DNA of 64,000 nt from Acidobacteriota bacterium. GTDB lineage: Bacteria > Acidobacteriota > UBA6911 > RPQK01 > JAJDTT01. Every line of letters begins with the position of its first letter. The first letter of the stretch is position 1. Below are positions 1 to 64,000 of the stretch, one piece after another. A program made the position numbers and the translations under genes. The DNA is taken from NCBI GenBank assembly GCA_965263035.1, contig OZ253580.1:5664001-5728000 (forward strand), in the 5' to 3' direction. Under the pieces are notes generated by a model. That model saw only the letters and a program-made list of their open reading frames with translations. It was not told the origin of the DNA and ran no database searches.

Positions 1-208
1 GTTCATGAGTCGCGAGGTCCTACCCTATGCCGACGACGCATGGTATCCCCCGAACAAGGTGAAGATAGGCTACGAGATCAGCTTCAATCGGTATTTCTAC
101 ATGCCTGAGCCGATGCGGACGCCGCAGGAGATCCGCGCTGACATCCTGGCGCTGGAGCAAGAGACGGAGGGGTTGCTCGCCGAGATACTGGGCAAGGGAA
201 GGTCATGA
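1..208 (+). CDS. hsdM: Type I R-M methyltransferase HsdM, C-terminal end (truncated by window edge)
   Basis: REVLPYADDAW...KIGYEISFNRYFY...EIRADILALEQETEGLL is a typical HsdM C-terminus; stop overlaps the hsdS start (ATGA). Confidence 0.9.
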   Translation, partial: FMSREVLPYADDAWYPPNKVKIGYEISFNRYFYMPEPMRTPQEIRADILALEQETEGLLAEILGKGRS

Positions 209-1626
209 TCGCCAATCTCACCCCCTATCCGGACATGAAGGATTCTGGCGTGAAATGGTTGGGGCTGATACCTGAGCACTGGGAGATTCTGCGTGGCAAA
301 GTGCTCTTCCGCTGTATAGATGTGCGTTCGGCAACTGGAGAGGAAGAGTTGCTCACAGTATCGTCAGACCGTGGGATAGTGCCGAGGGAGTCTGCGGCGG
401 TCACGATGTTTAAAGCCGAATCCTACGTTGGCCATAAGCTTTGCTGGCCTGGGGATCTGGTCATCAATAGCCTATGGGCATGGAGCCGTGGGCTTGGAAT
501 ATCTCAGTACCACGGCATCGTTAGCACTGCTTACGGCGTATACCGCTTAAGGCGCCCGATGGACGTATCCGCCGCCTACATTGACGCGCTCGTGCGTTCG
601 ATACCATTCAATTGGGAACTGCGAGTACGTTCTAAGGGTATCTGGATATCCCGCCTCCAGTTGTCGGACGATGCCTTTCTTGGAGCCCCATTCCCCGTTC
701 CTCCGGCAAGTGAGCAACCTGAAATCGCCCGCTTCCTCGACCTCGCCGACCGGCGCATCCGGCGCTACATCCGGGCCAAGGAAAGGCTGATCGAGCTGCT
801 GGAGGAGCAGAAGCAGGCCATCATCCACCAGGCGGTGACGGGCCAGATCGATGTCCGAACCGGCCTGCCCTATCCGGCATACAAGGATGCCGCCGTGGAG
901 TGGCTGGGGATGGTGCCGGAGAATTGGAAACTCATGCCACTAAAATGGCTATCAGAACGCACTCAAAACGGAGCGACGCCGCCCTCATCAAATGATGCGT
1001 TCTATCAAGATGGGACGGTCCCTTGGTATGGCCCGGCTAGCTGTGGAGCGGGAGAGGATGTTGGGCCGCCGATCAGGTACCTCAACTCGTTGGCGTTCTC
1101 TCAGGGACGAGCTAGACTCGTCCGAGGGCCAGCACTTCTTCTCATCGTGATCGGAGCCACTGCCGGACGGATTGCGCTGATGCCAGAGGACGGATCCACT
1201 AACCAGCAGATCACATCGTACGAAATATCCACTGATTTCGTGCGTCCCCGATTCATACTACGTCAGTTACAACGAGCCGAGTCGTGGCTTCAGTCGACCG
1301 CGTCTAGCGCGACCATTCCCATAATTAACTCAAGTGTGGTGAACCGCTTGCCCTGCGCGATTCCATCACTCGATGAACAGGATTCGATAATCTCTGCCCT
1401 CAAGTCTGACTGTTCGCGAATCGACAGCGCGGTTGCGTCCAACTCGCGACAAATTGAACTCCTCCGCGAATACCGCACACGTCTGATCGCCGATGTCGTC
1501 ACCGGCAAGCTCGATGTCCGCGAGGCAGCGGCCGCAATGCCGGAAGAACCCGACGTGGTGACAGACGCGATGGAGACGATCGGCCTTGTAAACGCTACTG
1601 AGACAGCAGAGGAGGTGGCTCTATGA
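205..1626 (+). CDS. hsdS: Type I R-M specificity subunit HsdS
   Basis: YPDMKDSGVKWLGLIPEHW and AVEWLGMVPENW repeats, two TRDs, helical spacers (IELLEEQKQAIIHQAVTG; LLREYRTRLIADVVTGKLDVR). Confidence 0.95.
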   Translation: MIANLTPYPDMKDSGVKWLGLIPEHWEILRGKVLFRCIDVRSATGEEELLTVSSDRGIVPRESAAVTMFKAESYVGHKLCWPGDLVINSLWAWSRGLGISQYHGIVSTAYGVYRLRRPMDVSAAYIDALVRSIPFNWELRVRSKGIWISRLQLSDDAFLGAPFPVPPASEQPEIARFLDLADRRIRRYIRAKERLIELLEEQKQAIIHQAVTGQIDVRTGLPYPAYKDAAVEWLGMVPENWKLMPLKWLSERTQNGATPPSSNDAFYQDGTVPWYGPASCGAGEDVGPPIRYLNSLAFSQGRARLVRGPALLLIVIGATAGRIALMPEDGSTNQQITSYEISTDFVRPRFILRQLQRAESWLQSTASSATIPIINSSVVNRLPCAIPSLDEQDSIISALKSDCSRIDSAVASNSRQIELLREYRTRLIADVVTGKLDVREAAAAMPEEPDVVTDAMETIGLVNATETAEEVAL

Positions 1627-1847
1627 CCAGATGGAATACTTGTTCGGCCGTCGAACGCGACTCGGAGAAGGTCAGCGGTGCCTGGATATTTTGTGGTACG
1701 CGAGTGCATATTGGGGCGCTGTTCGAAAATCTCAGGGACGGTGCCACGATTGAACAGTTTCTGGAGTGGTTCCCCGGTGTTGAACGCTGGCAAGCTGAAA
1801 GTGTTCTGGACCATGAGACCCGGACCTTGAAGGACTCGGTGGCTTGA
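1623..1847 (+). CDS. DUF433-family antitoxin
   Basis: DSEKVSGAWIFCGTRV...LFENLRDGATIEQFLEWFPGV motif. Confidence 0.85.
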   Translation: MTRWNTCSAVERDSEKVSGAWIFCGTRVHIGALFENLRDGATIEQFLEWFPGVERWQAESVLDHETRTLKDSVA

Positions 1848-2158
1848 AAATACTGTTCGATTAGAGTGTACCGGCGCCGCTACGTCGGCAACTGGCCGAA
1901 CACGTGGTGGATACCGCTTTCGAGCGAGGGTGGTCGAACCTTCGCAATGGCGTGTTGCTCGACCGAGCAAAGAGGGATGGCTACCAGCTCTTGGTGACGA
2001 CGGATCAGAATCTTCGTCATCAACAAAACCTCGCGGACAGGTGATTGGCGATCATGGTGTTGGCGGCATCATGGCCGCGTATTCGACAGCGTGTTGACGA
2101 CATTCGAGCCGTTGTTGAGCAAATGGGACCGGGTTAGTACATGTAAGTCCCGATCTGA
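1844..2158 (+). pseudogene. DUF5615/PIN-like toxin pseudogene with four in-frame stops
   Basis: Manual translation: MKILFD*SVPAPLRRQLAEHVVDTAFERGWSNLRNGVLLDRAKRDGYQLLVTTDQNLRHQQNLADR*LAIMVL...GPG*YM*VPI*; overlaps the DUF433 stop. Confidence 0.85.
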
Positions 2159-2169
2159 TAGCAGGATCT

Positions 2170-5100
2170 ATGGCGACCACTGACACTACCGAACGCGGCC
2201 TCGAACGCCTGATCTGCAAGGCCCTGACCGGCGATCCCTGCGACCCTCCTGCCGATTGCACCATCGGCGACCCGCCCGCCGGGTACGGTGGCGTCGGCTG
2301 GTCCTGCGGCAACCACCGCGACTACAACCGTGAGTACTGCGTCGACCTGGTCCAACTCCGGGCCTTCCTGAACACCACCCAACCCGAAGCCGCTGCGGCA
2401 TTGCGACTGACCGAAGACGGTCCCAACCGCCGCAGGTTCCTTGCTCGCCTCCAGGGCGAGATCGCCAAACGCGGCACGATCGACGTCCTCCGCAACGGCA
2501 TCCGGCACGGACCCCACGAACTCGACCTCTTCTACGGAACCCCCTCGGCCGAGAACGAGAAGGCCAAGCGGCGCTTCAAGCAGAATCGATTCACCGTCGC
2601 CCGTCAGCTCCACTACAGCCAGCACGAAACCCAGCGCGCCCTCGACATCGGACTCTTCATCAACGGCCTTCCCGTCTTCACCTTCGAACTCAAGAACCGC
2701 CTCACCAAGCAGACGGTGAGCGATGCCACGGAGCAGTACAAGAAGGACCGCAACCCGCGCGAGAAGCTCTTCGAGTTCGGCCGATGCGTGGCCCATTTCG
2801 CGGTGGACGAGAACGAAGTCCATTTCTGCACGCACCTCAAGGGAAAGGCCTCCTGGTTCCTGCCCTTCAACCGAGGCTGGAACGACGGTGCGGGAAACCC
2901 GCCCAACCCGCACGGCCTGCGATCCGACTACCTGTGGCGCGAAGTACTGACCCGGCGGAGCCTGACCAACATCCTGGAGAACTACGCCCAGATCGTGGAG
3001 TCGAAGGACGCCAAGACGGGGAAGAAGAGGCGAGTCCAGATCTGGCCTCGCTACCATCAACTCGACGCGGTGCGCCGGCTCCTGGCCGATGCGGGCGCGC
3101 ACGGGCCGGGCAAGCGTTACCTGATCCAGCACTCAGCGGGCAGCGGCAAGAGCTATTCGATCGCTTGGCTGGCCCATCAACTGATCCGGCTGGAAAAGGA
3201 CGATGCTCCGGTCTTCGACTCAATCATCGTTGTCACCGATCGGCGCATTCTCGACACGCAGATCTGCGACACGATCAAGAAATACGCTCAGGTGAGCGCG
3301 ACGGTGGGGCACGCCGAGCGTTCAGCCAACCTGCGACGGTTCATCGAGTCCGGAAAGAAGATCATCATCTCGACGATCCAGAAATTCCCTCACATCCTCG
3401 ACGAGATCGGTAACGAACATCGGGGGTACCGCTTCGCCATCATCATCGACGAGGCCCATTCGAGTCAGGGGGGCCGCATAAGCGCTGACATGGCCCGGGT
3501 GCTCGCGGAGGTCGGTAAAGAGGGAGAGGAGGCGACGTACGAGGATCAGATCAACTACATGATGCATTCGCGCAAGCTCCTTCCCAACGCCAGCTACTTT
3601 GCCTTCACCGCAACCCCGAAGAACAAGACCTTGGAGAGCTTTGGTGACCCGGACCGGCAGCCCGACGGTACGGTCCAGCATCACGCCTTTCACACCTACA
3701 GCATGAAACAGGCGATCCAGGAGGGTTTCATCCTGGACGTGCTGCGCCACTACACGCCGGTCAAGAGCTACTACAAGCTCGCCAAGACGGTGGAGGACGA
3801 TCCCAAGTTCGAAGCGAAAAGGGCCCGCAAGAAGTTGCGGCGCTACGTTGAGGGACACGACCACGCGATCCGCCTCAAGTCGGAGATCATGGTGGACCAC
3901 TTCCATACGCAGGTGCTATCCCATGGAAAGATCGGTGGTAGGGCCCGGGCGATGGTGGTCACCAACGGGATCAAACGCGCGATCCAGTACTTCCATGCCA
4001 TCCGTGACTACCTGAAGGAACGAAAGAGCCGCTACCGGGCAATCGTGGCCTTCTCGGGCGAGCACGAATACGGCGGAAAAAAAGTGAGCGAGGCCTCGCT
4101 GAACAGTTTTCCTTCGAACAAGATTGCCGAGAGGTTCCAGGAGGATCCGTACCGCTTTCTGGTCTGCGCGGACAAGTTCCAAACCGGGTACGACGAACCT
4201 CTGCTGCATACGATGTACGTGGACAAGACGCTCTCGGGCGTCAGGGCGGTCCAGACCCTCTCGCGGCTCAACCGGGCTCATCCCAAGAAGCACGATGTAT
4301 TCGTGCTGGATTTCCTGAACGAATCGGACACCATCCGCGACGCCTTCGCGGACTACTATCGAGCGACGATCCTGTCCGAAGAAACCGATCCCAACAAGTT
4401 GCACGACCTCCAGGCAGACCTGGACGGCGCACAGGTCTATTCCTTTGAGCAGATCAAAGACTTCGTGTCGCGCTATTTGGCTGGCGAGGACCGCGAGGAG
4501 CTTGATCCCATCCTCGATGCTTGCGTGGCGGTGTACGAGCAGGACCTGGACGAAGATGGGCAAGTTCAGTTCAAGCGCCGGGCCAAAGTGTTCCTGAGAA
4601 CCTACGCCTTCCTCTCTTCGATCCTTCCGTACAACAACGCGAAGTGGGAAGAACGCTCGATTTTCCTGAACTTCCTGGTCTCAAAGTTACCGTCCCCGCG
4701 AGAGGAGGATTTGTCCAAGGGCGTTCTCGACGCCATCGATATGGATAGCTACCGGGTCGAGAAACGGGCGATGCAGAAAATTCGCCTGTCGGATGAGGAC
4801 GCCAAGATCGACCCCATTCCGGACAACGGTTCCGGTGGCCGTGCGGAGCCCGAGATAGACCTCTTATCGAACATCATCCAGACCTTCAACGATCTATTCG
4901 GGAACATTCAATGGGAAGACGAAGACCGTGTGCTGGAGCTCATCACTGAAACGATTCCTTCACGAGTCGCACAGAACACCGCCTACAGGAACGCTCAGGA
5001 AAACTCGGACCGGGAGAATGCACGCATCGAACACGACAAGGTACTGGAACAAGTCATGGTGGGGGTGATACAGGACGACACCCAGCTGTTTAAAAGGTTC

Positions 5101-5178
5101 ATGGACGATCCGAATTTCAACCGGCTGGTCAGCGATGCGTCGTTCCAGGTTACATACAAGCAGGCGCCGGCGCCGTGA
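2170..5178 (+). CDS. hsdR: Type I R-M restriction subunit HsdR
   Basis: LDIGLFINGLPVFTFELKN nuclease motif, HSAGSGKS Walker A, DEAH box, FTATP, DKFQTGYDEP. Confidence 0.95.
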   Translation: MATTDTTERGLERLICKALTGDPCDPPADCTIGDPPAGYGGVGWSCGNHRDYNREYCVDLVQLRAFLNTTQPEAAAALRLTEDGPNRRRFLARLQGEIAKRGTIDVLRNGIRHGPHELDLFYGTPSAENEKAKRRFKQNRFTVARQLHYSQHETQRALDIGLFINGLPVFTFELKNRLTKQTVSDATEQYKKDRNPREKLFEFGRCVAHFAVDENEVHFCTHLKGKASWFLPFNRGWNDGAGNPPNPHGLRSDYLWREVLTRRSLTNILENYAQIVESKDAKTGKKRRVQIWPRYHQLDAVRRLLADAGAHGPGKRYLIQHSAGSGKSYSIAWLAHQLIRLEKDDAPVFDSIIVVTDRRILDTQICDTIKKYAQVSATVGHAERSANLRRFIESGKKIIISTIQKFPHILDEIGNEHRGYRFAIIIDEAHSSQGGRISADMARVLAEVGKEGEEATYEDQINYMMHSRKLLPNASYFAFTATPKNKTLESFGDPDRQPDGTVQHHAFHTYSMKQAIQEGFILDVLRHYTPVKSYYKLAKTVEDDPKFEAKRARKKLRRYVEGHDHAIRLKSEIMVDHFHTQVLSHGKIGGRARAMVVTNGIKRAIQYFHAIRDYLKERKSRYRAIVAFSGEHEYGGKKVSEASLNSFPSNKIAERFQEDPYRFLVCADKFQTGYDEPLLHTMYVDKTLSGVRAVQTLSRLNRAHPKKHDVFVLDFLNESDTIRDAFADYYRATILSEETDPNKLHDLQADLDGAQVYSFEQIKDFVSRYLAGEDREELDPILDACVAVYEQDLDEDGQVQFKRRAKVFLRTYAFLSSILPYNNAKWEERSIFLNFLVSKLPSPREEDLSKGVLDAIDMDSYRVEKRAMQKIRLSDEDAKIDPIPDNGSGGRAEPEIDLLSNIIQTFNDLFGNIQWEDEDRVLELITETIPSRVAQNTAYRNAQENSDRENARIEHDKVLEQVMVGVIQDDTQLFKRFMDDPNFNRLVSDASFQVTYKQAPAP

Positions 5179-5959
5179 ATTGTATCGAGCGGAGAATTTG
5201 TAAACCGATTTGATCAGGAGGCACTAGAAGCCGAACTGGAAGCAGACTCTTCTCGTTCCGTTTCCGTGGATTCCAGTCCTGCTGATTTTCGACTTCTGGA
5301 CGGTCTACCTATAAGGGCATGCAGGAACTATGGATCGGGAAGGCGCTCAAGCTCCATAGGAACAGGCAGAAGGCAAAGCTAGTCCTATTTTGCGCCGATC
5401 CGAACGCACATGCCGATGACTCTATCCTCGAATCGACTAGGTGAGGTCTGTCTTCCGTGGGATGGGGAGCTTCCTCCCGGACAGCCCGCTCCGTGTCGGT
5501 TTACGGACGGTCCGGGTACTACGCCTTGCCGGTTCTCCATCCGCGCCAGTATCGGCTTTCCCAGCCCCCTGGTTTGGAGGGCCTTCGGCGGACGTCCGGG
5601 ACGCCCGCCGCATAGCTGCTTGATCCCGGGTTCTTCGCTGCGTGCCCGCGTGATACGTGCCCCGATAGTATTGATCCGATCCTTAGGTCAAGTCTTGAAC
5701 CCGTCTTTGGGTCACAGTCCTGTTCCAATCCTGCATCAATCCCTCTTGATCAACGACTTGACCCAAATACTCCGTAGAAGGCCGTAGCGCGTATCGAAGG
5801 TGTTCAGGTATGCCTCACGCCCTCTGTGTCGATCTGGGGCCGTCTGGGAGCCGGGAATCCGCACCCCAGACTCCCGTCAAACCCCCATTCCCGGCTCTCC
5901 GGGTTCGGGGGGAGCGGCCATGGTCGTCACCCGGGGACGATAAATTTTGGATGGCTTAG

Positions 5960-6713
5960 CAGCCCGTGGCAAAAGTCCGGGAAGAGCCAGATCTCTGAAA
6001 TAAACTGACACTATGGCCATGGGAAAGAAACCGTCTGCGGGACGGCAACGGAAGATGTGGGTGGCGGCGGAGAAACTGCCTCGGAGTCCGGGGCATCCCT
6101 TCTACGAGCGGCTGAATCGGGTGCTGGAGAAAGCGGGGTTCGACGCTTTCGTGGAGGGACTGTGCGCGCGGTTTTATGCCGACGGGACCGGGCGCCCGAG
6201 TCGGCGCCCCGGACGGTACTTCCGGATGCTGTTGTTGGGGGACTTCGAAGGGCTGAACTCGGAACGGGCCATCGCGTGGCGAGTGGCGGATTCGATGAGT
6301 GTGCGGGCTTTTCTGGACTTGGATCCGGAGGAGACGCCCCCGAATCACTCCACCTTGTCGCGCACCAGTTCGGCACGGGAGGGTTGCGTCGGATCTTCGT
6401 CCGGGGCCACGCCAACGGGCGCAAGCGACTGCTGATCCATGTCTGCGGCTTCAATCTGGGATTGCTGCTGCGCCATCTGACGGGGGTGGGTACGCCCCGC
6501 AGTCTCCCGGGCCGCGGTCGGGCACGTCTTTTTACGCTTTTGGGGGCGCGAACCGGTCGCTGGATCGGCTGGGATCGGGTCTGGGAGCGTTTCTGGGCGT
6601 CGATCCGGCCCGATTCGCTGTTTTGGGCTCCTCGGATCCATCAATAAACCATCTCAACATCAACTCACAGAAAGAACATTAGTCGGAGAAATTGGGGTTT
6701 TTGCCACGGGCTG
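5960..6713 (+). mobile_element. Internally deleted IS1182/IS5-like element
   Basis: Terminal IRs CAGCCCGTGGCAAAA / TTTTGCCACGGGCTG with TTAG on both flanks; transposase N-terminus (6013-, HPFYERLN...GRPS...NHSTLSRT) joined out of frame to its C-terminus (GGLRRIFVRG...GFNLGLLLRHL). Confidence 0.85.
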
Positions 6714-7141
6714 TTAGTCGACCTCTCCCTGCGAACAAACCAGGTCCAAAACACCGTGTTGAATACGAAGAGCCTGCTAACTGCTTCGCAGTTAGCCCGG
6801 GTTATAGGCGACAACCCGATCCCACCATTTCCATCGAAAGTGAGCTTCCAGAGCGGGCCCAGAAGCCCCAGTTCGGAGCCTTATGCGTAGGCCACCAGAT
6901 CGTGCAAACCGACAGACACATGGCCAAACCGGAGCCCGGGGAGGCCAGTACAGGGGAGAAAAGTCCCACGGGAAAAAGAGAATTGGACCCGGGAGGGGTT
7001 GGAGGTGGAAACGGGTGCTGCAAAGGTGGGACGGGTAGGGGCATCCGAACGGGCCGTTCAGGTCTTGTCCGTGCTGGCTCAGGCCGCCAGTCCGTTGCCT
7101 GATTCGCTTCGACTGCCCTGCTGTGTTCCAGTGGATGCCCC

Positions 7142-7438
7142 CTATCTGTAACTTTCACGAGAACGGAAACGATCGAGGGAAGTTTTTTTCAAACTCCATG
7201 CTAACGCCGTAGCGCACGCCGCACACCTGATCTCGGAATTTGACCAAGCCAACTCCCGCTTGGGATCGATTCGGAGCAATATCCCTTCTCCCAGGGACAC
7301 CCCGCACCGCTTGCACCTTCCGTCCTGCTCCCGGTACAAGGCCCGGTACAACTTCTCACGGGCAGGATTCAGCGAAACCTCGGCCTTGGATTTGCCTTTG
7401 GCCTTACGACGCTTCCTGATCCGGTTCCCTCGCCTCAC
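7142..7438 (-). CDS. Small basic HNH-like zinc-binding protein (possibly degenerate)
   Basis: QDGRCKRCG...WSNSEIRCAACA has HNH-endonuclease-like CxxC...N...CxxC spacing; catalytic His not evident. Confidence 0.45.
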   Translation of the reverse strand: MRRGNRIRKRRKAKGKSKAEVSLNPAREKLYRALYREQDGRCKRCGVSLGEGILLRIDPKRELAWSNSEIRCAACATALAWSLKKTSLDRFRSRESYR

Positions 7439-7841
7439 GACGTTGCTCCCGAGAGCATTTCAACAGGCATCACTTAGACCTCAGGGTTCCAGGCAGTTCG
7501 GGATGACCGAACACAGTGAGGGCAATGTGCCCCGCTGGGATCGTATCCCGAGCCGCCCGAGCCAACCAAAGAGCTTCACTTGAGCCCCATGGGACCAGGC
7601 AAGGTTTCAGGCTACGGCCCTCCCCTCGGACCAGTTCGGCATCGACTCTCCGCAGGAGCCGCCGGTACTTGCCGGGTCTGGCCGGACCCGTGTGCGTGTT
7701 GCCCGGGTGCCCTTCAGGGTCACGCTCTGGTCAGAGCAGCTGCCTCCTGTCTACTACCGCTCGGTCAGCTCTGGTGGGATGGTATTCGGGTTGCGCAGGA
7801 CTCTACCTGCTGCGTCCGCATGCCACGAAGAGAGGAGGAAT

Positions 7842-8021
7842 CCTCTAATCACCATGCCGCAGATTTTAGAACGAAACCCTGACACAGGAGAGGGTGACGC
7901 TCGCTCCCCTGCGGTATTAATGGTGATTAGAGGCACCGCAGGGGAGCGGAATCGATCACTGAAGCGGATTCTATTACTAACCGGGTGACACCCCCGGCCC
8001 CTGAGCCATCGGGCCGGGGGT
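7842..8021. other. Structured non-coding segment with mutually exclusive pairings
   Basis: 14-bp perfect hairpin 7902-7915/7935-7948; its loop 7920-7933 is the perfect complement of 7842-7855; further GC hairpin 7990-8021. Confidence 0.55.
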
Positions 8022-8125
8022 CTTGGAGACTTGGTAAGCCGACGCCTCCCGCCCCAACTCCCGCGTAAAGACCGGAGCGGGAGAGCGTCCCCAGGCCCGG
8101 CGAGACTATCACAGCCTCCGTGAGT

Positions 8126-8212
8126 TGGTCCCCGGCGCGGGATTCGAATCCACACGGCCTTTCGGCCACCGGATTTTAATTCCAGCGCGTCTGCCAATTC
8201 CGCCAGCCGGGG
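8126..8212 (-). tRNA. tRNA-Leu (TAA anticodon), 87 nt, encoded CCA
   Basis: CCCCGGCTGGCGGAATTGGCAGACGCGCTGGAATTAAAATCCGGTGGCCGAAAGGCCGTGTGGATTCGAATCCCGCGCCGGGGACCA; long variable arm. Confidence 0.9.
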
Positions 8213-8393
8213 ACACTTTTGGCTGGACTGTCAACCGAGTTCCCCTATAATAGCTATGAGACATCCCCTGTCTCATGCCGAATGGCATAATTCTTCGATT
8301 ATACTCGGATACTCATATTTTGCCCGGTTCCCGACAACAGGTTGCGCCGGTTCCGATGGGGCTGGTCGCGATAGCGATTTCCAGGTCTGTGAA

Positions 8394-9785
8394 ATGGATA
8401 TCGAAAAACTCAGGCATCTGATTCAGGGGAAGATCTATCTGGACCAGGAGTCGTGCCGAGACGTGGCCACCGATTTCGGCCGGATCCTGGTGAAGACTCC
8501 CAAAGCCCTGGTGGCGCCGGAATCGTCCGAGGACGTGGCCACCGTCATGGCTACGGCTTCCCGGGAGGGGTGGCCGGTCTCGACGCGGGGAGCTTCCCAT
8601 TCCCAGGGTGGCCAGTCGCTCTCCCAGGACGGAATCCTTCTGGATCTGAGCACGTTGAACGGGATCGGTGCCGTGGAAGGGGAGACGGTGAAGGTCCAGG
8701 CCGGCGTGCTTTGGCGCGACCTGGTGGCTTTCACTTCCGAGAGGGGACTTCTTCCCCCGGTTCTCACCAACAATCTCAACGTGACCGTGGGGGGGACGCT
8801 CTCCATGGCCGGCATCGGCGTGTCTTCCCACCGCTATGGCACCCAGGCCCACCAGGTGGTGGAGCTGGAGGTCGTGACGGGGGAGGGTCACCGGGTGCGC
8901 TGTTCTCCACAGGAGAACTCCGAGCTCTTCTTCTGCACCCTGTGCGGACTCGGCCAATTCTCGGTCATCCTGAGCGCCCGGCTCCGGCTCCGCCGGGTCG
9001 CTCCCAGGGTCCGCACCTACTATCTCCTCTACGATGACCTGGGGGCTCTGATGGCGGACCAGGAGCGTCTTCTGACCCAGCAGCGCTTCGACTACATCGA
9101 GTCTTGGGCCTCTCCGTGCGTTCAGGGGTTGCGGCGTATGGGAGATGTCCGGGTTCCCTTCGCCGAATGGTTCTTTCCCATGCACCTGACCGTGGAGTTG
9201 GGTGAGGAGGAGCCTCGGGAGGAGGAGCTGCTCGAAGGCCTGAGCTTCTATCGCAAGCTGCAGGTGGAGGACTCCACCGTGCTGGAGTTCGCCCATCGGC
9301 TGGAGCCGGTCTTCGGACTCTGGAGGCAGAGCGGAGCCTGGGGCATGTGCCACCCCTGGATGGAGACCATTCTGCCTTGGGATCAGGCCCCGGGCTACAT
9401 CGGCGGCGTGCTGGCCAATTTTCCCCCGCAGCTTCTGGCCGGCGGCCACGTTCTGATCTGGCCCTGCCGCTTCCAGGGAAATACGCTTCCCCTGTTCAGG
9501 CAACCTCCGGGCGAATTCATCGTGGGCTTCGGGATACTGCCTGCGGTGCCCAGGCCGATGCTCCCCTTGGCTCGTCAGCTACTGAAGACGGCCAGCGATC
9601 TTTCGATGAGAGTCGGAGGAAGGCGCTACCTCTCGGGGTGGGTGGAATTCACTCCGGAACAGTGGAGGAGCCACTTTGGAGAGATCTGGGAGGACCTGCA
9701 ACGGTGGAAGCAGTTTTACGATCCGGCGGGAATATTGAACCTCGGATTCATTCCTTATCCGGACCGAACGGAGAGTCCGGACTGA
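8394..9785 (+). CDS. FAD-binding oxidoreductase, cytokinin-dehydrogenase-like (VAO family)
   Basis: TDFGR...P; RGASHSQGGQ covalent-FAD motif; TVGGTLSMAG; GLGQFSVI; HPW; YDPAGILN. Confidence 0.8.
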   Translation: MDIEKLRHLIQGKIYLDQESCRDVATDFGRILVKTPKALVAPESSEDVATVMATASREGWPVSTRGASHSQGGQSLSQDGILLDLSTLNGIGAVEGETVKVQAGVLWRDLVAFTSERGLLPPVLTNNLNVTVGGTLSMAGIGVSSHRYGTQAHQVVELEVVTGEGHRVRCSPQENSELFFCTLCGLGQFSVILSARLRLRRVAPRVRTYYLLYDDLGALMADQERLLTQQRFDYIESWASPCVQGLRRMGDVRVPFAEWFFPMHLTVELGEEEPREEELLEGLSFYRKLQVEDSTVLEFAHRLEPVFGLWRQSGAWGMCHPWMETILPWDQAPGYIGGVLANFPPQLLAGGHVLIWPCRFQGNTLPLFRQPPGEFIVGFGILPAVPRPMLPLARQLLKTASDLSMRVGGRRYLSGWVEFTPEQWRSHFGEIWEDLQRWKQFYDPAGILNLGFIPYPDRTESPD

Positions 9786-9832
9786 AGCAATTCATGAACC
9801 TATAAAATTTTATTATTGAGGTTACTTAAAGA

Positions 9833-11470
9833 CTAATCCTTTAGAAGACGCTTCAGTATTTTCCCGATCGCGCTCTTGGGGAGCTCGTCCCGGAATTCCA
9901 CGTGCCTGGGGAGCTTGAATCGAGCCAGCTTCCCGTGGCAGAAGCGAATCACGTCCCGTTTGGTCAACTCGTGGCCTTCCTTGAGCACGATGAAGGCCTT
10001 GGGGACTTCGCCCCGGACCCGGCTGGGGACCCCCACCACGGCAGCATCCTGGACGCCGGGGTGCTGGTAGAGGACCTCCTCCACTTCGCGGGAATAGATG
10101 TTCATGCCGGCGCTCAGGATCAGATCCTTCTTCCGATCGACGATGGTGAAGTACCCGTCCTGGTCCATCACCGCCATGTCGCCGGTCTTGAGCCAGCCGT
10201 CCTGCAGCACGTTCGCGGTCTCCTCCGGTTTGTTCCAGTAGCCTTGCATCACCTGGGGTCCGGAGACCGAGAGCTCGCCGACTTCGCCGGCCGGCAGCAC
10301 GTTCCCGGTTTCGGAGTCCACGGTCCGCGCGTCGGTATCGGCGACGGGCACTCCGATGGTTCCATTCTTGCGGTTGCTGAAGATGGGGTTCACGCTCACG
10401 AGCGGTGAAGCCTCCGAGAGGCCGTAGCCCTCCACCAATTTTCCGCCGCTCATCTCCTCGAAGCGGGCCTGCACGTCGGCTGGCAGGCCGGCTCCTCCAC
10501 TGATGCAGAGGCGGATGGAGGAGAGGTCGGAACTCTTGATGCCGGAGTAATTGTTGATGGCGTTGTACATGGCAGGAACGCCGCAGAAGATGGTGGGCCG
10601 GTGCTTGCGGATTCGCTTGACCACGTCGGCCAGTTCGACACGGGGAAGGAGAATCATGGTGCACCGGCAGAGGACGGCCAAATGGAGACCGGTGGTCATT
10701 CCGTAGCTGTGGAAGAAGGGGAGGGCACAAAGAAAGATCTCCTGCTTTAGCTGGAGGTCCGAGAGCCACGACTTGGTCTGATGAACGTTGCAGACCAGGT
10801 TGCGGTGGGTCAGGATCGCTCCTTTGGAGAGGCCGGTGGTGCCTCCGGTGTAGAGCAGGATGGCGGTGTCGTCGGGGGAGACGTCCGCGGCCTCCCGGGA
10901 AGGGACCTTGCGCTTCATCAGGTCCCGGTATTCATACAGGCCGGGTGCCGTCGGGGGAGGCTCGGACGGCCGGTTCTTGAGTCCGTACAGAAATCGCAGG
11001 ATCGGAGGAAGAAACTCCTGGATTCCGGCGGAGATGATTCGTTTCACGGGTGTTCGGTCCCGGATGGAGAGGAGACGGCCCAGGAGTTTGTCCAGCACCA
11101 CCACCGTCTCGGCCCCCGAGTCCGTGAGCTGGTACTCCAGCTCACGCTCCACGTAGAGGGGATTGGTGGGCACCAGGACGGCCCCCAGTTTCAGAACCGC
11201 GAAATGGGCGATGGGGTACAGAGGCATATTGGGCAGGATCAGAGCCACACGGTCCCCTTTTCCCACACCCAGGGAGGCCAGGACCGAGGCGAATTGGTCC
11301 ACCCTCCTTCCCAGCTCGCCGTACCGAATCCGGGCACCGAAAAAGCGAGTCGCAGCGCCGCGGGGATGCTCCTGAACAGCTTGTCGAAACAGGGAGTAGA
11401 GGTCGATATTCGGATAGTCGATGGATGTGGGAACGGCCTCGTCGTAGTGTCGCAACCAGATCTTTTCCAC
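9833..11470 (-). CDS. fadD: Long-chain fatty-acid--CoA ligase
   Basis: YTGGTTGLSKG, EGYGLSE, TGD, DRKKD, PKSAIGK; GTG start after GGAG inferred. Confidence 0.9.
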   Translation of the reverse strand: MEKIWLRHYDEAVPTSIDYPNIDLYSLFRQAVQEHPRGAATRFFGARIRYGELGRRVDQFASVLASLGVGKGDRVALILPNMPLYPIAHFAVLKLGAVLVPTNPLYVERELEYQLTDSGAETVVVLDKLLGRLLSIRDRTPVKRIISAGIQEFLPPILRFLYGLKNRPSEPPPTAPGLYEYRDLMKRKVPSREAADVSPDDTAILLYTGGTTGLSKGAILTHRNLVCNVHQTKSWLSDLQLKQEIFLCALPFFHSYGMTTGLHLAVLCRCTMILLPRVELADVVKRIRKHRPTIFCGVPAMYNAINNYSGIKSSDLSSIRLCISGGAGLPADVQARFEEMSGGKLVEGYGLSEASPLVSVNPIFSNRKNGTIGVPVADTDARTVDSETGNVLPAGEVGELSVSGPQVMQGYWNKPEETANVLQDGWLKTGDMAVMDQDGYFTIVDRKKDLILSAGMNIYSREVEEVLYQHPGVQDAAVVGVPSRVRGEVPKAFIVLKEGHELTKRDVIRFCHGKLARFKLPRHVEFRDELPKSAIGKILKRLLKD

Positions 11471-11654
11471 GGTGTTCTCCACGGTAAGCCGATGGTAAAT
11501 CAACCAGACTATAGCAGTTCCGGGCACCGTCCCGAAACTCCCCGTTTCCACCGTGCTATACGGGAGTAAGGGGTCATCTTGAACGGTGGCGGGCCGTCGT
11601 TTTCGGACCTGGCAGGCGGCGCTTCCGCCGATATACTGAGGAGCGAGGATACGG

Positions 11655-12686
11655 ATGCCCATGAGTGAGCCGCCCTATGACGCGCTGTTGGTGATTTCCT
11701 TCGGTGGGCCCGAAGCCATGGACGAAGTGGAGCCCTTTCTCAGAAACGTGTTGCGGGGCAAGCGCGTACCGGAGGAAAGGATCCGGGAAGTGGCTCATCA
11801 CTATCGGATCTTCGATGGGGTGAGCCCCATCAACCGGCAGAACCGCCAGCTGATCCGAGCCGTGCGCCGGGAACTGCGGGAGAAGGGGCCCGATCTGCCG
11901 ATCTATTGGGGAAATCGAAACTGGCATCCCTTGCTGTCTCAGACTCTGAGAGAGATGGGGGCCGCCGGCGTCAGGAAGGCTCTGGCCTTCGTGACCTCGG
12001 CCTATAGCTCCTACTCCGGATGCCGCCAATACCTGGAGGACATCCAACGAGCCCAGAAGGAGACGGGGGCTCCGCCGCCCGATATCCACAAACTCCGGGT
12101 CTTCTACGATCATCCGGGTTTCATCGAATCCAACCGCGATCGAGTTCGCGCCGCCTTAGAGCAAATTCCAGGGGACCGGAGATCCCGGGCGCAACTGCTG
12201 TTCACAGCCCACAGCATTCCGCTGGCCATGGCTTGGGGCTGCGACTATGTGGACCAGTTGCGGGAGACCTGCCGCCTGGTGGCGGATCAGGTTCCCGATT
12301 CCCGATGGAGCCTGGCCTATCAGAGCCGGAGCGGACCGCCTCACCAGCCCTGGTTGGAGCCCGATGTCGGCGAACATCTGAGGCAAGTCGCCGGTCAGGG
12401 CGGACAGGACGTGATTGTCTCTCCCGTCGGCTTCATCTCCGACCATATGGAGGTGGCCTACGATCTGGACGTGGAACTGGCCGATCTGGCCCGCTCTCTG
12501 GGCCTGAACCTGGTGAGGGCCGCGACGGCGGGGACCCATCCCGCTTTCGTGAGCATGGTCGGCGAGCTTGTCCGGGAACGGACCGACGGAGCCCGGCGCC
12601 AGTTCCTGGGCGCCCGGGCACCCGGGCCGGACACCTGCCCGGGAGGTTGCTGCCCTTACTCGAGTCCGGCGCCGGCACGAACCTGA
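11655..12686 (+). CDS. hemH: Ferrochelatase
   Basis: SFGGPE, GVSPIN, LFTAHSIP, YQSRSG...WLEP, GFISDHME...DLD. Confidence 0.93.
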   Translation: MPMSEPPYDALLVISFGGPEAMDEVEPFLRNVLRGKRVPEERIREVAHHYRIFDGVSPINRQNRQLIRAVRRELREKGPDLPIYWGNRNWHPLLSQTLREMGAAGVRKALAFVTSAYSSYSGCRQYLEDIQRAQKETGAPPPDIHKLRVFYDHPGFIESNRDRVRAALEQIPGDRRSRAQLLFTAHSIPLAMAWGCDYVDQLRETCRLVADQVPDSRWSLAYQSRSGPPHQPWLEPDVGEHLRQVAGQGGQDVIVSPVGFISDHMEVAYDLDVELADLARSLGLNLVRAATAGTHPAFVSMVGELVRERTDGARRQFLGARAPGPDTCPGGCCPYSSPAPART

Positions 12687-12766
12687 CCGGACGTCGCCAC
12701 TGCCCCGAGTAACGCTGCCGAGCCTCAATGCTCGTGCCGAACCGTTTGTGCTACCATCGCCGCACT

Positions 12767-13720
12767 ATGGTCAAGAAGTTGATCCTGGCCTCGCCCAGGG
12801 GCTTCTGTGCCGGTGTGGTTCGGGCCATCGATGTCGTCAGGATCGCGCTGGAAGCCTGTCCACCGCCGATTTACGTGAGAAAGCAGATCATTCACAATGC
12901 GTACGTGGTGGACGAGCTCCGCCAGGAAGGTGCTGTCTTCGTCGATTCGCTGGACCAGGTGCCCGCGGGCGGGACGGTCATCTTCAGCGCGCACGGGGTG
13001 TCTCCCCAGGTCTGGGCCGAGGCCCGATCCAGGTCCCTCAATGTCATCGACGCCACCTGCCCGCTCGTCACAAAGGTGCATGTCGAGGCCGTCCGATATT
13101 CCAAGCAGGGATTTACCGTCGTCCTCATCGGTCACGAGGGACACGAAGAGGTCGTCGGGACCATGGGAGAGGCTCCCGAATCCACGGTCTTGGTGAGCAA
13201 CATCGAGGATGTCCAGGCCCTCGAGGTTGAAGACCCTGAAGAAATCGCCTACCTGACCCAGACGACACTGAGTATCGAGGACACGCGGGAAATCATCGCC
13301 GCGTTGAGGCAGCGCTTCCCCATGATTCAGGGACCCCCTTCGGAAGACATCTGTTACGCGACTCAAAATCGCCAACTCGCCGTGCGCGAACTGGCCCGCG
13401 TTGCGGATCTGGTTCTGGTCGTGGGAGCATCCAACAGCAGCAATTCCAATCGCTTGGTGGAGGAAGCGATCGGTTCAGGGGTCGCGTCCTATCTCATAAG
13501 CGATGTGAGCAAGATCCGGAGGGAGTGGCTCCAGGGCGTGGAGACCGTGGGTCTGACCTCGGGCGCTTCGGCTCCCGAAATCCTGGTCGAAGGCATCGTC
13601 AATTTCTTCCAGAGCCGTGGGGCCGGGGTGGAGGAGTTGGTGACCCGGGAGGAGAACGTTCATTTCGCCCTCCCTCCCGAGCTGAGGCAGGTGCCGAACC
13701 AACTGCACGTGCTCTCATAA
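12767..13720 (+). CDS. ispH: 4-hydroxy-3-methylbut-2-enyl diphosphate reductase
   Basis: PRGFCAGV.RAI, FSAHGV, DATCPLV.KVH, ICYATQNRQ, NSSNS. Confidence 0.97.
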   Translation: MVKKLILASPRGFCAGVVRAIDVVRIALEACPPPIYVRKQIIHNAYVVDELRQEGAVFVDSLDQVPAGGTVIFSAHGVSPQVWAEARSRSLNVIDATCPLVTKVHVEAVRYSKQGFTVVLIGHEGHEEVVGTMGEAPESTVLVSNIEDVQALEVEDPEEIAYLTQTTLSIEDTREIIAALRQRFPMIQGPPSEDICYATQNRQLAVRELARVADLVLVVGASNSSNSNRLVEEAIGSGVASYLISDVSKIRREWLQGVETVGLTSGASAPEILVEGIVNFFQSRGAGVEELVTREENVHFALPPELRQVPNQLHVLS

Positions 13721-13798
13721 CGGTTGTTGCGTTTCCCCCGGCAGAACCTGCCCGTATTTCCACCAAAGAAATGTTCTTGACGCCGGGGAGGGAGAACC

Positions 13799-14146
13799 GT
13801 GTCGAACCAGATTCCGGAGACCTTTCCGAACCAGTACCCGGGCCGGGAGTACCAGGTCACCATTGAATGTCCCGAGTTCACGTCGTTGTGTCCCAAGACG
13901 GGACAGCCGGACTTCGGGACCATTCGGATCCGGTATGTTCCGGATCAACACATCATTGAATTGAAATCCCTGAAATTCTACCTTTTCTCCTATCGGAACC
14001 AGGGAATCTTCTACGAATCGGTCGTGAACAAGATTCTGGACGACCTGGTGACCGCGTCGCAGCCGATTCGCTGCGAAGTGATCGGGGATTTCACCGTCCG
14101 GGGTGGCATCACCACTTCGGTTCAGGCCGTTTATGAGGGGGAGTGA
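13799..14146 (+). CDS. queF: preQ0 reductase (short type)
   Basis: PEFTSLCPKTGQPDF, ELKSLK, RGGI. Confidence 0.95.
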   Translation: MSNQIPETFPNQYPGREYQVTIECPEFTSLCPKTGQPDFGTIRIRYVPDQHIIELKSLKFYLFSYRNQGIFYESVVNKILDDLVTASQPIRCEVIGDFTVRGGITTSVQAVYEGE

Positions 14147-14150
14147 GGTT

Positions 14151-15158
14151 TTGGTGGACCTGATCGAGCTGACCCGGTCTCTGGTGAACATCCCTTCGGT
14201 GACAGGACAGGAAGGACCCGTCGGACGCTTCCTGCTGAAGTACCTTCAAACCCAGGGGTGGAACTGCCGGTCCCAGACCGTCACCAAGGACCGCATAAAC
14301 GTGCTGGCGATCCGGGAAGAACCACGGATTCTGCTGACGACCCACATGGATACGGTCCCTCCCTTCTTCGAATTCCGGCAGGACGAAGAGTACCTCTACG
14401 GACGCGGCGTTTCGGATGCCAAGGGGCTCATCGCGGCAATGGTCTGCGCCGCGGACGGGCTCCTTCAGGAGGGCATCTCGGACGTGGGACTCCTCTTCGT
14501 GGTAGGGGAGGAGACGGAAAGCGACGGCGCCTGGAAGGCCAGGGAGCTGGGTCTGCGCTGTGACTACATCATTGATGGCGAGCCCACCGACAACGAATTG
14601 GTCGTGGGCCACAAGGGCATGGTCTACGTCGTCTTGCGTTGTGACGGGGTCACGGCCCACTCCGCCTATCCCGAGCAGGGCGTGTCGGCTATCGACAAGC
14701 TCGTGTCCCTTCTGGCTGAGTTGCAGTCCCTGAAGTTTCCCTCCGACGCCACGCTCGGTGAAACCACCATCAACGTGGGGTTGATCCGGGGAGGCCACGC
14801 CCCGAATGTGATTCCGGATCTGGCCGAAGCCGAGATCCTTCTCCGGACCGTGGCGGAAGGCACCGCGTATGTGGATGTCCTGAAGGAGTGGGCTTCGGGG
14901 CGGGCGAATCTGGAGATCCGCGCGACCTCGGAACCTCAGGAAATGGCGTCGATCCCCGGGTTGTCCACCAAGGTCGTTGGATACGGCACGGATGTGCCGG
15001 CCCTGAGAATCCTGGGACGTCCGCTTCTGGTGGGACCCGGGTCCATTCTGGTGGCTCACACAGCCGAAGAGAGGGTTTCCAAGGTCGAGCTGGAGGCGGG
15101 CGTCCGTCTGTACCAGGATCTGGTGCGGAGACTACGCGCCGAGGACCACGGCTCGTGA
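14151..15158 (+). CDS. M20/ArgE-family metallopeptidase/deacetylase
   Basis: HMDTVP, GRGVSDAKG, VGEE, GEPT, AHT.EE. Confidence 0.9.
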   Translation: MVDLIELTRSLVNIPSVTGQEGPVGRFLLKYLQTQGWNCRSQTVTKDRINVLAIREEPRILLTTHMDTVPPFFEFRQDEEYLYGRGVSDAKGLIAAMVCAADGLLQEGISDVGLLFVVGEETESDGAWKARELGLRCDYIIDGEPTDNELVVGHKGMVYVVLRCDGVTAHSAYPEQGVSAIDKLVSLLAELQSLKFPSDATLGETTINVGLIRGGHAPNVIPDLAEAEILLRTVAEGTAYVDVLKEWASGRANLEIRATSEPQEMASIPGLSTKVVGYGTDVPALRILGRPLLVGPGSILVAHTAEERVSKVELEAGVRLYQDLVRRLRAEDHGS

Positions 15159-15177
15159 CTTGGCCGTGTCTTTCAAT

Positions 15178-16053
15178 TCAGTGAACCACCCGCTGAATAT
15201 AGTCTGAGAACTCCCGAAAGCTGGGGATGTACTCGTCGTAGGAAAGGTCCTTCCGAGATCTGGAGGTCGAAAAACCCGGACCCAGCAGAAGGACCGGAAT
15301 ACGGTGGTGTTCACAGGCCTCGTTCAACGCGCGGAAACAGTCCTTCGACTTGGCACTCAGTCCGTTCCGAGCGAGGATGCAGGCTAGGTTCACCGGCTGC
15401 TCCTCCACCATTTCGGCCATCGCCTCGAACGGAACATTACTGCCCAGATTCAGGGCGTCCCATCCCACTTCGTTCAAGACGCGGGAGATTCCGTTGACGA
15501 AGTGGCTGCAATAGGCGGCAGGCGCCGCGCAGAGTCCGGTCTTACCCAGGGGTCTGCGGCAGAGGACACCGGGAAAGAAATAGTACAAGGCCTCTTCAAG
15601 ATTCTTTTCCACGAGTCGAGTTTGGCCCAAACCCTTGGGGTTGGAAGGATGATTCCCCCCGGGGCCGGCGAATATGGGTGCCACCACGTCGTCGTAGAGA
15701 TCCCCCATGCTCAGTCCACGAATGTAAAGGCGCTCCAGAAGATCCTTGATCGGGGTGCACTGGTTCTCGGAAGCCAGATAGAGGATCAACTCTCTCACTC
15801 GTGACCAATTCCTCTGGTTGACGAAGGTCTCCAATTGGGGGTCCTCCCACTCGGTCGAGGTCAGGAGACCGGTTCCCTCGAATCGGTGGCGAGCCTGAAA
15901 GTCCTGAATGTGCTTGAGTTGGAACCTTCGATGGCCGCCCGGAGTCCGATGGCATTGGAGCTTCCCGGTATCGGTCCACCGCTTGATGGTCGATTCGCTC
16001 AGGTTCCAGAGTTGGGCAAGTTCCCGCGAGGAATAGATTCGTTTCCTGACCAT
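15178..16053 (-). CDS. MerR/excisionase-type HTH regulator with cobalamin-binding-like domain
   Basis: SESTIKRWTDTGKLQCHRTPGGHRRF; C-terminal GWDALNLGSNVP Rossmann-like domain. Confidence 0.75.
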   Translation of the reverse strand: MVRKRIYSSRELAQLWNLSESTIKRWTDTGKLQCHRTPGGHRRFQLKHIQDFQARHRFEGTGLLTSTEWEDPQLETFVNQRNWSRVRELILYLASENQCTPIKDLLERLYIRGLSMGDLYDDVVAPIFAGPGGNHPSNPKGLGQTRLVEKNLEEALYYFFPGVLCRRPLGKTGLCAAPAAYCSHFVNGISRVLNEVGWDALNLGSNVPFEAMAEMVEEQPVNLACILARNGLSAKSKDCFRALNEACEHHRIPVLLLGPGFSTSRSRKDLSYDEYIPSFREFSDYIQRVVH

Positions 16054-16254
16054 ATCGTGAGATACGAACCGAAAGCCGAACGGCTGAGATGATCGGTTGG
16101 CGACTCCGGGAGGGCAGATTAGAAGGTTTCCGCACGAAAGTCAATTTGAGAAGTGAGGAGTGAGAAGGAGATGTTCGGCAGCTCCGGAGGCGATCCTGAC
16201 TTCGTTCGAGGTTTGGGACAGGGGTGGAATCAGTGGGTCGCTTCAGCCGTCTCG

Positions 16255-16413
16255 GAGTCTGCGCTGTAGAAATGATCGTAGCGAGAAAGTGGGGAATCGA
16301 GGCCAGATTTTCTCGATTTGGAGGTGCATAGTTGTTCTATTCGCCGAGAAATCGGGGAAATATGGACCGATTCTACCGCTTTCGCAGTAGATCAATTTCT
16401 GCGGCGCTGGCTC
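16255..16413 (+). mobile_element. MITE-A copy 1 (159 bp)
   Basis: GAGTCTGCGCTGTAGAAAT...ATTTCTGCGGCGCTGGCTC; near-identical to four other copies. Confidence 0.9.
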
Positions 16414-17266
16414 CTAGGTCTTCGCAGAGAACGTTGTCGATCAGGCGAATTCGACCCAGGCGGACGGCGCCGGCGGCCCGGACCGGGCCTTGAATCCCGG
16501 ACACGGGCTGCATGGTTTCCGGATCGACCAACTCCAGGTACTCGATTTGGACCAGTGACTCCCGACTCAAGAGCCGGAGTCCGCTGCGGCGGATCTGGCC
16601 GGCGTCCCGGGCTCCCTGGCGCACCATGGTCCGGATCTCCTGCAGGGTCCGGAAGAGAGCAGTGGCAGCCTTTCGCTCTTGGGGTTCGAGATGGCGGTTC
16701 CGGGAACTGATGGCCAACCCGTCGGACTCTCGAACCGTCGGGACTTGGCGGATTTTCACCGGCAGGTTCAGATCCTTGACCAATTGCCGGACGACCACCG
16801 TCTGTTGGGCGTCCTTCTCGCCGAAGTAGGCTCGGTCCGGTTCCAGGATGTTCAGGAGTTTCAGGACGATGGTGGCGACGCCGCGGAAATGTCCGGGGCG
16901 AAACCGGCCGCACAGGTGCGATGTCACGGCCTCGACCTCCACGAAAGTTCTGTGTGTGGCCGGGTAGACTTCGTTTCTGCCGGGTTGAAAGACGAGATCG
17001 ACTCCCGAATGCCGGCACATGGCGAGATCCGAATCCAGGTCTCTTGGATAGGTGCCGAAGTCTTCCGCCGGACCGAACTGGGCCGGATTCACGAAGATGC
17101 TCACGACGAGCCAGTCGCATTCCCGCCGCGCCACCTGGATCAGCTTCCGATGACCCTCGTGCAGGGCTCCCATGGTGGGGACGAGGCCTCTGGAGGACCC
17201 GTCCTTTCGGACGACTTCCATCGCCTCCCGGGCTCCGGCGATGGAGGTGGCCACGACCAGGGCCAT
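16373..17266 (-). CDS. panC: Pantoate--beta-alanine ligase (stop codon lies inside MITE-A)
   Basis: VPTMGALHEGH, SIFVNPAQF, RPGHFRGV, FGEKDAQQ, RLIDN. Confidence 0.96.
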   Translation of the reverse strand: MALVVATSIAGAREAMEVVRKDGSSRGLVPTMGALHEGHRKLIQVARRECDWLVVSIFVNPAQFGPAEDFGTYPRDLDSDLAMCRHSGVDLVFQPGRNEVYPATHRTFVEVEAVTSHLCGRFRPGHFRGVATIVLKLLNILEPDRAYFGEKDAQQTVVVRQLVKDLNLPVKIRQVPTVRESDGLAISSRNRHLEPQERKAATALFRTLQEIRTMVRQGARDAGQIRRSGLRLLSRESLVQIEYLELVDPETMQPVSGIQGPVRAAGAVRLGRIRLIDNVLCEDLGASAAEIDLLRKR

Positions 17267-18117
17267 CAGGATCTTTCTTTGACCAGCTTCGGCTCGCTGG
17301 AACGGAAAAAGTCTGTCGTTCTGGAAGCGGGGAAACGTCCGGTTCGAACGTCGTCGATGTAGTTTTCGGTGGCATCCAGGATGGTGCTGCCCAGGGAGGC
17401 GTAGCGTTTGACGAAGGAAGGGACGAAGGAGTCGAAAAGGCCGAAGGCGTCGTAGCTCACCAGGATCTGACCGTCGCAATAGGGTCCGGCCCCGATGCCG
17501 ATGGTGGGTATCCGAAGCTGCGGCGTCACTTCGAAAGCGACTTCGTCCGGAATGCATTCCAGGACCAGAGCGAAGACTCCGGCGTCCTCAAGGGCGGCAG
17601 CATCGTCCAGCAGGCGAGCCACGCTCTCCCGGCTCCGCGCTTGCTGCCGGTAGCCGCCCAAGGCGTGGACCTTCTGCGGCGTCAGGCCCAGGTGGCCCAT
17701 CACCGGAATTCCCACGTCCGTCAGGTGCCGGACGGATTTGACCACCGGCCCGGCCCCTTCCACCTTGACTGCGGAGACTCCACCTTCCTGCATGAGACGT
17801 CCGGCATTGCGAAGCGCCTCGGAAACGGAGACCTGATACGTGGCAAAGGGCATGTCGGCAACCACCAACGCGCGTCGAGCTCCCCGGGTGACAGCCCGGC
17901 TGTGGTGCACCATCATGTCCAGGGTGACCGGCAGCGTGGTGTCGCATCCCAGGATCACGGTGCCCAAAGAGTCGCCCACCAACAGAACGTCGATGCCGGC
18001 CCGGTCCAGCAGGGCGGCCATGGTGGCATCATAGGCGGTGAGCGCGGTGATCTTCTCGCCGCGGCGCTTCTTCTCTTCCAAGTCAGGCACTCTCAATGCT
18101 TTAACGTGCTTCGGCAT
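17266..18117 (-). CDS. panB: 3-methyl-2-oxobutanoate hydroxymethyltransferase
   Basis: LTAYDA, LVGDSLG, GHLGLTPQ, IGIGAG..CDGQILV. Confidence 0.97.
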   Translation of the reverse strand: MPKHVKALRVPDLEEKKRRGEKITALTAYDATMAALLDRAGIDVLLVGDSLGTVILGCDTTLPVTLDMMVHHSRAVTRGARRALVVADMPFATYQVSVSEALRNAGRLMQEGGVSAVKVEGAGPVVKSVRHLTDVGIPVMGHLGLTPQKVHALGGYRQQARSRESVARLLDDAAALEDAGVFALVLECIPDEVAFEVTPQLRIPTIGIGAGPYCDGQILVSYDAFGLFDSFVPSFVKRYASLGSTILDATENYIDDVRTGRFPASRTTDFFRSSEPKLVKERS

Positions 18118-18149
18118 GGAAGATTTCCTTCCCGGGCGGAGTTCCGACT

Positions 18150-19883
18150 CTAGCGGAATCGGAGTTCGGGAGCAAGCAGCCACGGACCGGGTGATTCGAG
18201 GTGCCTGATCATATTCCCGGTCCACCGGTTCAGCGGAGAGGCCGTTGTGAAAGAGCGAATTACGGACACGAGATCCCCGCTGAAGGCCGCTTCCCACCAG
18301 GTCTTCGGTTCCGGATACAGGTGCAGGTCCAGGGGGGTGTCCTCATCCAGGGACAGGGCCCGCTTCAGCTCTCGGATGGCCACGTCGAACCCACCCAGAG
18401 AATCGACCAGTCCCAGAGCCTTGGCCTGGGCTCCGGTGTAGATGCGCCCTCGGGCCTTCTCTTCCAAGTCCTGAAAATCCATCCGTCTCGAGTCTGCCGC
18501 CTTGGTCACGAACTTCTGGTACAGGTCGCCTATCCAGTCCTCCACCCGCTTTCGCTGTTCTGCCTCCAGGGGCCGGCTCAACGAAAAGATATCGGCGTGA
18601 GGGTAGTTCTTGACCTGATCGACGCTGATTCCCATCCACTGATACAGGTTGCTCAAATCGAACTTGCCGAAGATCACTCCGATGGAACCGGTGATGGTCG
18701 AAGGCTGGGAAACGAGGTGACCGGCTCCCATGGAGATGTAGTACCCGCCCGAGCCGGCCACACCCGACATGGAGACGACCACGGGCTTGCCTTCCTGCTC
18801 GAGCTTCCGAACCTCCTCCCAGACCATGTCCGAGCCCACCGCCGATCCTCCCGGGCTGTTGACTCTCAGAATGACCCCTTCGATCCGGTCGTTCTGCCGC
18901 AGTTTCCGAAGTTGGCGGGCGAGGGTGACGCCGCCCAGGACCTCCATCATGGGATCACCCTTCCCGGCCACGATGGAACCGACACCGGGCAGGACGGCGG
19001 CCCGATGCTGAGCCGGAGCCGGGGAACCACTGCCGGCGGCCTTCAGGAATTTAGCACCGGAAATCGACCGGTACTCACTGTCCTCGCCATCGCCCGCCAG
19101 CAGTTCTTCCACTTGGTGGCGGTATCCCGTTTGATCGACGAGGCCCAGTTCCAGGCCCTGCTCCGCAGAAGCGACTCCCAGCTTCATGAATTCCTTCAGG
19201 ACGCTTTCTTCCAGGTTTCTGTCCTGCGACACCGTGGCGACGAACCTCTCTTCCAGGTCCGCGACAATCGTCTCCAGCATCTCTCGGACCGCCGGACTAA
19301 GGCTGTCCCGGCTGTAGGATTCGGCGCTCTTGTATTCCTTGAACTGGATGAATTCAGGGCGGATCCCCAGCTTCTCCATGGTCCCCTTGAAGAAGGTCTG
19401 CTCCACCAACAGGCCATTGACCAGGAAGCCGGTATCCGGATTCAGGGTCACGCTGTCCGTCGCCGATGCCAGATACAATTCCTGTTCCCGGACCAGGTCC
19501 ACGGCCAGCAGCGCGTGAACCGGTTTGCCCGATTCACGGAAGACTGCTATCTGGTCCCGAAGTTCCTCGATCTGGGCCCAGCTCCACGCCATGGGATGGA
19601 TCTCCAGGAGCACGGCCTTGATGCGTTCGTCTTCCGCCGCCCTGCGAAAAACCTTTCGCAGTTGCCAGAGGCTGGTCCCTTGCGGAGACAGAATCTGAAG
19701 GAACGGATTGTCTGGAGGGAATTCCCTGATCTCGCCGGAAATCATGATCTCCACGACCGTATCGTTCTCGACCTGGGGCACGGAGCCACGGAGGGCGTAA
19801 TAGAGGCCCAGTGAGATTAAGGCCGCTCCCACGAAGAAAATGATCAGGACGACCGAAAGAATCCACGTTTTTCTCTTGCTCAT
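18150..19883 (-). CDS. sppA: Signal peptide peptidase SppA (long form)
   Basis: N-terminal TM, YKSA, LRVNSPGGS, GSGGYY, TITGSIGV. Confidence 0.92.
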   Translation of the reverse strand: MSKRKTWILSVVLIIFFVGAALISLGLYYALRGSVPQVENDTVVEIMISGEIREFPPDNPFLQILSPQGTSLWQLRKVFRRAAEDERIKAVLLEIHPMAWSWAQIEELRDQIAVFRESGKPVHALLAVDLVREQELYLASATDSVTLNPDTGFLVNGLLVEQTFFKGTMEKLGIRPEFIQFKEYKSAESYSRDSLSPAVREMLETIVADLEERFVATVSQDRNLEESVLKEFMKLGVASAEQGLELGLVDQTGYRHQVEELLAGDGEDSEYRSISGAKFLKAAGSGSPAPAQHRAAVLPGVGSIVAGKGDPMMEVLGGVTLARQLRKLRQNDRIEGVILRVNSPGGSAVGSDMVWEEVRKLEQEGKPVVVSMSGVAGSGGYYISMGAGHLVSQPSTITGSIGVIFGKFDLSNLYQWMGISVDQVKNYPHADIFSLSRPLEAEQRKRVEDWIGDLYQKFVTKAADSRRMDFQDLEEKARGRIYTGAQAKALGLVDSLGGFDVAIRELKRALSLDEDTPLDLHLYPEPKTWWEAAFSGDLVSVIRSFTTASPLNRWTGNMIRHLESPGPWLLAPELRFR

Positions 19884-19975
19884 TGAACTTCTCCCATAGA
19901 TGATTTTACGTTGAATCGCGGTCCGCGTGCCAGCCGCGCCGGTCGCTCGTGTCAAAATCCAAAAAGGAGGTTCCT

Positions 19976-20860
19976 ATGGCAGACAAGCCATCCGTCGGTT
20001 TCATCGGGCTCGGCATCATGGGGCTCCCCATGGCCGGACATATCTTGAAGGCCGGTTATCCCCTCACGGTCTACAACCGCACCCGGTCAAAGACGAGGTC
20101 ACTGGAAGCGGACGGAGCCGCGGTGGCTGCTTCTCCTGGAGAGGTGGCCGAGAATTCCCAGATGATCGTCACCATAGTCTCCGACTCGCCGGACGTCCAG
20201 GAGGTGGTCGCCGGCCCGGAGGGTGTTCTGGACGGGATTCGACCGGGTTCGGTGGTGATCGACATGAGCACCATCTCTCCTCAGGTCGAGCGGGATCTGG
20301 ACCGGCAGCTCCGAGAGCAGGGATGTGCCCTCGTGGATGCGCCCGTGTCGGGCGGCGACGTGGGGGCAAGGAATGCCACCTTGGCCATCATGGCCGGCGG
20401 AGACCGGGAGGCGTTCGATCGGGTAGTGCCCATTTTCGAGACCATGGGCAAGACCATTACCTACTGTGGGCCGGTGGGGAGTGGCCAGCTGACCAAGTTG
20501 TGCAACCAGATTCTGGTGGCGGTCACCCTCATGGGGGTCAGCGAAGCTCTGGTCTTCGCCGGGAAGAACGGCTTGGACCAGCGGGTGATGATCGAAGCCG
20601 TCAAGGGAGGAGCGGCGGGTAGCTGGCAGTTGAGTAACCTGGCTCCCCGAGTCGTGAATCGGGACTTCGCCCCGGGGTTCATGGTCGATCTCATCCAGAA
20701 GGACCTTCGCCTGGTGATGGAAAGCGCCGCCGGCGCCCAGGCGGCGCTTCCGGCGACAACTCTGGTGAACCAGTTTTTCCGGACCTCTCAGGCCAGGGGG
20801 GAGGGTCTGGAGGGGACTCAGGCCTTGGTCAAGGTGCTGGAGCAGCTCGCGGGCCTCTGA
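19976..20860 (+). CDS. NAD-dependent beta-hydroxyacid dehydrogenase (GarR/MmsB family)
   Basis: GFIGLGIMG, DAPVSGG, KLCNQ. Confidence 0.9.
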   Translation: MADKPSVGFIGLGIMGLPMAGHILKAGYPLTVYNRTRSKTRSLEADGAAVAASPGEVAENSQMIVTIVSDSPDVQEVVAGPEGVLDGIRPGSVVIDMSTISPQVERDLDRQLREQGCALVDAPVSGGDVGARNATLAIMAGGDREAFDRVVPIFETMGKTITYCGPVGSGQLTKLCNQILVAVTLMGVSEALVFAGKNGLDQRVMIEAVKGGAAGSWQLSNLAPRVVNRDFAPGFMVDLIQKDLRLVMESAAGAQAALPATTLVNQFFRTSQARGEGLEGTQALVKVLEQLAGL

Positions 20861-20936
20861 CCCGGATTTTACACCGGGTCTCTGCGCGTATTTGGAGGGA
20901 ATCGCCTCCGAACCGCACGCAGTATTCGACGGATCG

Positions 20937-21656
20937 TCAGTCGGGCAGCGGCGGGAACGCCGCCGTGCGCCGGTAGAACTGGGCCATCTTCCGAGGGGAC
21001 ACGCCCAGGAGATGGCCCGTCACCATGACCTGATTGAGCAGCGTCGTTCTGAAGACGCCCAGGCGTTCCCATCGCCTCGCCGAGGTGACGACGGCTTCCG
21101 GAGCCAGTATGACGCGGCCTCTTCGGCTCAGCTTCCGAACCAGGTCGTAATCCTCCATGATGGGAAGATCCGCATAACCTCCCAATTCGGAAAAGATCCG
21201 GGACCGCACGAAGAGAGCCTGGTCTCCGTAAGGGAGTTGGAGCCACCGGGATCTCCAGTTGGCTCCCGACTCGATCCAACGGAGACTTCGCTGCCGACCC
21301 TCGATACCCAGCCGAAAGGCTCCCGCCACCACGTCGGGAGACGCCAGCAGGCGTCGAACCAGGCCGGCATAGTTCGAAGGAAGAATCGTGTCCGCATGCA
21401 GGAAGATCAGATATTCGCCGCTGGATGCCCGGGCTCCCGCGTTCATCTGGCGGGCTCGTCCTGCAGGGACCGACAGCGTCTTGGCGCCTTGGCGGCGGGC
21501 CACCCGAACCGTTTCATCCCGGCTGCCCCCGTCGACGACGATGACCTCGACGTCCGGCTCTTGGGTCGCGCTGGCGATGGACCTTTCGATCCCGGTCTCT
21601 TCATTGAGAGCGGGGATGATCACCGAGACCTGCGGCCTGGATTTTCCTGACGCCAT
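20937..21656 (-). CDS. GT2 glycosyltransferase (TIGR04283-like)
   Basis: SVIIPALNE, VDGGS.D, GRARQMNAGA, FLHAD, PYGDQALF, MED, TSARRW. Confidence 0.85.
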   Translation of the reverse strand: MASGKSRPQVSVIIPALNEETGIERSIASATQEPDVEVIVVDGGSRDETVRVARRQGAKTLSVPAGRARQMNAGARASSGEYLIFLHADTILPSNYAGLVRRLLASPDVVAGAFRLGIEGRQRSLRWIESGANWRSRWLQLPYGDQALFVRSRIFSELGGYADLPIMEDYDLVRKLSRRGRVILAPEAVVTSARRWERLGVFRTTLLNQVMVTGHLLGVSPRKMAQFYRRTAAFPPLPD

Positions 21657-22069
21657 CAATTCCCGTCCGATTCCCAACGGCGGCTCCGAGGCCAACAGGC
21701 CCAGAGCAGACACGCCCACCCGGCCAGCAGAAGCGTCCCCCCTACGGGAGTCAGCATCACCCAGCCGAGCGCGGCGGTCAGACTGTAGGCGTAGAGCGTT
21801 CCGGAGAAGAGGATCGCTCCGGCGCAGAATCCCCATCCGGCCAGGACTCCGCACCTCGGTTCCATGCGGCCGGACAGGGCGCCCAGCAGGAGTAGAGCCA
21901 GAGCGTGAACCATGAGGTAGCGGGTGGCCAATTCGAAGATCTCCAACATGTCGCCGGAAAGCTTCGCTTCCAGGACATGGGACCCGAAGGCGCCCGCCGC
22001 CACGCTCACGAGACCGAAAAACGCGCCCAGAGCAGGGAAGAACCGGAGGCTCGAACGAGATGACCGCAT
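21656..22069 (-). CDS. DUF423 membrane protein
   Basis: GAFGSH, YLMVHALA, LFSGTLY, TPVGG. Confidence 0.88.
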   Translation of the reverse strand: MRSSRSSLRFFPALGAFFGLVSVAAGAFGSHVLEAKLSGDMLEIFELATRYLMVHALALLLLGALSGRMEPRCGVLAGWGFCAGAILFSGTLYAYSLTAALGWVMLTPVGGTLLLAGWACLLWACWPRSRRWESDGN

Positions 22070-22111
22070 CGGTTCATTCTACCTTCGACTCTTCCGGCGC
22101 GGTAGCTCCGG

Positions 22112-22204
22112 GGAGCGGCGGTTTCCAACCGCCGAACTCCGGACAGAGCATGGGGGAATGAGCGCACGGGAACGGAGGAGCAGGTGACTGGAAGTCACCC
22201 CTCC
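22112..22204. repeat. Inverted pair of REP-like hairpins (GGAG-foot family)
   Basis: GGAGCGGCGG-TTTCCAA-CCGCCG and GGTGAC-TGGAA-GTCACC-CCTCC; related to copies at 38101, 56688 and 59708-59822. Confidence 0.65.
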
Positions 22205-22434
22205 AGGTTTCTCACGAGGTGTGAAATTGGCGGCACTTTTGCCTCTCCAGCCCTGTGGTAGACTACAAGTTCTTTACCGGCACTGTGTTGAACGATGTCG
22301 CCGCCCAACCCTTCCGCTCCCGGCGTTTTCGAAACCGGCCCCTGACGGCCGGCGTGGTCCGGCCGGGAGAACCGTGGTCAGGGGAAGGCAGAGGGGCTGC
22401 GCGGGAATAGAGCGAGATCGATTGCCGATACGAC

Positions 22435-23646
22435 ATGGAGATCGTCAACCAGAGTTTCACCCTCAGCTATGACTACCCGGTGATCTTCACGGAGGGTGTC
22501 TTCGATCCGGTAAATTCGGTCTTCCGGCGGGTGGTGAGCCGTCTCGAACCGGACCGGCGGCACCGTCTCTTCTTCGTGATCGACGAGAATGTCTCCCGTG
22601 CGCAGCCCCGGTTGCGCACACGAATCGCAGCCTGCGCCGAAGCCCGGCCTCAGGAACTGGAACTCGTCTGCGAGCCCTTGGAGATCGTCGGGGGCGAAGC
22701 CGTCAAGGCGGATCTCCGCCATGTCCTGACCCTGGTGGAGGCGATGAACCGGCTGGGCCTGGATCGCCAATCCTTCATGGTGATCGTGGGAGGGGGTGCG
22801 GTCCTGGACGCGGCAGGGTTTGCGGCCTCCATCTGTCACCGGGGGGTCCGTGTCATCCGGGTCCCCAGCACCGTCCTCGCCCAGAGCGATTCCGGAGTGG
22901 GGGTCAAGAACGGGGTCAATCTGTTCGGGAAGAAGAACTTTCTGGGCGCCTTCAGCCCGCCCTTCGCGGTCATCAACGACCGTTCGCTGATCGAGACCCT
23001 GGAGCATCGAGACAAGATCGCCGGCATCGCCGAGGCCGTCAAGGTGGCGCTGATCCGGGACCGGCCCCTCTTCGAGTATCTGGAGAAGAACGCATCGGAA
23101 CTCTCCCGAGGCGAGGCGGAACCACTCCACTACCAGATTCGGCGCTCCGCGGAACTCCACCTGGAACACATACGCGGTTCCGGCGATCCTTTCGAGTTCG
23201 GCAGTGCACGGCCACTGGATTTCGGCCACTGGTCCGCCCACAAGCTGGAGTCCATGACCCGGAACCGGCTCCGGCACGGAGAGGCGGTCGCCATCGGAAT
23301 GGCCGTCGATCTGGTCTACTCGGTCCGGGCCGGTTTCCTGAAGCGGAGGGTCCTGAATCGAGTCCTTTCCTTGCTTCGAAACCTGGGTCTTCCGGTCTGG
23401 GATGAGGCCCTCTCCACGACTCGGGGCGGGGAGAGGGTGGTGCTGGAGGGACTGACCGAGTTTCGGGAACATCTGGGCGGAACACTTCACATCAGCCTGA
23501 TTCGAGACATCGGCGACAGCTTCGAGGTGACGGAAATGGACGACCGTCTCCTGCTCGATTCCATTGAATGGCTCCGGCACTCGTTCGGAGAGTTCGGCGC
23601 CGGTGTGGCCGAGACCGAACTTCCGGAGTCTGCGCGGCAGGAATGA
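22435..23646 (+). CDS. eboD: EboD-like 3-dehydroquinate synthase homologue (stop inside MITE-A)
   Basis: GGE..K, GGGAVLDAAG, DSGVGVKNG, DPFEFGSARPLDFGHW.AHKLE, RHGEAV; adjacent to eboE and eboC. Confidence 0.85.
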   Translation: MEIVNQSFTLSYDYPVIFTEGVFDPVNSVFRRVVSRLEPDRRHRLFFVIDENVSRAQPRLRTRIAACAEARPQELELVCEPLEIVGGEAVKADLRHVLTLVEAMNRLGLDRQSFMVIVGGGAVLDAAGFAASICHRGVRVIRVPSTVLAQSDSGVGVKNGVNLFGKKNFLGAFSPPFAVINDRSLIETLEHRDKIAGIAEAVKVALIRDRPLFEYLEKNASELSRGEAEPLHYQIRRSAELHLEHIRGSGDPFEFGSARPLDFGHWSAHKLESMTRNRLRHGEAVAIGMAVDLVYSVRAGFLKRRVLNRVLSLLRNLGLPVWDEALSTTRGGERVVLEGLTEFREHLGGTLHISLIRDIGDSFEVTEMDDRLLLDSIEWLRHSFGEFGAGVAETELPESARQE

Positions 23647-23784
23647 TCGTAGCGAGAAAGCGGGGAATCGAGGCCAGATTTTCTCGATTTGGAGGTGCAT
23701 AGTCGTTCTATTCGCCGAGAAATCGGGGAAATATGGACCGATTCTACCGCTTTCGCAGTAGATCAATTTCTGCCGCGCAGGCTC
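23626..23784 (+). mobile_element. MITE-A copy 2 (159 bp)
   Basis: Same sequence as copy 1; lies between eboD and eboE. Confidence 0.9.
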
Positions 23785-23811
23785 CTATGCCGGGTGACGC
23801 GCTGAGGCACG

Positions 23812-25041
23812 ATGCAGCTGGTTCCGGGATTCCATCTGACCTATTGCCTGAACATCCATCCCGGGGAGACCTGGCCCGAGGTTTGGGAAAATCTCAAGAC
23901 CTATCCGGGCGCGGTTCGAGACCAGCTTTGTCCGGGCCAACCCTTCGCCATCGGGCTGCGTCTTTCGGGCCAGGCTGCCGACGCCCTGGCTCGCCCCGAC
24001 AATCTGGAGGCGTTTCAAGATTTCCTGAGAACGGAAGGGGCCTACGTCTTCACCATCAACGGGTTTCCCTACGGCGTCTTTCACCGGGCGCGGGTCAAGG
24101 AGAACGTCTACCTGCCGGACTGGAGAGATCGGGTCCGCTTGGAATACACGAACCGGTTGGCCAGGATTCTTGCTCGGCTGCTGCCCGACGATGCGGACAT
24201 GGAAGGGAGCATCAGCACGGTTCCCGGAGCTTTCCGGACGGAGGTCCGTTCCTCTGGCGACGTTCGCCGGATGGCCGAGCTGATGCTCCGCAGCGTCGCA
24301 TACCTCCACCGGCTCCGGGAGCAGACGGGAAAAACCATTACCCTGGCGCTGGAGCCCGAGCCCTGTTGCTTCCTGGAAACGACAGACGACGTGGTGGCCT
24401 TTTTCGAAGGCCATGTCTTCTCGGAGGAAGGACTCGGGGCCCTGGTCCGGGAGCTGGGTCTGACCAGGGCCCGGGCGGAGCGTGTCGCTCGGAGGCACCT
24501 GGGAATCTGCGTTGACGCCTGTCACGTGGCCGTGGAATTCGAGGAACCGGCAGAGGTGCTGGATCGCCTGGAAGCCGCGGGGATCCGAATCCTGAAGGTT
24601 CAAGTCAGCTCGGCTCTGCGCCTCCGGTTCCGGGAGGGGGACGGCAGCCCTCAACGAACGTTGCGGCCTTTCGCCGAGGAGACCTACCTGCACCAGGTGG
24701 TGGAGACGTCGGAGCGGGGAGTCGTCCGCTATCAGGATCTGCCGCAGGCGCTGGACCGGGAGGTGGATTTCCAGCAAAAAGGCGCCGCATCGCCCGGCAT
24801 CCGGAAGGAATGGAGAGTCCATTTCCACGTTCCCATCTTCCTCTCCCGCATGAAAGGCTTCGACACCACTCAGGATGACCTTGCGGCCCTGCTGGCCCGC
24901 CTGAAATCGAAACCCGCATGTCCCTATCTGGAGGTGGAGACCTATACCTGGGACGTTCTCCCGCCGCGTTACAAGACCCTGGATACGACCGACGCCATCG
25001 CCCGCGAGCTGGCCTGGACGCGGGACAAGCTCCTGCAATGA
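23812..25041 (+). CDS. eboE: EboE TIM-barrel metabolite-traffic protein
   Basis: HLTYCLNIHPGETW, TINGFPYG.FH...KENVY.PDW, LEPEP, YLHQV, WRVHFHVP, LEVETYTW. Confidence 0.9.
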   Translation: MQLVPGFHLTYCLNIHPGETWPEVWENLKTYPGAVRDQLCPGQPFAIGLRLSGQAADALARPDNLEAFQDFLRTEGAYVFTINGFPYGVFHRARVKENVYLPDWRDRVRLEYTNRLARILARLLPDDADMEGSISTVPGAFRTEVRSSGDVRRMAELMLRSVAYLHRLREQTGKTITLALEPEPCCFLETTDDVVAFFEGHVFSEEGLGALVRELGLTRARAERVARRHLGICVDACHVAVEFEEPAEVLDRLEAAGIRILKVQVSSALRLRFREGDGSPQRTLRPFAEETYLHQVVETSERGVVRYQDLPQALDREVDFQQKGAASPGIRKEWRVHFHVPIFLSRMKGFDTTQDDLAALLARLKSKPACPYLEVETYTWDVLPPRYKTLDTTDAIARELAWTRDKLLQ

Positions 25042-25949
25042 GCGCGCAAACGCCGTTGCCTGGACGCAGGCCCCGCTGGCGCGTCTACCTGGACCTGGGG
25101 CGGGTGTCCAATCTGCCCACCGTCTGGACCAACTGCGTGGCGGGAGCCGCTCTCTCCGGCGCGACTCCGGAGCTGCCCACCTTGCTGCTCCTGGCGGCGG
25201 CGCTCTCCTGCTTCTACACCGGGGGCATGTTCCTCAACGATGCCTTCGACCACCGCTATGACGAAAGGTCCCGGCCCGGCCGGCCCATTCCTTCGGGGCA
25301 GGTCGGCCGGTTCGAGGTCTACGCAACAGGCTTCGGGTTCCTGGCCCTGGGCCAGGCGGGACTCTTTGCAGCCTCGGCGCTACAGTCCGGTCCCCGTCTG
25401 GAAGCTCTGGGTGCGGGGGTGATCCTGGGCGTCTTGATCGTCCGCTACAACTACCGCCATAAGACCGATCCCTTCAGTCCCGTGGTGATGGCCGTCTGCC
25501 GTGGACTGGTCTACCTGATCGCCGCTTCCATGACGGCCGGGTCCCTCTCCCTCCAGGTCTGGGCCGGTGGCCTGGTGCTGGTGAGCTACGTGGCCGGTTT
25601 GACCTACCTGGCCGCCCAGGAAGACCTCAACCGGGTGAAGGCGCTGTGGCCCGCGCTCTTGCTCTTTGGCCCCTTGGTGTTCGCTTTGCACCGGACCTTC
25701 GAAGGCGGGGCCGACCCGGCGTTGCTTCCGTTGATGGCTTTCTTTCTGGTCTGGACACTGTGGTCCGGATCCTTGCTGTGGGCGCAGCGGCGCAACGTGC
25801 CCCGCGCCGTCACCGGTCTCATCGCCGGCATCTCCCTTTTGGATGGGGTCCTCATCGCGGCCGTCTCGACGGGTCTCGGCGGACCGGTTTGCGCCCTTCT
25901 CGGCTTGCTGTCGACCCGGGCCCTGCAGAGATTCGTCCCTGGGACCTGA
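25038..25949 (+). CDS. eboC: EboC-like UbiA prenyltransferase
   Basis: RVSNLPTVW, GGMFLNDAFD...RP.RPIPSG, multiple TMs. Confidence 0.85.
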   Translation: MSAQTPLPGRRPRWRVYLDLGRVSNLPTVWTNCVAGAALSGATPELPTLLLLAAALSCFYTGGMFLNDAFDHRYDERSRPGRPIPSGQVGRFEVYATGFGFLALGQAGLFAASALQSGPRLEALGAGVILGVLIVRYNYRHKTDPFSPVVMAVCRGLVYLIAASMTAGSLSLQVWAGGLVLVSYVAGLTYLAAQEDLNRVKALWPALLLFGPLVFALHRTFEGGADPALLPLMAFFLVWTLWSGSLLWAQRRNVPRAVTGLIAGISLLDGVLIAAVSTGLGGPVCALLGLLSTRALQRFVPGT

Positions 25950-25990
25950 TCGAGACTGGCGGGACCGCCGGGGCGGGAGTGGGATTCGAT

Positions 25991-26650
25991 TCACACAGGC
26001 CGCTGGGCCAGCCGGGATTCCAACCACCCGATCAGTTGCGCCGAGGAGAGGCTGACCAGCAGGAAGAGGAGTCCCACCAGGGTCAGGGGTTCCAAATACC
26101 GGAAGCTCTCGGCGCCGATGAGCTTGGCCGTCTGGAGCAGTTCCCGGACCGTGATGGCGGCCAGGATGGGGGTTTCTTTGAACATGCCCACCAGGTAGTT
26201 GCCCAAGGCCGGGACCATGGGAGGTAAGGCTTGGGGCAGGATCACCGACCTCCAGGTCTCCAGCCAGCCCAGGTTCAGGGCCCGGGCGGCCTCCCACTGG
26301 CCGGAAGGGACGTTGTCGATGCCGGCGCGGTAGACTTCGGCCGTGTAGGCGCTGTAGTGGAGTCCCAGACCGAGGGCGCCGGTCACGAAGGGCGACCAGG
26401 AGAGGCCGAACTCGGGCAGGACGTAGAAGAGGAAGTAGACCTGCACCAGGAGCGGAGTGCTGCGGACGAACTCCACGATCCAGGTGGCCGGCCAAGCCAG
26501 ATAGCGGCGGGAAGACCGGCGAAGAAGAGCCCAGGCCAGACCCAGCACCAGCGCCAGGCTCATGCCCACCACGGTGCACTGGAGCGTCACCAGACAGGCA
26601 TGCAGCAGGGCGGGCAGGATCTCCAGGGCGAATCCCCAGTCGAAGATCAC
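25991..26650 (-). CDS. ehuD: Ectoine/hydroxyectoine-type ABC permease EhuD
   Basis: FDWGFALEILP, RSTPLLVQ, HYSAYTAEVYRAGI, GNYLVGMFKETP. Confidence 0.85.
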   Translation of the reverse strand: MIFDWGFALEILPALLHACLVTLQCTVVGMSLALVLGLAWALLRRSSRRYLAWPATWIVEFVRSTPLLVQVYFLFYVLPEFGLSWSPFVTGALGLGLHYSAYTAEVYRAGIDNVPSGQWEAARALNLGWLETWRSVILPQALPPMVPALGNYLVGMFKETPILAAITVRELLQTAKLIGAESFRYLEPLTLVGLLFLLVSLSSAQLIGWLESRLAQRPV

Positions 26651-27309
26651 GCCGCACCCCCGGAATCGCGTCCCGCCGCCAACCTGGATTCGAGAAATCT
26701 CATTCCTCTCGCGATCACCTGAGCCAACAGGAAGTAGAAGACCAGAATCAGGGCGAAGATTTCGCCGGAACGCAACGTGGCCGTCCGTAGCGTCTGCCCC
26801 TGGAACGTGAGGTCCGCCAAGCTGATGAGAGAGACGAGGGCGGTCCCTTTGAGGAGCTCGATGAAGAGGTTTCCGAAGGGGGGAATCATGCGCAGTGCGG
26901 CCTGAGGCAGGATGATTCTCCAGAGCGTCTGGCGCCGGCTCAGGTTCAAGGCCGCGGCGGCATCGTACTGGGACTGGGAGACGCTACGGATCGCCGACCG
27001 GACGATCTCCGATCCGTAGGACCCCAGGTTCAGGCCCAAGACCAGGATTCCCACCGTCACCGCCTCCAGCCGGAGTCCCAGCAGGGGAAGAGCGAAGTAG
27101 GCCCAGAAGAGCTGGACCAGGGCCGAGGTTCCCCGGAAGACGTCGACGTAAACCCGTGTGATCCCCCGGACCATCCTGCGCCCGGAGAGCCGTCCCAGTC
27201 CCGCCAGGAAGGAGGAGGCCAGCGCCACCACCGCGGCGCCGGCGGTGATCTGGAGCGTGACCAGGAGTCCCGTCAACAGGCTGGGAAGAAGGTCCAGGGG
27301 CGGTGGCAT
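26647..27309 (-). CDS. ehuC: Ectoine-type ABC permease EhuC
   Basis: FRGTSALVQLFWAYFALP, MIPPFGNLFIELLKGT. Confidence 0.85.
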   Translation of the reverse strand: MPPPLDLLPSLLTGLLVTLQITAGAAVVALASSFLAGLGRLSGRRMVRGITRVYVDVFRGTSALVQLFWAYFALPLLGLRLEAVTVGILVLGLNLGSYGSEIVRSAIRSVSQSQYDAAAALNLSRRQTLWRIILPQAALRMIPPFGNLFIELLKGTALVSLISLADLTFQGQTLRTATLRSGEIFALILVFYFLLAQVIARGMRFLESRLAAGRDSGGAA

Positions 27310-27324
27310 CTTGGTCGATAGAGA

Positions 27325-28182
27325 TCAGGGAGCGCCGGCGCAGAGCTCTTCCGTCGTCATTCCCGCAGGGAGCTCGGCTTCCGTAAACCCGAAAGTGCGA
27401 ATCAACTCCAGATGTCCGGGAGTTCCGATGAAGGCGGTGAGGTGTCGGTTGAATTCGTCCAGGTGCTTCCGGTCCTCTTTGCGGAAACCGATCCCGCTAC
27501 AGGTGCGGGCCGGGAGGCCGGCTGCCCGGGGCTGGACGAACGGGTCGATCGCCTCGAGTTCCGAGGTAGAGGGCTTGCGCAGCAGGTCCCGGTGGGCCGG
27601 CGCCGGACCCGCATTGGCGTCCACCCTTCCGGCCTGCAGACCGGCCACGGCACTGGGCTGGTCCGGAAAGATGAAGAGCCTTGACTCGGGGATGCCCGTG
27701 GCTCTGGCGAACATGAGCTCCACCCCCCCCGCCACCACGCCCAGACGGGCGCTCTCATGACGGGTCACGTCCAGATAGCTGTGGAGGTTCAGCGGGTTGC
27801 CCTGCTGCACGAGCATTCCCTGGAGGATGCAGGAGAGGGGTTCGGAAAAGAGGATTTCCCGGCACCGGGGAGGCAGGATCCACATGCCGGCGGCGATCAG
27901 GTCGAAGCGTCCAGCCTTGAGGCCCGGGATGAGAGAGGCGAACTCGGTGATGACACCCTCCACCTGGGTGATTCCCATCTCCGCCAGGACCCGGCGCGTC
28001 ACCTCCACCGACTCGCCCGTCAGTTTTCCGGTCCGGTTGTCGTAGAAGGCGAACGGAGCCTCGTTGGAGTAACCGATGCGGACTGGGCCCGAGCCTTCGA
28101 AGCCTCCCGGTTGAGTTCCGATGGAGCAACCCAGGAGCAGGAAAGACAATGGAGGAATCGTGAGGGCCCAAAGGTTCTTCAT
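27325..28182 (-). CDS. ehuB: Ectoine-type ABC substrate-binding lipoprotein EhuB
   Basis: Lipobox LLGC, NEAPFAF, EFASLIPGLKAGRFD, GNPLNLHSY. Confidence 0.85.
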   Translation of the reverse strand: MKNLWALTIPPLSFLLLGCSIGTQPGGFEGSGPVRIGYSNEAPFAFYDNRTGKLTGESVEVTRRVLAEMGITQVEGVITEFASLIPGLKAGRFDLIAAGMWILPPRCREILFSEPLSCILQGMLVQQGNPLNLHSYLDVTRHESARLGVVAGGVELMFARATGIPESRLFIFPDQPSAVAGLQAGRVDANAGPAPAHRDLLRKPSTSELEAIDPFVQPRAAGLPARTCSGIGFRKEDRKHLDEFNRHLTAFIGTPGHLELIRTFGFTEAELPAGMTTEELCAGAP

Positions 28183-28221
28183 GGATCGTGTCCGGTCCGG
28201 CGGGCCGAAGTCTACTTCGGA

Positions 28222-28253
28222 GGAGGAAAGGAGGAAAGGAGGAAAGGAGGAAA
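28222..28253 (+). repeat. (GGAGGAAA)x4 tandem repeat in divergent intergenic region
   Basis: Four perfect 8-mers inside a purine-rich tract. Confidence 0.85.
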
Positions 28254-28314
28254 GAGAGAAGAGGTCCTGCTGCCGTGCGAGAGTTCGGGTTGGGGCTGGT
28301 AGACTGGGTTTGCT

Positions 28315-30345
28315 GTGGGGGACGCGAAGAAAATTTCATTTAAGGATGTCGTCGGGTCAGGTGTGGAGTGGTCCGGGGTGCGGACCCGGAGCGCGGGGCC
28401 GGAGGGTCAGCTCCCCTTGACCGAGGAGATGCTGCTCCATGAGCCCAGCGGCAATCTCTTCGGCTGGACCCAGGACGTGGGGATGGGTTGGAGTCCCGGG
28501 AAGGTCGACCGGGAGGCCTATCTGATCTTGAGCACCCAGGGCGGCCTGCGGGACGCGGATGGGACTCCACTGGCCCTGGGGTACCACACGGGACACTGGG
28601 AGATCGGCCTGCTGGCGGCGGCGGCGGCCGGCGTCTTCCGGGACCAGGGAGCCCGCCCCTATGCGGCCTATTGCAGCGACCCCTGCGACGGCCGGAGCCA
28701 GGGAACGGAGGGGATGATGGACAGCCTCCCCTACCGTAACGACGCTGCTACGGTCCTGAAGCGGCTGGTGAGGTCCCTCCCGACTCGACAGGGCGTCCTG
28801 GGGATCGGAACTTGCGACAAGGGACTGCCGGCCATGCTCATGGCGCTGGCGGGCTGTGCCGGGTTGCCGGGAGTCATCGTCCCCGGCGGCGTCACGCTGC
28901 CTCCCACCAACGGGGAAGATGCGGGAACGGTGCAGACCATCGGCGCCCGTTTCGCCCACGGACTCATCAGCCTGCAGGACGCCGCAGCCATGGGGTGCCG
29001 GGCCTGCGCCTCGCCGGGCGGGGGATGCCAGTTTCTGGGAACTGCGGCCACGGCGCAGGTGGTGGCCGAGGGACTGGGAATGGCTCTGCCTCACACGGCC
29101 CTGAGTCCTTCGGGCCAGCCGGTCTGGCTGGACGCGGCCCGGCGGTCGGCCCTGGCGCTCATGCGGCTCAGGGAACGGGCTCTGCCCTTGTCCCGGATCC
29201 TGACCCCGGCATCCCTGGAGAACGCCATGCTGGTCCATGCCGCGTTCGGGGGCTCCACCAACCTGTTGCTCCACATTCCGGCCATCGCCCACGCCGCCGG
29301 TCTGAAGCCGCCCCGGGTCGAGGATTGGAACCGGGTCAATCGAAGCACGCCCCGCCTCGTGGACGCCCTTCCCAATGGGCCTCGCAACCATCCCACCATC
29401 CAGGTTTTCCTGGCCGGGGGTGTTCCGGAAGTGATGCTCCACCTTCGGGGCCTGGGCCTCCTGAACCTGGAGGCGCGGACGGTGACGGGGGAGAAGTTGG
29501 GAGACGTGCTGGACTGGTGGCAGGAGAGCCGGCGCCGCCGGGATTGCCGCCGCGTGCTGCAACGGTCCGGCGAGGCGGACGTGGACCAGATCATCATGGA
29601 CCCCGAGACGGCCCGCCGGAACGGACTCACCAGCACCGTCGTCTTTCCTTCCGGGAACCTGGCTCCCGAGGGTTCGGTGATCAAGGCTACCGCCATCGAC
29701 CCGAGTCTGGTGGACGAGCGACAGGTCTACCGGCACCGGGGACCGGCCCGGGTTTTCTGCTCGGAGCGGGAGGCGGTGAGGGCCCTCAAGGGCCTGGGGC
29801 CCCGGTCCGTCCGGTCGGGGGACGTCCTGGTCCTGGCCGGCCTGGGACCCTCAGGCACCGGAATGGAGGAGATCTATCAGGTCACCTCGGCCCTCAAGTT
29901 CATTCCGTGGGGCAAGACGGTGCCCGTACTCACCGACGCCCGCTTCTCGGGGGTGTCCACCGGTCCCTGTATCGGACATGTCGGTCCGGAAGCGCTGGCC
30001 GGCGGACCCATCGGCCGAGTCCGGGACGGGGACCTTGTGGAGCTGGTCATCGACCGCCGCCGCCTGGAGGGCCGGATCAACTTCCTGGGACCCGACGGGG
30101 CGGAGGTCTCCGAAGCCGAGGCGGATCGAATCCTCGAGGGAAGGGAACTGCATCCCGAGCTCGCCCCCCATCCCCGCCTTCCGGCCGACACCCGGCTCTG
30201 GGCGGCGCTCCAGTCGGCGAGCGGCGGCGTCTGGCTCGGCTGCGTCTACGACGTGGATCGGATCGTCCAGCTTCTGGAGGCGGGCCGCCGGGCGATTGGA
30301 GAAGGGGAGGCTTCAGACCCTCCTGGAAATGGCGCCGGAAATTGA
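28315..30345 (+). CDS. YjhG/YagF-family D-xylonate dehydratase (IlvD/Edd family)
   Basis: [54 protein letters not shown]. Confidence 0.9.
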
Positions 30346-30411
30346 ACGGAACGACCCTTCTCCTCGTGCTATGAATTTGGCCGTCAAATCTTTGGAGAAG
30401 AAGAGGCGCCC

Positions 30412-33210
30412 TTGTCACTGACGCCTGAACAGCGAGCACGCGAGGAGATCGACGCGCAGTTGGAGGCCTGCGGGTGGATGGTTCAGGACTTCGCGTCCAT
30501 GCACATCCACGCGAGGCGCGGCGTGGCCGTTCGGGAGTTTCCGCTGAAGTGGAAAGATGGCACCACGATCAAGTCCGGGTCGGCGGACTACCTGCTCTAT
30601 GCCGACGGGTGGGCCATTGGGGTCGTCGAGGCGAAGCCCGCGGGGCACACTCTCGAAGGGGTTGTTGTCCAGTCGAAGCGCTACACGGAAGGGCTTGACG
30701 AACGGATTCCCGCGCGGTACCGCCCCCTTCCCTTTGCCTACTAGTCCACCGGCAAGGTCACCCAGTTCACCAACGGCCTCGACCCACACCCGCGCAGCCG
30801 GGAGATCTTCACCTTCCACCGGCCCGAAGAGCTGATCCGGCAGCAAGACCTGGGATCGGCACAACTGCGCCGGACACTCCGGCAGATGCCGGTATTGCCG
30901 CAAGGCAGACTATGGCCCGTCCAGCACGAGGCCATCCGGAATCTCGAGCGGTCGCTCGCCCACGGCCGCCCCCGCGCACTGATTCAGATGGCCACCGGGA
31001 GCGGCAAGACCTTCACGGCGGTCTCAGCCTGCTACCGCCTTATCAAGCACGCCAATGCCAAGAGAATCCTCTTCCTGGTGGACCGCAACAATTTGGGACG
31101 CCAGACGCTGAACGAGTTCCAGCAGTTCCGAGATACTGGGTCCGCCTACACCTTTGCCGAGGAGTTCCCGGTCCAGCACCTGCGCGGCAACGCCATCGAT
31201 CCTGCCAGCAAGGTGGTCGTCACGACGATTCAGCGGCTTTACTCGATCCTCAAGGGCGATCCGGAGTACGACCCGGCCAACGAGGACGAATCGCTCTTCG
31301 AGTCTGCCCGCCTGCCGCGCAGCGAGCCCGTCCCCGTCTCCTACATCCCGGACCTTCCCGTCGAGACCTTCGACTTCATCATCATCGACGAGTGCCACCG
31401 ATCCATCTACAACGTGTGGCGGCAGGTGATCGAGTACTTCGACGCCTTCCTGATCGGTCTGACGGCGACCCCGAGTCCCCGCACCATCGGGTTCTTCCAC
31501 AATAACGTCGTGCAGGACTATTCGCACACCAAGGCGGTGACGGACGGGGTCAACGTCGGCTACGACGACTATCGCATCAAGACGAAGATTTCAGAGGAGG
31601 GCGGAAGCGTGGAAGCGGGGCAGTACGTGCCCAAGCGCGACCGCCGCACCAGAAAGACAACGCTCGCGGAGCTGGAGGACGACCTCACCTAAACCGCGAA
31701 CCAACTCGACCGCGACGTGGTCGCCCCGGACCAGATTCGGCTCGTTGCGCGCACCTTCCGCGACCGGCTCTTCACGGAGATCTTCCCGGGGCGCACTGAG
31801 GTTCCCAAGACCCTCGTCTTCGCCAAGTACGACAGCCACGCCGACGACATCGTGAATATCGTCAAGGAGGAGTTCGGGAAGGGGAACGACTTCTGCCGGA
31901 AGATCACCTCGAAGACGACCGGCGTCTCGCCGGAGGACCTGCTGAGCAGCTTCCGCAATTCCTACAACCCGCGCATCGCGGTCACGGTGGACATGATTGC
32001 GACCGGCACCGACGTGAAGCCGCTCGAGTGCATCCTCTTCCTGCGTAACGTCAACTCGGCGGGCTACTTCGAGCAGATGAAGGGGCGCGGGGTGCGCGTC
32101 ATCGACCGCGACGACCTGCAAAGCGTGACCCCGGACGCGCAGGACAAGACGCACTTCGTGATCGTCGACGCGGTCGGCGTGTGCGAGCGGGACAAGACGG
32201 TGTCGCCGCCGCTGGAGCGCAAGCCCTCGGTCAGCACGAGGAAGCTGCTCCAGATGGCGGCGATGGGGATGGTGCACCCGGACCTGGTGTCGAGCCTGGC
32301 CTCGCGTTTGGCGCGGCTGGGCCGGCAGGTGGACGGGAACCAAGCGGCCCGGATCGCGCAGGAATCGGGCGGAGAGAGTCTCGCGGAGCTGACCGGGCGG
32401 CTGCTGGAGAGCATCGACCCGCAGGCGACGCACGAGGCGGCGGTGGAGAAGTGCGGGCTTGCCGATGACGACGAGCCGACGCCGGAACAACTGGACACCG
32501 TCGAGCGCGAGCGCATGACCGAGGCGCTCAAGCCCTTCACCCGGCCGGGGCTTCGACGGGCGATCGTCGAGATCACGCATAGCCTCTACCAGATCATCGA
32601 CGAAGCCACCATCGACGTGCTGCTCGACTTCGGGCACAGCGAGGCGGCGGTCGCGAGTGCGCGCTCCAAGCTGGACGACTTCCGGAGATTCCTCGAAGAG
32701 AACAAGGAAGAGATCGAGGCGCTCCGCATTCTGTACAGCCGGCCCTACCGCACGGGACTCCGCTACGGTCACGTCAGGGAGCTTCGCGACGCGCTCGGGA
32801 GTCCGCCCGTGGCGCTGCACAGGCCGGAGGACGGGCTTTGGCGGCTCTACGAGGCGCTCGAGCCGGAGCGGGTGAAGGGGCGGGGCGGGAGTGCGCTGGT
32901 GGACCTGGTGGCGATCGTCAAGCACGTGCTCCGGCCCGAGGAGCCGCTCGTGCCCGTGGCCGACCAGGTGGAGGCGCGCTACAGGGCGTGGCTGGAGGAG
33001 AAGGCGCACGGCGGGCAGGAGTTCACGGTCGATCAGCGGCGGTGGCTGGATGCGATCAAGGACCACATCGCGTCTAGCCTCGCGATCGAGCGGGAGGACT
33101 TCGAGGACGTGCCGTTCAACCGGTGGGGCGGTCTGGGTGCCGTGTGCAAGGCGTTCGGCGAGGACCTAGACGCGGTGCTGGCCGAGCTGAATAAGAGGCT
33201 GGCGGCGTGA
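30412..33210 (+). pseudogene. hsdR: Type I R-M HsdR (EcoEI-like) with two in-frame stops
   Basis: Three ORFs in one frame: ADYLL...EAK, MATGSGKT, DECHR, LTATP, QMKGRG; TAG at 30742 (PFAY*STG), TAA at 31690 (DLT*TANQ). Confidence 0.9.
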
Positions 33211-34691
33211 GGGAGCTGCCGGAGGGGTGGGTGGAGGTGAGGTTGGGAGAGGTGTGGAGGCGAGGACGAAGATCGTCCGTTGTGCCCGCAAACGAGCCAC
33301 ATCGGGTTTTCGAATTGTACAGCGTACCATCCTTCCACATCGGGGTACCTGATCGCCCCTTCGGCTCCGAGATCGGCTCATCCAAGCAGCAGGTCACGCC
33401 CGGTTCAGTGCTTATGTGCCGGATTAATCCGCGGATCAATCGCGTCTGGATGGTCGGAGATGCCGGAAGGGATCCGCAGATCGCTTCAACCGAGTGGATC
33501 TCCCTTCCACGGGTGCCCGGCATTGCGCCGCATTTCGCCATGTATGCACTTCAGACGCCAGATGTGCGGCAACACTTGACATCGAACATCTCAGGCGTGG
33601 GTGGCTCTCTCATGCGGGTCCGCATGGATCCCCTGTGGCGCACCCGCATCCCCCTCGCCCCGCTCCCCGAGCAGCACCGCATCGTCGCGAAGATCGAGTC
33701 GCTGTTCGCGAAACTCGACGAGGGCGTGGCCGCGCTCCAGCGGGCGCAGGCCAACCTGGAGCGCTACCGCGCCTCCGTCCTCAAGGCAGCAGTCGATGGA
33801 AGGCTGACCGAACAGTGGCACAGGGAGAATCCGTCCGATGAAACCGGCGCAGAACTGCTTCGGCGCATTCTGGCCGAGCGCCGGAAACGCTGGGAAGAGG
33901 AACAGCTCGCCAATTTCGAGGCGAAGGGAAGGAAGCCGCCCCGGAACTGGAAGGCGAAGTACAAGGAGCCTGTGGAACCGGACACCAGAAATCTGCGGGA
34001 GCTACCCGACGGATGGTGTTGGGCCACGGTTGATCAACTCGGCCGGGTAATTGGGGGGCTGACAAAGAACCCGGCCAGGCGGAATCTGTCACTCCGATTG
34101 CCCTATCTGCGTGTCGCGAACGTCTACGCTGACGAGATGAGATTGGACGACATAAGGACGATTGGCGTTACGAAGGCGGAACTCGACCGGGTTTCGCTAC
34201 TGCCCGGAGACTTATTGATAGTGGAGGGAAATGGGAGTGCAGATCAGATAGGGCGGGTTGCCCTGTGGGATGGCACCATAAAACCCTGTGTCCACCAAAA
34301 CCACCTCATCAAGGTCCGTTTTGGTCGATACATCCGTCCACGTTGGCCCCTCATGTGGCTGCTTTCACCGGCTGGTCGCTCCACCGTGCTGCACAGGGCT
34401 AGTTCGACATCGGGTCTGCATACGCTCAGTCTCTCGAAGGTCAGGTCACTCCCAATCCCGCTGCCACCGCGCTTGGAACAGGCGGAAGCGGAACGAGCCG
34501 CCAGCACCTTGCGGGACGCCACCCAGATCGTAGAAGATGGGCTCGGAGCCGGAACCATCCGCGCTGACGCCCTCCGCCAATCCATCCTCAAGCGCGCCTT
34601 CGAGGGCCGCTTGGTCCCCCAGGACCCCGCCGACGAGCCTGCGTCTGTTCTATTCGACCGAATCCGCGCCCAGCGGCGTGTGCGGAGCTGA
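33207..34691 (+). CDS. hsdS: Type I R-M specificity subunit HsdS
   Basis: ELPEGW, PLAPLPEQHRIV, ELPDGWCW, LRQSILKRAFEGRLVPQDP.DEPAS. Confidence 0.93.
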   Translation: MRELPEGWVEVRLGEVWRRGRRSSVVPANEPHRVFELYSVPSFHIGVPDRPFGSEIGSSKQQVTPGSVLMCRINPRINRVWMVGDAGRDPQIASTEWISLPRVPGIAPHFAMYALQTPDVRQHLTSNISGVGGSLMRVRMDPLWRTRIPLAPLPEQHRIVAKIESLFAKLDEGVAALQRAQANLERYRASVLKAAVDGRLTEQWHRENPSDETGAELLRRILAERRKRWEEEQLANFEAKGRKPPRNWKAKYKEPVEPDTRNLRELPDGWCWATVDQLGRVIGGLTKNPARRNLSLRLPYLRVANVYADEMRLDDIRTIGVTKAELDRVSLLPGDLLIVEGNGSADQIGRVALWDGTIKPCVHQNHLIKVRFGRYIRPRWPLMWLLSPAGRSTVLHRASSTSGLHTLSLSKVRSLPIPLPPRLEQAEAERAASTLRDATQIVEDGLGAGTIRADALRQSILKRAFEGRLVPQDPADEPASVLFDRIRAQRRVRS

Positions 34692-34919
34692 CGAGGCGCT
34701 CTCGATCTTCTGACTCATGCACGAGTCCCGTTCAGCTATGGAATCGCTCGTGGATCGGCGCTACTATTGCTCCTCGGTCTACCCTCTGCTCTTCGTCGGC
34801 CGTGCCGTTTGCGTCTCCAAGTGGCTGTAGGACGCCCCGGAGGCGGGACACCGTACGGCCTTCCCGATTCCTTCCGCGGCGAGAGAAACAATGAACAGCC
34901 TGCACATCTCAGGTATCCG

Positions 34920-35174
34920 ATGAGTCGCCACGGGCGGCTGGTGCGGACCATTCTCCGCAGGCGGTCGGATGCCAACATTCGGCTCGACGCACTGCGCGCC
35001 CTGATGCGGTATCTTGGATTCGAGGAGCGTGTGCGCGGCAGCCACCACATCTTCGACAAGGAAGGCATCGTGGAACTCGTCAATCTGCAAGGCCGTGGCG
35101 GACAGGCCAAGCCCTATCAAGTGAGGCAGGTTCGACGGCTGATCCTCAAATACAAGCTGGGAGCCGATGGCTAA
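34920..35174 (+). CDS. hicA: HicA-family toxin
   Basis: LGFEERVRGSHHIF, AKPYQVRQV. Confidence 0.9.
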   Translation: MSRHGRLVRTILRRRSDANIRLDALRALMRYLGFEERVRGSHHIFDKEGIVELVNLQGRGGQAKPYQVRQVRRLILKYKLGADG

Positions 35175-35386
35175 TGTACAAGTACGAGATCATTCTGTAC
35201 TGGAGCAACGAAGATCAAGCTTTCGTCGCCGAGGCGCCCGAGTTGCCCGGGTGCATGGCGCATGGAGACGATCAAGAGTCCGCGCTGGGGAACATCAAGG
35301 AAGCGATGCGATTCTGGATCGATAGGGCACGGGAGTTGGGACGACCCGTGCCGCAACCCAAGGGCGAGCGCCTGACGTTGGCGTAA
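35174..35386 (+). CDS. hicB: HicB-family antitoxin (short)
   Basis: YEIILYWSNEDQAFVAEAPELPGCMAHG...GRPVPQPKG. Confidence 0.92.
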   Translation: MYKYEIILYWSNEDQAFVAEAPELPGCMAHGDDQESALGNIKEAMRFWIDRARELGRPVPQPKGERLTLA

Positions 35387-35558
35387 CCAGTCGGCTACTC
35401 CTGCGGCCACTCCATGAGCCTCGCGTTCGTCGCAAGATTCGCCTTTCGCTGCTAGCTCCTCGAAAACGGCCGCCCGAAGTCTGACAAAATCGATTTGAGC
35501 CCCGGCGAGCGGCGGCCGCGCTCGCGAATGCGATCAAGCTTCATGGAAAGTAGAGGAA

Positions 35559-35719
35559 GTGAGCACGTTTGGAGAAAACCTGATCCAGTCCCTGAACGAA
35601 ACCTTGTCCCATGGGAAGGGCGAGGGTCCCGCCATCGTTCACGCCCCGATTTTTCCCGCGCGAGGTTTCGGATGCAGGCGAAGCTGACTCAAGCTCAAAT
35701 GGCGGCCCTCATGGGGTAA
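35559..35719 (+). pseudogene. HigA-like XRE antitoxin remnant
   Basis: MSTFGENLIQSLNETLSHGKGEG...PREV, frameshift to RMQAKLTQAQMAALMG, then stop. Confidence 0.6.
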
Positions 35720-35767
35720 AGCAGGGTCGCAAGATCGAGCCACCGCCGCTCTCTCAGGAGAAGCGAC

Positions 35768-36565
35768 ATGAAGATCCTCGTAATCGCGGGTCCGAACGGA
35801 GCCGGCAAGACGACGTTTGCACGGCGCTACCTGAAGCGCGAAGGGGATCGGCGCCGTTTCGTGAACGGTGACGACATCGCCGCAAAGCTGCGTCCAGACG
35901 ACCCCGCCGCCGTTGCGCAGAAGGCGGGGAGGTTGGCGTTGCGCGAGATGGAGGCCCACGTCGCGCGCGGCGAAGATTTCGCAACCGAGACCACGCTCAG
36001 TGGCAGAGCCTACGCCAAGAGGATCAGGCGGTGTCGGGCCGCCGGATATCGGGTCGCCATCATCTACCTTCGGGTGCTGAGCGCCGATCACTCCGTTGCG
36101 CGTGTCGCCCAACGCGTTCGCGAAGGAGGGCACCACATTCCGGAGCCCGTGATCCGCCGGCGCTTCGAGCGGAGCTGGAGGAACTTCCGCGACCTTTACC
36201 GGAAGGTTGTGGACGACTGGCGGGTGTACGACAATTCCGGCGAGGTTCCGGTTCTGCTGGAGGAGTCCGAGGAATGGAATGCAGTCCGCGAGCCGGGCAC
36301 GAAGTGGCGGCCATCAGGCCCCAGGCAACGAACCACAGATTCCGGGAGGCAACAAATGACAGAGCAGCCGTGGAGATTTCCGGAAGGGGAACCATCGAAC
36401 GAGAGCATTCTCGCCGCCCTTGTCCTCGCACGGAAGGACGCCATGCGCAGGGTAGCGGAATACGAAGCCAAGGAAGCGGCGAAGGCAGCGGCGGAAGCGG
36501 GGGGCGGCGACGGTGAAGCGCAGCTGACTCAACCCGTCGCAGAAGGCGAGCCCGTTGGCGGTTGA
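35768..36565 (+). CDS. Zeta-toxin-like P-loop kinase with fused C-terminal module
   Basis: IAGPNGAGKTT, FVNGDDIA, FATETTLSG, RVREGGHHIPE, VYDNS. Confidence 0.85.
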   Translation: MKILVIAGPNGAGKTTFARRYLKREGDRRRFVNGDDIAAKLRPDDPAAVAQKAGRLALREMEAHVARGEDFATETTLSGRAYAKRIRRCRAAGYRVAIIYLRVLSADHSVARVAQRVREGGHHIPEPVIRRRFERSWRNFRDLYRKVVDDWRVYDNSGEVPVLLEESEEWNAVREPGTKWRPSGPRQRTTDSGRQQMTEQPWRFPEGEPSNESILAALVLARKDAMRRVAEYEAKEAAKAAAEAGGGDGEAQLTQPVAEGEPVGG

Positions 36566-38058
36566 CCACTCCCGCCAAGTCGTCAACAAGGCGTGGAGCT
36601 TCGCGCACCTGCTTCGCGACGACGGCCTTTCCTACATGGCCTACACGGAGCAGATCACGTTCCTGCTGTTCCTGAAGATGGCCCATCAGCGGACCCAACC
36701 GCCTTGGAATCGCCCCCCATCGTGCCTGCCGGATTCGACTGGCCGAGCCTGCTCGCCCGCGACGGCGAGGAGTTGGATGCCCACTACCGGCGCATCCTGA
36801 CGGAGCTTCCCAGACAGGGAGGGATGCTGGGGGAGATCTTCAAGAAGGCCCGTCAGGAGATCCAGAATCCGGCCACGCTGAAGCGCCTGATCGTCGACCT
36901 GATCGACCCCGAGGACTGGATGTCGATGCGCGCGGACGTGAAGGGGGACATCTACGAGGGCCTGCTGGCCAAGTCGACCCAGGAGTCGCCGAAGGGCGCG
37001 GGCCAGTACTTCACGCCCCGCGAACTGATCAAGGCCATCGTGGACTGCGTGCGGCCGGGTCCCGACGACACGGTCTGCGACCCCGCCTGCGGGACCGGCG
37101 GATTCCTCCTGGCCGCCCATGACTACGTGTCCGAGAGCACGGCAGCAGCTTGGATCCCGACCGGAAGTGCCATCTACGGCAGGACTTCGTGCGGGGTTGG
37201 GAGATCGTGCCCGCGACCGCCCGACTCTGCATCATGAACCTCTACCTGCACGGGATCGGCCCGGACGAGTCCCCGATCCGGTCGGGAGTCGACAGCCTGG
37301 CCAACGATCCCGGCGAGCGCTTCTCGATGGTGCTCACCAACCCCCCGTTCGGCAAGAAGAGCAGCGTCCGAATCGTGAACGAGGAGGGCAAACTGGAGGC
37401 GGAGTCCCACGCCTACGAGCGGCAGGACTTCTGGACCGGCACCAAGAACAAGCAACTGAACTTCCTCCAGCACGTGAAGACGCTGCTCAGGATGCACGGC
37501 GCCTGCGCCATTGTCGTGCCGGACAACGTCCTGTTCGAGGGTGGCGCAGGCGAGACCGTGAGGCGCAACCTGCTCCAAGCATTCGACGTGCACACCCTCC
37601 TCCGCCTCCCGACCGGGATCTTCTACGCCCAGGGCGTGAAGGCGAACGTCCTGTTCTTCGACGCCAGGCCCGCGCGCGAGAAGCCCTGGACGGAGCGGCT
37701 CTGGGTCTACGACCTACGCACGAACAGGCACTTCACGCTCAAGATGAAGCCGCTCCGGCGAGCGGATCTTGACGACTTCGTGGCCTGCTACCGGCCGGGC
37801 GAGCGCCACTTGAGAGAGCCGACGTGGAGCCCGGACAACGAGGGCGGCCGCTGGAGGGCGTTCGAGTACGACGAACTGGCCAAGCGGGACAAGCTGAACC
37901 TGGATCTCCTGTGGATCAGGGACAGGGCTCTGGAGGACAGTGAGAATCTCCCGGAGCCGGAAGTGCTGGCTGCCGAGATCGTGGAAGACCTACACGCCGC
38001 CTTGGAGGCGTTCCAAGGAATCGCCCAGGAACTGGAGTCGTCGGGAAATGCTGCATAG
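36555..38058 (+). pseudogene. hsdM: Type I R-M HsdM with two -1 frameshifts
   Basis: LRDDGLSY..Y.EQ; GAGQYFTPR, DPACGTGGFL; NPPFG; shifts at C6 run 36713-36718 and near 37135. Confidence 0.9.
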
Positions 38059-38100
38059 CTGAGCCTCGCCAGTCGCCGATTCGGGGCCGGTGGCGAAGAG

Positions 38101-38122
38101 GGGGACAAGGATGTCCCCGCTC
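38101..38122. repeat. REP-like hairpin forming the 5' exon of the intron
   Basis: GGGGAC-AAGGAT-GTCCCC-GCTC|C; uninterrupted relatives at 56688 and 59800. Confidence 0.8.
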
Positions 38123-38752
38123 GTGCGCCCGACATGGGCTGTATCTAAGGGATGAAAGATCCCAAGGGAGGTGATGGGACCAACCCTAGCCGAACCGCAA
38201 GGCGTAGCCGCGAGGTGAAGCTGAAGGAAGCGGAAGGCAAACCCACGACCGCAGGAACACGAACCGGCAGTGAGGCCGGGTGCGGGCGGTGAGCTGGCGA
38301 GCAACAGCGAAACCCGAACCCCATCCAGACGCATCAGGTAGAGCCGGGCGGCCCGGGGGGAAAGATGCAGCACCTTACTCGGGGAGATCTCAAGGGTGAG
38401 AGCCTTTGAGAAGTCAGCAGAGGTCATAGTAGCGAAGAAGCCGGATAATGCCGGTGGAGCGAAGGACCGAAGGAGTCGGACTGGCCCTATGGTGGACTCG
38501 TCAGCGGGATCGCAACTACCTCCGAAAACGGGGCGGGGGGAGGCCCCTCGGACCCGGCATGGAAGGCCCACGGGTGGAGCCCGGCAAGCCGGAAGGGCGG
38601 AGATCAAGTCTCAGCGGCGGCGGAAACCGGAAAGAAAGGCCCTGTACGAGGCTCGAAAGAGCCTCGGGTGACTCCAACCGCCGGATACTGAAAACGGTAC
38701 GTCCGGTGGTGTGGGAGGGTGCGGGGGCGCAATCCCCTGCACTCGACCCGAT
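38123..38752 (+). ncRNA. Group IIC intron lacking a reverse-transcriptase ORF (630 nt)
   Basis: 5' GTGCG; GAGAAGTCAGCAGAGGTCATAGTA and AAGGACCGAA core motifs; domain V AACCGCCGGATACTGAAAACGGTACGTCCGGTGGTG (CGC triad); domain VI ending CCCGAT; only a 60-codon remnant (38489-38671) in domain IV. Confidence 0.9.
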
Positions 38753-38821
38753 CCAGGACGCGGCCATGTTTTTCTTGGAAGTGAGGTTCCGATTGAAGAT
38801 GGAAGTCCTGCCCGTCCCGAA

Positions 38822-39778
38822 TCAGCGGCGCCCGTCCAGGCTCCCGTTCCAGGGTGGAACCACCACCGTCACGTCGCCGTAGCACTTGGATTGGCACGCC
38901 AGCCGGATGACGGGATGGGTCTCGTCGTGGGAAGAGGAGTCGAGGTACCCGAAGTAATTCAGGCGCCGGCGCTCGTGTTCGCTCAGCTCGACGACGTTCT
39001 CCCGGCCGCTCAGGATGCCGATCCAGCAGTACCCGCACGAGGCCACCCGGCATTCGACGGGGATCGGTCCGGCGATGCACCGGTGGTCCCGGGTCTGATA
39101 GTCCCGTTCATCCCCGGCGGAGGCGGAGGACAGGTCCTGTCCTTCGATGCAGGAGAACGTCGCGTCCCGCTTGGATTCGTCGAAGCGGACCGTGAACTTT
39201 CGGTTGACGGTCCGGAGAAAGCCGAAGAGCCCTTGACTGGTCTTGCGAGATCGGTGTTTGAGGATCTTCTCGGGCATGGGCCGCTTGGAACGCGGCGTTC
39301 CGGACCCGGAACCGCTCCGGAAGGGTTGCGCTCCCACCTGCTGGAACGCCATTAATGCCACCGCCGAGATCCCCAGCAGGAGGGATTTCCGCACCTTGAG
39401 GTGGGCCGCTACGCCGCCCGCCAACCTGCGGATCTCGCTCCCGAGGCTCTCCAGGTCCAGGTGGGAAGCCGATTCGCTCCGCTGGAGCAGAGCCTCCTTC
39501 ACCCGGTTCCAATAGATCGATCCGTACAGGAATTCGACGGACTCGTCCAACTGTTGCTCCAGCCGGTAGCGGCCGTCCAGGAGATACTCCCGTGCCGTCA
39601 CCGCCTCGTCGATGGATTCATGAAGGAGCCGGCGGAGTTTCAGAGGCCAGAAGCCGAACCAGATTCGGGTCCCCTCCCGGTCCACGGGATGAAGCGAGGG
39701 CTCCAGGTCCGCCAGCACTCTGTCCCATGCCGGTTCGTCGTGCCGGTTCAAGAAATCTCGGAAAGCATCCATGTCCAT
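38822..39778 (-). CDS. Protein with C-terminal 2Fe-2S ferredoxin domain
   Basis: CRVASCGYC...RLACQ cluster ligands; N-terminal helical domain unknown. Confidence 0.75.
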   Translation of the reverse strand: MDMDAFRDFLNRHDEPAWDRVLADLEPSLHPVDREGTRIWFGFWPLKLRRLLHESIDEAVTAREYLLDGRYRLEQQLDESVEFLYGSIYWNRVKEALLQRSESASHLDLESLGSEIRRLAGGVAAHLKVRKSLLLGISAVALMAFQQVGAQPFRSGSGSGTPRSKRPMPEKILKHRSRKTSQGLFGFLRTVNRKFTVRFDESKRDATFSCIEGQDLSSASAGDERDYQTRDHRCIAGPIPVECRVASCGYCWIGILSGRENVVELSEHERRRLNYFGYLDSSSHDETHPVIRLACQSKCYGDVTVVVPPWNGSLDGRR

Positions 39779-40058
39779 GACTCGCTGTGGGCTTATTTCT
39801 TCAGAACAAACGTCAGGTGGGCCAACGCCCCGGAATCGTTTCCGTCAGGCCGTCAGTGGTGAGGTTCGTGTCCAACCACGTCTATATCCAACTTCCATGA
39901 TTCATTTTGCGGGCGCCATGATATCGCAGTTCCGGCGTTGAAGTAGTCCCTCGACGTAATGAGGCCCGCCGCAAGGGACCACGGAACCGATTCGTGACGA
40001 CTTGGCCTGCACGCGGGTTTTCGGTAGAGTTCCGACTTCTCCTGGAGAAATTTACCCG

Positions 40059-41603
40059 ATGCTGCACTATTTGAGATGGCCCGATTTTCTGGTCATCTGC
40101 CTGAATCTGGGGGCCATGGTCGCCATCGGGATCTACACCTCCCGCCGAAGCAAGTCATCGGAGGCCTACTTCCTGGCCGGCCGCAACATGCCCGGTTGGG
40201 TGGTGGGGATCTCACTGATGTCCACCATCATCAGCTCCATGACCTTCCTGGCCATGCCCGGCTTCGCCTTCCAGCAGGACTGGCGTTACATCCCCGGCCA
40301 CATGACCTATCTCATCGCCAATCTGGCGGCGCTTTTCCTGTTCATGCCCTTCTTTCGAGCCGGCCGGTTCCCCTCGGCCTACGCCTATCTGGAACGCCGC
40401 TTCGGGACCTGGGCCCGGCTCTACGCCGGCGCCGGCTTCATCCTCTTCCAGGTGTTTCGGCTGGGCGTCATCCTCTACGCCGTCTCCCTGGCCATCGAGA
40501 CCCTCAGCGGTTTTCCGATGCCCCTCATCATCGTGGTCTTCGGCGTCCTGGTGGCTTTTTACACCACAGCCGGGGGACTTGAGGCGGTGATCTGGACCGA
40601 TGTGCTCCAAGGGGTGGCCCTGGTGGGAGGAGGGCTCCTGTGCGTGCCGGTGGTGGCCACGCTTCTCCCCGGAGGGTTGGAACAGATCCTGACCGAGGCG
40701 TACTCGGCCGGGAAGTTCTCCGTCGGAAGCACCCATTTTTCCTGGAACGAGAAGACGCTCTGGGTCACGACGCTGTTGTACTTCTTCCTCTTCCTCCAGA
40801 TCATGAGCACCGACCAGATGACGGTCCAACGTTACTCCGCCATGAAGACGGACCGGGAAGCCCGAAAAGGCGTCATCCTGGGCGCCTTCTCCGCGGTTTC
40901 GGTCTGGCTCTATTTCACCTTCGTGGGGACCGCCCTCTACGTCTTCTACAATCATTTCCCGACTCCGGAGTTGTCCGGTCTGGCGCCCGAGCAGGTCTTC
41001 CCCTTCTTCATCCTTACGCAGATGCCCGCCGGACTGGCCGGGTTGATCGTCTCGGGTCTTCTGGCGGCTGCCATGTCCACGCTCGACTCCAGCATCAACG
41101 CCTCCGCCGCCACCGTGACCACCGACTTTTACCGGCGGCTGTTCGCGCCGGACCGGGAGGAGGTGCACTACGTCAGGGTCGGACGCTGGCTCTCGGTGGC
41201 CTTCGGGGCGGTCATGATCGGGGCGGCGCTGACCATCTACCTCACCCGGACCGAGACCCTCATGGACCTCCAGAGCCTCCTCATGTCCATTCTCAGTGGA
41301 GGCCTGCTGGGGCTCTTCCTGCTGGGGTTCCTCACCCGGCGAGTGGACAGCCGATCGGCCGCCGCGGCCACCGTCTGCGTCGTGGCCGGCGTCTGCCTCT
41401 GGGTCTTCGTGGGCAGTGAGACGGGCGCGCGTCTGTGGCCGGCGGTGGCACGCGTCTTTCCGGACCGGTTCTGGATCATCGTGCTGGCCAATGTGGCCCT
41501 GCTGGGACTGGGATACCTGGTCAGTTGGCTTCCGAGGAAGGGTCCGGCCCGGGATCTGACGAACCTGACGATTTGGACGCAGAAACAGCGACCGCCGGGC
41601 TAG
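40059..41603 (+). CDS. Sodium:solute symporter (SSS)
   Basis: YFLAGR, YLERRF, GGLEAVIWTD, DQMTVQRY, AAMSTLDS. Confidence 0.93.
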   Translation: MLHYLRWPDFLVICLNLGAMVAIGIYTSRRSKSSEAYFLAGRNMPGWVVGISLMSTIISSMTFLAMPGFAFQQDWRYIPGHMTYLIANLAALFLFMPFFRAGRFPSAYAYLERRFGTWARLYAGAGFILFQVFRLGVILYAVSLAIETLSGFPMPLIIVVFGVLVAFYTTAGGLEAVIWTDVLQGVALVGGGLLCVPVVATLLPGGLEQILTEAYSAGKFSVGSTHFSWNEKTLWVTTLLYFFLFLQIMSTDQMTVQRYSAMKTDREARKGVILGAFSAVSVWLYFTFVGTALYVFYNHFPTPELSGLAPEQVFPFFILTQMPAGLAGLIVSGLLAAAMSTLDSSINASAATVTTDFYRRLFAPDREEVHYVRVGRWLSVAFGAVMIGAALTIYLTRTETLMDLQSLLMSILSGGLLGLFLLGFLTRRVDSRSAAAATVCVVAGVCLWVFVGSETGARLWPAVARVFPDRFWIIVLANVALLGLGYLVSWLPRKGPARDLTNLTIWTQKQRPPG

Positions 41604-42995
41604 GAGTCTGCGCCGCAGCAAATAGGGGTCCGATCCTCATGGGAGAATAGACGGCGGAGGTGCCGGATGCCAACGACGTTTCGCCCCTACCACCCGAAAC
41701 AGAAGCTGCTGTTGCCGCCGGACCTGCGGTACTGGTTGCCGGAGGGCCATCTTACCTGCCGCGTGAGCGATCTGGTGGACGGACTGGACCTGACGGCGTT
41801 TTACGCTCCCTACGAAGGGGACGGTCGGCGCAACGGACCGTATGAGCCGCGGATGATGGTGAAGCTCCTGATCTACGGGTACGCGACCGGCGTGTTTTCG
41901 TCTCGGGGGATCGCGAAGAAGCTGGAGGAGGACGTGGCGTTTCGGATGCTGGCGGCGGGGAACTTTCCGGCGCATCGGACGATCAGCGAGTTTCGTCGCC
42001 GGCACCTGGAGGACTTCCGGAAGCTGTTCGTGGAGGTGGTCGGGCTGGCGCGAGAGCTGGGGTTGGCGAAGTTAGGGACGTTGTCGATCGACGGCACGAA
42101 GGTGCGGGCGAATGCGAGCAAGCGCAAGGCGATGACCTACCGCCGGATGAATCGGGAACAAGGGTGTCTGGAGGCGGAGATCGGGGAGTGGCTGCGACGA
42201 GCGGACGAGATAGACGCGGAGGAAGACGCCCGCTACGGGAAGGATCGGCGTGGGGACGAGATTCCGGAAGAGTTGCGAACTCGGAAGGGTCGACTGGCGG
42301 CGATCCGGGCGGCCAAGGCGCGATTGGAGGCGGCCCAACGAGCGGCGGATCGGGCCCGGGACCGCAGACCGGGGCAAGATCGGAATCCGAAGAGAGGGCG
42401 ACCCTACAAGCGGGCTTATGGGGAACTGAATCCGAAGGCACAGAGCAACTTCACGGGCCCGGAGAGCGGGATCATGCACACCAGTCCAGAAGGGTTCCGG
42501 CAGTGCTACAACGCGCAGGTGACCGTAGACGGAGCGAATCAGGTGATCGTCTCGACGCAGGTGACGGCAAACGCCAGTGATCAAGGCCAGATGATCTCCC
42601 AGTTGGACGCGGTGAAGGCGAGGTACGGACAACAGCCGGAGACGGTGCTGGCGGACTCGGACTACGGCAACGAGCGGGACTTGGCGGAGTTGGAGGCACG
42701 GGGCATTGACGGGTATGTGGCGCTGGGCCGAGAGGGGAAGACCCCGACCAAGAGGGGAGATCCGGAGACGGCTCCGGCGACATGGCGGATGGCGCAGAAA
42801 CAGGCAACAGAGACGGGTCGGGCCACCTACGCTCGGCGCAAATGGATCTCGGAAGCGTCGCACGAGTGGATCAAAGAGGTGTTGGAATTTCGTCGGTTCA
42901 GCGTCCGGGGCCTCCGCAAGGTGAAGAGGGAGCTTGAAGAGTTGTTTCTCAGAGAAGGGGTTCGCTTCCCACCATTCTCGACAGATCAACTTTGA
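41604..42995 (+). mobile_element. IS1182-family element; transposase 41667-42995, 3' end apparently replaced, no right IR found
   Basis: PYEPRMMVKLLIYGY, SSRGI, HRTISEFR, IDGTKVRANAS, YNAQ, LADSDY, FRRFSVRG; left end GAGTCTGCGCCGCAGCAAAT directly after CTAG. Confidence 0.9.
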
Positions 42996-43090
42996 AGCGG
43001 CATAGTTGTTTATGAGATGCAAGCTTGTCTTGCTCTCTCTCCGAGGCCCGTGCTCCGGCACGGGCTTTCGTGTTTCCGGAGACCTCGTCG

Positions 43091-43834
43091 GTGACGTATT
43101 TCGCATACCTTGATGAATTCGGGCATATCGGCCCCTACGTCAGCAGGCGAGACCGAAGGTACAAGGACAGTCCAGTGTTTGGCCTGGCGGGCTTCGTCCT
43201 CGCTTCCGAAGTGGTGCGTGGGTTCGGAACCTGGTTCTTCCGGCGCAAGTGCGAGCTTCTCGAATTTGAGATCAACCGGTCGGGGAAACATCCGGCCCTA
43301 TGGGAAGAGAAGAGGGCGAGCCTCTACACTGTCAAGAACGTGACGCGGTACGCAGAACTCAGGAATTTCACCAACCGGCTGTTCAACAAGATCGAAGCGC
43401 TCGGCGGATTCGTCTTCTATGTCGGTCTCAAAAAGACTGCGCCGCCAAGGGCGGACAATTCGAACAGGCTCTACACACGGGTATTTCTTGAGGCAATCAA
43501 GCGGATTGATGGATTTTGCGAAGAGGATTGTAATCCGCCCGGGGATTTTGTCCTGATTCTCGATGAACACGATCAACGATCTGCCCTGATCACCGAGGCG
43601 GCACGGAGCATGTATGCGAGGACGGAACGCCGCCGGCGTCTTATCGAGCCGCCGTTCCATCTGGAAAGCCACCGGTATCAGACCCTCCAGGCAGCGGATT
43701 GGATTGCCGGATTGGTGGGACGCCTTGGGGCAATCTGGGCCGATCCGGCAGCGTATCCCGAGAACGAAGTGTTCCGCCGGTACTTCGAGCACCGGCTCAA
43801 TCACGTTAGCGGGCGGAGCGGAGTCCGAAGGTAG
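43091..43834 (+). CDS. DUF3800-family protein
   Basis: N-terminal YLDEFG, C-terminal S...TLQAADWIA. Confidence 0.8.
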   Translation: MTYFAYLDEFGHIGPYVSRRDRRYKDSPVFGLAGFVLASEVVRGFGTWFFRRKCELLEFEINRSGKHPALWEEKRASLYTVKNVTRYAELRNFTNRLFNKIEALGGFVFYVGLKKTAPPRADNSNRLYTRVFLEAIKRIDGFCEEDCNPPGDFVLILDEHDQRSALITEAARSMYARTERRRRLIEPPFHLESHRYQTLQAADWIAGLVGRLGAIWADPAAYPENEVFRRYFEHRLNHVSGRSGVRR

Positions 43835-44206
43835 CGCGTCGGGCGAACAAGACTGGGCACCCGCCCGCGAATCGCCATTCCCTCACCATAGCCTGACCTG
43901 CCCGTCCCTCTTCTCGGCCAGTTCCTGCCGCCGGGCGAGGCGGACCCCACGCCGACAACGGCAGCAGAGGGGATCGGCCAGGGTCGCGAGTCCCTGGCGG
44001 AGGACGTCGTCCAAGGGCCTATACCTCACCCTTCGTCCGCCCTCGCCAAGCCGACACAGGCCCTCTGAGCGCGTCTTTTTTCGCGGGATCGGCCCCATTC
44101 GGTCCGGGAGCATCGAAACTTCCCGAATCCTGGCGCTCCAGTGCCAGGCCCTGAAGCGTTACGGATCTCTTCGCCCCGGGTGAAGATCCCTTCTCCACGG
44201 GCCGCG

Positions 44207-44242
44207 AATTATTGTCGGCAAAGTACGTTACCGTAAACAATT
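44207..44242. promoter_or_regulatory. Putative tyrosine-recombinase binding/crossover site
   Basis: AT-rich imperfect palindrome AATTATTGTCGGCAAAGTACGTTACCGTAAACAATT abutting the recombinase ATG. Confidence 0.55.
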
Positions 44243-45223
44243 ATGGCCGACTCGCTGCCCGACCTCGTCCCCCTCAACCCCGTCCGCGGGGAGATCGCCG
44301 CGAAAGCGTTCCCGCCGGTGCTGGAGCGCGCCGGCCGCGTCGCCTGCTTTGCGGCGGACGAGTTCTTCTCCGCCCGGATCTCCAACCCGGAGACGCGCCG
44401 GGCCTACGGCCGGGCCGTCGGGTGGTTCCTCAAGTTTTGCGAGCGTGAGGACGTGGAGCTCCACCGCGTCACGCCTGGCCTGGCCGGCCGGTTCCTGCGC
44501 GACCTGCCCGTCTCGGCCGCCACCAAGAACCAGGCCCTCGCGGCGCTCAGGCATTTTTTCGACGCCCTGGTCACCCGACACGCGGTCGTGTTGAACCCCT
44601 TTCACTCGGTCCGGGGGATCCAGCACCAGGTGATCGACGGCAAGACCCCGGAGATCAGCCTGTCGCAGGCGCGCCGGCTCTTTGCCGCCATCGAACTCGA
44701 CTCCCCCATGGGGCTCCGGGACCGGGCCATGCTCGGCACCCTGATCACCACCGGCTGCCGCATCGGGGCGCTTTGCCGGCTGCGGATCGGGGACCTGAGC
44801 CACCACGAGGAGGGCCAGCTCTTTCGGTTCCGCGAGAAAAACGGCAAGGAACGCGAAATCCCCGTGCGATCTGACCTGGAAGAGTGGATCGAGGCGTACA
44901 TGGGCGCGGCCGGGATCGCCGAAGACCCGCCCAGCGCGCCGCTGTGGCGCGGCGCGCTCCGAGGCGGATCCCTCACCCGCCGGCAGGTCAACCAAGCCGC
45001 CGTCCGGGCCATGCTCAAGCGCCGCCTCGCCTCGGCCGGTCTCCCCGACAACCTGACGCCGCACTCGTTTCGTGTCATGGTCGTCACCGCCCTGCTCTCC
45101 CAGAACGTCCCCGTCGAGGAGGTCCAGCACCTGGTCGGGCACTCCCACCCCTCCACCACCCAGCTCTACGACCGCCGGCGCCGGCGCGTCACCCGCAGCA
45201 TCGTCGAGCGGATCCCCTTCTAG
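44243..45223 (+). CDS. Tyrosine recombinase (XerD/resolvase-like)
   Basis: RDRAML...TGCRIG, EKNGK, TPHSFR, GHSHPSTTQLYD; no IntI-specific insertion visible. Confidence 0.92.
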   Translation: MADSLPDLVPLNPVRGEIAAKAFPPVLERAGRVACFAADEFFSARISNPETRRAYGRAVGWFLKFCEREDVELHRVTPGLAGRFLRDLPVSAATKNQALAALRHFFDALVTRHAVVLNPFHSVRGIQHQVIDGKTPEISLSQARRLFAAIELDSPMGLRDRAMLGTLITTGCRIGALCRLRIGDLSHHEEGQLFRFREKNGKEREIPVRSDLEEWIEAYMGAAGIAEDPPSAPLWRGALRGGSLTRRQVNQAAVRAMLKRRLASAGLPDNLTPHSFRVMVVTALLSQNVPVEEVQHLVGHSHPSTTQLYDRRRRRVTRSIVERIPF

Positions 45224-45322
45224 ACGGCCGCATACCCGTGCGAAGCCACTCCCGGTCCGTGGGCGGTCTTCCAGCTGTCCGGTTCCCGGGACCATGCCGC
45301 TGGGGGGCGAGGTTCGTTAGTT

Positions 45323-45904
45323 TCAGTTAGCGGATCTTATGGTCACCTTCCTTCCGAATTTTTGTGCTTGAGGCCCTAGAGTTCCAGGAGCTTTGTAGAC
45401 CACGATTGCGTCGCTCTTGGTGACGGCGCCAGTAACAATGCCCAACGCAGTCCCTATACCAATTGCAACTGCGGGGACAAACAATATAAGTCTCTGCGCT
45501 TCTCCTAGGTCTTTGTTGCCGGCTCTATTGGCAGGGGTCATCATCATGCCTGCAATCCCCAGCCCAGCTCCCGCTGCGGCTCCGATGATCGCTCCTTTCC
45601 GGGCACCGTTTGCCGCGCCACCCTTCTTCTGAGTTGCAATCGTCTGGATGTCCGCCTTCGGAATCACCGCCCGAGCGGATTGGGTCTCGACGTCCACGTC
45701 TGATGCGGACAGGCTTTCGAAGTTTCCTTCGACCTGATCTCCGTTCTTGAGTTTCACCGTGATGGGTGTTCCCAAGTCCAGAGCAGAGACCTTCTCCCAG
45801 CGGCCGGGGATCACCTCCGCATGGGCTGGCATGGAGATCAATCCCGTCAGAATCAAAGAGACGATTTGGATCCGGCATGATTTCATGGTTGGGGATCTCA
45901 TCAT
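45323..45904 (-). CDS. Secreted Sm-like/glycine-zipper protein, paralogue A
   Basis: AGGAGG RBS, signal peptide (PAHA-E), ITVKLKNGDQVEGNF...IPKADI, GAIIGAAAGAGLG and GIGTALGIVTG zippers. Confidence 0.8.
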   Translation of the reverse strand: MMRSPTMKSCRIQIVSLILTGLISMPAHAEVIPGRWEKVSALDLGTPITVKLKNGDQVEGNFESLSASDVDVETQSARAVIPKADIQTIATQKKGGAANGARKGAIIGAAAGAGLGIAGMMMTPANRAGNKDLGEAQRLILFVPAVAIGIGTALGIVTGAVTKSDAIVVYKAPGTLGPQAQKFGRKVTIRSAN

Positions 45905-45925
45905 GGCACCTCCTTCTGCCTGGAT

Positions 45926-46010
45926 CTCCTGCCCCCCATGGGACCGTCCCCACAGAGGGCAGGAGGGACGCATCAGGAAATGTGATTTTCTCGCCCGGTT
46001 GGGCTCACCG
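45926..46010 (-). promoter_or_regulatory. Conserved leader: long hairpin plus GTGA-N19-TCAC motif
   Basis: Repeated at about 47388-47472; hairpin core also at about 46760-46787; motif alone at 47724-47750. Confidence 0.6.
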
Positions 46011-46107
46011 AGGCCAGGAATGGCCACAGCAGGGGAGAAAAGGTCGCTCTGCCGCACGGGCATTTTCTGGGAATCGGGGTGGATACCCCACGGAGAAATT
46101 CCGGAAA

Positions 46108-46689
46108 TCAGTCGACGACTGTGACGATTGTCGTCTGGCGATCCAATTGTTTGCCCAGAAAATAGCCGAGAACGCCCCCACCCACAGGCGCACACACCAT
46201 GCCAACCATCCGACCCACAGCTGCGGAGCGGCTCAATTCCCCCCATCCTCGGACACCGATGGCAATCGGAAATGACAACCCAGATCCGGTTCCCAGAAGC
46301 AGCCCCAGTCCCCGCGATTTACCTTCTATTCTCTCCACACGGATTTCTTTGACTGACGCTTTGGGGACTATGGCGTCCCCACCCCCAGGGAAGCGCGTTC
46401 TATCGGTAGCCATTGTGATGCGATCGAGATGAATGCCACTGTCCTGAACGGCAATCACATCGCCCCGGACGGCACCCCCCTCCGAGAGCAACACCGTTAA
46501 CTGTTTCTCTCCGCTCACAAAATCCCGAAGCTCCTCCATGGTCATCTCGCGGCGAATCTCCGTGGCGGCATTCAGCGCCTCGGGAACACAGACCTGAGCG
46601 ATCAAGACTTGCGCCAGCAGCAACAGGATTATCCCCGCCGCTGTGGTCTTCCTCAGCCATCTGTTGCTCTTGCGGGTGAGAGTTACCAA
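46108..46689 (-). CDS. Secreted Sm-like/glycine-zipper protein, divergent paralogue B
   Basis: AGGAGG RBS, signal peptide, LTVLLSEGGAVRGDV...VPKASVKEI, GLGLLLGTGSG and GGGVLGYFLG. Confidence 0.75.
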   Translation of the reverse strand: MVTLTRKSNRWLRKTTAAGIILLLLAQVLIAQVCVPEALNAATEIRREMTMEELRDFVSGEKQLTVLLSEGGAVRGDVIAVQDSGIHLDRITMATDRTRFPGGGDAIVPKASVKEIRVERIEGKSRGLGLLLGTGSGLSFPIAIGVRGWGELSRSAAVGRMVGMVCAPVGGGVLGYFLGKQLDRQTTIVTVVD

Positions 46690-46832
46690 TGGTGTCCACC
46701 TCCTTGAAGTGACTCGGAAATCTGTCGATGGACGCTCGCGGTCACCTTCGAATCATCACTCTCCTGCCCCCGTGGATCGTCCCCACAACGGCCCTTTTCG
46801 TCTCCCCCTTGCGAATCTCTGTGCTTGGGACT

Positions 46833-47366
46833 CTAGGGAGTTCCGGGAGCTTTGTAGACTACGATTGCATCGCTCTTGGTGGCGGCACCGACGACAATAC
46901 CCAACGCAGTCCCGATTCCAGTTGCAACTGCGGGGACAAACAATAGAAAGAGTCCCTGCGCTTCTCCTAGGTCTTCGTTGCCGTCTCTATTGGCAAGGGT
47001 CATCATCATGCCTGCAGCCCCAACCCCAGCTCCCGCTGCGGCTCCGATGATCGCTCCTTTCCGGGCGCCGTTTGCCGTGCCACCCTTCTTCTGAGTTGCA
47101 ATCGTCTGGATGTCCGCCTTCGGAATCACCGCCCGAGCGGATTGGGTCTCGACGTCCACGTCCGATGCGGACAGGCCTTCGAAGTTTCCTTCGGCCTGAT
47201 CTCCGTTCTTGAGTTTCACCGTGATGGGTGTTCCCAACTCCAGAGCAGACACTTTTTCCCAGCGGCCGGGGATCACCTCCCCATGGGCTGGCATTGAGAT
47301 CAATCCCGCCAGAATCAACGAGACGATTTGGATCCGGACTGAATTCATGGTTTGGAATCTCATCAC
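46833..47366 (-). CDS. Secreted Sm-like/glycine-zipper protein, paralogue C (near-duplicate of A)
   Basis: Part of a roughly 630-bp direct repeat with paralogue A, including the upstream region. Confidence 0.8.
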   Translation of the reverse strand: MMRFQTMNSVRIQIVSLILAGLISMPAHGEVIPGRWEKVSALELGTPITVKLKNGDQAEGNFEGLSASDVDVETQSARAVIPKADIQTIATQKKGGTANGARKGAIIGAAAGAGVGAAGMMMTLANRDGNEDLGEAQGLFLLFVPAVATGIGTALGIVVGAATKSDAIVVYKAPGTP

Positions 47367-47625
47367 GGCACCTCCTTCTGCCTGGATCTCCTGCCCCCCA
47401 TGGGACCGTCCCCACAGAGGGCAGGAGGGACGCATCAGGAAATGTGAATTTTTCTCCGGCGGGGGCTCACCGGGACCAGAATTGGTGGCGCTAGCGGGAA
47501 AATTGAATCACGCATGGCAGAGGCGCAAGGTCCGTTAATTTCAGTTAACGGACATTCTCGTCACCGCGAATCGGAGGAGGGAGTTTCCAGGGGATCCATT
47601 CGGCAGGCCATTCTCGGCCAAGCCA

Positions 47626-48079
47626 GCTCAGGGCCGACCGAGTGCGTCACCACTCGGCCGGCTTGCCTCCGAAGACCAGCGCAGCTGAGGCCAGGCTCTT
47701 GCTCCGGCACGACACCAGTAGATGTGATTTTTTCGCCGGAAGGGGCTCACCCGTCTGGGCGCCGCGACGGCGGTGCTGGTCCTGTCTGCGCCGGGGAACG
47801 AACTTGGGCAAGGTCCTCTCGTGGAGAGTGACAGAGAAGGGAGCCGATCGGGGTTCAAGCGACGGGTCATTTCATCTTCAATGGGGCTGGGCATCTGGAG
47901 ACAGGCCTCCGGAAGCGTGTCGGAACAATGGAACTTGATCCGGGTGGCGGCAGGGTGAGCCGGAGGGCCTGAGTCGTCCGCTTGACAAGCGGATTGTTGT
48001 CGGCGTGAGTCGCTTGGAGTATCCTGGGTGTTCCTTAGGCGAGCCTGCCGAATGGTGACGCACTCGACAGGCCCTGAGC
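47626..48079. repeat. 454-bp segment bounded by 43-bp inverted repeats, each itself a hairpin
   Basis: 47626-47668 versus reverse complement of 48037-48079: 37/43 identical. Confidence 0.8.
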
Positions 48080-48295
48080 CAACTCGTCCTATGCCGGAGG
48101 AAGAGCCCGCCTGGTAGATATTTTACTCCAACAGGCCCCCTGGCTTCAGTCCGGCATAGGACCGGCTCGATCGCTTGTTCCGATGATCCGGCCCCGACTC
48201 GAGGAGCGAACCACCTTTGCGGCCGATCGGAAGCGCGTCAGCGCCCTCCGTTGGCAAAAATCCCAAACCCGAGAACGCGCAGGAGGAACCCATAC

Positions 48296-48556
48296 ATGCG
48301 AAGACAAGTCACGGCGACGCGCAAGGACACGGACGGGGACATCACGGCGCTCTGCAACCGTTTCGCCGTGTGGTCGCCCCGGTCGAAGGCAAACGCCATC
48401 AGCGACATCGAGTCTGGGCTCCACGAGTACTACGTCTCTTGGGCGGGCGGCATCGTGACGAACATCCGCGTCGTCCACGGCCGTTACGGCAAGCACCTCC
48501 GCACTGACAGAGATAGCATGACCCGGAACAACTTGGATGATCTTCCCGGTTGCTAG
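48296..48556 (+). CDS. DUF3892-family protein
   Basis: RKDTDGDITALC...AISDIE...YYV...HLRTDRD...NNLDDLP. Confidence 0.85.
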   Translation: MRRQVTATRKDTDGDITALCNRFAVWSPRSKANAISDIESGLHEYYVSWAGGIVTNIRVVHGRYGKHLRTDRDSMTRNNLDDLPGC

Positions 48557-49774
48557 TACCTATTAACACTTAAAGTATCGGGTACAGGCTCTTCAGCTTG
48601 ATCCGTGCATCCTCCGTCTTGAATTGCCAGTTGATCTCGGTTTGCCGTTGATTCCGATCGCCGACCCAAGCCTCGATCTCGCGTTGCATCTGGGCCAAGC
48701 TTGGAATGCGGCGGTCGAGGCATTGTCCGCACAGCGTGCTCAGTTCGATTTCCGCAATGTTGAGCCAGCTCCCGTGCTTCGGCGTGTAATGGATTTCGAG
48801 TCGTTCCGCCAGTTGGCGAGCGTGTCGGGGCTCGTAGGTCGCGTACAGCGATTCGATTCCGTGCGTGTTCAGGTTGTCCATGACCAGGACCACCCGCTCG
48901 GCCTCCGGATATCGCCTCTCCAGCATGCCCTCAATCCAGCGGGCCCAATCCTGGCGCGTACGCCGCTCGCCCGCCTCCACATGGCTGCGGCCGGTCAGCG
49001 GCTCCACCTCCAGGAAGATCTGCGCGACCCCGTTGCGCACGTACTCGTGCTCGATCCGCTCCGGCTGGCCCGGCTCCACGGGCAGCGGCTCCCGCACTTC
49101 GCCGATCAACTGCTTGTGGGTCTCATCCATGCAGACCACCGGCCGACGGGGATGGTAGGCACGGGCATAGACTTCCAAAACGTCCTCCATGCAGGCTACA
49201 AATGCGGCGCTGCCCCGCGGCGGGATCCGCCAATACTTCTTCCGATGAGGCTGCAGTTGGTTTTTTTTAGCGTCCGCTGCACCGTCATCACCGACACCCG
49301 CTCGACCCAGCCCAGTTCCACTACTTTCTCCGCCAGCAGGCGCAGGGTCCAGCGCTTCCGCCCCGGCGGGGCCTGGGAACAGGCCAAGGCGACCAAGCGA
49401 GCCTCGAACACACCGTCGAAGATGACTTCCCGCGGCGGCCGCACCCGCCGCTTGCGCTCCAAGGCGAACTCCAGACCCTGCTCCACAAACCGCCGTTTCA
49501 AGCGCTCGACCGTGCGGGTTGAGACGCCCAGCGCCTCGGCCACCCGGGCCACGGTCCATCCCGGCCCCTCCGACCCGCGGTCGCACAACAATAGAGCCCG
49601 TGCGTACAGGAACCGCTTGCCGGTGGTCTTGGTCGCGGCCCGGGTCAATGCCTTCAATTCCGAGCGCTCTTCCACAGTGAGCGTGACACGATAGCGTGGT
49701 GCCATGAGAACCCCTCCTTCCGAGTTCTCCAGCCTCCTACTATAGTATACGACCAATTACATGTTATGGGGTAC
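48556..49774 (-). mobile_element. IS630-family element with split transposase
   Basis: Imperfect IRs GTACCTATTAACA / GTACCCCATAACA with TA on both sides; orfA 49196-49705 (HTH), orfB ending 48570 (MDE, MDNLNTH, GSWLNIAE); A8 slippery tract 49261-49268. Confidence 0.93.
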
Positions 49775-49836
49775 TAGTGTCTTGAATTCCGGCTCCACCT
49801 AGACGTTGTCCTGCTCGCCGGAGGAAGGCCGACAGC

Positions 49837-49980
49837 CTATCCGAACCATTTGCCATCATCCTCGGCTTCGACGATGGCCCATGCCGCCTCATTGCCCCGT
49901 CGTGCGGCTCGCACAATCGCCATGCTCTCCCGCAACGTTCGGTCAGAAGGATTAGGATTGCATTCGATAGGTTGCCACAT
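49837..49980 (-). CDS. Small hypothetical protein (47 aa)
   Basis: GGGGAG RBS then MWQPIECNPNPSDRTLRESMAIVRAARRGNEAAWAIVEAEDDGKWFG. Confidence 0.3.
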   Translation of the reverse strand: MWQPIECNPNPSDRTLRESMAIVRAARRGNEAAWAIVEAEDDGKWFG

Positions 49981-50035
49981 TAGCACTCCCCGTTCATACA
50001 TCGCCTCGGGGTTGTCGGTCTCCTGGAAAAGAAGT

Positions 50036-50062
50036 GGGAGAAGGGGACAGTTACCTTTTCTC
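50036..50062 (+). repeat. REP-like hairpin, second family
   Basis: GGGAGAAGGGGACAGTTACCTTTTCTC; direct repeat at 51886. Confidence 0.75.
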
Positions 50063-50436
50063 TTGGCATAAGAGGGTCTGATCCGCGCCTCCCAGGAGTG
50101 GTTTCCCGACAGCGAAACCCCAGTATCCTCACTTCAGAGTTTCGCTGTCCTCCAGCTGTTCTCGATAGATCGTCGCCGAACCGGTGACACCGACAACGTC
50201 GAGAAGATGCGGTTTCCAGCGTCCATCTCCAGGGCGACTCCCGTGAGCCTTCCCTCTCCTGCGGAGGGGCCAGCCACGGCCCCGGTGAAGTTGGAGTCTC
50301 CGTCCCGGTACACTTCTGGTTGGTGAACCAGGCTGTTTGGCCTGGGGAGGCCCGCGGGAGGTTCTTCTTCTCCAGCACCGTGCCGGAACGGATGGCGCGA
50401 CCAGGCCGAAACGGAAGCGACTCAGGAGGAAAGCAA

Positions 50437-51864
50437 GTGACGACGAAGCCACGTAACTCAATCCTCGGGCAGGCAGCACACACGCCGGTCGGCAGGCCCA
50501 TGGGCTACGACGAGGCACTCTTCTCGCTGGCGCACGAGTACGCCGCAGAGTACATGAAAGCCGTCAGTGGTCGGCGGGTCGCGCCCGCGCCGGAAGACGT
50601 CGAGGCGCTTCGGAACTTCGACGAGCCGATCCCGGACGAACCGGCCAAGCCGCTCGAAACACTGCGCAAGCTGCACCGTTTCGGCTCTCCGGGAACGATG
50701 GCCCAGACGGCCGGACGCTACTTCGGGTTCGTGAACGGGGGCGTGCTGCCGGAGGCTCTGGCTTCGCGCTGGCTCATCGACTCGTGGGATCAGAACACCG
50801 CTCTGGAGGTGATGTCTCCGGTCGGCTCCCGGCTGGAGCATGTGTCCCAGAAGTGGCTCGTGGACTTGCTCGGTCTGCCGCGGCAGACCGTGGCCGGGTT
50901 CACCAACGGCACTTCGGCCGCATTGCTTTGCTGCCTGACGGCCGCGCGCCATGCGCTGCTTGAGAGGCAGGGCTGGGACGTATCGGCGCAAGGCCTCCAT
51001 GGGGCTCCCAGGATTCGGGTCCTGGGGAATCGGCACAGCCACGCGGCCGTCCTTCGAGCGTTGCAGGTTCTCGGCCTGGGGACGAACCATTTCGAACCTC
51101 TTCAGACGGATGATCAGGGCAGAATCCTCCTGTCGGCCCTTCCGGAGCTCGACGAGAGCACCCTCCTGCTCACACAGGCTGGGGATGTGAACTCGGGTTC
51201 GTTCGATCCCTTCCGTGAAATTGGCGAACGGGCGCACGAGGCCAACGCGTGGATGCATGTCGACGGCGCATTCGGCCTTTGGGCCTCAGCATCCCGCAGC
51301 ACCTGTCACCTGACGGATGGCGTGGAACTCGCCAACTCCTGGTCCGTCGATGCCCACAAGACGCTGAACGGACCGTACGAATGCGGTATCGCCCTTTGCC
51401 GCGAACGGGACGCCCTGGTCAAGGCTCTGCAGACGGACGGCTCCTATATCCCCTGGGGGGAGAAACGCGACGGGATGGCCTTTACGCTCGACATGTCGCG
51501 TCGCGCCCGCGGCGCGGAGTTGTGGGCAACCCTGCACACTCTGGGCCGCTCGGGCGTCGAGGCCCTCGTCGACCACTTGTGCGGCATGGCGCGTCGCCTG
51601 AGCCGGGCCCTTCGGGAGCTGGGATTCGTCGTGCCCAATGATGTGGTCTTCAACCAGGTCTTGGTAAAGACGAGCGATGGCTCCAACATCGGTGCAATCA
51701 TTGCTGAACTCCAACGGTCCGGAGAGTGCTGGTGCGGAGGCTCCCGCTGGCTTGGCGAGCCCGTCATCCGGGTGAGCATCTGCTCGCACTCCACCACCGA
51801 AGCCGACATCGACCGCACGGCCGCCGCGTTCGACGCCGCGCGTCGCCGGGTCGCCGGGTCGTGA
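50437..51864 (+). CDS. PLP-dependent decarboxylase (group II)
   Basis: RYFGFVNGG, WDQN, WMHVDGAFGLW, SWSVDAHK, SRRARG; GTG start after AGGAGG. Confidence 0.9.
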   Translation: MTTKPRNSILGQAAHTPVGRPMGYDEALFSLAHEYAAEYMKAVSGRRVAPAPEDVEALRNFDEPIPDEPAKPLETLRKLHRFGSPGTMAQTAGRYFGFVNGGVLPEALASRWLIDSWDQNTALEVMSPVGSRLEHVSQKWLVDLLGLPRQTVAGFTNGTSAALLCCLTAARHALLERQGWDVSAQGLHGAPRIRVLGNRHSHAAVLRALQVLGLGTNHFEPLQTDDQGRILLSALPELDESTLLLTQAGDVNSGSFDPFREIGERAHEANAWMHVDGAFGLWASASRSTCHLTDGVELANSWSVDAHKTLNGPYECGIALCRERDALVKALQTDGSYIPWGEKRDGMAFTLDMSRRARGAELWATLHTLGRSGVEALVDHLCGMARRLSRALRELGFVVPNDVVFNQVLVKTSDGSNIGAIIAELQRSGECWCGGSRWLGEPVIRVSICSHSTTEADIDRTAAAFDAARRRVAGS

Positions 51865-51885
51865 TGGACGCTACCGGTTTATCGC

Positions 51886-51912
51886 GGGAGAAGGGGACAG
51901 TCACCTTCTCTC
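51886..51912 (+). repeat. REP-like hairpin, second family
   Basis: GGGAGAAGGGGACAGTCACCTTCTCTC. Confidence 0.75.
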
Positions 51913-52006
51913 TTCTCCTTCACTTGGCCCCACGGATAGTGTCGTCGTAAGGGTGTTGTGACTATCCGCGGCGCGGCCGCAGGCCGTCGCGTCTTGACAT
52001 CGACGG

Positions 52007-52195
52007 TCAGAAGGCGTCCGGCTGGCAATCGTAGTCGGAAGAAGCGGGCGCCAGAGGCGGGGCGGGGGAAGGCAGGCCCAGGCACTCAAGGACTTTTACT
52101 GTGGCCGTGGACGGACAAATTGCTGCAACGATTCTCACCCTGCCGCCGCAATGTTCACACTGAAGAACGTCCACCAGAAAGACGCGCTTCATCAA
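52007..52195 (-). pseudogene. C-terminal remnant of an IS91-like transposase
   Basis: KRVFLVDVLQCEHCGGRVRIVAAI...KVLECLGL; cut off at MITE-A copy 3. Confidence 0.7.
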
Positions 52196-52205
52196 CTCCG
52201 CCCAG

Positions 52206-52364
52206 GAGTCTGCGCGGTAGAAATGATCGTAGCGAGAAAGTGGGGAATCGAGGCCGGATTTTCTCGATTTGGAGGTGCATAGTTGTTCTATTCGCCGAGA
52301 AATCGGGGAAATATGGACCGATTCTACCGCTTTCGCAGTAGATCAATTTCTGCGGCGCAGGCTC
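52206..52364 (+). mobile_element. MITE-A copy 3 (159 bp)
   Basis: Flanks CCAG and CTAG. Confidence 0.9.
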
Positions 52365-52678
52365 CTAGGTATAGTTGCGATCGCGCACAGAAAACTCCGC
52401 GCAGGGCTCAGCCTCGACAGTCGGCACGGCGGATTGCTGGGCGGCAGGCTGCGGTTTCACTTCGGTCTCCCTGCCCTTGTCATTCTCGGTTGGAACGATC
52501 AGGGATCGCCACGCTACGGCAGGGCCAAGTACTCCGTGACACCTCGTCAGGTGAGCGCGTGGCGCTTCTGATTTTCCTCTGCGGCGACCGTTTTTTCTAT
52601 TGATGGCGAAAAATGACGCCATTTTTACTATCAATAGACAATACTTCCCAATTCCACCTCGCCATGAGTTCCCCTGCG

Positions 52679-53797
52679 CTACGACGATGACCGGGAATCG
52701 AGCCGGTGAATCGTCGCCGCTTCCATGCCCTCCCAGTCGATCTCCACGCCCAGGCCGGGCCCCGAAGGCGCGACGACATGTCCGTCCGGCCCGGTCCGGA
52801 TCACGTCGTGCATGCCGTATTCGTAGGGTTCCCAAGGCACCGCTTGCTCGAAGTACGTGCTCAGCCCGGTCCCCAGCATCAGGTGGAGGTTGGCGGCGGA
52901 GACCAGCGTGTTGCCCCAGGACATGATCTCGCACCGCATGCCCGCGGCTTCCACCGCGGACAGATACTTCCGGCCCCCCGTGAACCCGCCGGCGACCGTG
53001 ACATCGGTCCGCGCCGCCGACCAACATCGGGTCGCCAATGCGTGCTGGAACGCCGTCAGGTCCTGAATCCAATTCCCGGAGGGAATGATCGGAACCTCAA
53101 CGCTCCTGGTCAGCTCGCGGTAACCCGGCAGGTCGTAGTCCAGCAGCGGAGCCTCGAACCAGGTGAACCCCAGGTCATGCAGCTCCGCTCCGACCCGCCG
53201 GGCACTCCGCAGGTCGTAGTTGTTTTCCACATCCAGCATGAAGGCCACGTCGCCGCCGAATTCCTTGCTCGCCGCGCGGGCCAGCTCGAGGTCTTTTTCC
53301 GGCAGACACCAACAGTGGAACTTCACCGCTCGAAAGCCGAGTTCGATCATTTCTTCGACAAAGCGGAGATACGCCGGAACATCGTCCAGCAGCGGCGTGC
53401 TGGCATACGACGGGATTCGATCCATCGCGCCGCCCAAGAGTTGATGGATGGGAAGTCCGGCCGCCTTGCCCCTCAGATCCCACAACGCGATGTCGATGAC
53501 AGACAGGGCTTGCGGCGGAAGGGGAAAAACCCGCGGCCACAGACTCTGCCAGATCTCCTCCCGCGCCGCCGCATCCCGGCCCACCAGCCCCGGAATCAGG
53601 TGCCGCAGCGTCTCGCAGGTGTAGCGATCGTAATCGTAGGAGGTGTAATTCGAGACGCCGCCGACGCCCTCGTGGCCGTCCTTCGTCGTGATCCGCACGA
53701 TGGTATTGGTCATGTACTGTTCACCCAGGTCGTGCGACCACGTAAAGCGCTGAACCTTCGGCGCCACCACCATGACTTCGACCCGTTCTATCTGCAT
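52679..53797 (-). CDS. Mandelate racemase/enolase-superfamily enzyme
   Basis: IDIALWDLRGK, LLGGA, WFEAP, PSGPGLGVEID. Confidence 0.9.
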   Translation of the reverse strand: MQIERVEVMVVAPKVQRFTWSHDLGEQYMTNTIVRITTKDGHEGVGGVSNYTSYDYDRYTCETLRHLIPGLVGRDAAAREEIWQSLWPRVFPLPPQALSVIDIALWDLRGKAAGLPIHQLLGGAMDRIPSYASTPLLDDVPAYLRFVEEMIELGFRAVKFHCWCLPEKDLELARAASKEFGGDVAFMLDVENNYDLRSARRVGAELHDLGFTWFEAPLLDYDLPGYRELTRSVEVPIIPSGNWIQDLTAFQHALATRCWSAARTDVTVAGGFTGGRKYLSAVEAAGMRCEIMSWGNTLVSAANLHLMLGTGLSTYFEQAVPWEPYEYGMHDVIRTGPDGHVVAPSGPGLGVEIDWEGMEAATIHRLDSRSSS

Positions 53798-53926
53798 GAG
53801 AACCGTCCTCCTGAGGCGATGAGGTTCTGTCCTTGCCGGCCCTTTCTCCTGCGGAAGGAGTTGAGGTTCCCGAGCCCGAAGTTCTCAGCAGGGGCGCGAG
53901 GACTCTTGGGATGGGCTCTTGGCCCA

Positions 53927-54718
53927 TCAGTGTCCGGCGATGATGTCCTGGAGCTGCTTGCCTTTGTCTTTCCAGAAGGAGTAGAGGATCCCCAGGTCGC
54001 CGCCGAGGATGAAATGGCGCACGCCCATATCCAGGTAGGGGCGGGCGTCCCCGGGGGAATGGATTCCCACCTTCGGGTGCACCCCCATCTTCAGGGAGGT
54101 TCGGATCACCCGGTTCCGGGCCGCGGTGATCTCGGGGTCGTCCCACTGGCCCGGCTTGCCGATGTTCAGGGAAAAATCGGCGGCCCCGAACTGGACCATG
54201 TCGATGCCTTCCACGTCCAGAATCGCCTCCAGGTTGTCCACCGCCGATTTCTTCTCGATCATGAGAGCTACGACCGAGTTCTCCAGAATACTCACATAGG
54301 CGTCCGGACCGTCCAGGAAGTACCGGGACACCCGCCGGTCGCCATAGCCCTGATGCCCCACTGATCCCGGGGTCTCGGGTTTCATGGCGGCGACGCATTG
54401 CCGGGCTTCCTCCGGCGTGCGGACGTCGGCGAAGAGGACGTTCTGAATGCCCGCTCCGATGGCCCGGGCCGCCATGAAGGTCCTGGGTTCCTGGTCGATC
54501 TTGATCATGGCGGACAGATGGGGAAACAACTCGGTGACGCGGGCGAAGTGATCCATCCAATGCAGGTCGTAGGGAACGTATTCGGCCTCGAATTCCACGT
54601 AGTCGAAGGTGCCGGCGTGTCCCAGCATTTCCACCACGTCGGGCGAGGAGGTGTAGATGTTGGTGGACACCGTGGTCTCACCGGCGTCGAGCTTCTGGCG
54701 CAGTCGGTTGGGTTTCAT
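53927..54718 (-). CDS. HpcH/HpaI aldolase family
   Basis: FDYVEFEAEY, MIEK, GIDMVQFGAADFS. Confidence 0.88.
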   Translation of the reverse strand: MKPNRLRQKLDAGETTVSTNIYTSSPDVVEMLGHAGTFDYVEFEAEYVPYDLHWMDHFARVTELFPHLSAMIKIDQEPRTFMAARAIGAGIQNVLFADVRTPEEARQCVAAMKPETPGSVGHQGYGDRRVSRYFLDGPDAYVSILENSVVALMIEKKSAVDNLEAILDVEGIDMVQFGAADFSLNIGKPGQWDDPEITAARNRVIRTSLKMGVHPKVGIHSPGDARPYLDMGVRHFILGGDLGILYSFWKDKGKQLQDIIAGH

Positions 54719-54805
54719 TCAGACTCCTTTTCTGGGGGGCAAGGATGACAGAAGAATCTGTCATTATGATATCCGCACTCCAACAGACTGGGATAGAAGC
54801 AGACC

Positions 54806-55858
54806 ATGCCTTCCGCACCCTTGCGAGGCCGCGGCGCCGCCGAGAATCCGGCCAATCGTTTCGAGCCGATTCACTACGTTCCCGACCCGGAAGACGAAGA
54901 GACCCACCCGGATACCCGTCTCTACCGGGACAGCAGCCGGACCATCCTGGCTCGGAACCAGAGTCCGGACGTTGGTTTCGAATTCAGCGTGAACCCCTAC
55001 CGGGGGTGCGAGCACGGTTGCAGCTACTGTTATGCCCGCCCCTACCACGAGTATCTGGGGCTCTCGGCCGGACTGGACTTCGAGACCCGGATCCTGGTCA
55101 AGGAGGACGCTCCCCAGTTGCTGCGGCAGGAACTCCTGTCCCGCAAATGGGAACCGCAGACCATCGCCATCAGCGGGGTCACCGACGCCTATCAGCCTGC
55201 GGAACGCCGGTTGGGCATCACCCGCGCCTGTCTCGAGGTCCTGGTGGAGTTCGGCAATCCGGCGGCCGTCGTCACCAAGAACTACCTGGTGACCCGGGAT
55301 GCCGACCTGCTCTCGGAACTGGCGGAAAAGGACGCGGCCTCGGTGAATCTCTCCATCACCACGCTCGATCCCAAGCTTCAGAGGGCGATGGAGCCCCGGG
55401 CCTCCACGCCGTCGGCCCGGCTGGCGGCCGTTCGAGAACTGTCCCAGCAGGGAATTCCGGTCCGGGTAATGGTGGGTCCCGTCATCCCCGGTCTCACGGA
55501 GCATGAGATCCCTTCCATCTTGGAGGCCGCCTCCGAGGCGGGAGCCACCGCGGCCTCCTACATCCTGTTGCGGCTCCCCCACGGCGTAAAGGAACTCTTC
55601 GAGGCCTGGTTGGAACGCTGCTACCCGGAGAGAAAGCAACGGGTCCTGAACCGGGTCCGGGAAACACGGGGCGGAAGTCTCTACTCCTCCGAGTTTCACG
55701 AGCGCATGAAGGGCACCGGCGTCTACGCCCGCCAGATCGGCGAGCTCTTTCAGGTCAGTTGCCGCCGCCTGGGGCTGAACCGTAAGTCCATGGCCCTTTC
55801 CACCGCTGCCTTTCGCCGCCCTGGAGAGCACCGCCAACTGGACCTGTTTCCCGGTTAG
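54806..55858 (+). CDS. Radical SAM protein, PA0069/SplB-like family
   Basis: NPYRGCEHGCSYCYAR, TDAYQP, LLRLP. Confidence 0.92.
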   Translation: MPSAPLRGRGAAENPANRFEPIHYVPDPEDEETHPDTRLYRDSSRTILARNQSPDVGFEFSVNPYRGCEHGCSYCYARPYHEYLGLSAGLDFETRILVKEDAPQLLRQELLSRKWEPQTIAISGVTDAYQPAERRLGITRACLEVLVEFGNPAAVVTKNYLVTRDADLLSELAEKDAASVNLSITTLDPKLQRAMEPRASTPSARLAAVRELSQQGIPVRVMVGPVIPGLTEHEIPSILEAASEAGATAASYILLRLPHGVKELFEAWLERCYPERKQRVLNRVRETRGGSLYSSEFHERMKGTGVYARQIGELFQVSCRRLGLNRKSMALSTAAFRRPGEHRQLDLFPG

Positions 55859-55924
55859 AACAAACCGACGTTGTGCCGTTCGGTTGAGAAATCCGCACAA
55901 TACAGAGGAGTGATCCTCACTTGG

Positions 55925-56359
55925 TCACGGCATCATCACGGCGATGCCTGGAAGATGGAAGCGCTCGAAATCGGAAACGTTGTAGGTAAGTATCCGGTTT
56001 GCGGATGCCTTCTGTGCACACCGCGCATGCAGTGCATCGTAGATCACACCGCTTGCGAGCCCCAGTTTGGCGACCTGCCGGAGTACGCTCTGGTAATCCT
56101 CGACGGTGAGCTCAATCACCGCCAGGCGCTCCACGAGGCTATCCTGGACCAAAGCTCGTGCCTCGTCAGGCAGGACTCGCGTCGGCAACGGCAGGGCGGT
56201 CAGCGTCGCATAACACTCAGCCAAGGCATGGGTCGAGCAGAACCCTTGGTGTTTCCCGCTGGTATACCGGTGAAGCGCGCCGAATGCGGCTTCGTGATTC
56301 CCAAGCTGATCGACCACTGCAGTGACCAGTACCGAGGTATCGAACAACGTGCGCATCAA
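55925..56359 (-). CDS. PIN-domain (VapC-like) toxin
   Basis: FDTSVLV, AECY, YDALH, TYN..DF. Confidence 0.88.
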   Translation of the reverse strand: MMRTLFDTSVLVTAVVDQLGNHEAAFGALHRYTSGKHQGFCSTHALAECYATLTALPLPTRVLPDEARALVQDSLVERLAVIELTVEDYQSVLRQVAKLGLASGVIYDALHARCAQKASANRILTYNVSDFERFHLPGIAVMMP

Positions 56360-56625
56360 TCGGATACCCTTGGTGGGGTGCGGCGACTGCGTGCGTCTCG
56401 TTCAGCACGGATGAACTCCGTGATGTCCAGGGTCGTTCGAGCGGTACCATGATGCACCAGGATTCCTTTCTTGCGAATCAGCGACGGTGCGGCGCCGATC
56501 TTGTGCAGCCTCAGGCCGTTCGCGGTGCCTTCGATCTCTAACTCCGTCCCGGCCACCAGATTGAAGCGATCACGCAACAACTTCGGCACGACCACTCTCC
56601 CGGCCCGGTCAATGGTAATAATCAT
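56356..56625 (-). CDS. AbrB/MazE-family antitoxin
   Basis: ITIDRAGRVVVPKLLR; overlaps the toxin start. Confidence 0.9.
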   Translation of the reverse strand: MIITIDRAGRVVVPKLLRDRFNLVAGTELEIEGTANGLRLHKIGAAPSLIRKKGILVHHGTARTTLDITEFIRAERDARSRRTPPRVSD

Positions 56626-56687
56626 GGCATCATGGTATTAAGAATGGCACTTAGCGTCAAGACGTCATGACAAGGAGGAGGAGAGTG

Positions 56688-56710
56688 GGGGACAAGAATG
56701 TCCCCCCTCC
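56688..56710. repeat. REP-like hairpin (GGAG-foot family)
   Basis: GGGGAC-AAGAAT-GTCCCC-CCTCC, identical to 59800-59822. Confidence 0.8.
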
Positions 56711-56773
56711 TGGTCGCTCATAGTAGACTGGGCGTCGCCAATACGGACAGATTCAAGATAAGGGAGTATCAGC

Positions 56774-57829
56774 ATGAACAGGAAGCACACCCTCCTCACC
56801 GCGTTGATCGGGCTCTTCGCGGCGGCGATCACTGTCGCTGCCGTCTTGCAGCCTCCGGCCCCCGCCAAGAAGTGGCAGGCGGGGAAGGGCTGGGGTTGGG
56901 TCTGGGGCAAGGACGACGAAGTGGGGGCGCTCAACGAGATGACCGATGCCTCGCGCCTCGCCGCCCTGAAGATGGTCCGGAAGGGAAGGGTCTTCGATCT
57001 GGGACTGAGCTACGACCGGACGTCCTACAAGTGGCCCGGCCACAGTCCGGGCGAGATCATCATGTTCCGGTCTCCCGACGGCGTGAAGAGCCAGAAGGAC
57101 ATCCCGGGGGTGATCCAGGACAATCCCTCCTTGACCGCCTGGCACAGTTGCGCCCTTTTCATCAACGACAACGTGGCGACCCAGATCGACGGGCTGGGGC
57201 ATGCCACCCAGGGGAAGGACAACCATTGGTACAACGGCTTCAAGGAGTCGGATGCGGCAGGCGACTGGGGTATCCGGAAATGCGACGCCACCACCATTCC
57301 CCCCATCGTAGCCCGCGGGGTCATGATCGACGTCGCCGCCTACAGGGGTGTGAAGGTGCTGCCCTCCAACTATGAGATCACCCCGGCGGATCTTCAGGGC
57401 GCGCTCAAGAAGCAGGGAACCACGCTCCGGTTCGGAGACGTGGTCCTGGTCCGGACCGGGACGACCCAATTCTGGGGGACGGCCGGATCGGATCACGAGA
57501 CCATCGACCGGCATGACTCTGCCGGCATCAACCTGGATTCCGCCCGCTGGCTGGTGGAGCAGAAAGGAGCCATCATGGTCGGCGGGGACACCAGCGGGGT
57601 GGAATACAAGCCTACGGCGGCGGACAACAAGGCCTATCGTGAGAAATACGGCTCCTTCATGCCGGTCCACAATTACCTGCTGATCGAGCAGGGAGTCCAC
57701 ATCGCGGAGTTTCATGCCCTGGAGGAGCTCTCTCACAACGGCGTCTACGAATTCGCCTACATCTGCACCGTGAACAAGATCCGAGGCACCGTAGCGGGGT
57801 TTGTCCTGCGTCCCATCGCCGTCACCTGA
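56774..57829 (+). CDS. Secreted cyclase/kynurenine-formamidase-family metal hydrolase
   Basis: Signal peptide, WGKDDEVGALN, TQIDGLGH, GDVVLVRTG, VHNYLL...G...E. Confidence 0.88.
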   Translation: MNRKHTLLTALIGLFAAAITVAAVLQPPAPAKKWQAGKGWGWVWGKDDEVGALNEMTDASRLAALKMVRKGRVFDLGLSYDRTSYKWPGHSPGEIIMFRSPDGVKSQKDIPGVIQDNPSLTAWHSCALFINDNVATQIDGLGHATQGKDNHWYNGFKESDAAGDWGIRKCDATTIPPIVARGVMIDVAAYRGVKVLPSNYEITPADLQGALKKQGTTLRFGDVVLVRTGTTQFWGTAGSDHETIDRHDSAGINLDSARWLVEQKGAIMVGGDTSGVEYKPTAADNKAYREKYGSFMPVHNYLLIEQGVHIAEFHALEELSHNGVYEFAYICTVNKIRGTVAGFVLRPIAVT

Positions 57830-57855
57830 GACCCATCGCGACTAAGGAGAAAGAA

Positions 57856-59433
57856 ATGCGACACCAAGGAACAACGTTGATCTTCGGATTAGCTCTGATG
57901 CTGGCGGCCGGATCGGCCGCGTCGGGTGCGGGTTCGGGCTCGGGTCTTGCCGAAATCGGCTCCCGGACTCAGCTCTTCGTGGATGACTACATGATTCAGC
58001 ATCTGTCCAACGCCAAGCAGGTGCTCAATCCGGCCCAGAAGCACCCGAACAATCCCCTTATCTCCGCCGACCGTCCCTGGGAAGGACACTATCTCGGTCT
58101 CAGCCGCGTCTTCTACGACGAGGAAGAGGGCGTGTTCAAGATGTGGTACCGGAGCAACAACGGCTTCAAGGTCAAGAAAGGCGCCGACATCACCGATTAC
58201 AAGTGGACCGAGAAGGGCGTGGTCCGCGAGAAGGTCCATTCGGCGGAGAGCTACAGCTTCGAAGGCAACGCGAACGGCGACGATTGGTTGACCTGTGTCG
58301 CCACCTCACGGGACGGTGTGATCTGGGAAAAGCCCAGTCTCGGAAAGGTGGAATTCAACGGCTCGACCCGCAACAACATCCTGCCCGAGGAGAGCCGGGT
58401 CCCCACCTTCCGCGACCCCAATGCCACCGACCCGGCCAAACGGTACGTCTCCTTGGGGACCCGGCGCGGGCCCGCTGGGAAACCGGGTTTCATGCTCGAC
58501 CTGTACCACTCGCCCGACGGGTTCAACTGGACGCCCTACGAGAACAACCCGGTTTTGGACACGTCGCCGGAGCCGGGACGGTGGGGACCCACCGTGTTCA
58601 TGGGATGGGATCCTATCCGGAAGGTGTACGCCGCCCACATCGAGAGTTGCCTCCACCGCGCGTGTCCGCTGGGGAAACGGATCATCGGCCGGGCCGAGAG
58701 TCCCGACCTGATCAATTGGGGCCGGGACCAGTTGATCGTCCTGCCCGACGAGGAGGATTCGCCCGACACCGAGTTCTACGCCATGGCTCCCTTCGACTAC
58801 GACGGGGTCTACCTGGCATTCATCCTCATCTTCCGGACCACCAACACCTGGCACTATCCCGAACTGGCCATGAGCCGGGACGGACTCCACTACGAGCGCA
58901 ACTACCGGGAGCCCTTCATCCGGCTGGGAGACTTCGGGGACTTCGACGAATCGACCGTCTACGTCTTCCAGGCTCCCATCGTCCACGGGGACAAGGTCCT
59001 GGTCTACTACTACGGTGGGAACTGGCGCGGCGCCGAAGCGTTGCATGAGAAGGGAGACAAGGGCATCTTCGCCATCGGTCTGGCCACTGTCCGCCGGGAC
59101 GGCTTCGTCTCGGTGGATGCGGGCAAGCTCCGGCCCGGACGACTGGTGACCCGGCCCTTCAGCTTCCAGGGGGACGGCCTCCACGTGACCATGGAGGCGG
59201 CCAAGCACAACTGGGGATCGGGCGTTCCAGAGCTCCGGGTGGAGATCCTGGACTCCAACCAGCGGCCGATTCCGGGCTTCACTCTGGAGGACTCCGACCC
59301 GATCCGAACCAGCGGCCGGCACCGCATGACGTGGCAGGGAAGAAAAGACGTGGGTGGACTGGAGGGTACGGCCGTACAGCTGAGGTTCCACTTCAAGAAC
59401 GCCAAGCTCTTCTCGTTCCAGTTCCAGCCCTAG
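57856..59433 (+). CDS. Secreted glycoside-hydrolase-like beta-propeller protein
   Basis: Signal peptide, QLFVDD, Asp-box repeats (S.DG..W), RRDGFVS, KLFSF. Confidence 0.75.
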   Translation: MRHQGTTLIFGLALMLAAGSAASGAGSGSGLAEIGSRTQLFVDDYMIQHLSNAKQVLNPAQKHPNNPLISADRPWEGHYLGLSRVFYDEEEGVFKMWYRSNNGFKVKKGADITDYKWTEKGVVREKVHSAESYSFEGNANGDDWLTCVATSRDGVIWEKPSLGKVEFNGSTRNNILPEESRVPTFRDPNATDPAKRYVSLGTRRGPAGKPGFMLDLYHSPDGFNWTPYENNPVLDTSPEPGRWGPTVFMGWDPIRKVYAAHIESCLHRACPLGKRIIGRAESPDLINWGRDQLIVLPDEEDSPDTEFYAMAPFDYDGVYLAFILIFRTTNTWHYPELAMSRDGLHYERNYREPFIRLGDFGDFDESTVYVFQAPIVHGDKVLVYYYGGNWRGAEALHEKGDKGIFAIGLATVRRDGFVSVDAGKLRPGRLVTRPFSFQGDGLHVTMEAAKHNWGSGVPELRVEILDSNQRPIPGFTLEDSDPIRTSGRHRMTWQGRKDVGGLEGTAVQLRFHFKNAKLFSFQFQP

Positions 59434-59542
59434 GAGGCTGTCCGAGAACTCGAAAAATCATAGTTTTTGAAAACTTAACCCTTTATAAATCAATAGTTTA
59501 CAAACAATACTTTTTGAAAATAGTCTATTCTCGGACAGCCTC
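59434..59542. mobile_element. MITE-B (109 bp, AT-rich core)
   Basis: Perfect 15-bp IRs GAGGCTGTCCGAGAA / TTCTCGGACAGCCTC with CTAG on both sides. Confidence 0.88.
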
Positions 59543-59546
59543 CTAG

Positions 59547-59704
59547 GAGTCTGCGCCGTAGAAATGATCGTAGCGAGAAAGTGGGGAATCGAGGCCAGAT
59601 TTTCTCGATTTGGAGGTGCATAGTCGTTCTATTCGCCGAGAAATCGAGGAAATATGGACCGATTCACCGCTTTCGCAGTAGATTGATTTCTACGGCGCAG
59701 GCTC
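59547..59704 (+). mobile_element. MITE-A copy 4 (158 bp)
   Basis: CTAG on both sides; 1-nt internal deletion. Confidence 0.9.
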
Positions 59705-59707
59705 CTA

Positions 59708-59822
59708 GGAGCGGCGACTTTCTAGTCGCCGACAGGGGGGCAGGGGGGACGGAGTCCCCACTCCGCGTAGCGTCTTCCAAGTTGGCGAAACGAAGAATGG
59801 GGGACAAGAATGTCCCCCCTCC
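59708..59822. repeat. Cluster of three REP-like hairpins
   Basis: GGAGCGGCGAC-TTTCTA-GTCGCCG; GGGGAC-GGA-GTCCCC-ACTCC; GGGGAC-AAGAAT-GTCCCC-CCTCC. Confidence 0.75.
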
Positions 59823-59828
59823 TGACCC

Positions 59829-62800
59829 ATGGCAAAGGACGCAAAGGCCGGTCTCAAGTTCCTGCTGATCGCCCAGTTCTTCGGGGCCTTCAACGACAAC
59901 GCCTGGAAACTGATCGTCACCTTCCTGGCGATCAAGGCGTCGACGGCGCACCTGACGCCGGGAGGTCCCGAGTACCAGTCGGCGGCCCAACTCCAGACCG
60001 CCGTCGCCTTCTGCGTTCTGACCATTCCCCTCATGGTCTGCTCGCTCCCGGCTGGCCTCCTGGCCGACCGGGTCAGCAAGCGGACCGTCATCGTTGCCAT
60101 GAAGCTGGCGGAAGTCCTGCTCATGGGCTGCGCGGCACTCGCCCTCTACGCAGCCCCCGGCACGACACTGGCTCCGCTGGTGATTCTCGGGTTCATGGGC
60201 CTGCAGAGCGCTCTCTTCAGCCCTGCCAAGTACGGGATCCTCCCAGAGATGCTGCCCCACGAGCGGCTCACCGCCGGGAACGCCCACCTGGAAACCTGGA
60301 CCTTTCTGGCCATCATCCTGGGAACGGCCTCCGGCGGCCTGCTGCTGGATCTATCGGGTGAAACAGCCTGGCTCGCGGCAGCGGTCCTGGTTCCGGCGGC
60401 GGTGGTGGGGCTCCTCATCTCCTTACGGCTTCCGAGGGTACCGGCGGCCCGTTCGGAAGGAGATCTGGGAGAGACCCTCCGCGCCGCTTGGCGGGCCATT
60501 CGGGGAGAGCGCGTTCTGGGGCTCGCCGTGGCCGGGTCGGTCGTCTACTGGACCATCGCGAGTCTTCTGGGACAGGACATCCTGGTCTACGTCAAATCTG
60601 TCTTGGGCCTCTCCGACACTCATGCGGGAATCCCTCTCGCTCTGTTCGGGCTCGGAGTGGGCGGGGGCAGCTTGATCACCGCTCGGCTCTCCCGGGGCAA
60701 GGTCGAATACGGCGTGATCCCGCTGGGCGCCATCCTGATGGCGGGGAGCTGCCTGCTGTTGGCTCTGGTCGTGCCCGGATTCTACGGACTGCTGGTCTTT
60801 TCAGCCGCCCTGGGCGTGGCCAGCGGCATGATCATCGTGCCGCTGAACTCCCTGCTCCAATGGCGGGCTCCGGACCAGCATCGGGGAGCCGTCATCGCGC
60901 TGGCCAACGTCTGGATTTTTGGAGGCATAACGGCGGGATCGCTGGGAGCGGCAGGCCTTGCCGCTCTGGGGCTCTCCCCGGTCTCCATCCTGGTGGTGGC
61001 GGCACTGGCACTCTCGGCGGGAATGTTCTGGGCGGTCTCCCTGCTTCCCGACGTCCTGCTGCGTCTGCTGCTGGTCCTGGCCACGCATTCGCTGTATCGG
61101 CTCCGGGTCGTGGGCCAGGAACACATCCCGGCGAAGGGAGGAGCACTCCTGGTCCCCAACCACGTCTCCTTCATCGATTTCGTCCTGCTTCTCGCCGTAA
61201 TCGACCGGCCGATCCGATTTATCGTTCACCGGGAATACTATGACCGATTCTATTTCAAGCCCTTTATGAAGTCATTGGGGTGTATTCCCATCTCCTCCTC
61301 CGAGGGTCCGCGAGAGATTCTGAGAGCGCTGAGGGACGCCGGAAAACGCCTGGACCAGGGTGAACTGGTCTGTATCTTTCCCGAGGGTCAGATCACCCGA
61401 ACCGGAACCCTGCTGCCCTTCAACCGGGGCCTGGAGCGGATCGTGAGGAACCGGCAGGCGCCCATCATCCCCGTCTACCTGGACCGGCTCTGGGGGAGCA
61501 TCTTCAGTTACGAGCGAAACCGGTTCGTTTTCAAGATCCCGCGGGAGACCCCCTATCAGGTCACGCTGGCCTTCGGTGCGCCTTTGCCGCCGGGAACCGA
61601 CGTGAGAACGATTCGCCAAGCCGTCCAGGAGCTGTCCTGTGCCGCGTGGACCCGTCGTCAGGAGGGCGTTCGTCCTTTGCACCGGGCCTTCGTCCACAAG
61701 GCCAGGATCCGCCCTCTGGCGCTCGCCTATGCCGACGAGAGCCGGCCCCGTCTGGTCCGCATCAAAGCCCTGGCCGGAGCCGTGGCCCTGGCCCGGGCGC
61801 TCAAATCGGAATGGGCCGGGCAGGAACGGGTGGGGATCCTGCTGCCGCCCACCGTCGCCGCGGCCCTGGTGAATCTGGCCGCGGCCCTGGCCTGCCGGGT
61901 GACCGTCAACCTGAACTACACCGCGGGCGTCCACGGGATGGAGTCGGCCGCGGAACAAGCGGGTCTCAAGACCGTCGTCACGAGCCGCACCTTTCTACAG
62001 AAGGCGGATCTGACTCCTCCCGGAAATGTCCGGCTCGTCTATCTGGAGGACTCGGCCGGAGGACTCGGCCGGAGGACTCGGCCCCGGTCTTCGCGTTACC
62101 AGCCTGCTGGCCGCCCTGCTTCTCCCCTGCCGCTGGCTGGAGAAGCTGTGCGGAGCCACCCGAGTCCCCGGCCCCCAGGACCTCATGACCATCATCTTCA
62201 GCAGCGGCAGCACGGGAGATCCCAAGGGAGTGATGCTGACCCAGTTCAACCTGGATTCTAACATTACCGCCATCGAACAGGTGTTCCGGACGCAACCGAC
62301 GGACCGCGTCCTGGGCATCCTGCCCTTCTTCCATTCCTTCGGCTACATGGTCTTCTGGTTCGCGGCCAAGAAGGGCCTGGCTCTGCCCCTGCATCCCAAT
62401 CCGCTGGACGGTCCGGCCGTGGGCCGGCTGGTGGAGCGGTACCGGGTGAGCATCATGCTGGCCACTCCGACCTTCCTTCGGCTCTACATGCGTTTGTGCT
62501 CTCCAGGCCAGCTCGGATCGGTGCGGCTGTTGTTGGCCGGGGCGGAGAAGCTGCCGGAAAAGCTGGCCGTGGCCTTCCAGGAGCAATTCGGCTTGCGGCC
62601 GCTGGAGGGTTACGGCACCACCGAATGCGCGCCGGTGATCTCCGTGGGCGTCCCCGACTACCGGGCTCCCGGATTCTTCCAGCCCGGCTCGCGGCCGGGT
62701 CACGTGGGCCAGCCGCTGCCGGGAGTGGCGGTGCGGGTGGTGGACCCGGACAGCTTCGAACCCTTGCCGGCAGGGACCCCCGGCATGCTGCTGGTCAAGG

Positions 62801-63285
62801 GGCCCAACGTGATGCGGGGCTATCTGGGCCGCGACGATCTGACCCGGAAGGCGCTCCGGAACGGCTGGTACGTCACCGGCGACATCGGCCTGGTGAGCGA
62901 GGACGGCTTCGTGAAGATCACCGATCGGCTCTCCCGCTTCTCCAAGATCGGTGGCGAGATGGTTCCCCACGGCCGAGTGGAGGAGCTATTGCATCAGGCG
63001 GCCGAATCGGAGGACCAGGTCTTTGCCGTCACCGGAATCCCGGACGAGAAGAAGGGGGAGGCGCTGGCCGTGGTGCACACTCTGGACGATTCCCGGATCG
63101 GACCCGTGCGGGCACGTCTCGCCGACTTGGGGCTCCCCAATCTCCAGATCCCGCGCCGGGACCGCTTCGTCAGGACCGAACAGCTCCCCCTTCTGGGGTC
63201 CGGAAAACTGGATTTGAGAGCCGTGAGACGCCTCGCCCGCCGAGTGCTGGAGCAGAGTTCCAGGAGCCTGCGCCGCAGAAATTGA
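59829..63285 (+). pseudogene. aas: Aas-like fusion (LplT-type MFS + acyltransferase + acyl-ACP synthetase), frameshifted
   Basis: QFFGAFNDNA, FSPAKYG; PNHVSFID, FPEG; FSSGSTGDPKG, EGYGTTE, DRLSRFSKIGGE; frame change at a 13-bp repeat. Confidence 0.88.
62045..62083 (+). repeat. (GGAGGACTCGGCC)x3 tandem repeat
   Basis: Three perfect 13-mers at the frameshift point. Confidence 0.95.
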
Positions 63286-63422
63286 TCTACTGCGAAAGCG
63301 GTAGAATCGGTCCATATTTCCTCGATTTCTCGGCGAATAGAACAACTATGCACCTCCAAATCGAGAAAATCTGGCCTCGATTCCCCACTTTCTCGCTACG
63401 ATCATTTCTACCGCGCAGACTC
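63264..63422 (-). mobile_element. MITE-A copy 5 (159 bp, inverted)
   Basis: Between the convergent aas and permease genes; flanks CCAG and CTAG. Confidence 0.9.
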
Positions 63423-64000
63423 CTAGCCGATGAAGACGTACTTGGCGATGAAGACGACCGCCAGGACGTCGACCAGAAGATGGACTTCGTGGCCCTTCCC
63501 ACTCAGCCGCTTGATGATGGGATAGGAGATGAAACCCAGCGCCAACCCGTCTGCGATGCTGAAGGTCAGCGGGATGGCGATCAGCGTGAGGAAGGCCGGC
63601 ACGGCCTCCGAGACGTCGCTCCAGCGGATCCGCGCGGCGGCGCCCATCATCAGCACGCCCGTCACCACCAGCGCCGGGGCGGCGGCGAACGTGGGCACGG
63701 ACTGAACCAACGGGGTCAGGAACAACGCGGCGGCGAACAATCCACTGACCACCACACTGGAGAAACCGGTCCGGGCTCCTGAGGAGATGCCGGCGGCGCT
63801 CTCGATATAGGTGGTCACGGTCGAAGTGCCGATGATGCTGCCGCAGACGGTCCCCACCGAATCGGAAAGCAGCGCGCGGTTGGCCCGGGGCAGGCGTCCC
63901 CGCTCGTCCAGAAAACCGGACCTTTCCGACAATCCCAACAGCGTCCCCATGGTGTCGAAGAGATCCACGAAGAGCAGGGCGAGGATCAGTTCGATGAAGG
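63423..64000 (-). CDS. NCS2/AzgA-type purine permease, C-terminal part
   Basis: DLFDTMGTL, GTSTVTTYIESAAG..SGARTG, PLTFSIADG. Confidence 0.92.
   Translation of the reverse strand, partial: FIELILALLFVDLFDTMGTLLGLSERSGFLDERGRLPRANRALLSDSVGTVCGSIIGTSTVTTYIESAAGISSGARTGFSSVVVSGLFAAALFLTPLVQSVPTFAAAPALVVTGVLMMGAAARIRWSDVSEAVPAFLTLIAIPLTFSIADGLALGFISYPIIKRLSGKGHEVHLLVDVLAVVFIAKYVFIG

Follow-up and report, generated by a model that had tools for sequence, protein, structure and literature searches.

Structure of the intron at the locus

The window (the whole stretch of 64,000 nt that was analyzed) belongs to a 6.2-Mb acidobacterial genome, here G000, which we compared with eight genomes of the same genus (G001 to G008). 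Downstream of an N-6 DNA methylase gene that is split over two frames lies a complete group II intron of 630 nt, GTGCG...GAT, without a reverse transcriptase (RT) gene, and its 5' exon ends in a short hairpin followed by GCTC (Table 1). Two Rfam models that cover the 5' part of the ribozyme match above their gathering thresholds, RF02001 with 85.5 bits (38204-38371) and RF01998 with 47.2 bits (38374-38467). The domain V/VI model RF00029 stays just under its gathering score of 40 with 38.9 bits (E 5.8e-6, 38676-38752), and six sister copies score 40.3-40.4 bits with the same model. The cmscan matches to group II intron models and the two termini agree with a preliminary description of this DNA, which had proposed a complete ribozyme of this length.

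Domain V is identical in 23 of the 24 copies of the family, the remaining copy having one C-to-T change. The catalytic triad of domain V is CGC in this intron and not AGC, which is typical of group IIC. The conserved A of the Rfam consensus for domain VI has its counterpart at 38746, 7 nt from the 3' terminus, and we take this residue to be the branch point. The block of domain IV that is conserved in all forms is a candidate RT-binding region. The 60-codon remnant that the preliminary description had placed in domain IV had to be given up as an RT remnant: a 91-codon reading frame within the intron (38396-38671) matched no Pfam family, and alignment of the ORF-less with the ORF-bearing form revealed that only the last two codons and the stop of the RT gene are left.

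Table 1. Features of the intron, its target site and related sequences in the window (positions of the window).
Feature	Position	Strand	Basis
N-6 DNA methylase gene, upstream, split over two frames (36593-37237, 37150-38058)	36593-38058	+	Pfam
Target hairpin: stem GGGGAC 38101-38106, loop AAGGAT 38107-38112, stem GTCCCC 38113-38118	38101-38118	+	sequence
IBS1 GCTC, last 4 nt of 5' exon	38119-38122	+	GCTC before 24/24 copies in G000; covaries with EBS1
ORF-less group IIC intron (class assigned from the sister RT)	38123-38752	+	Rfam; ends defined from the empty orthologous loci of G002 and G003
Ribozyme 5' part, Rfam D1-D4 models RF02001 and RF01998	38204-38467	+	Rfam matches
EBS1 GAGC, in loop GCGAGCAA (38297-38304), closed by GCTG/CAGC	38299-38302	+	complementary to GCTC
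Domain IV without ORF	38468-38675	+	alignments
Domain IV block conserved in all forms, 42 nt	38561-38602	+	alignments
Hairpin CGAGGCTC-GAAA-GAGCCTCG, closes the deletion junction in domain IV	38647-38666	+	alignments
Domain V, CGC at the Rfam consensus AGC position	38678-38709	+	RF00029 alignment
Domain VI	38710-38752	+	RF00029 alignment
First base of 3' exon (C), candidate IBS3	38753	+	C in 23/24 copies, T in one
Unoccupied hairpin GGGGAC-AAGAAT-GTCCCC, then CCTC; mismatches the EBS1 of the window intron	56688-56709	+	sequence
Unoccupied main-family unit GGCGAC-TAGAAA-GTCGCC + GCTC, potential target	59709-59730	-	motif scan
Second unoccupied CCTC-type hairpin, same subfamily as 56688	59800-59821	+	sequence

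Empty sites and a disrupted gene

Removal of the intron from the window joins GTCCCCGCTC to CCAGGAC, and exactly this sequence is present at the orthologous locus of G002 and G003; the empty site in G006 and G007 is 2 nt shorter. The hairpin site that the preliminary description had restored by deleting the intron is therefore found unoccupied in related genomes. A precise orthologous empty site was also identified for the copy at genome position 436206, which lies in unique coding DNA and interrupts, in antisense, a gene for a zinc alcohol dehydrogenase; six genomes of the genus have an intact version of this gene (342 aa). Judged from these empty sites, the insertions at both loci are derived. 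Insertion is not always harmless: of the earlier view that the REP family offers safe intergenic targets, the REP-like targeting was supported (see below), but the safety was not, given the interrupted alcohol dehydrogenase gene. A scan for reading frames across the joined flanks produced several candidates, of which only the antisense alcohol dehydrogenase case held; apparent sense-strand frames at 436206 and 1151210 were not supported.

Copies of the family and the RT-bearing sisters

BLASTN uncovered 24 insertions of the family in G000, 22 of them ORF-less and 2 RT-encoding. Nineteen ORF-less copies are intact and three are broken by IS or other mobile DNA. The intact 630-nt copies are 97-100% identical, lie at different loci with unrelated 3' flanks and represent 14 distinct sequences, five copies being identical. 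Since the copies sort into two haplotype groups plus mosaics, their similarity could partly reflect gene conversion and not new insertions. The deletion in the ORF-less form corresponds to nt 532-1757 of the 1848-nt form, and its junction is the same in 22/22 ORF-less copies; the spread appears to have happened after the ORF was lost. Both the shared deletion and the RT-encoding relative anticipated by the preliminary description are thus present, and the window intron is not a single dead copy.

The two full-length copies of 1848 nt (genome positions 529488-531335 and 2572796-2574643) differ at 6 of their 1848 nt, and both carry an uninterrupted ORF of 409 codons, including YADD. Pfam detected only RVT_1 and GIIM in the 409-aa RT, without an endonuclease domain. 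Its best PDB match is the GsI-IIC RT (E 1.6e-133); the chains 7uim, 5hhl and 5hhj, presumably the Eubacterium rectale and Roseburia intestinalis IIC RTs, gave E values of 2.6e-101 to 1.1e-82, and LtrA (E 8.5e-35) and 6me0 (E 1.2e-30) are both far behind the GsI-IIC RT. On the domains and PDB matches of this sister RT, the intron is assigned to class IIC.

The ORF-less and RT-bearing copies are 98.6% identical in D1-D3 and 96.2% identical in D5-D6. In domain IV, the ORF-less copies resemble the ORF-less copy of the sister species G001 (91%) more than the resident RT copies (73.8%), which argues against the origin of the ORF-less lineage by a simple recent deletion in a resident RT copy. Among the eight genomes of the genus, no copies of the family were found in G002, G006 and G007.

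Target hairpins and the EBS1-IBS1 rule

A short hairpin (5-7 bp) followed by GCTC precedes all 24 copies of the family in G000, and a hairpin also lies upstream at 9/9 intron sites examined in G001, G003, G004 and G008. The preliminary description had placed the window intron 4 nt past GGGGAC-N6-GTCCCC and had suggested comparing the 5' exons of all copies. The offset is made up by GCTC, it is the same in the 24 insertions, and there are no unrelated T-run terminators at the copies. Most of the occupied hairpins are accounted for by one REP-like family, GGCGRC-AAGAAA-GYCGCC + GCTC, of which the GGGGAC hairpin of the window is a minor variant. The REP-like unit has 272 matches in the genome to its 22-nt core with up to 3 mismatches, and forms arrays at 28-29 nt spacing. 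The main-family motif occurs once in the window, against 0 expected from 100 shuffles. In addition, several copies have a longer repeat module in common in their 5' flanks, and two Y1_Tnp matches (39 and 36 bits) were detected in the genome, one of them adjoining a REP array.

The EBS1 loop tetranucleotide GAGC is complementary to GCTC. It goes with GCTC at 24 sites in G000 and at 1 site in G004, and the alternative EBS1, GAGG, goes with CCTC sites in G001 (1), G003 (6) and G008 (1), so that the EBS1/IBS1 last-letter rule fits 33/33 sites across five genomes. Occupancy in G000 follows the same rule: among strict 6-bp/6-nt hairpins, 17/113 with GCTC are occupied vs 0/80 with CCTC (Fisher p 1.1e-4). 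A putative 4-bp IBS1-EBS1 pairing is supported by this natural covariation; upstream of IBS1 comes the hairpin arm, whose bases vary. The repeats at 56688 and 59800, which the preliminary description considered matches to the occupied site, do share its hairpin subfamily (GGGGGAC-AAGAAT-GTCCCCC) but have CCTC after the hairpin in place of GCTC, a difference that matters because it lies at the sole position deciding the pairing with the window intron. A C follows 23/24 occupied sites, and also 94/96 unoccupied GCTC hairpins.

Replication strand, neighboring genes and sequencing runs

The position of dnaA, 2.872 Mb, coincides with the GC-skew minimum. The sense strand of the intron is in the lagging-strand template in 20/24 copies (19/24 with the terminus at 5.5 Mb), and four copies have the opposite orientation. 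Lagging-template orientation was found for 14/17 occupied vs 31/96 unoccupied GCTC hairpins (p 2e-4). The methylase gene upstream of the window intron is co-oriented with it, and read-through from this gene could supply intron RNA. Across the 24 copies, crude and unreliable GC3-based calls give 11 co-oriented and 13 opposed upstream genes, and with this mixed orientation read-through transcription is putative.

Contigs from two RNA libraries of one study, X15 and X16, contain an exact 38122/38753 joint between flanks that match G000 at about 99.6%. This joint may stem from an almost identical strain whose site is empty, or from DNA in the libraries, and need not be spliced RNA. A joint in X18 was rejected as splicing and assigned to a diverged empty site, given its 7 other letters and its flank identity of about 96%. 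The depth of intron to flank contigs is 1448/16.5 in X15 and 1082/7.4 in X16 vs about 19 (1946/100.8) in X1, a run whose library type is not on record; provided that X1 is DNA, the latter ratio agrees with the copy number. The X1 contigs reach 22 and 26 nt into the intron, less than the 31 nt required for bridging.

Other intron families in the genome

Our analysis also uncovered a second ORF-less family in G000, of about 655 nt and RF02005 type, which lies inside the loops of the same REP on the other strand. Three of its copies are about 100% identical, and no cognate RT copy for it was found in G000. A second RT-bearing family, of the RF02003 class, has three intact copies and one split copy; BLAST between these introns and the second ORF-less family found nothing, and they were rejected as its parents.

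Probable mobilization in trans and alternative explanations

With a probability of about 0.85, we interpret the window intron as one copy of a non-autonomous IIC retroelement mobilized in trans. Ribozyme RNA would be transcribed by read-through from neighboring genes, and the 409-aa RT/maturase of the two 1848-nt sister introns would bind and splice it, a binding that is not guaranteed, given the identity of only 73.8% between the ORF-less and the resident RT copies in domain IV. By the chemistry of established IIC introns, the RNP would reverse-splice into single-stranded DNA just 3' of a short hairpin. Site choice would depend on the hairpin itself, on the 4-bp pairing between EBS1 GAGC and IBS1 GCTC to which the covariation points, and probably on the C at +1. 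The RT without an endonuclease domain and the strand bias together suggest insertion at replication forks in the lagging-strand template, where nascent lagging-strand DNA could serve as primer. The REP-like family with GCTC offers about a hundred sites and would have let the element reach 22 copies vs 2 of the autonomous form.

The driver could be another enzyme, either from the other RT-bearing intron family of the genome or an RT lost since. Three further intact RVT_1 genes are present in the RF02003-class introns, the ORF-less domain IV differs by 26% from the resident IIC RT copies, and the second ORF-less family has near-identical copies without a cognate RT. On the other hand, the usual substrates of group II RTs are closely related ribozymes, and the close identity of D1-D3 and D5-D6 to the resident RT copies, the same EBS1 and kind of target site, and the 42-nt domain IV block kept in all forms point to the resident IIC RT, making a non-cognate driver improbable. 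Even less probable is that the copies are inert relics multiplied as DNA by segmental duplication, REP-mediated recombination or a REP transposase. The repeated DNA at the sites, the longer 5' repeat module, the two Y1_Tnp-like genes and the mosaic haplotypes, which are a sign of recombination between copies, would fit such an origin. It does not account for boundaries that are base-exact at 24/24 sites with unrelated 3' flanks, nor for the copy in unique coding DNA with its precise empty site, and the EBS1-IBS1 rule, its covariation and the replication-strand bias are unexpected from DNA duplication.

We give just as little credence to a domesticated element with a host function, e.g. a structured RNA or a splicing-dependent switch at gene ends. 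The intron-to-flank depth in X15 and X16, compared with that in X1, is a weak hint of RNA accumulation and would be consistent with such a role. Against it, sister species lack the intron at the same loci, three copies have been disrupted by IS or other mobile DNA and one destroys a gene, and three of the eight genomes of the genus (G002, G006 and G007) have no copies of the family.

Mobilization in trans may be part of a wider pattern, to which, taken as a whole, we assign even odds: the REP-like hairpins of the genus would be shared targets of small ORF-less introns that act like bacterial SINEs. Under this joint reading, two unrelated intron classes would each have given rise to non-autonomous forms directed at a common REP, with the IIC family entering one strand 4 nt past the hairpin and the RF02005-type family entering the loop on the other strand. 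The IIC family would have lost its ORF at least three times independently, and its EBS1 would have switched between GAGC and GAGG, tracking the REP variants that carry GCTC or CCTC. One ORF-less lineage, with the domain IV common to G000 and G001, would have outlived speciation while its catalytic part stayed matched to the resident autonomous intron, and the second family would persist in G000 without a cognate RT copy.

Comparison with known systems

The single well-studied expansion of ORF-less introns is that of a thermophilic cyanobacterium, Thermosynechococcus elongatus, whose TeI3 introns are mobilized by TeI4 RTs, a trans mobilization that was demonstrated experimentally (Mohr, Ghanem & Lambowitz 2010, PMC2882425). 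Both systems have many ORF-less copies (17 TeI3, 22 here) with one deletion break-point each, and the family of the window would be a REP-targeting IIC counterpart of TeI3. It differs from TeI3 in being of class IIC, in its acidobacterial host and in having nothing left of the ORF N-terminus. Its target is a hairpin plus 4 nt instead of long EBS/IBS pairings, and its sites are REP-like repeats instead of other introns or unique sites; it is also known from sequence alone.

Canonical group IIC introns (e.g. GsI-IIC, B.h.I1, O.i.I1) insert after Rho-independent terminators (PMC4424553, PMC4748821). Our family resembles them in its RT, closest to the GsI-IIC RT and without an endonuclease domain, in its insertion a few nucleotides after a stem-loop, in its apparently short IBS1 and in the CGC of domain V. 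In contrast, it uses 6-bp REP-like hairpins followed by GCTC or CCTC and no T-run, and its dominant form has no ORF. Insertion of canonical IIC introns after terminators is reportedly also treated in Mohr 2018 and Robart 2007.

The group IIC-attC introns (PMC3001079) are likewise a IIC lineage, one that specializes in a single family of structured DNA repeats; these are attC recombination sites of integrons, whereas the sites here are chromosomal REP-like palindromes, with no integron context seen. That REPs are landing sites for mobile elements was described by Tobes & Pareja (2006, PMC1525189), whose study deals mainly with IS transposases and includes a group II intron of Pseudomonas putida KT2440 with 2/9 copies REP-associated. 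Here, 24/24 copies follow hairpin + GCTC, mostly of one REP-like family, and the pairing rule is defined. No paper on ORF-less IIC introns in REPs was found in the limited literature collection that was searched.

The family thus offers a IIC intron that expanded in its ORF-less form (22 vs 2 copies) and whose targeting rule is apparent from the genome itself. Occupied and unoccupied sites constitute a natural experiment, and the replication-strand bias fits the proposed priming mechanism. The system is tractable for studying the recruitment of an RT in trans by a minimal ribozyme, the reading of DNA hairpins by IIC introns and the mutual shaping of repeat families and retroelements. A hairpin-guided, retargetable element of 630 nt could also interest builders of gene-targeting tools.

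We also detected more distant relatives, which are introns located after a hairpin and a T-run. The automated search resolved 5' ends at 24 of 80 loci with related RTs, and a second motif scan of 14 selected relative loci gave candidate 5' ends at 10.

A class IIC ribozyme and its RT-bearing sister copies

The preliminary description of the window reported a complete-looking 630-nt ribozyme lying 4 nt after a hairpin, and the sequence and the Rfam covariance models bear out all of this. The group II models RF02001 (85.5 bits) and RF01998 (47.2 bits) match the intron, and the domain V/VI model RF00029 scores 38.9 bits (E 5.8e-6), 1.1 bits below its gathering score; six sister copies score 40.3-40.4 bits, slightly above the threshold. 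The RF00029 alignment places CGC of domain V opposite the consensus AGC. In domain VI, the A located 7 nt before the intron end falls on the conserved A of the model, and we take it to be the branch point. The tetranucleotide GCTC directly separates the 3' arm of the hairpin from the intron start.

The same genome also holds two copies of the intron that encode a reverse transcriptase (RT). They are 1848 nt long, have 6 mismatches between them and carry an uninterrupted 409-codon ORF (intron nt 538-1767) with RVT_1 and GIIM as its only domains. The closest solved relative of this RT is the GsI-IIC RT (E 1.6e-133), followed by 7uim, 5hhl and 5hhj (E 2.6e-101 to 1.1e-82; annotated group II RT/maturase and 'retron-type' RTs), presumably the IIC RTs of Eubacterium rectale and Roseburia intestinalis. 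LtrA (8.5e-35) and 6me0 (1.2e-30), which we assume to be IIA and IIB RTs, are much weaker matches. Outside the genus, the nearest relatives are 61-72% identical and are labelled Acidobacteriota, Verrucomicrobiaceae or Bryobacterales, which makes an acidobacterial host probable. The RT matches, the location just downstream of a hairpin, the short IBS1 (the last 4 nt of the 5' exon) and the CGC triad together support assignment to class IIC.

Positions of the features described (window coordinates unless marked as genome)
Feature	Position	Strand	Remark
ORF-less intron	38123-38752	+	starts GTGCG, ends GAT
Target hairpin	38101-38118	+	stem GGGGAC 38101-38106, loop AAGGAT, stem GTCCCC 38113-38118
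RF02001 match	38204-38371
RF01998 match	38374-38467
RF00029 match	38676-38752
Presumed branch point	38746
EBS1 GAGC	38299-38302	+	complement of GCTC
EBS1 loop GCGAGCAA	38297-38304	+	closed by GCTG/CAGC
Open frame, 91 codons	38396-38671
Conserved 42-nt block	38561-38602		candidate RT-binding site
ORF-deletion hairpin	38647-38666		CGAGGCTC-GAAA-GAGCCTCG
CCTC-type hairpins	56688, 59800
Unoccupied GCTC-type unit	59709-59730	-	main REP-like family
GGGGACTCCGTCCCCCCTGCCCCCCT module	59731-59760	-
N-6 DNA methylase gene	36593-38058	+	two frames overlapping at 37150-37237
tRNA gene	8129-8212	-	long variable arm
ORF-less copy in a gene	genome 436206-436835	-	L003:1501-2130 (extracted locus)
Broken ORF-less copies	genome 3067627-3070027, 3923178-3925592, 5180457-5185638
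GGGGACTCCGTCCCCCCTGCCCCCCT module	upstream of genome 2447219, 4234212
Y1_Tnp-like match, 36 bits	genome 2482924-2483100	-	adjoins REP array and second-family copy
Y1_Tnp-like match, 39 bits	genome 3478135-3478365	+
Second family	genome 3066862-3067516	+	L026:736-1390 (extracted locus)
Second family, other copies	genome 680748, 2436403, 2482159, 3351616, 3743270, 6114886
Third family, intact	genome 984033, 5537681, 5842266
Third family, interrupted	genome 5053672/5056300
Domain V/VI match, 52 bits	genome 340877-340952	-

Spread of the ORF-less form

BLASTN with the 630-nt query against the genome (G000), whose window occupies 5,664,001-5,728,000 of a single contig of 6,198,070 bp (62% G+C), returned 30 segments. 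They correspond to 19 full-length ORF-less copies (630-632 nt, 97.2-100% identical), two ORF-bearing and three interrupted ORF-less copies of two segments each, and one 51-nt fragment. Two of the broken copies are split, at intron nt 264/276 and 345/350, by an IS3-like element some 1.78 kb long, and the third by a 4.7-kb insert with serine recombinase and IS21-like genes, with loss of intron nt 121-264. The element is thus not a single copy, and the hairpin at the deletion junction is identical in 22/22 ORF-less copies. That so many unrelated loci have one break-point in common means that the loss of the ORF came before the spread of the element. The 19 intact copies comprise 14 distinct sequences, vary in 46 alignment columns and fall into two haplotype groups plus mosaics, among them the window copy; five ORF-less copies at separate loci are mutually identical.

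Intron copies and EBS1-IBS1 types in the genus (G001-G008, other genomes of the genus)
Genome	ORF-less	ORF-bearing	EBS1 loop, 5' exon end	Remark
G000	22	2	GCGAGCAA, GCTC (24 sites)
G001	1	0	GCGAGGAA, CCTC (1 ORF-less)
G003	1	5	GCGAGGAA, CCTC (1 ORF-less, 5 ORF-bearing)
G004	0	1	GCGAGCAA, GCTC (1 ORF-bearing)	one fragment in addition
G005				one diverged partial match, 77% over nt 298-630, and a 50-nt piece
G008	1		GCGAGGAA, CCTC (1 ORF-less)	many contig-end pieces; assembly fragmented, ORF-bearing count not resolved
G002, G006, G007	none found	none found		genome completeness 94-97%

Target sites and the pairing rule

All 24 insertions in G000 follow a short hairpin and GCTC, and the base after the intron is C in 23 of them and T in one. 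Most of the hairpins are units of one REP-like (repetitive extragenic palindromic) family, GGCGRC-AAGAAA-GYCGCC, of which the GGGGAC hairpin of the window is a minor variant. The 22-nt core of this REP has 272 matches in G000 at up to 3 mismatches, 18 of them occupied, and the units are often arrayed with 28-29-nt spacing. The more distant IIC relatives, at 24 loci with a placed 5' end, mostly follow a hairpin and a T-run, the classical terminator target.

The EBS1-IBS1 rule is obeyed at 33/33 sites examined in the genus, with a single base per side covarying. A strict scan of the REP-like family, limited to perfect 6-bp stems and 6-nt loops and leaving out 7 insertions with imperfect stems or other stem/loop geometry, found 17/113 GCTC hairpins occupied versus 0/80 CCTC hairpins (Fisher p = 1.1e-4). 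The two unoccupied repeats that had been matched to the restored window site do belong to its hairpin subfamily, but they are of the CCTC type and therefore fit the introns of the sister species and not the window intron.

A conserved module (GGGGACTCCGTCCCCCCTGCCCCCCT...) with a second small hairpin stands in front of many REP units, so the REP may belong to a larger composite repeat. Two Y1_Tnp-like matches were also detected, and the first of them, to judge from its location beside a REP array and a copy of the second intron family, may be a REP-associated transposase.

Empty sites confirm the intron boundaries to the base at two loci. At the window locus, G002 and G003 carry GTCCCCGCTC-CCAGGAC, exactly the sequence obtained by removing the intron, and the empty site of G006 and G007 is shorter by 2 nt (G007 flanks 98% and 93% identical to those of the window). 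The second locus is the one non-REP site, where a copy follows GGCCATC-AGGTC-GATGGCC+GCTC and is inserted antisense into a zinc alcohol dehydrogenase gene; the orthologue (342 aa) is uninterrupted in G002, G003, G005, G006, G007 and G008, and the G007 DNA equals the G000 flanks joined. The intron can thus insert in a gene if the coding sequence mimics the hairpin+GCTC motif, so that REPs are its usual targets, as had been proposed, but do not guarantee safety. The methylase gene upstream of the window intron is split into two frames, either as a frameshifted pseudogene or through an assembly indel.

Repeated loss of the ORF

Alignment of the 630-nt and 1848-nt forms shows a gap that opens just 5' of the ATG and closes two codons short of the stop, where an 11-nt filler replaces the ORF and the flanks pair as a hairpin. 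The '60-codon remnant' of the RT reported in domain IV turns out to be an incidental open frame: the remaining 91-codon frame has no Pfam match and is located 5' of the point where the ORF used to start. The stem formerly enclosing the ORF is kept in all ORF-less forms, with compensatory changes. The four ORF-less forms of the genus each have a different junction, with the stem variant GAGGCTC...GAGCCTY common to those of G000 and G001, which implies at least three independent ORF deletions.

The ORF-less copy of G003 looks like a recent deletion derivative of its resident RT copies, to which it is 100% identical in domains D1-D3 and 98.8% in the 5' part of domain IV. The corresponding values for the G000 ORF-less form are 98.6% and 73.8% against the G000 RT copies, and 94.9% and 91.0% against the G001 ORF-less form. 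The G000 form is thus a mosaic. It probably represents an older non-autonomous lineage, in which recombination or template switching would have kept the catalytic part in step with that of the resident autonomous intron. Polymorphic positions 149, 210, 212 and 619/621 segregate in ORF-less and RT-bearing copies alike, in agreement with exchange between the two kinds. All forms have in common a conserved 42-nt block of domain IV, a candidate RT-binding site.

The closest parallel to the G000 element is Thermosynechococcus elongatus, which has 17 ORF-less copies with one break-point and 8 ORF-bearing ones, and where trans-mobilisation was shown by assay (PMC2882425). REPs are documented as targets mainly for IS elements, and a table in PMC1525189 places 2/9 copies of a Pseudomonas putida group II intron at REPs. 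A full-text search of the accessible literature, limited to main texts, found no description of ORF-less IIC introns at REPs. Non-autonomous introns that depend on a driver in trans are known in principle; new are the IIC class, a REP target with a readable 4-bp code, a natural specificity switch and recurrent ORF loss. The genus is promising for studying small ribozymes that parasitise both repeats and autonomous introns.

Orientation relative to replication

Cumulative GC skew is lowest near 2.86 Mb, where dnaA is located (2,872,067), and is highest on a plateau at 5.5-5.84 Mb. In 20/24 copies the sense strand is the leading-strand sequence, which places the insertion in the lagging-strand template (19/24 with the terminus set at 5.5 Mb); the window copy itself lies in the ambiguous terminus region. 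The lagging-template orientation was found for 14/17 occupied strict hairpins versus 31/96 unoccupied GCTC hairpins (p = 2e-4), that is, an occupancy of 14/45 in this orientation and 3/68 in the other, indicating that the bias does not merely mirror REP orientation. Endonuclease-less group II introns reverse splice into single-stranded DNA at the fork and use the nascent lagging strand as primer, and the bias is consistent with this route. A strand bias of insertions is described for bacterial class C introns by Miura et al. 2022 (PMC8919778).

Evidence from sequencing runs

Contigs of two RNA libraries from one study (X15 and X16) join 38122 to 38753, omitting the 630 nt with ends GT..AT, and show 3 mismatches to the window over about 840 flank positions. 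So exact a joint comes either from spliced RNA or from a near-identical strain with an empty-site allele, and either origin would mean recent activity. The intron-to-flank ratio of contig depths, a weak measure, is 88 in X15, 146 in X16 and about 19 (1946/100.8) in X1, a run with no recorded library type. X1 showed no contig joining the flanks; its contigs enter the intron from the flanks by 22 and 26 nt, less than the 31 nt needed for a bridge. A joint from another study (X18, 38120-38759), which holds 7 other letters and has flanks about 96% identical, is a diverged empty site and was rejected as splicing. Loose contig ends at 38101 in X15 and X16 are preceded by the flank of the hairpin+GCTC site at genome 4,836,067, unoccupied in G000, which gives a mere hint of an insertion polymorphism, with this site occupied in the sampled population.

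Other group II introns and minor observations

A second, unrelated ORF-less group II family (about 655 nt, 7 copies, 92-100% identity; RF02005 165 bits, RF00029 36.9 bits) has 6/7 copies inside the loop of the same REP on the opposite strand, GGCGRC-T/intron/TTCTT-GTCGCC. No ORF-bearing copy of it was found in G000, but such copies are present in G002, G004, G005 and G007. A third family (RF02003) has its own RT, with RVT_1 matches, and might serve as another source of RT. The highest-scoring domain V/VI match in G000 has no RT match nearby and no D1-D4 model in the 3.5 kb examined. The window also contains a tRNA gene (Rfam tRNA, 41.6 bits).
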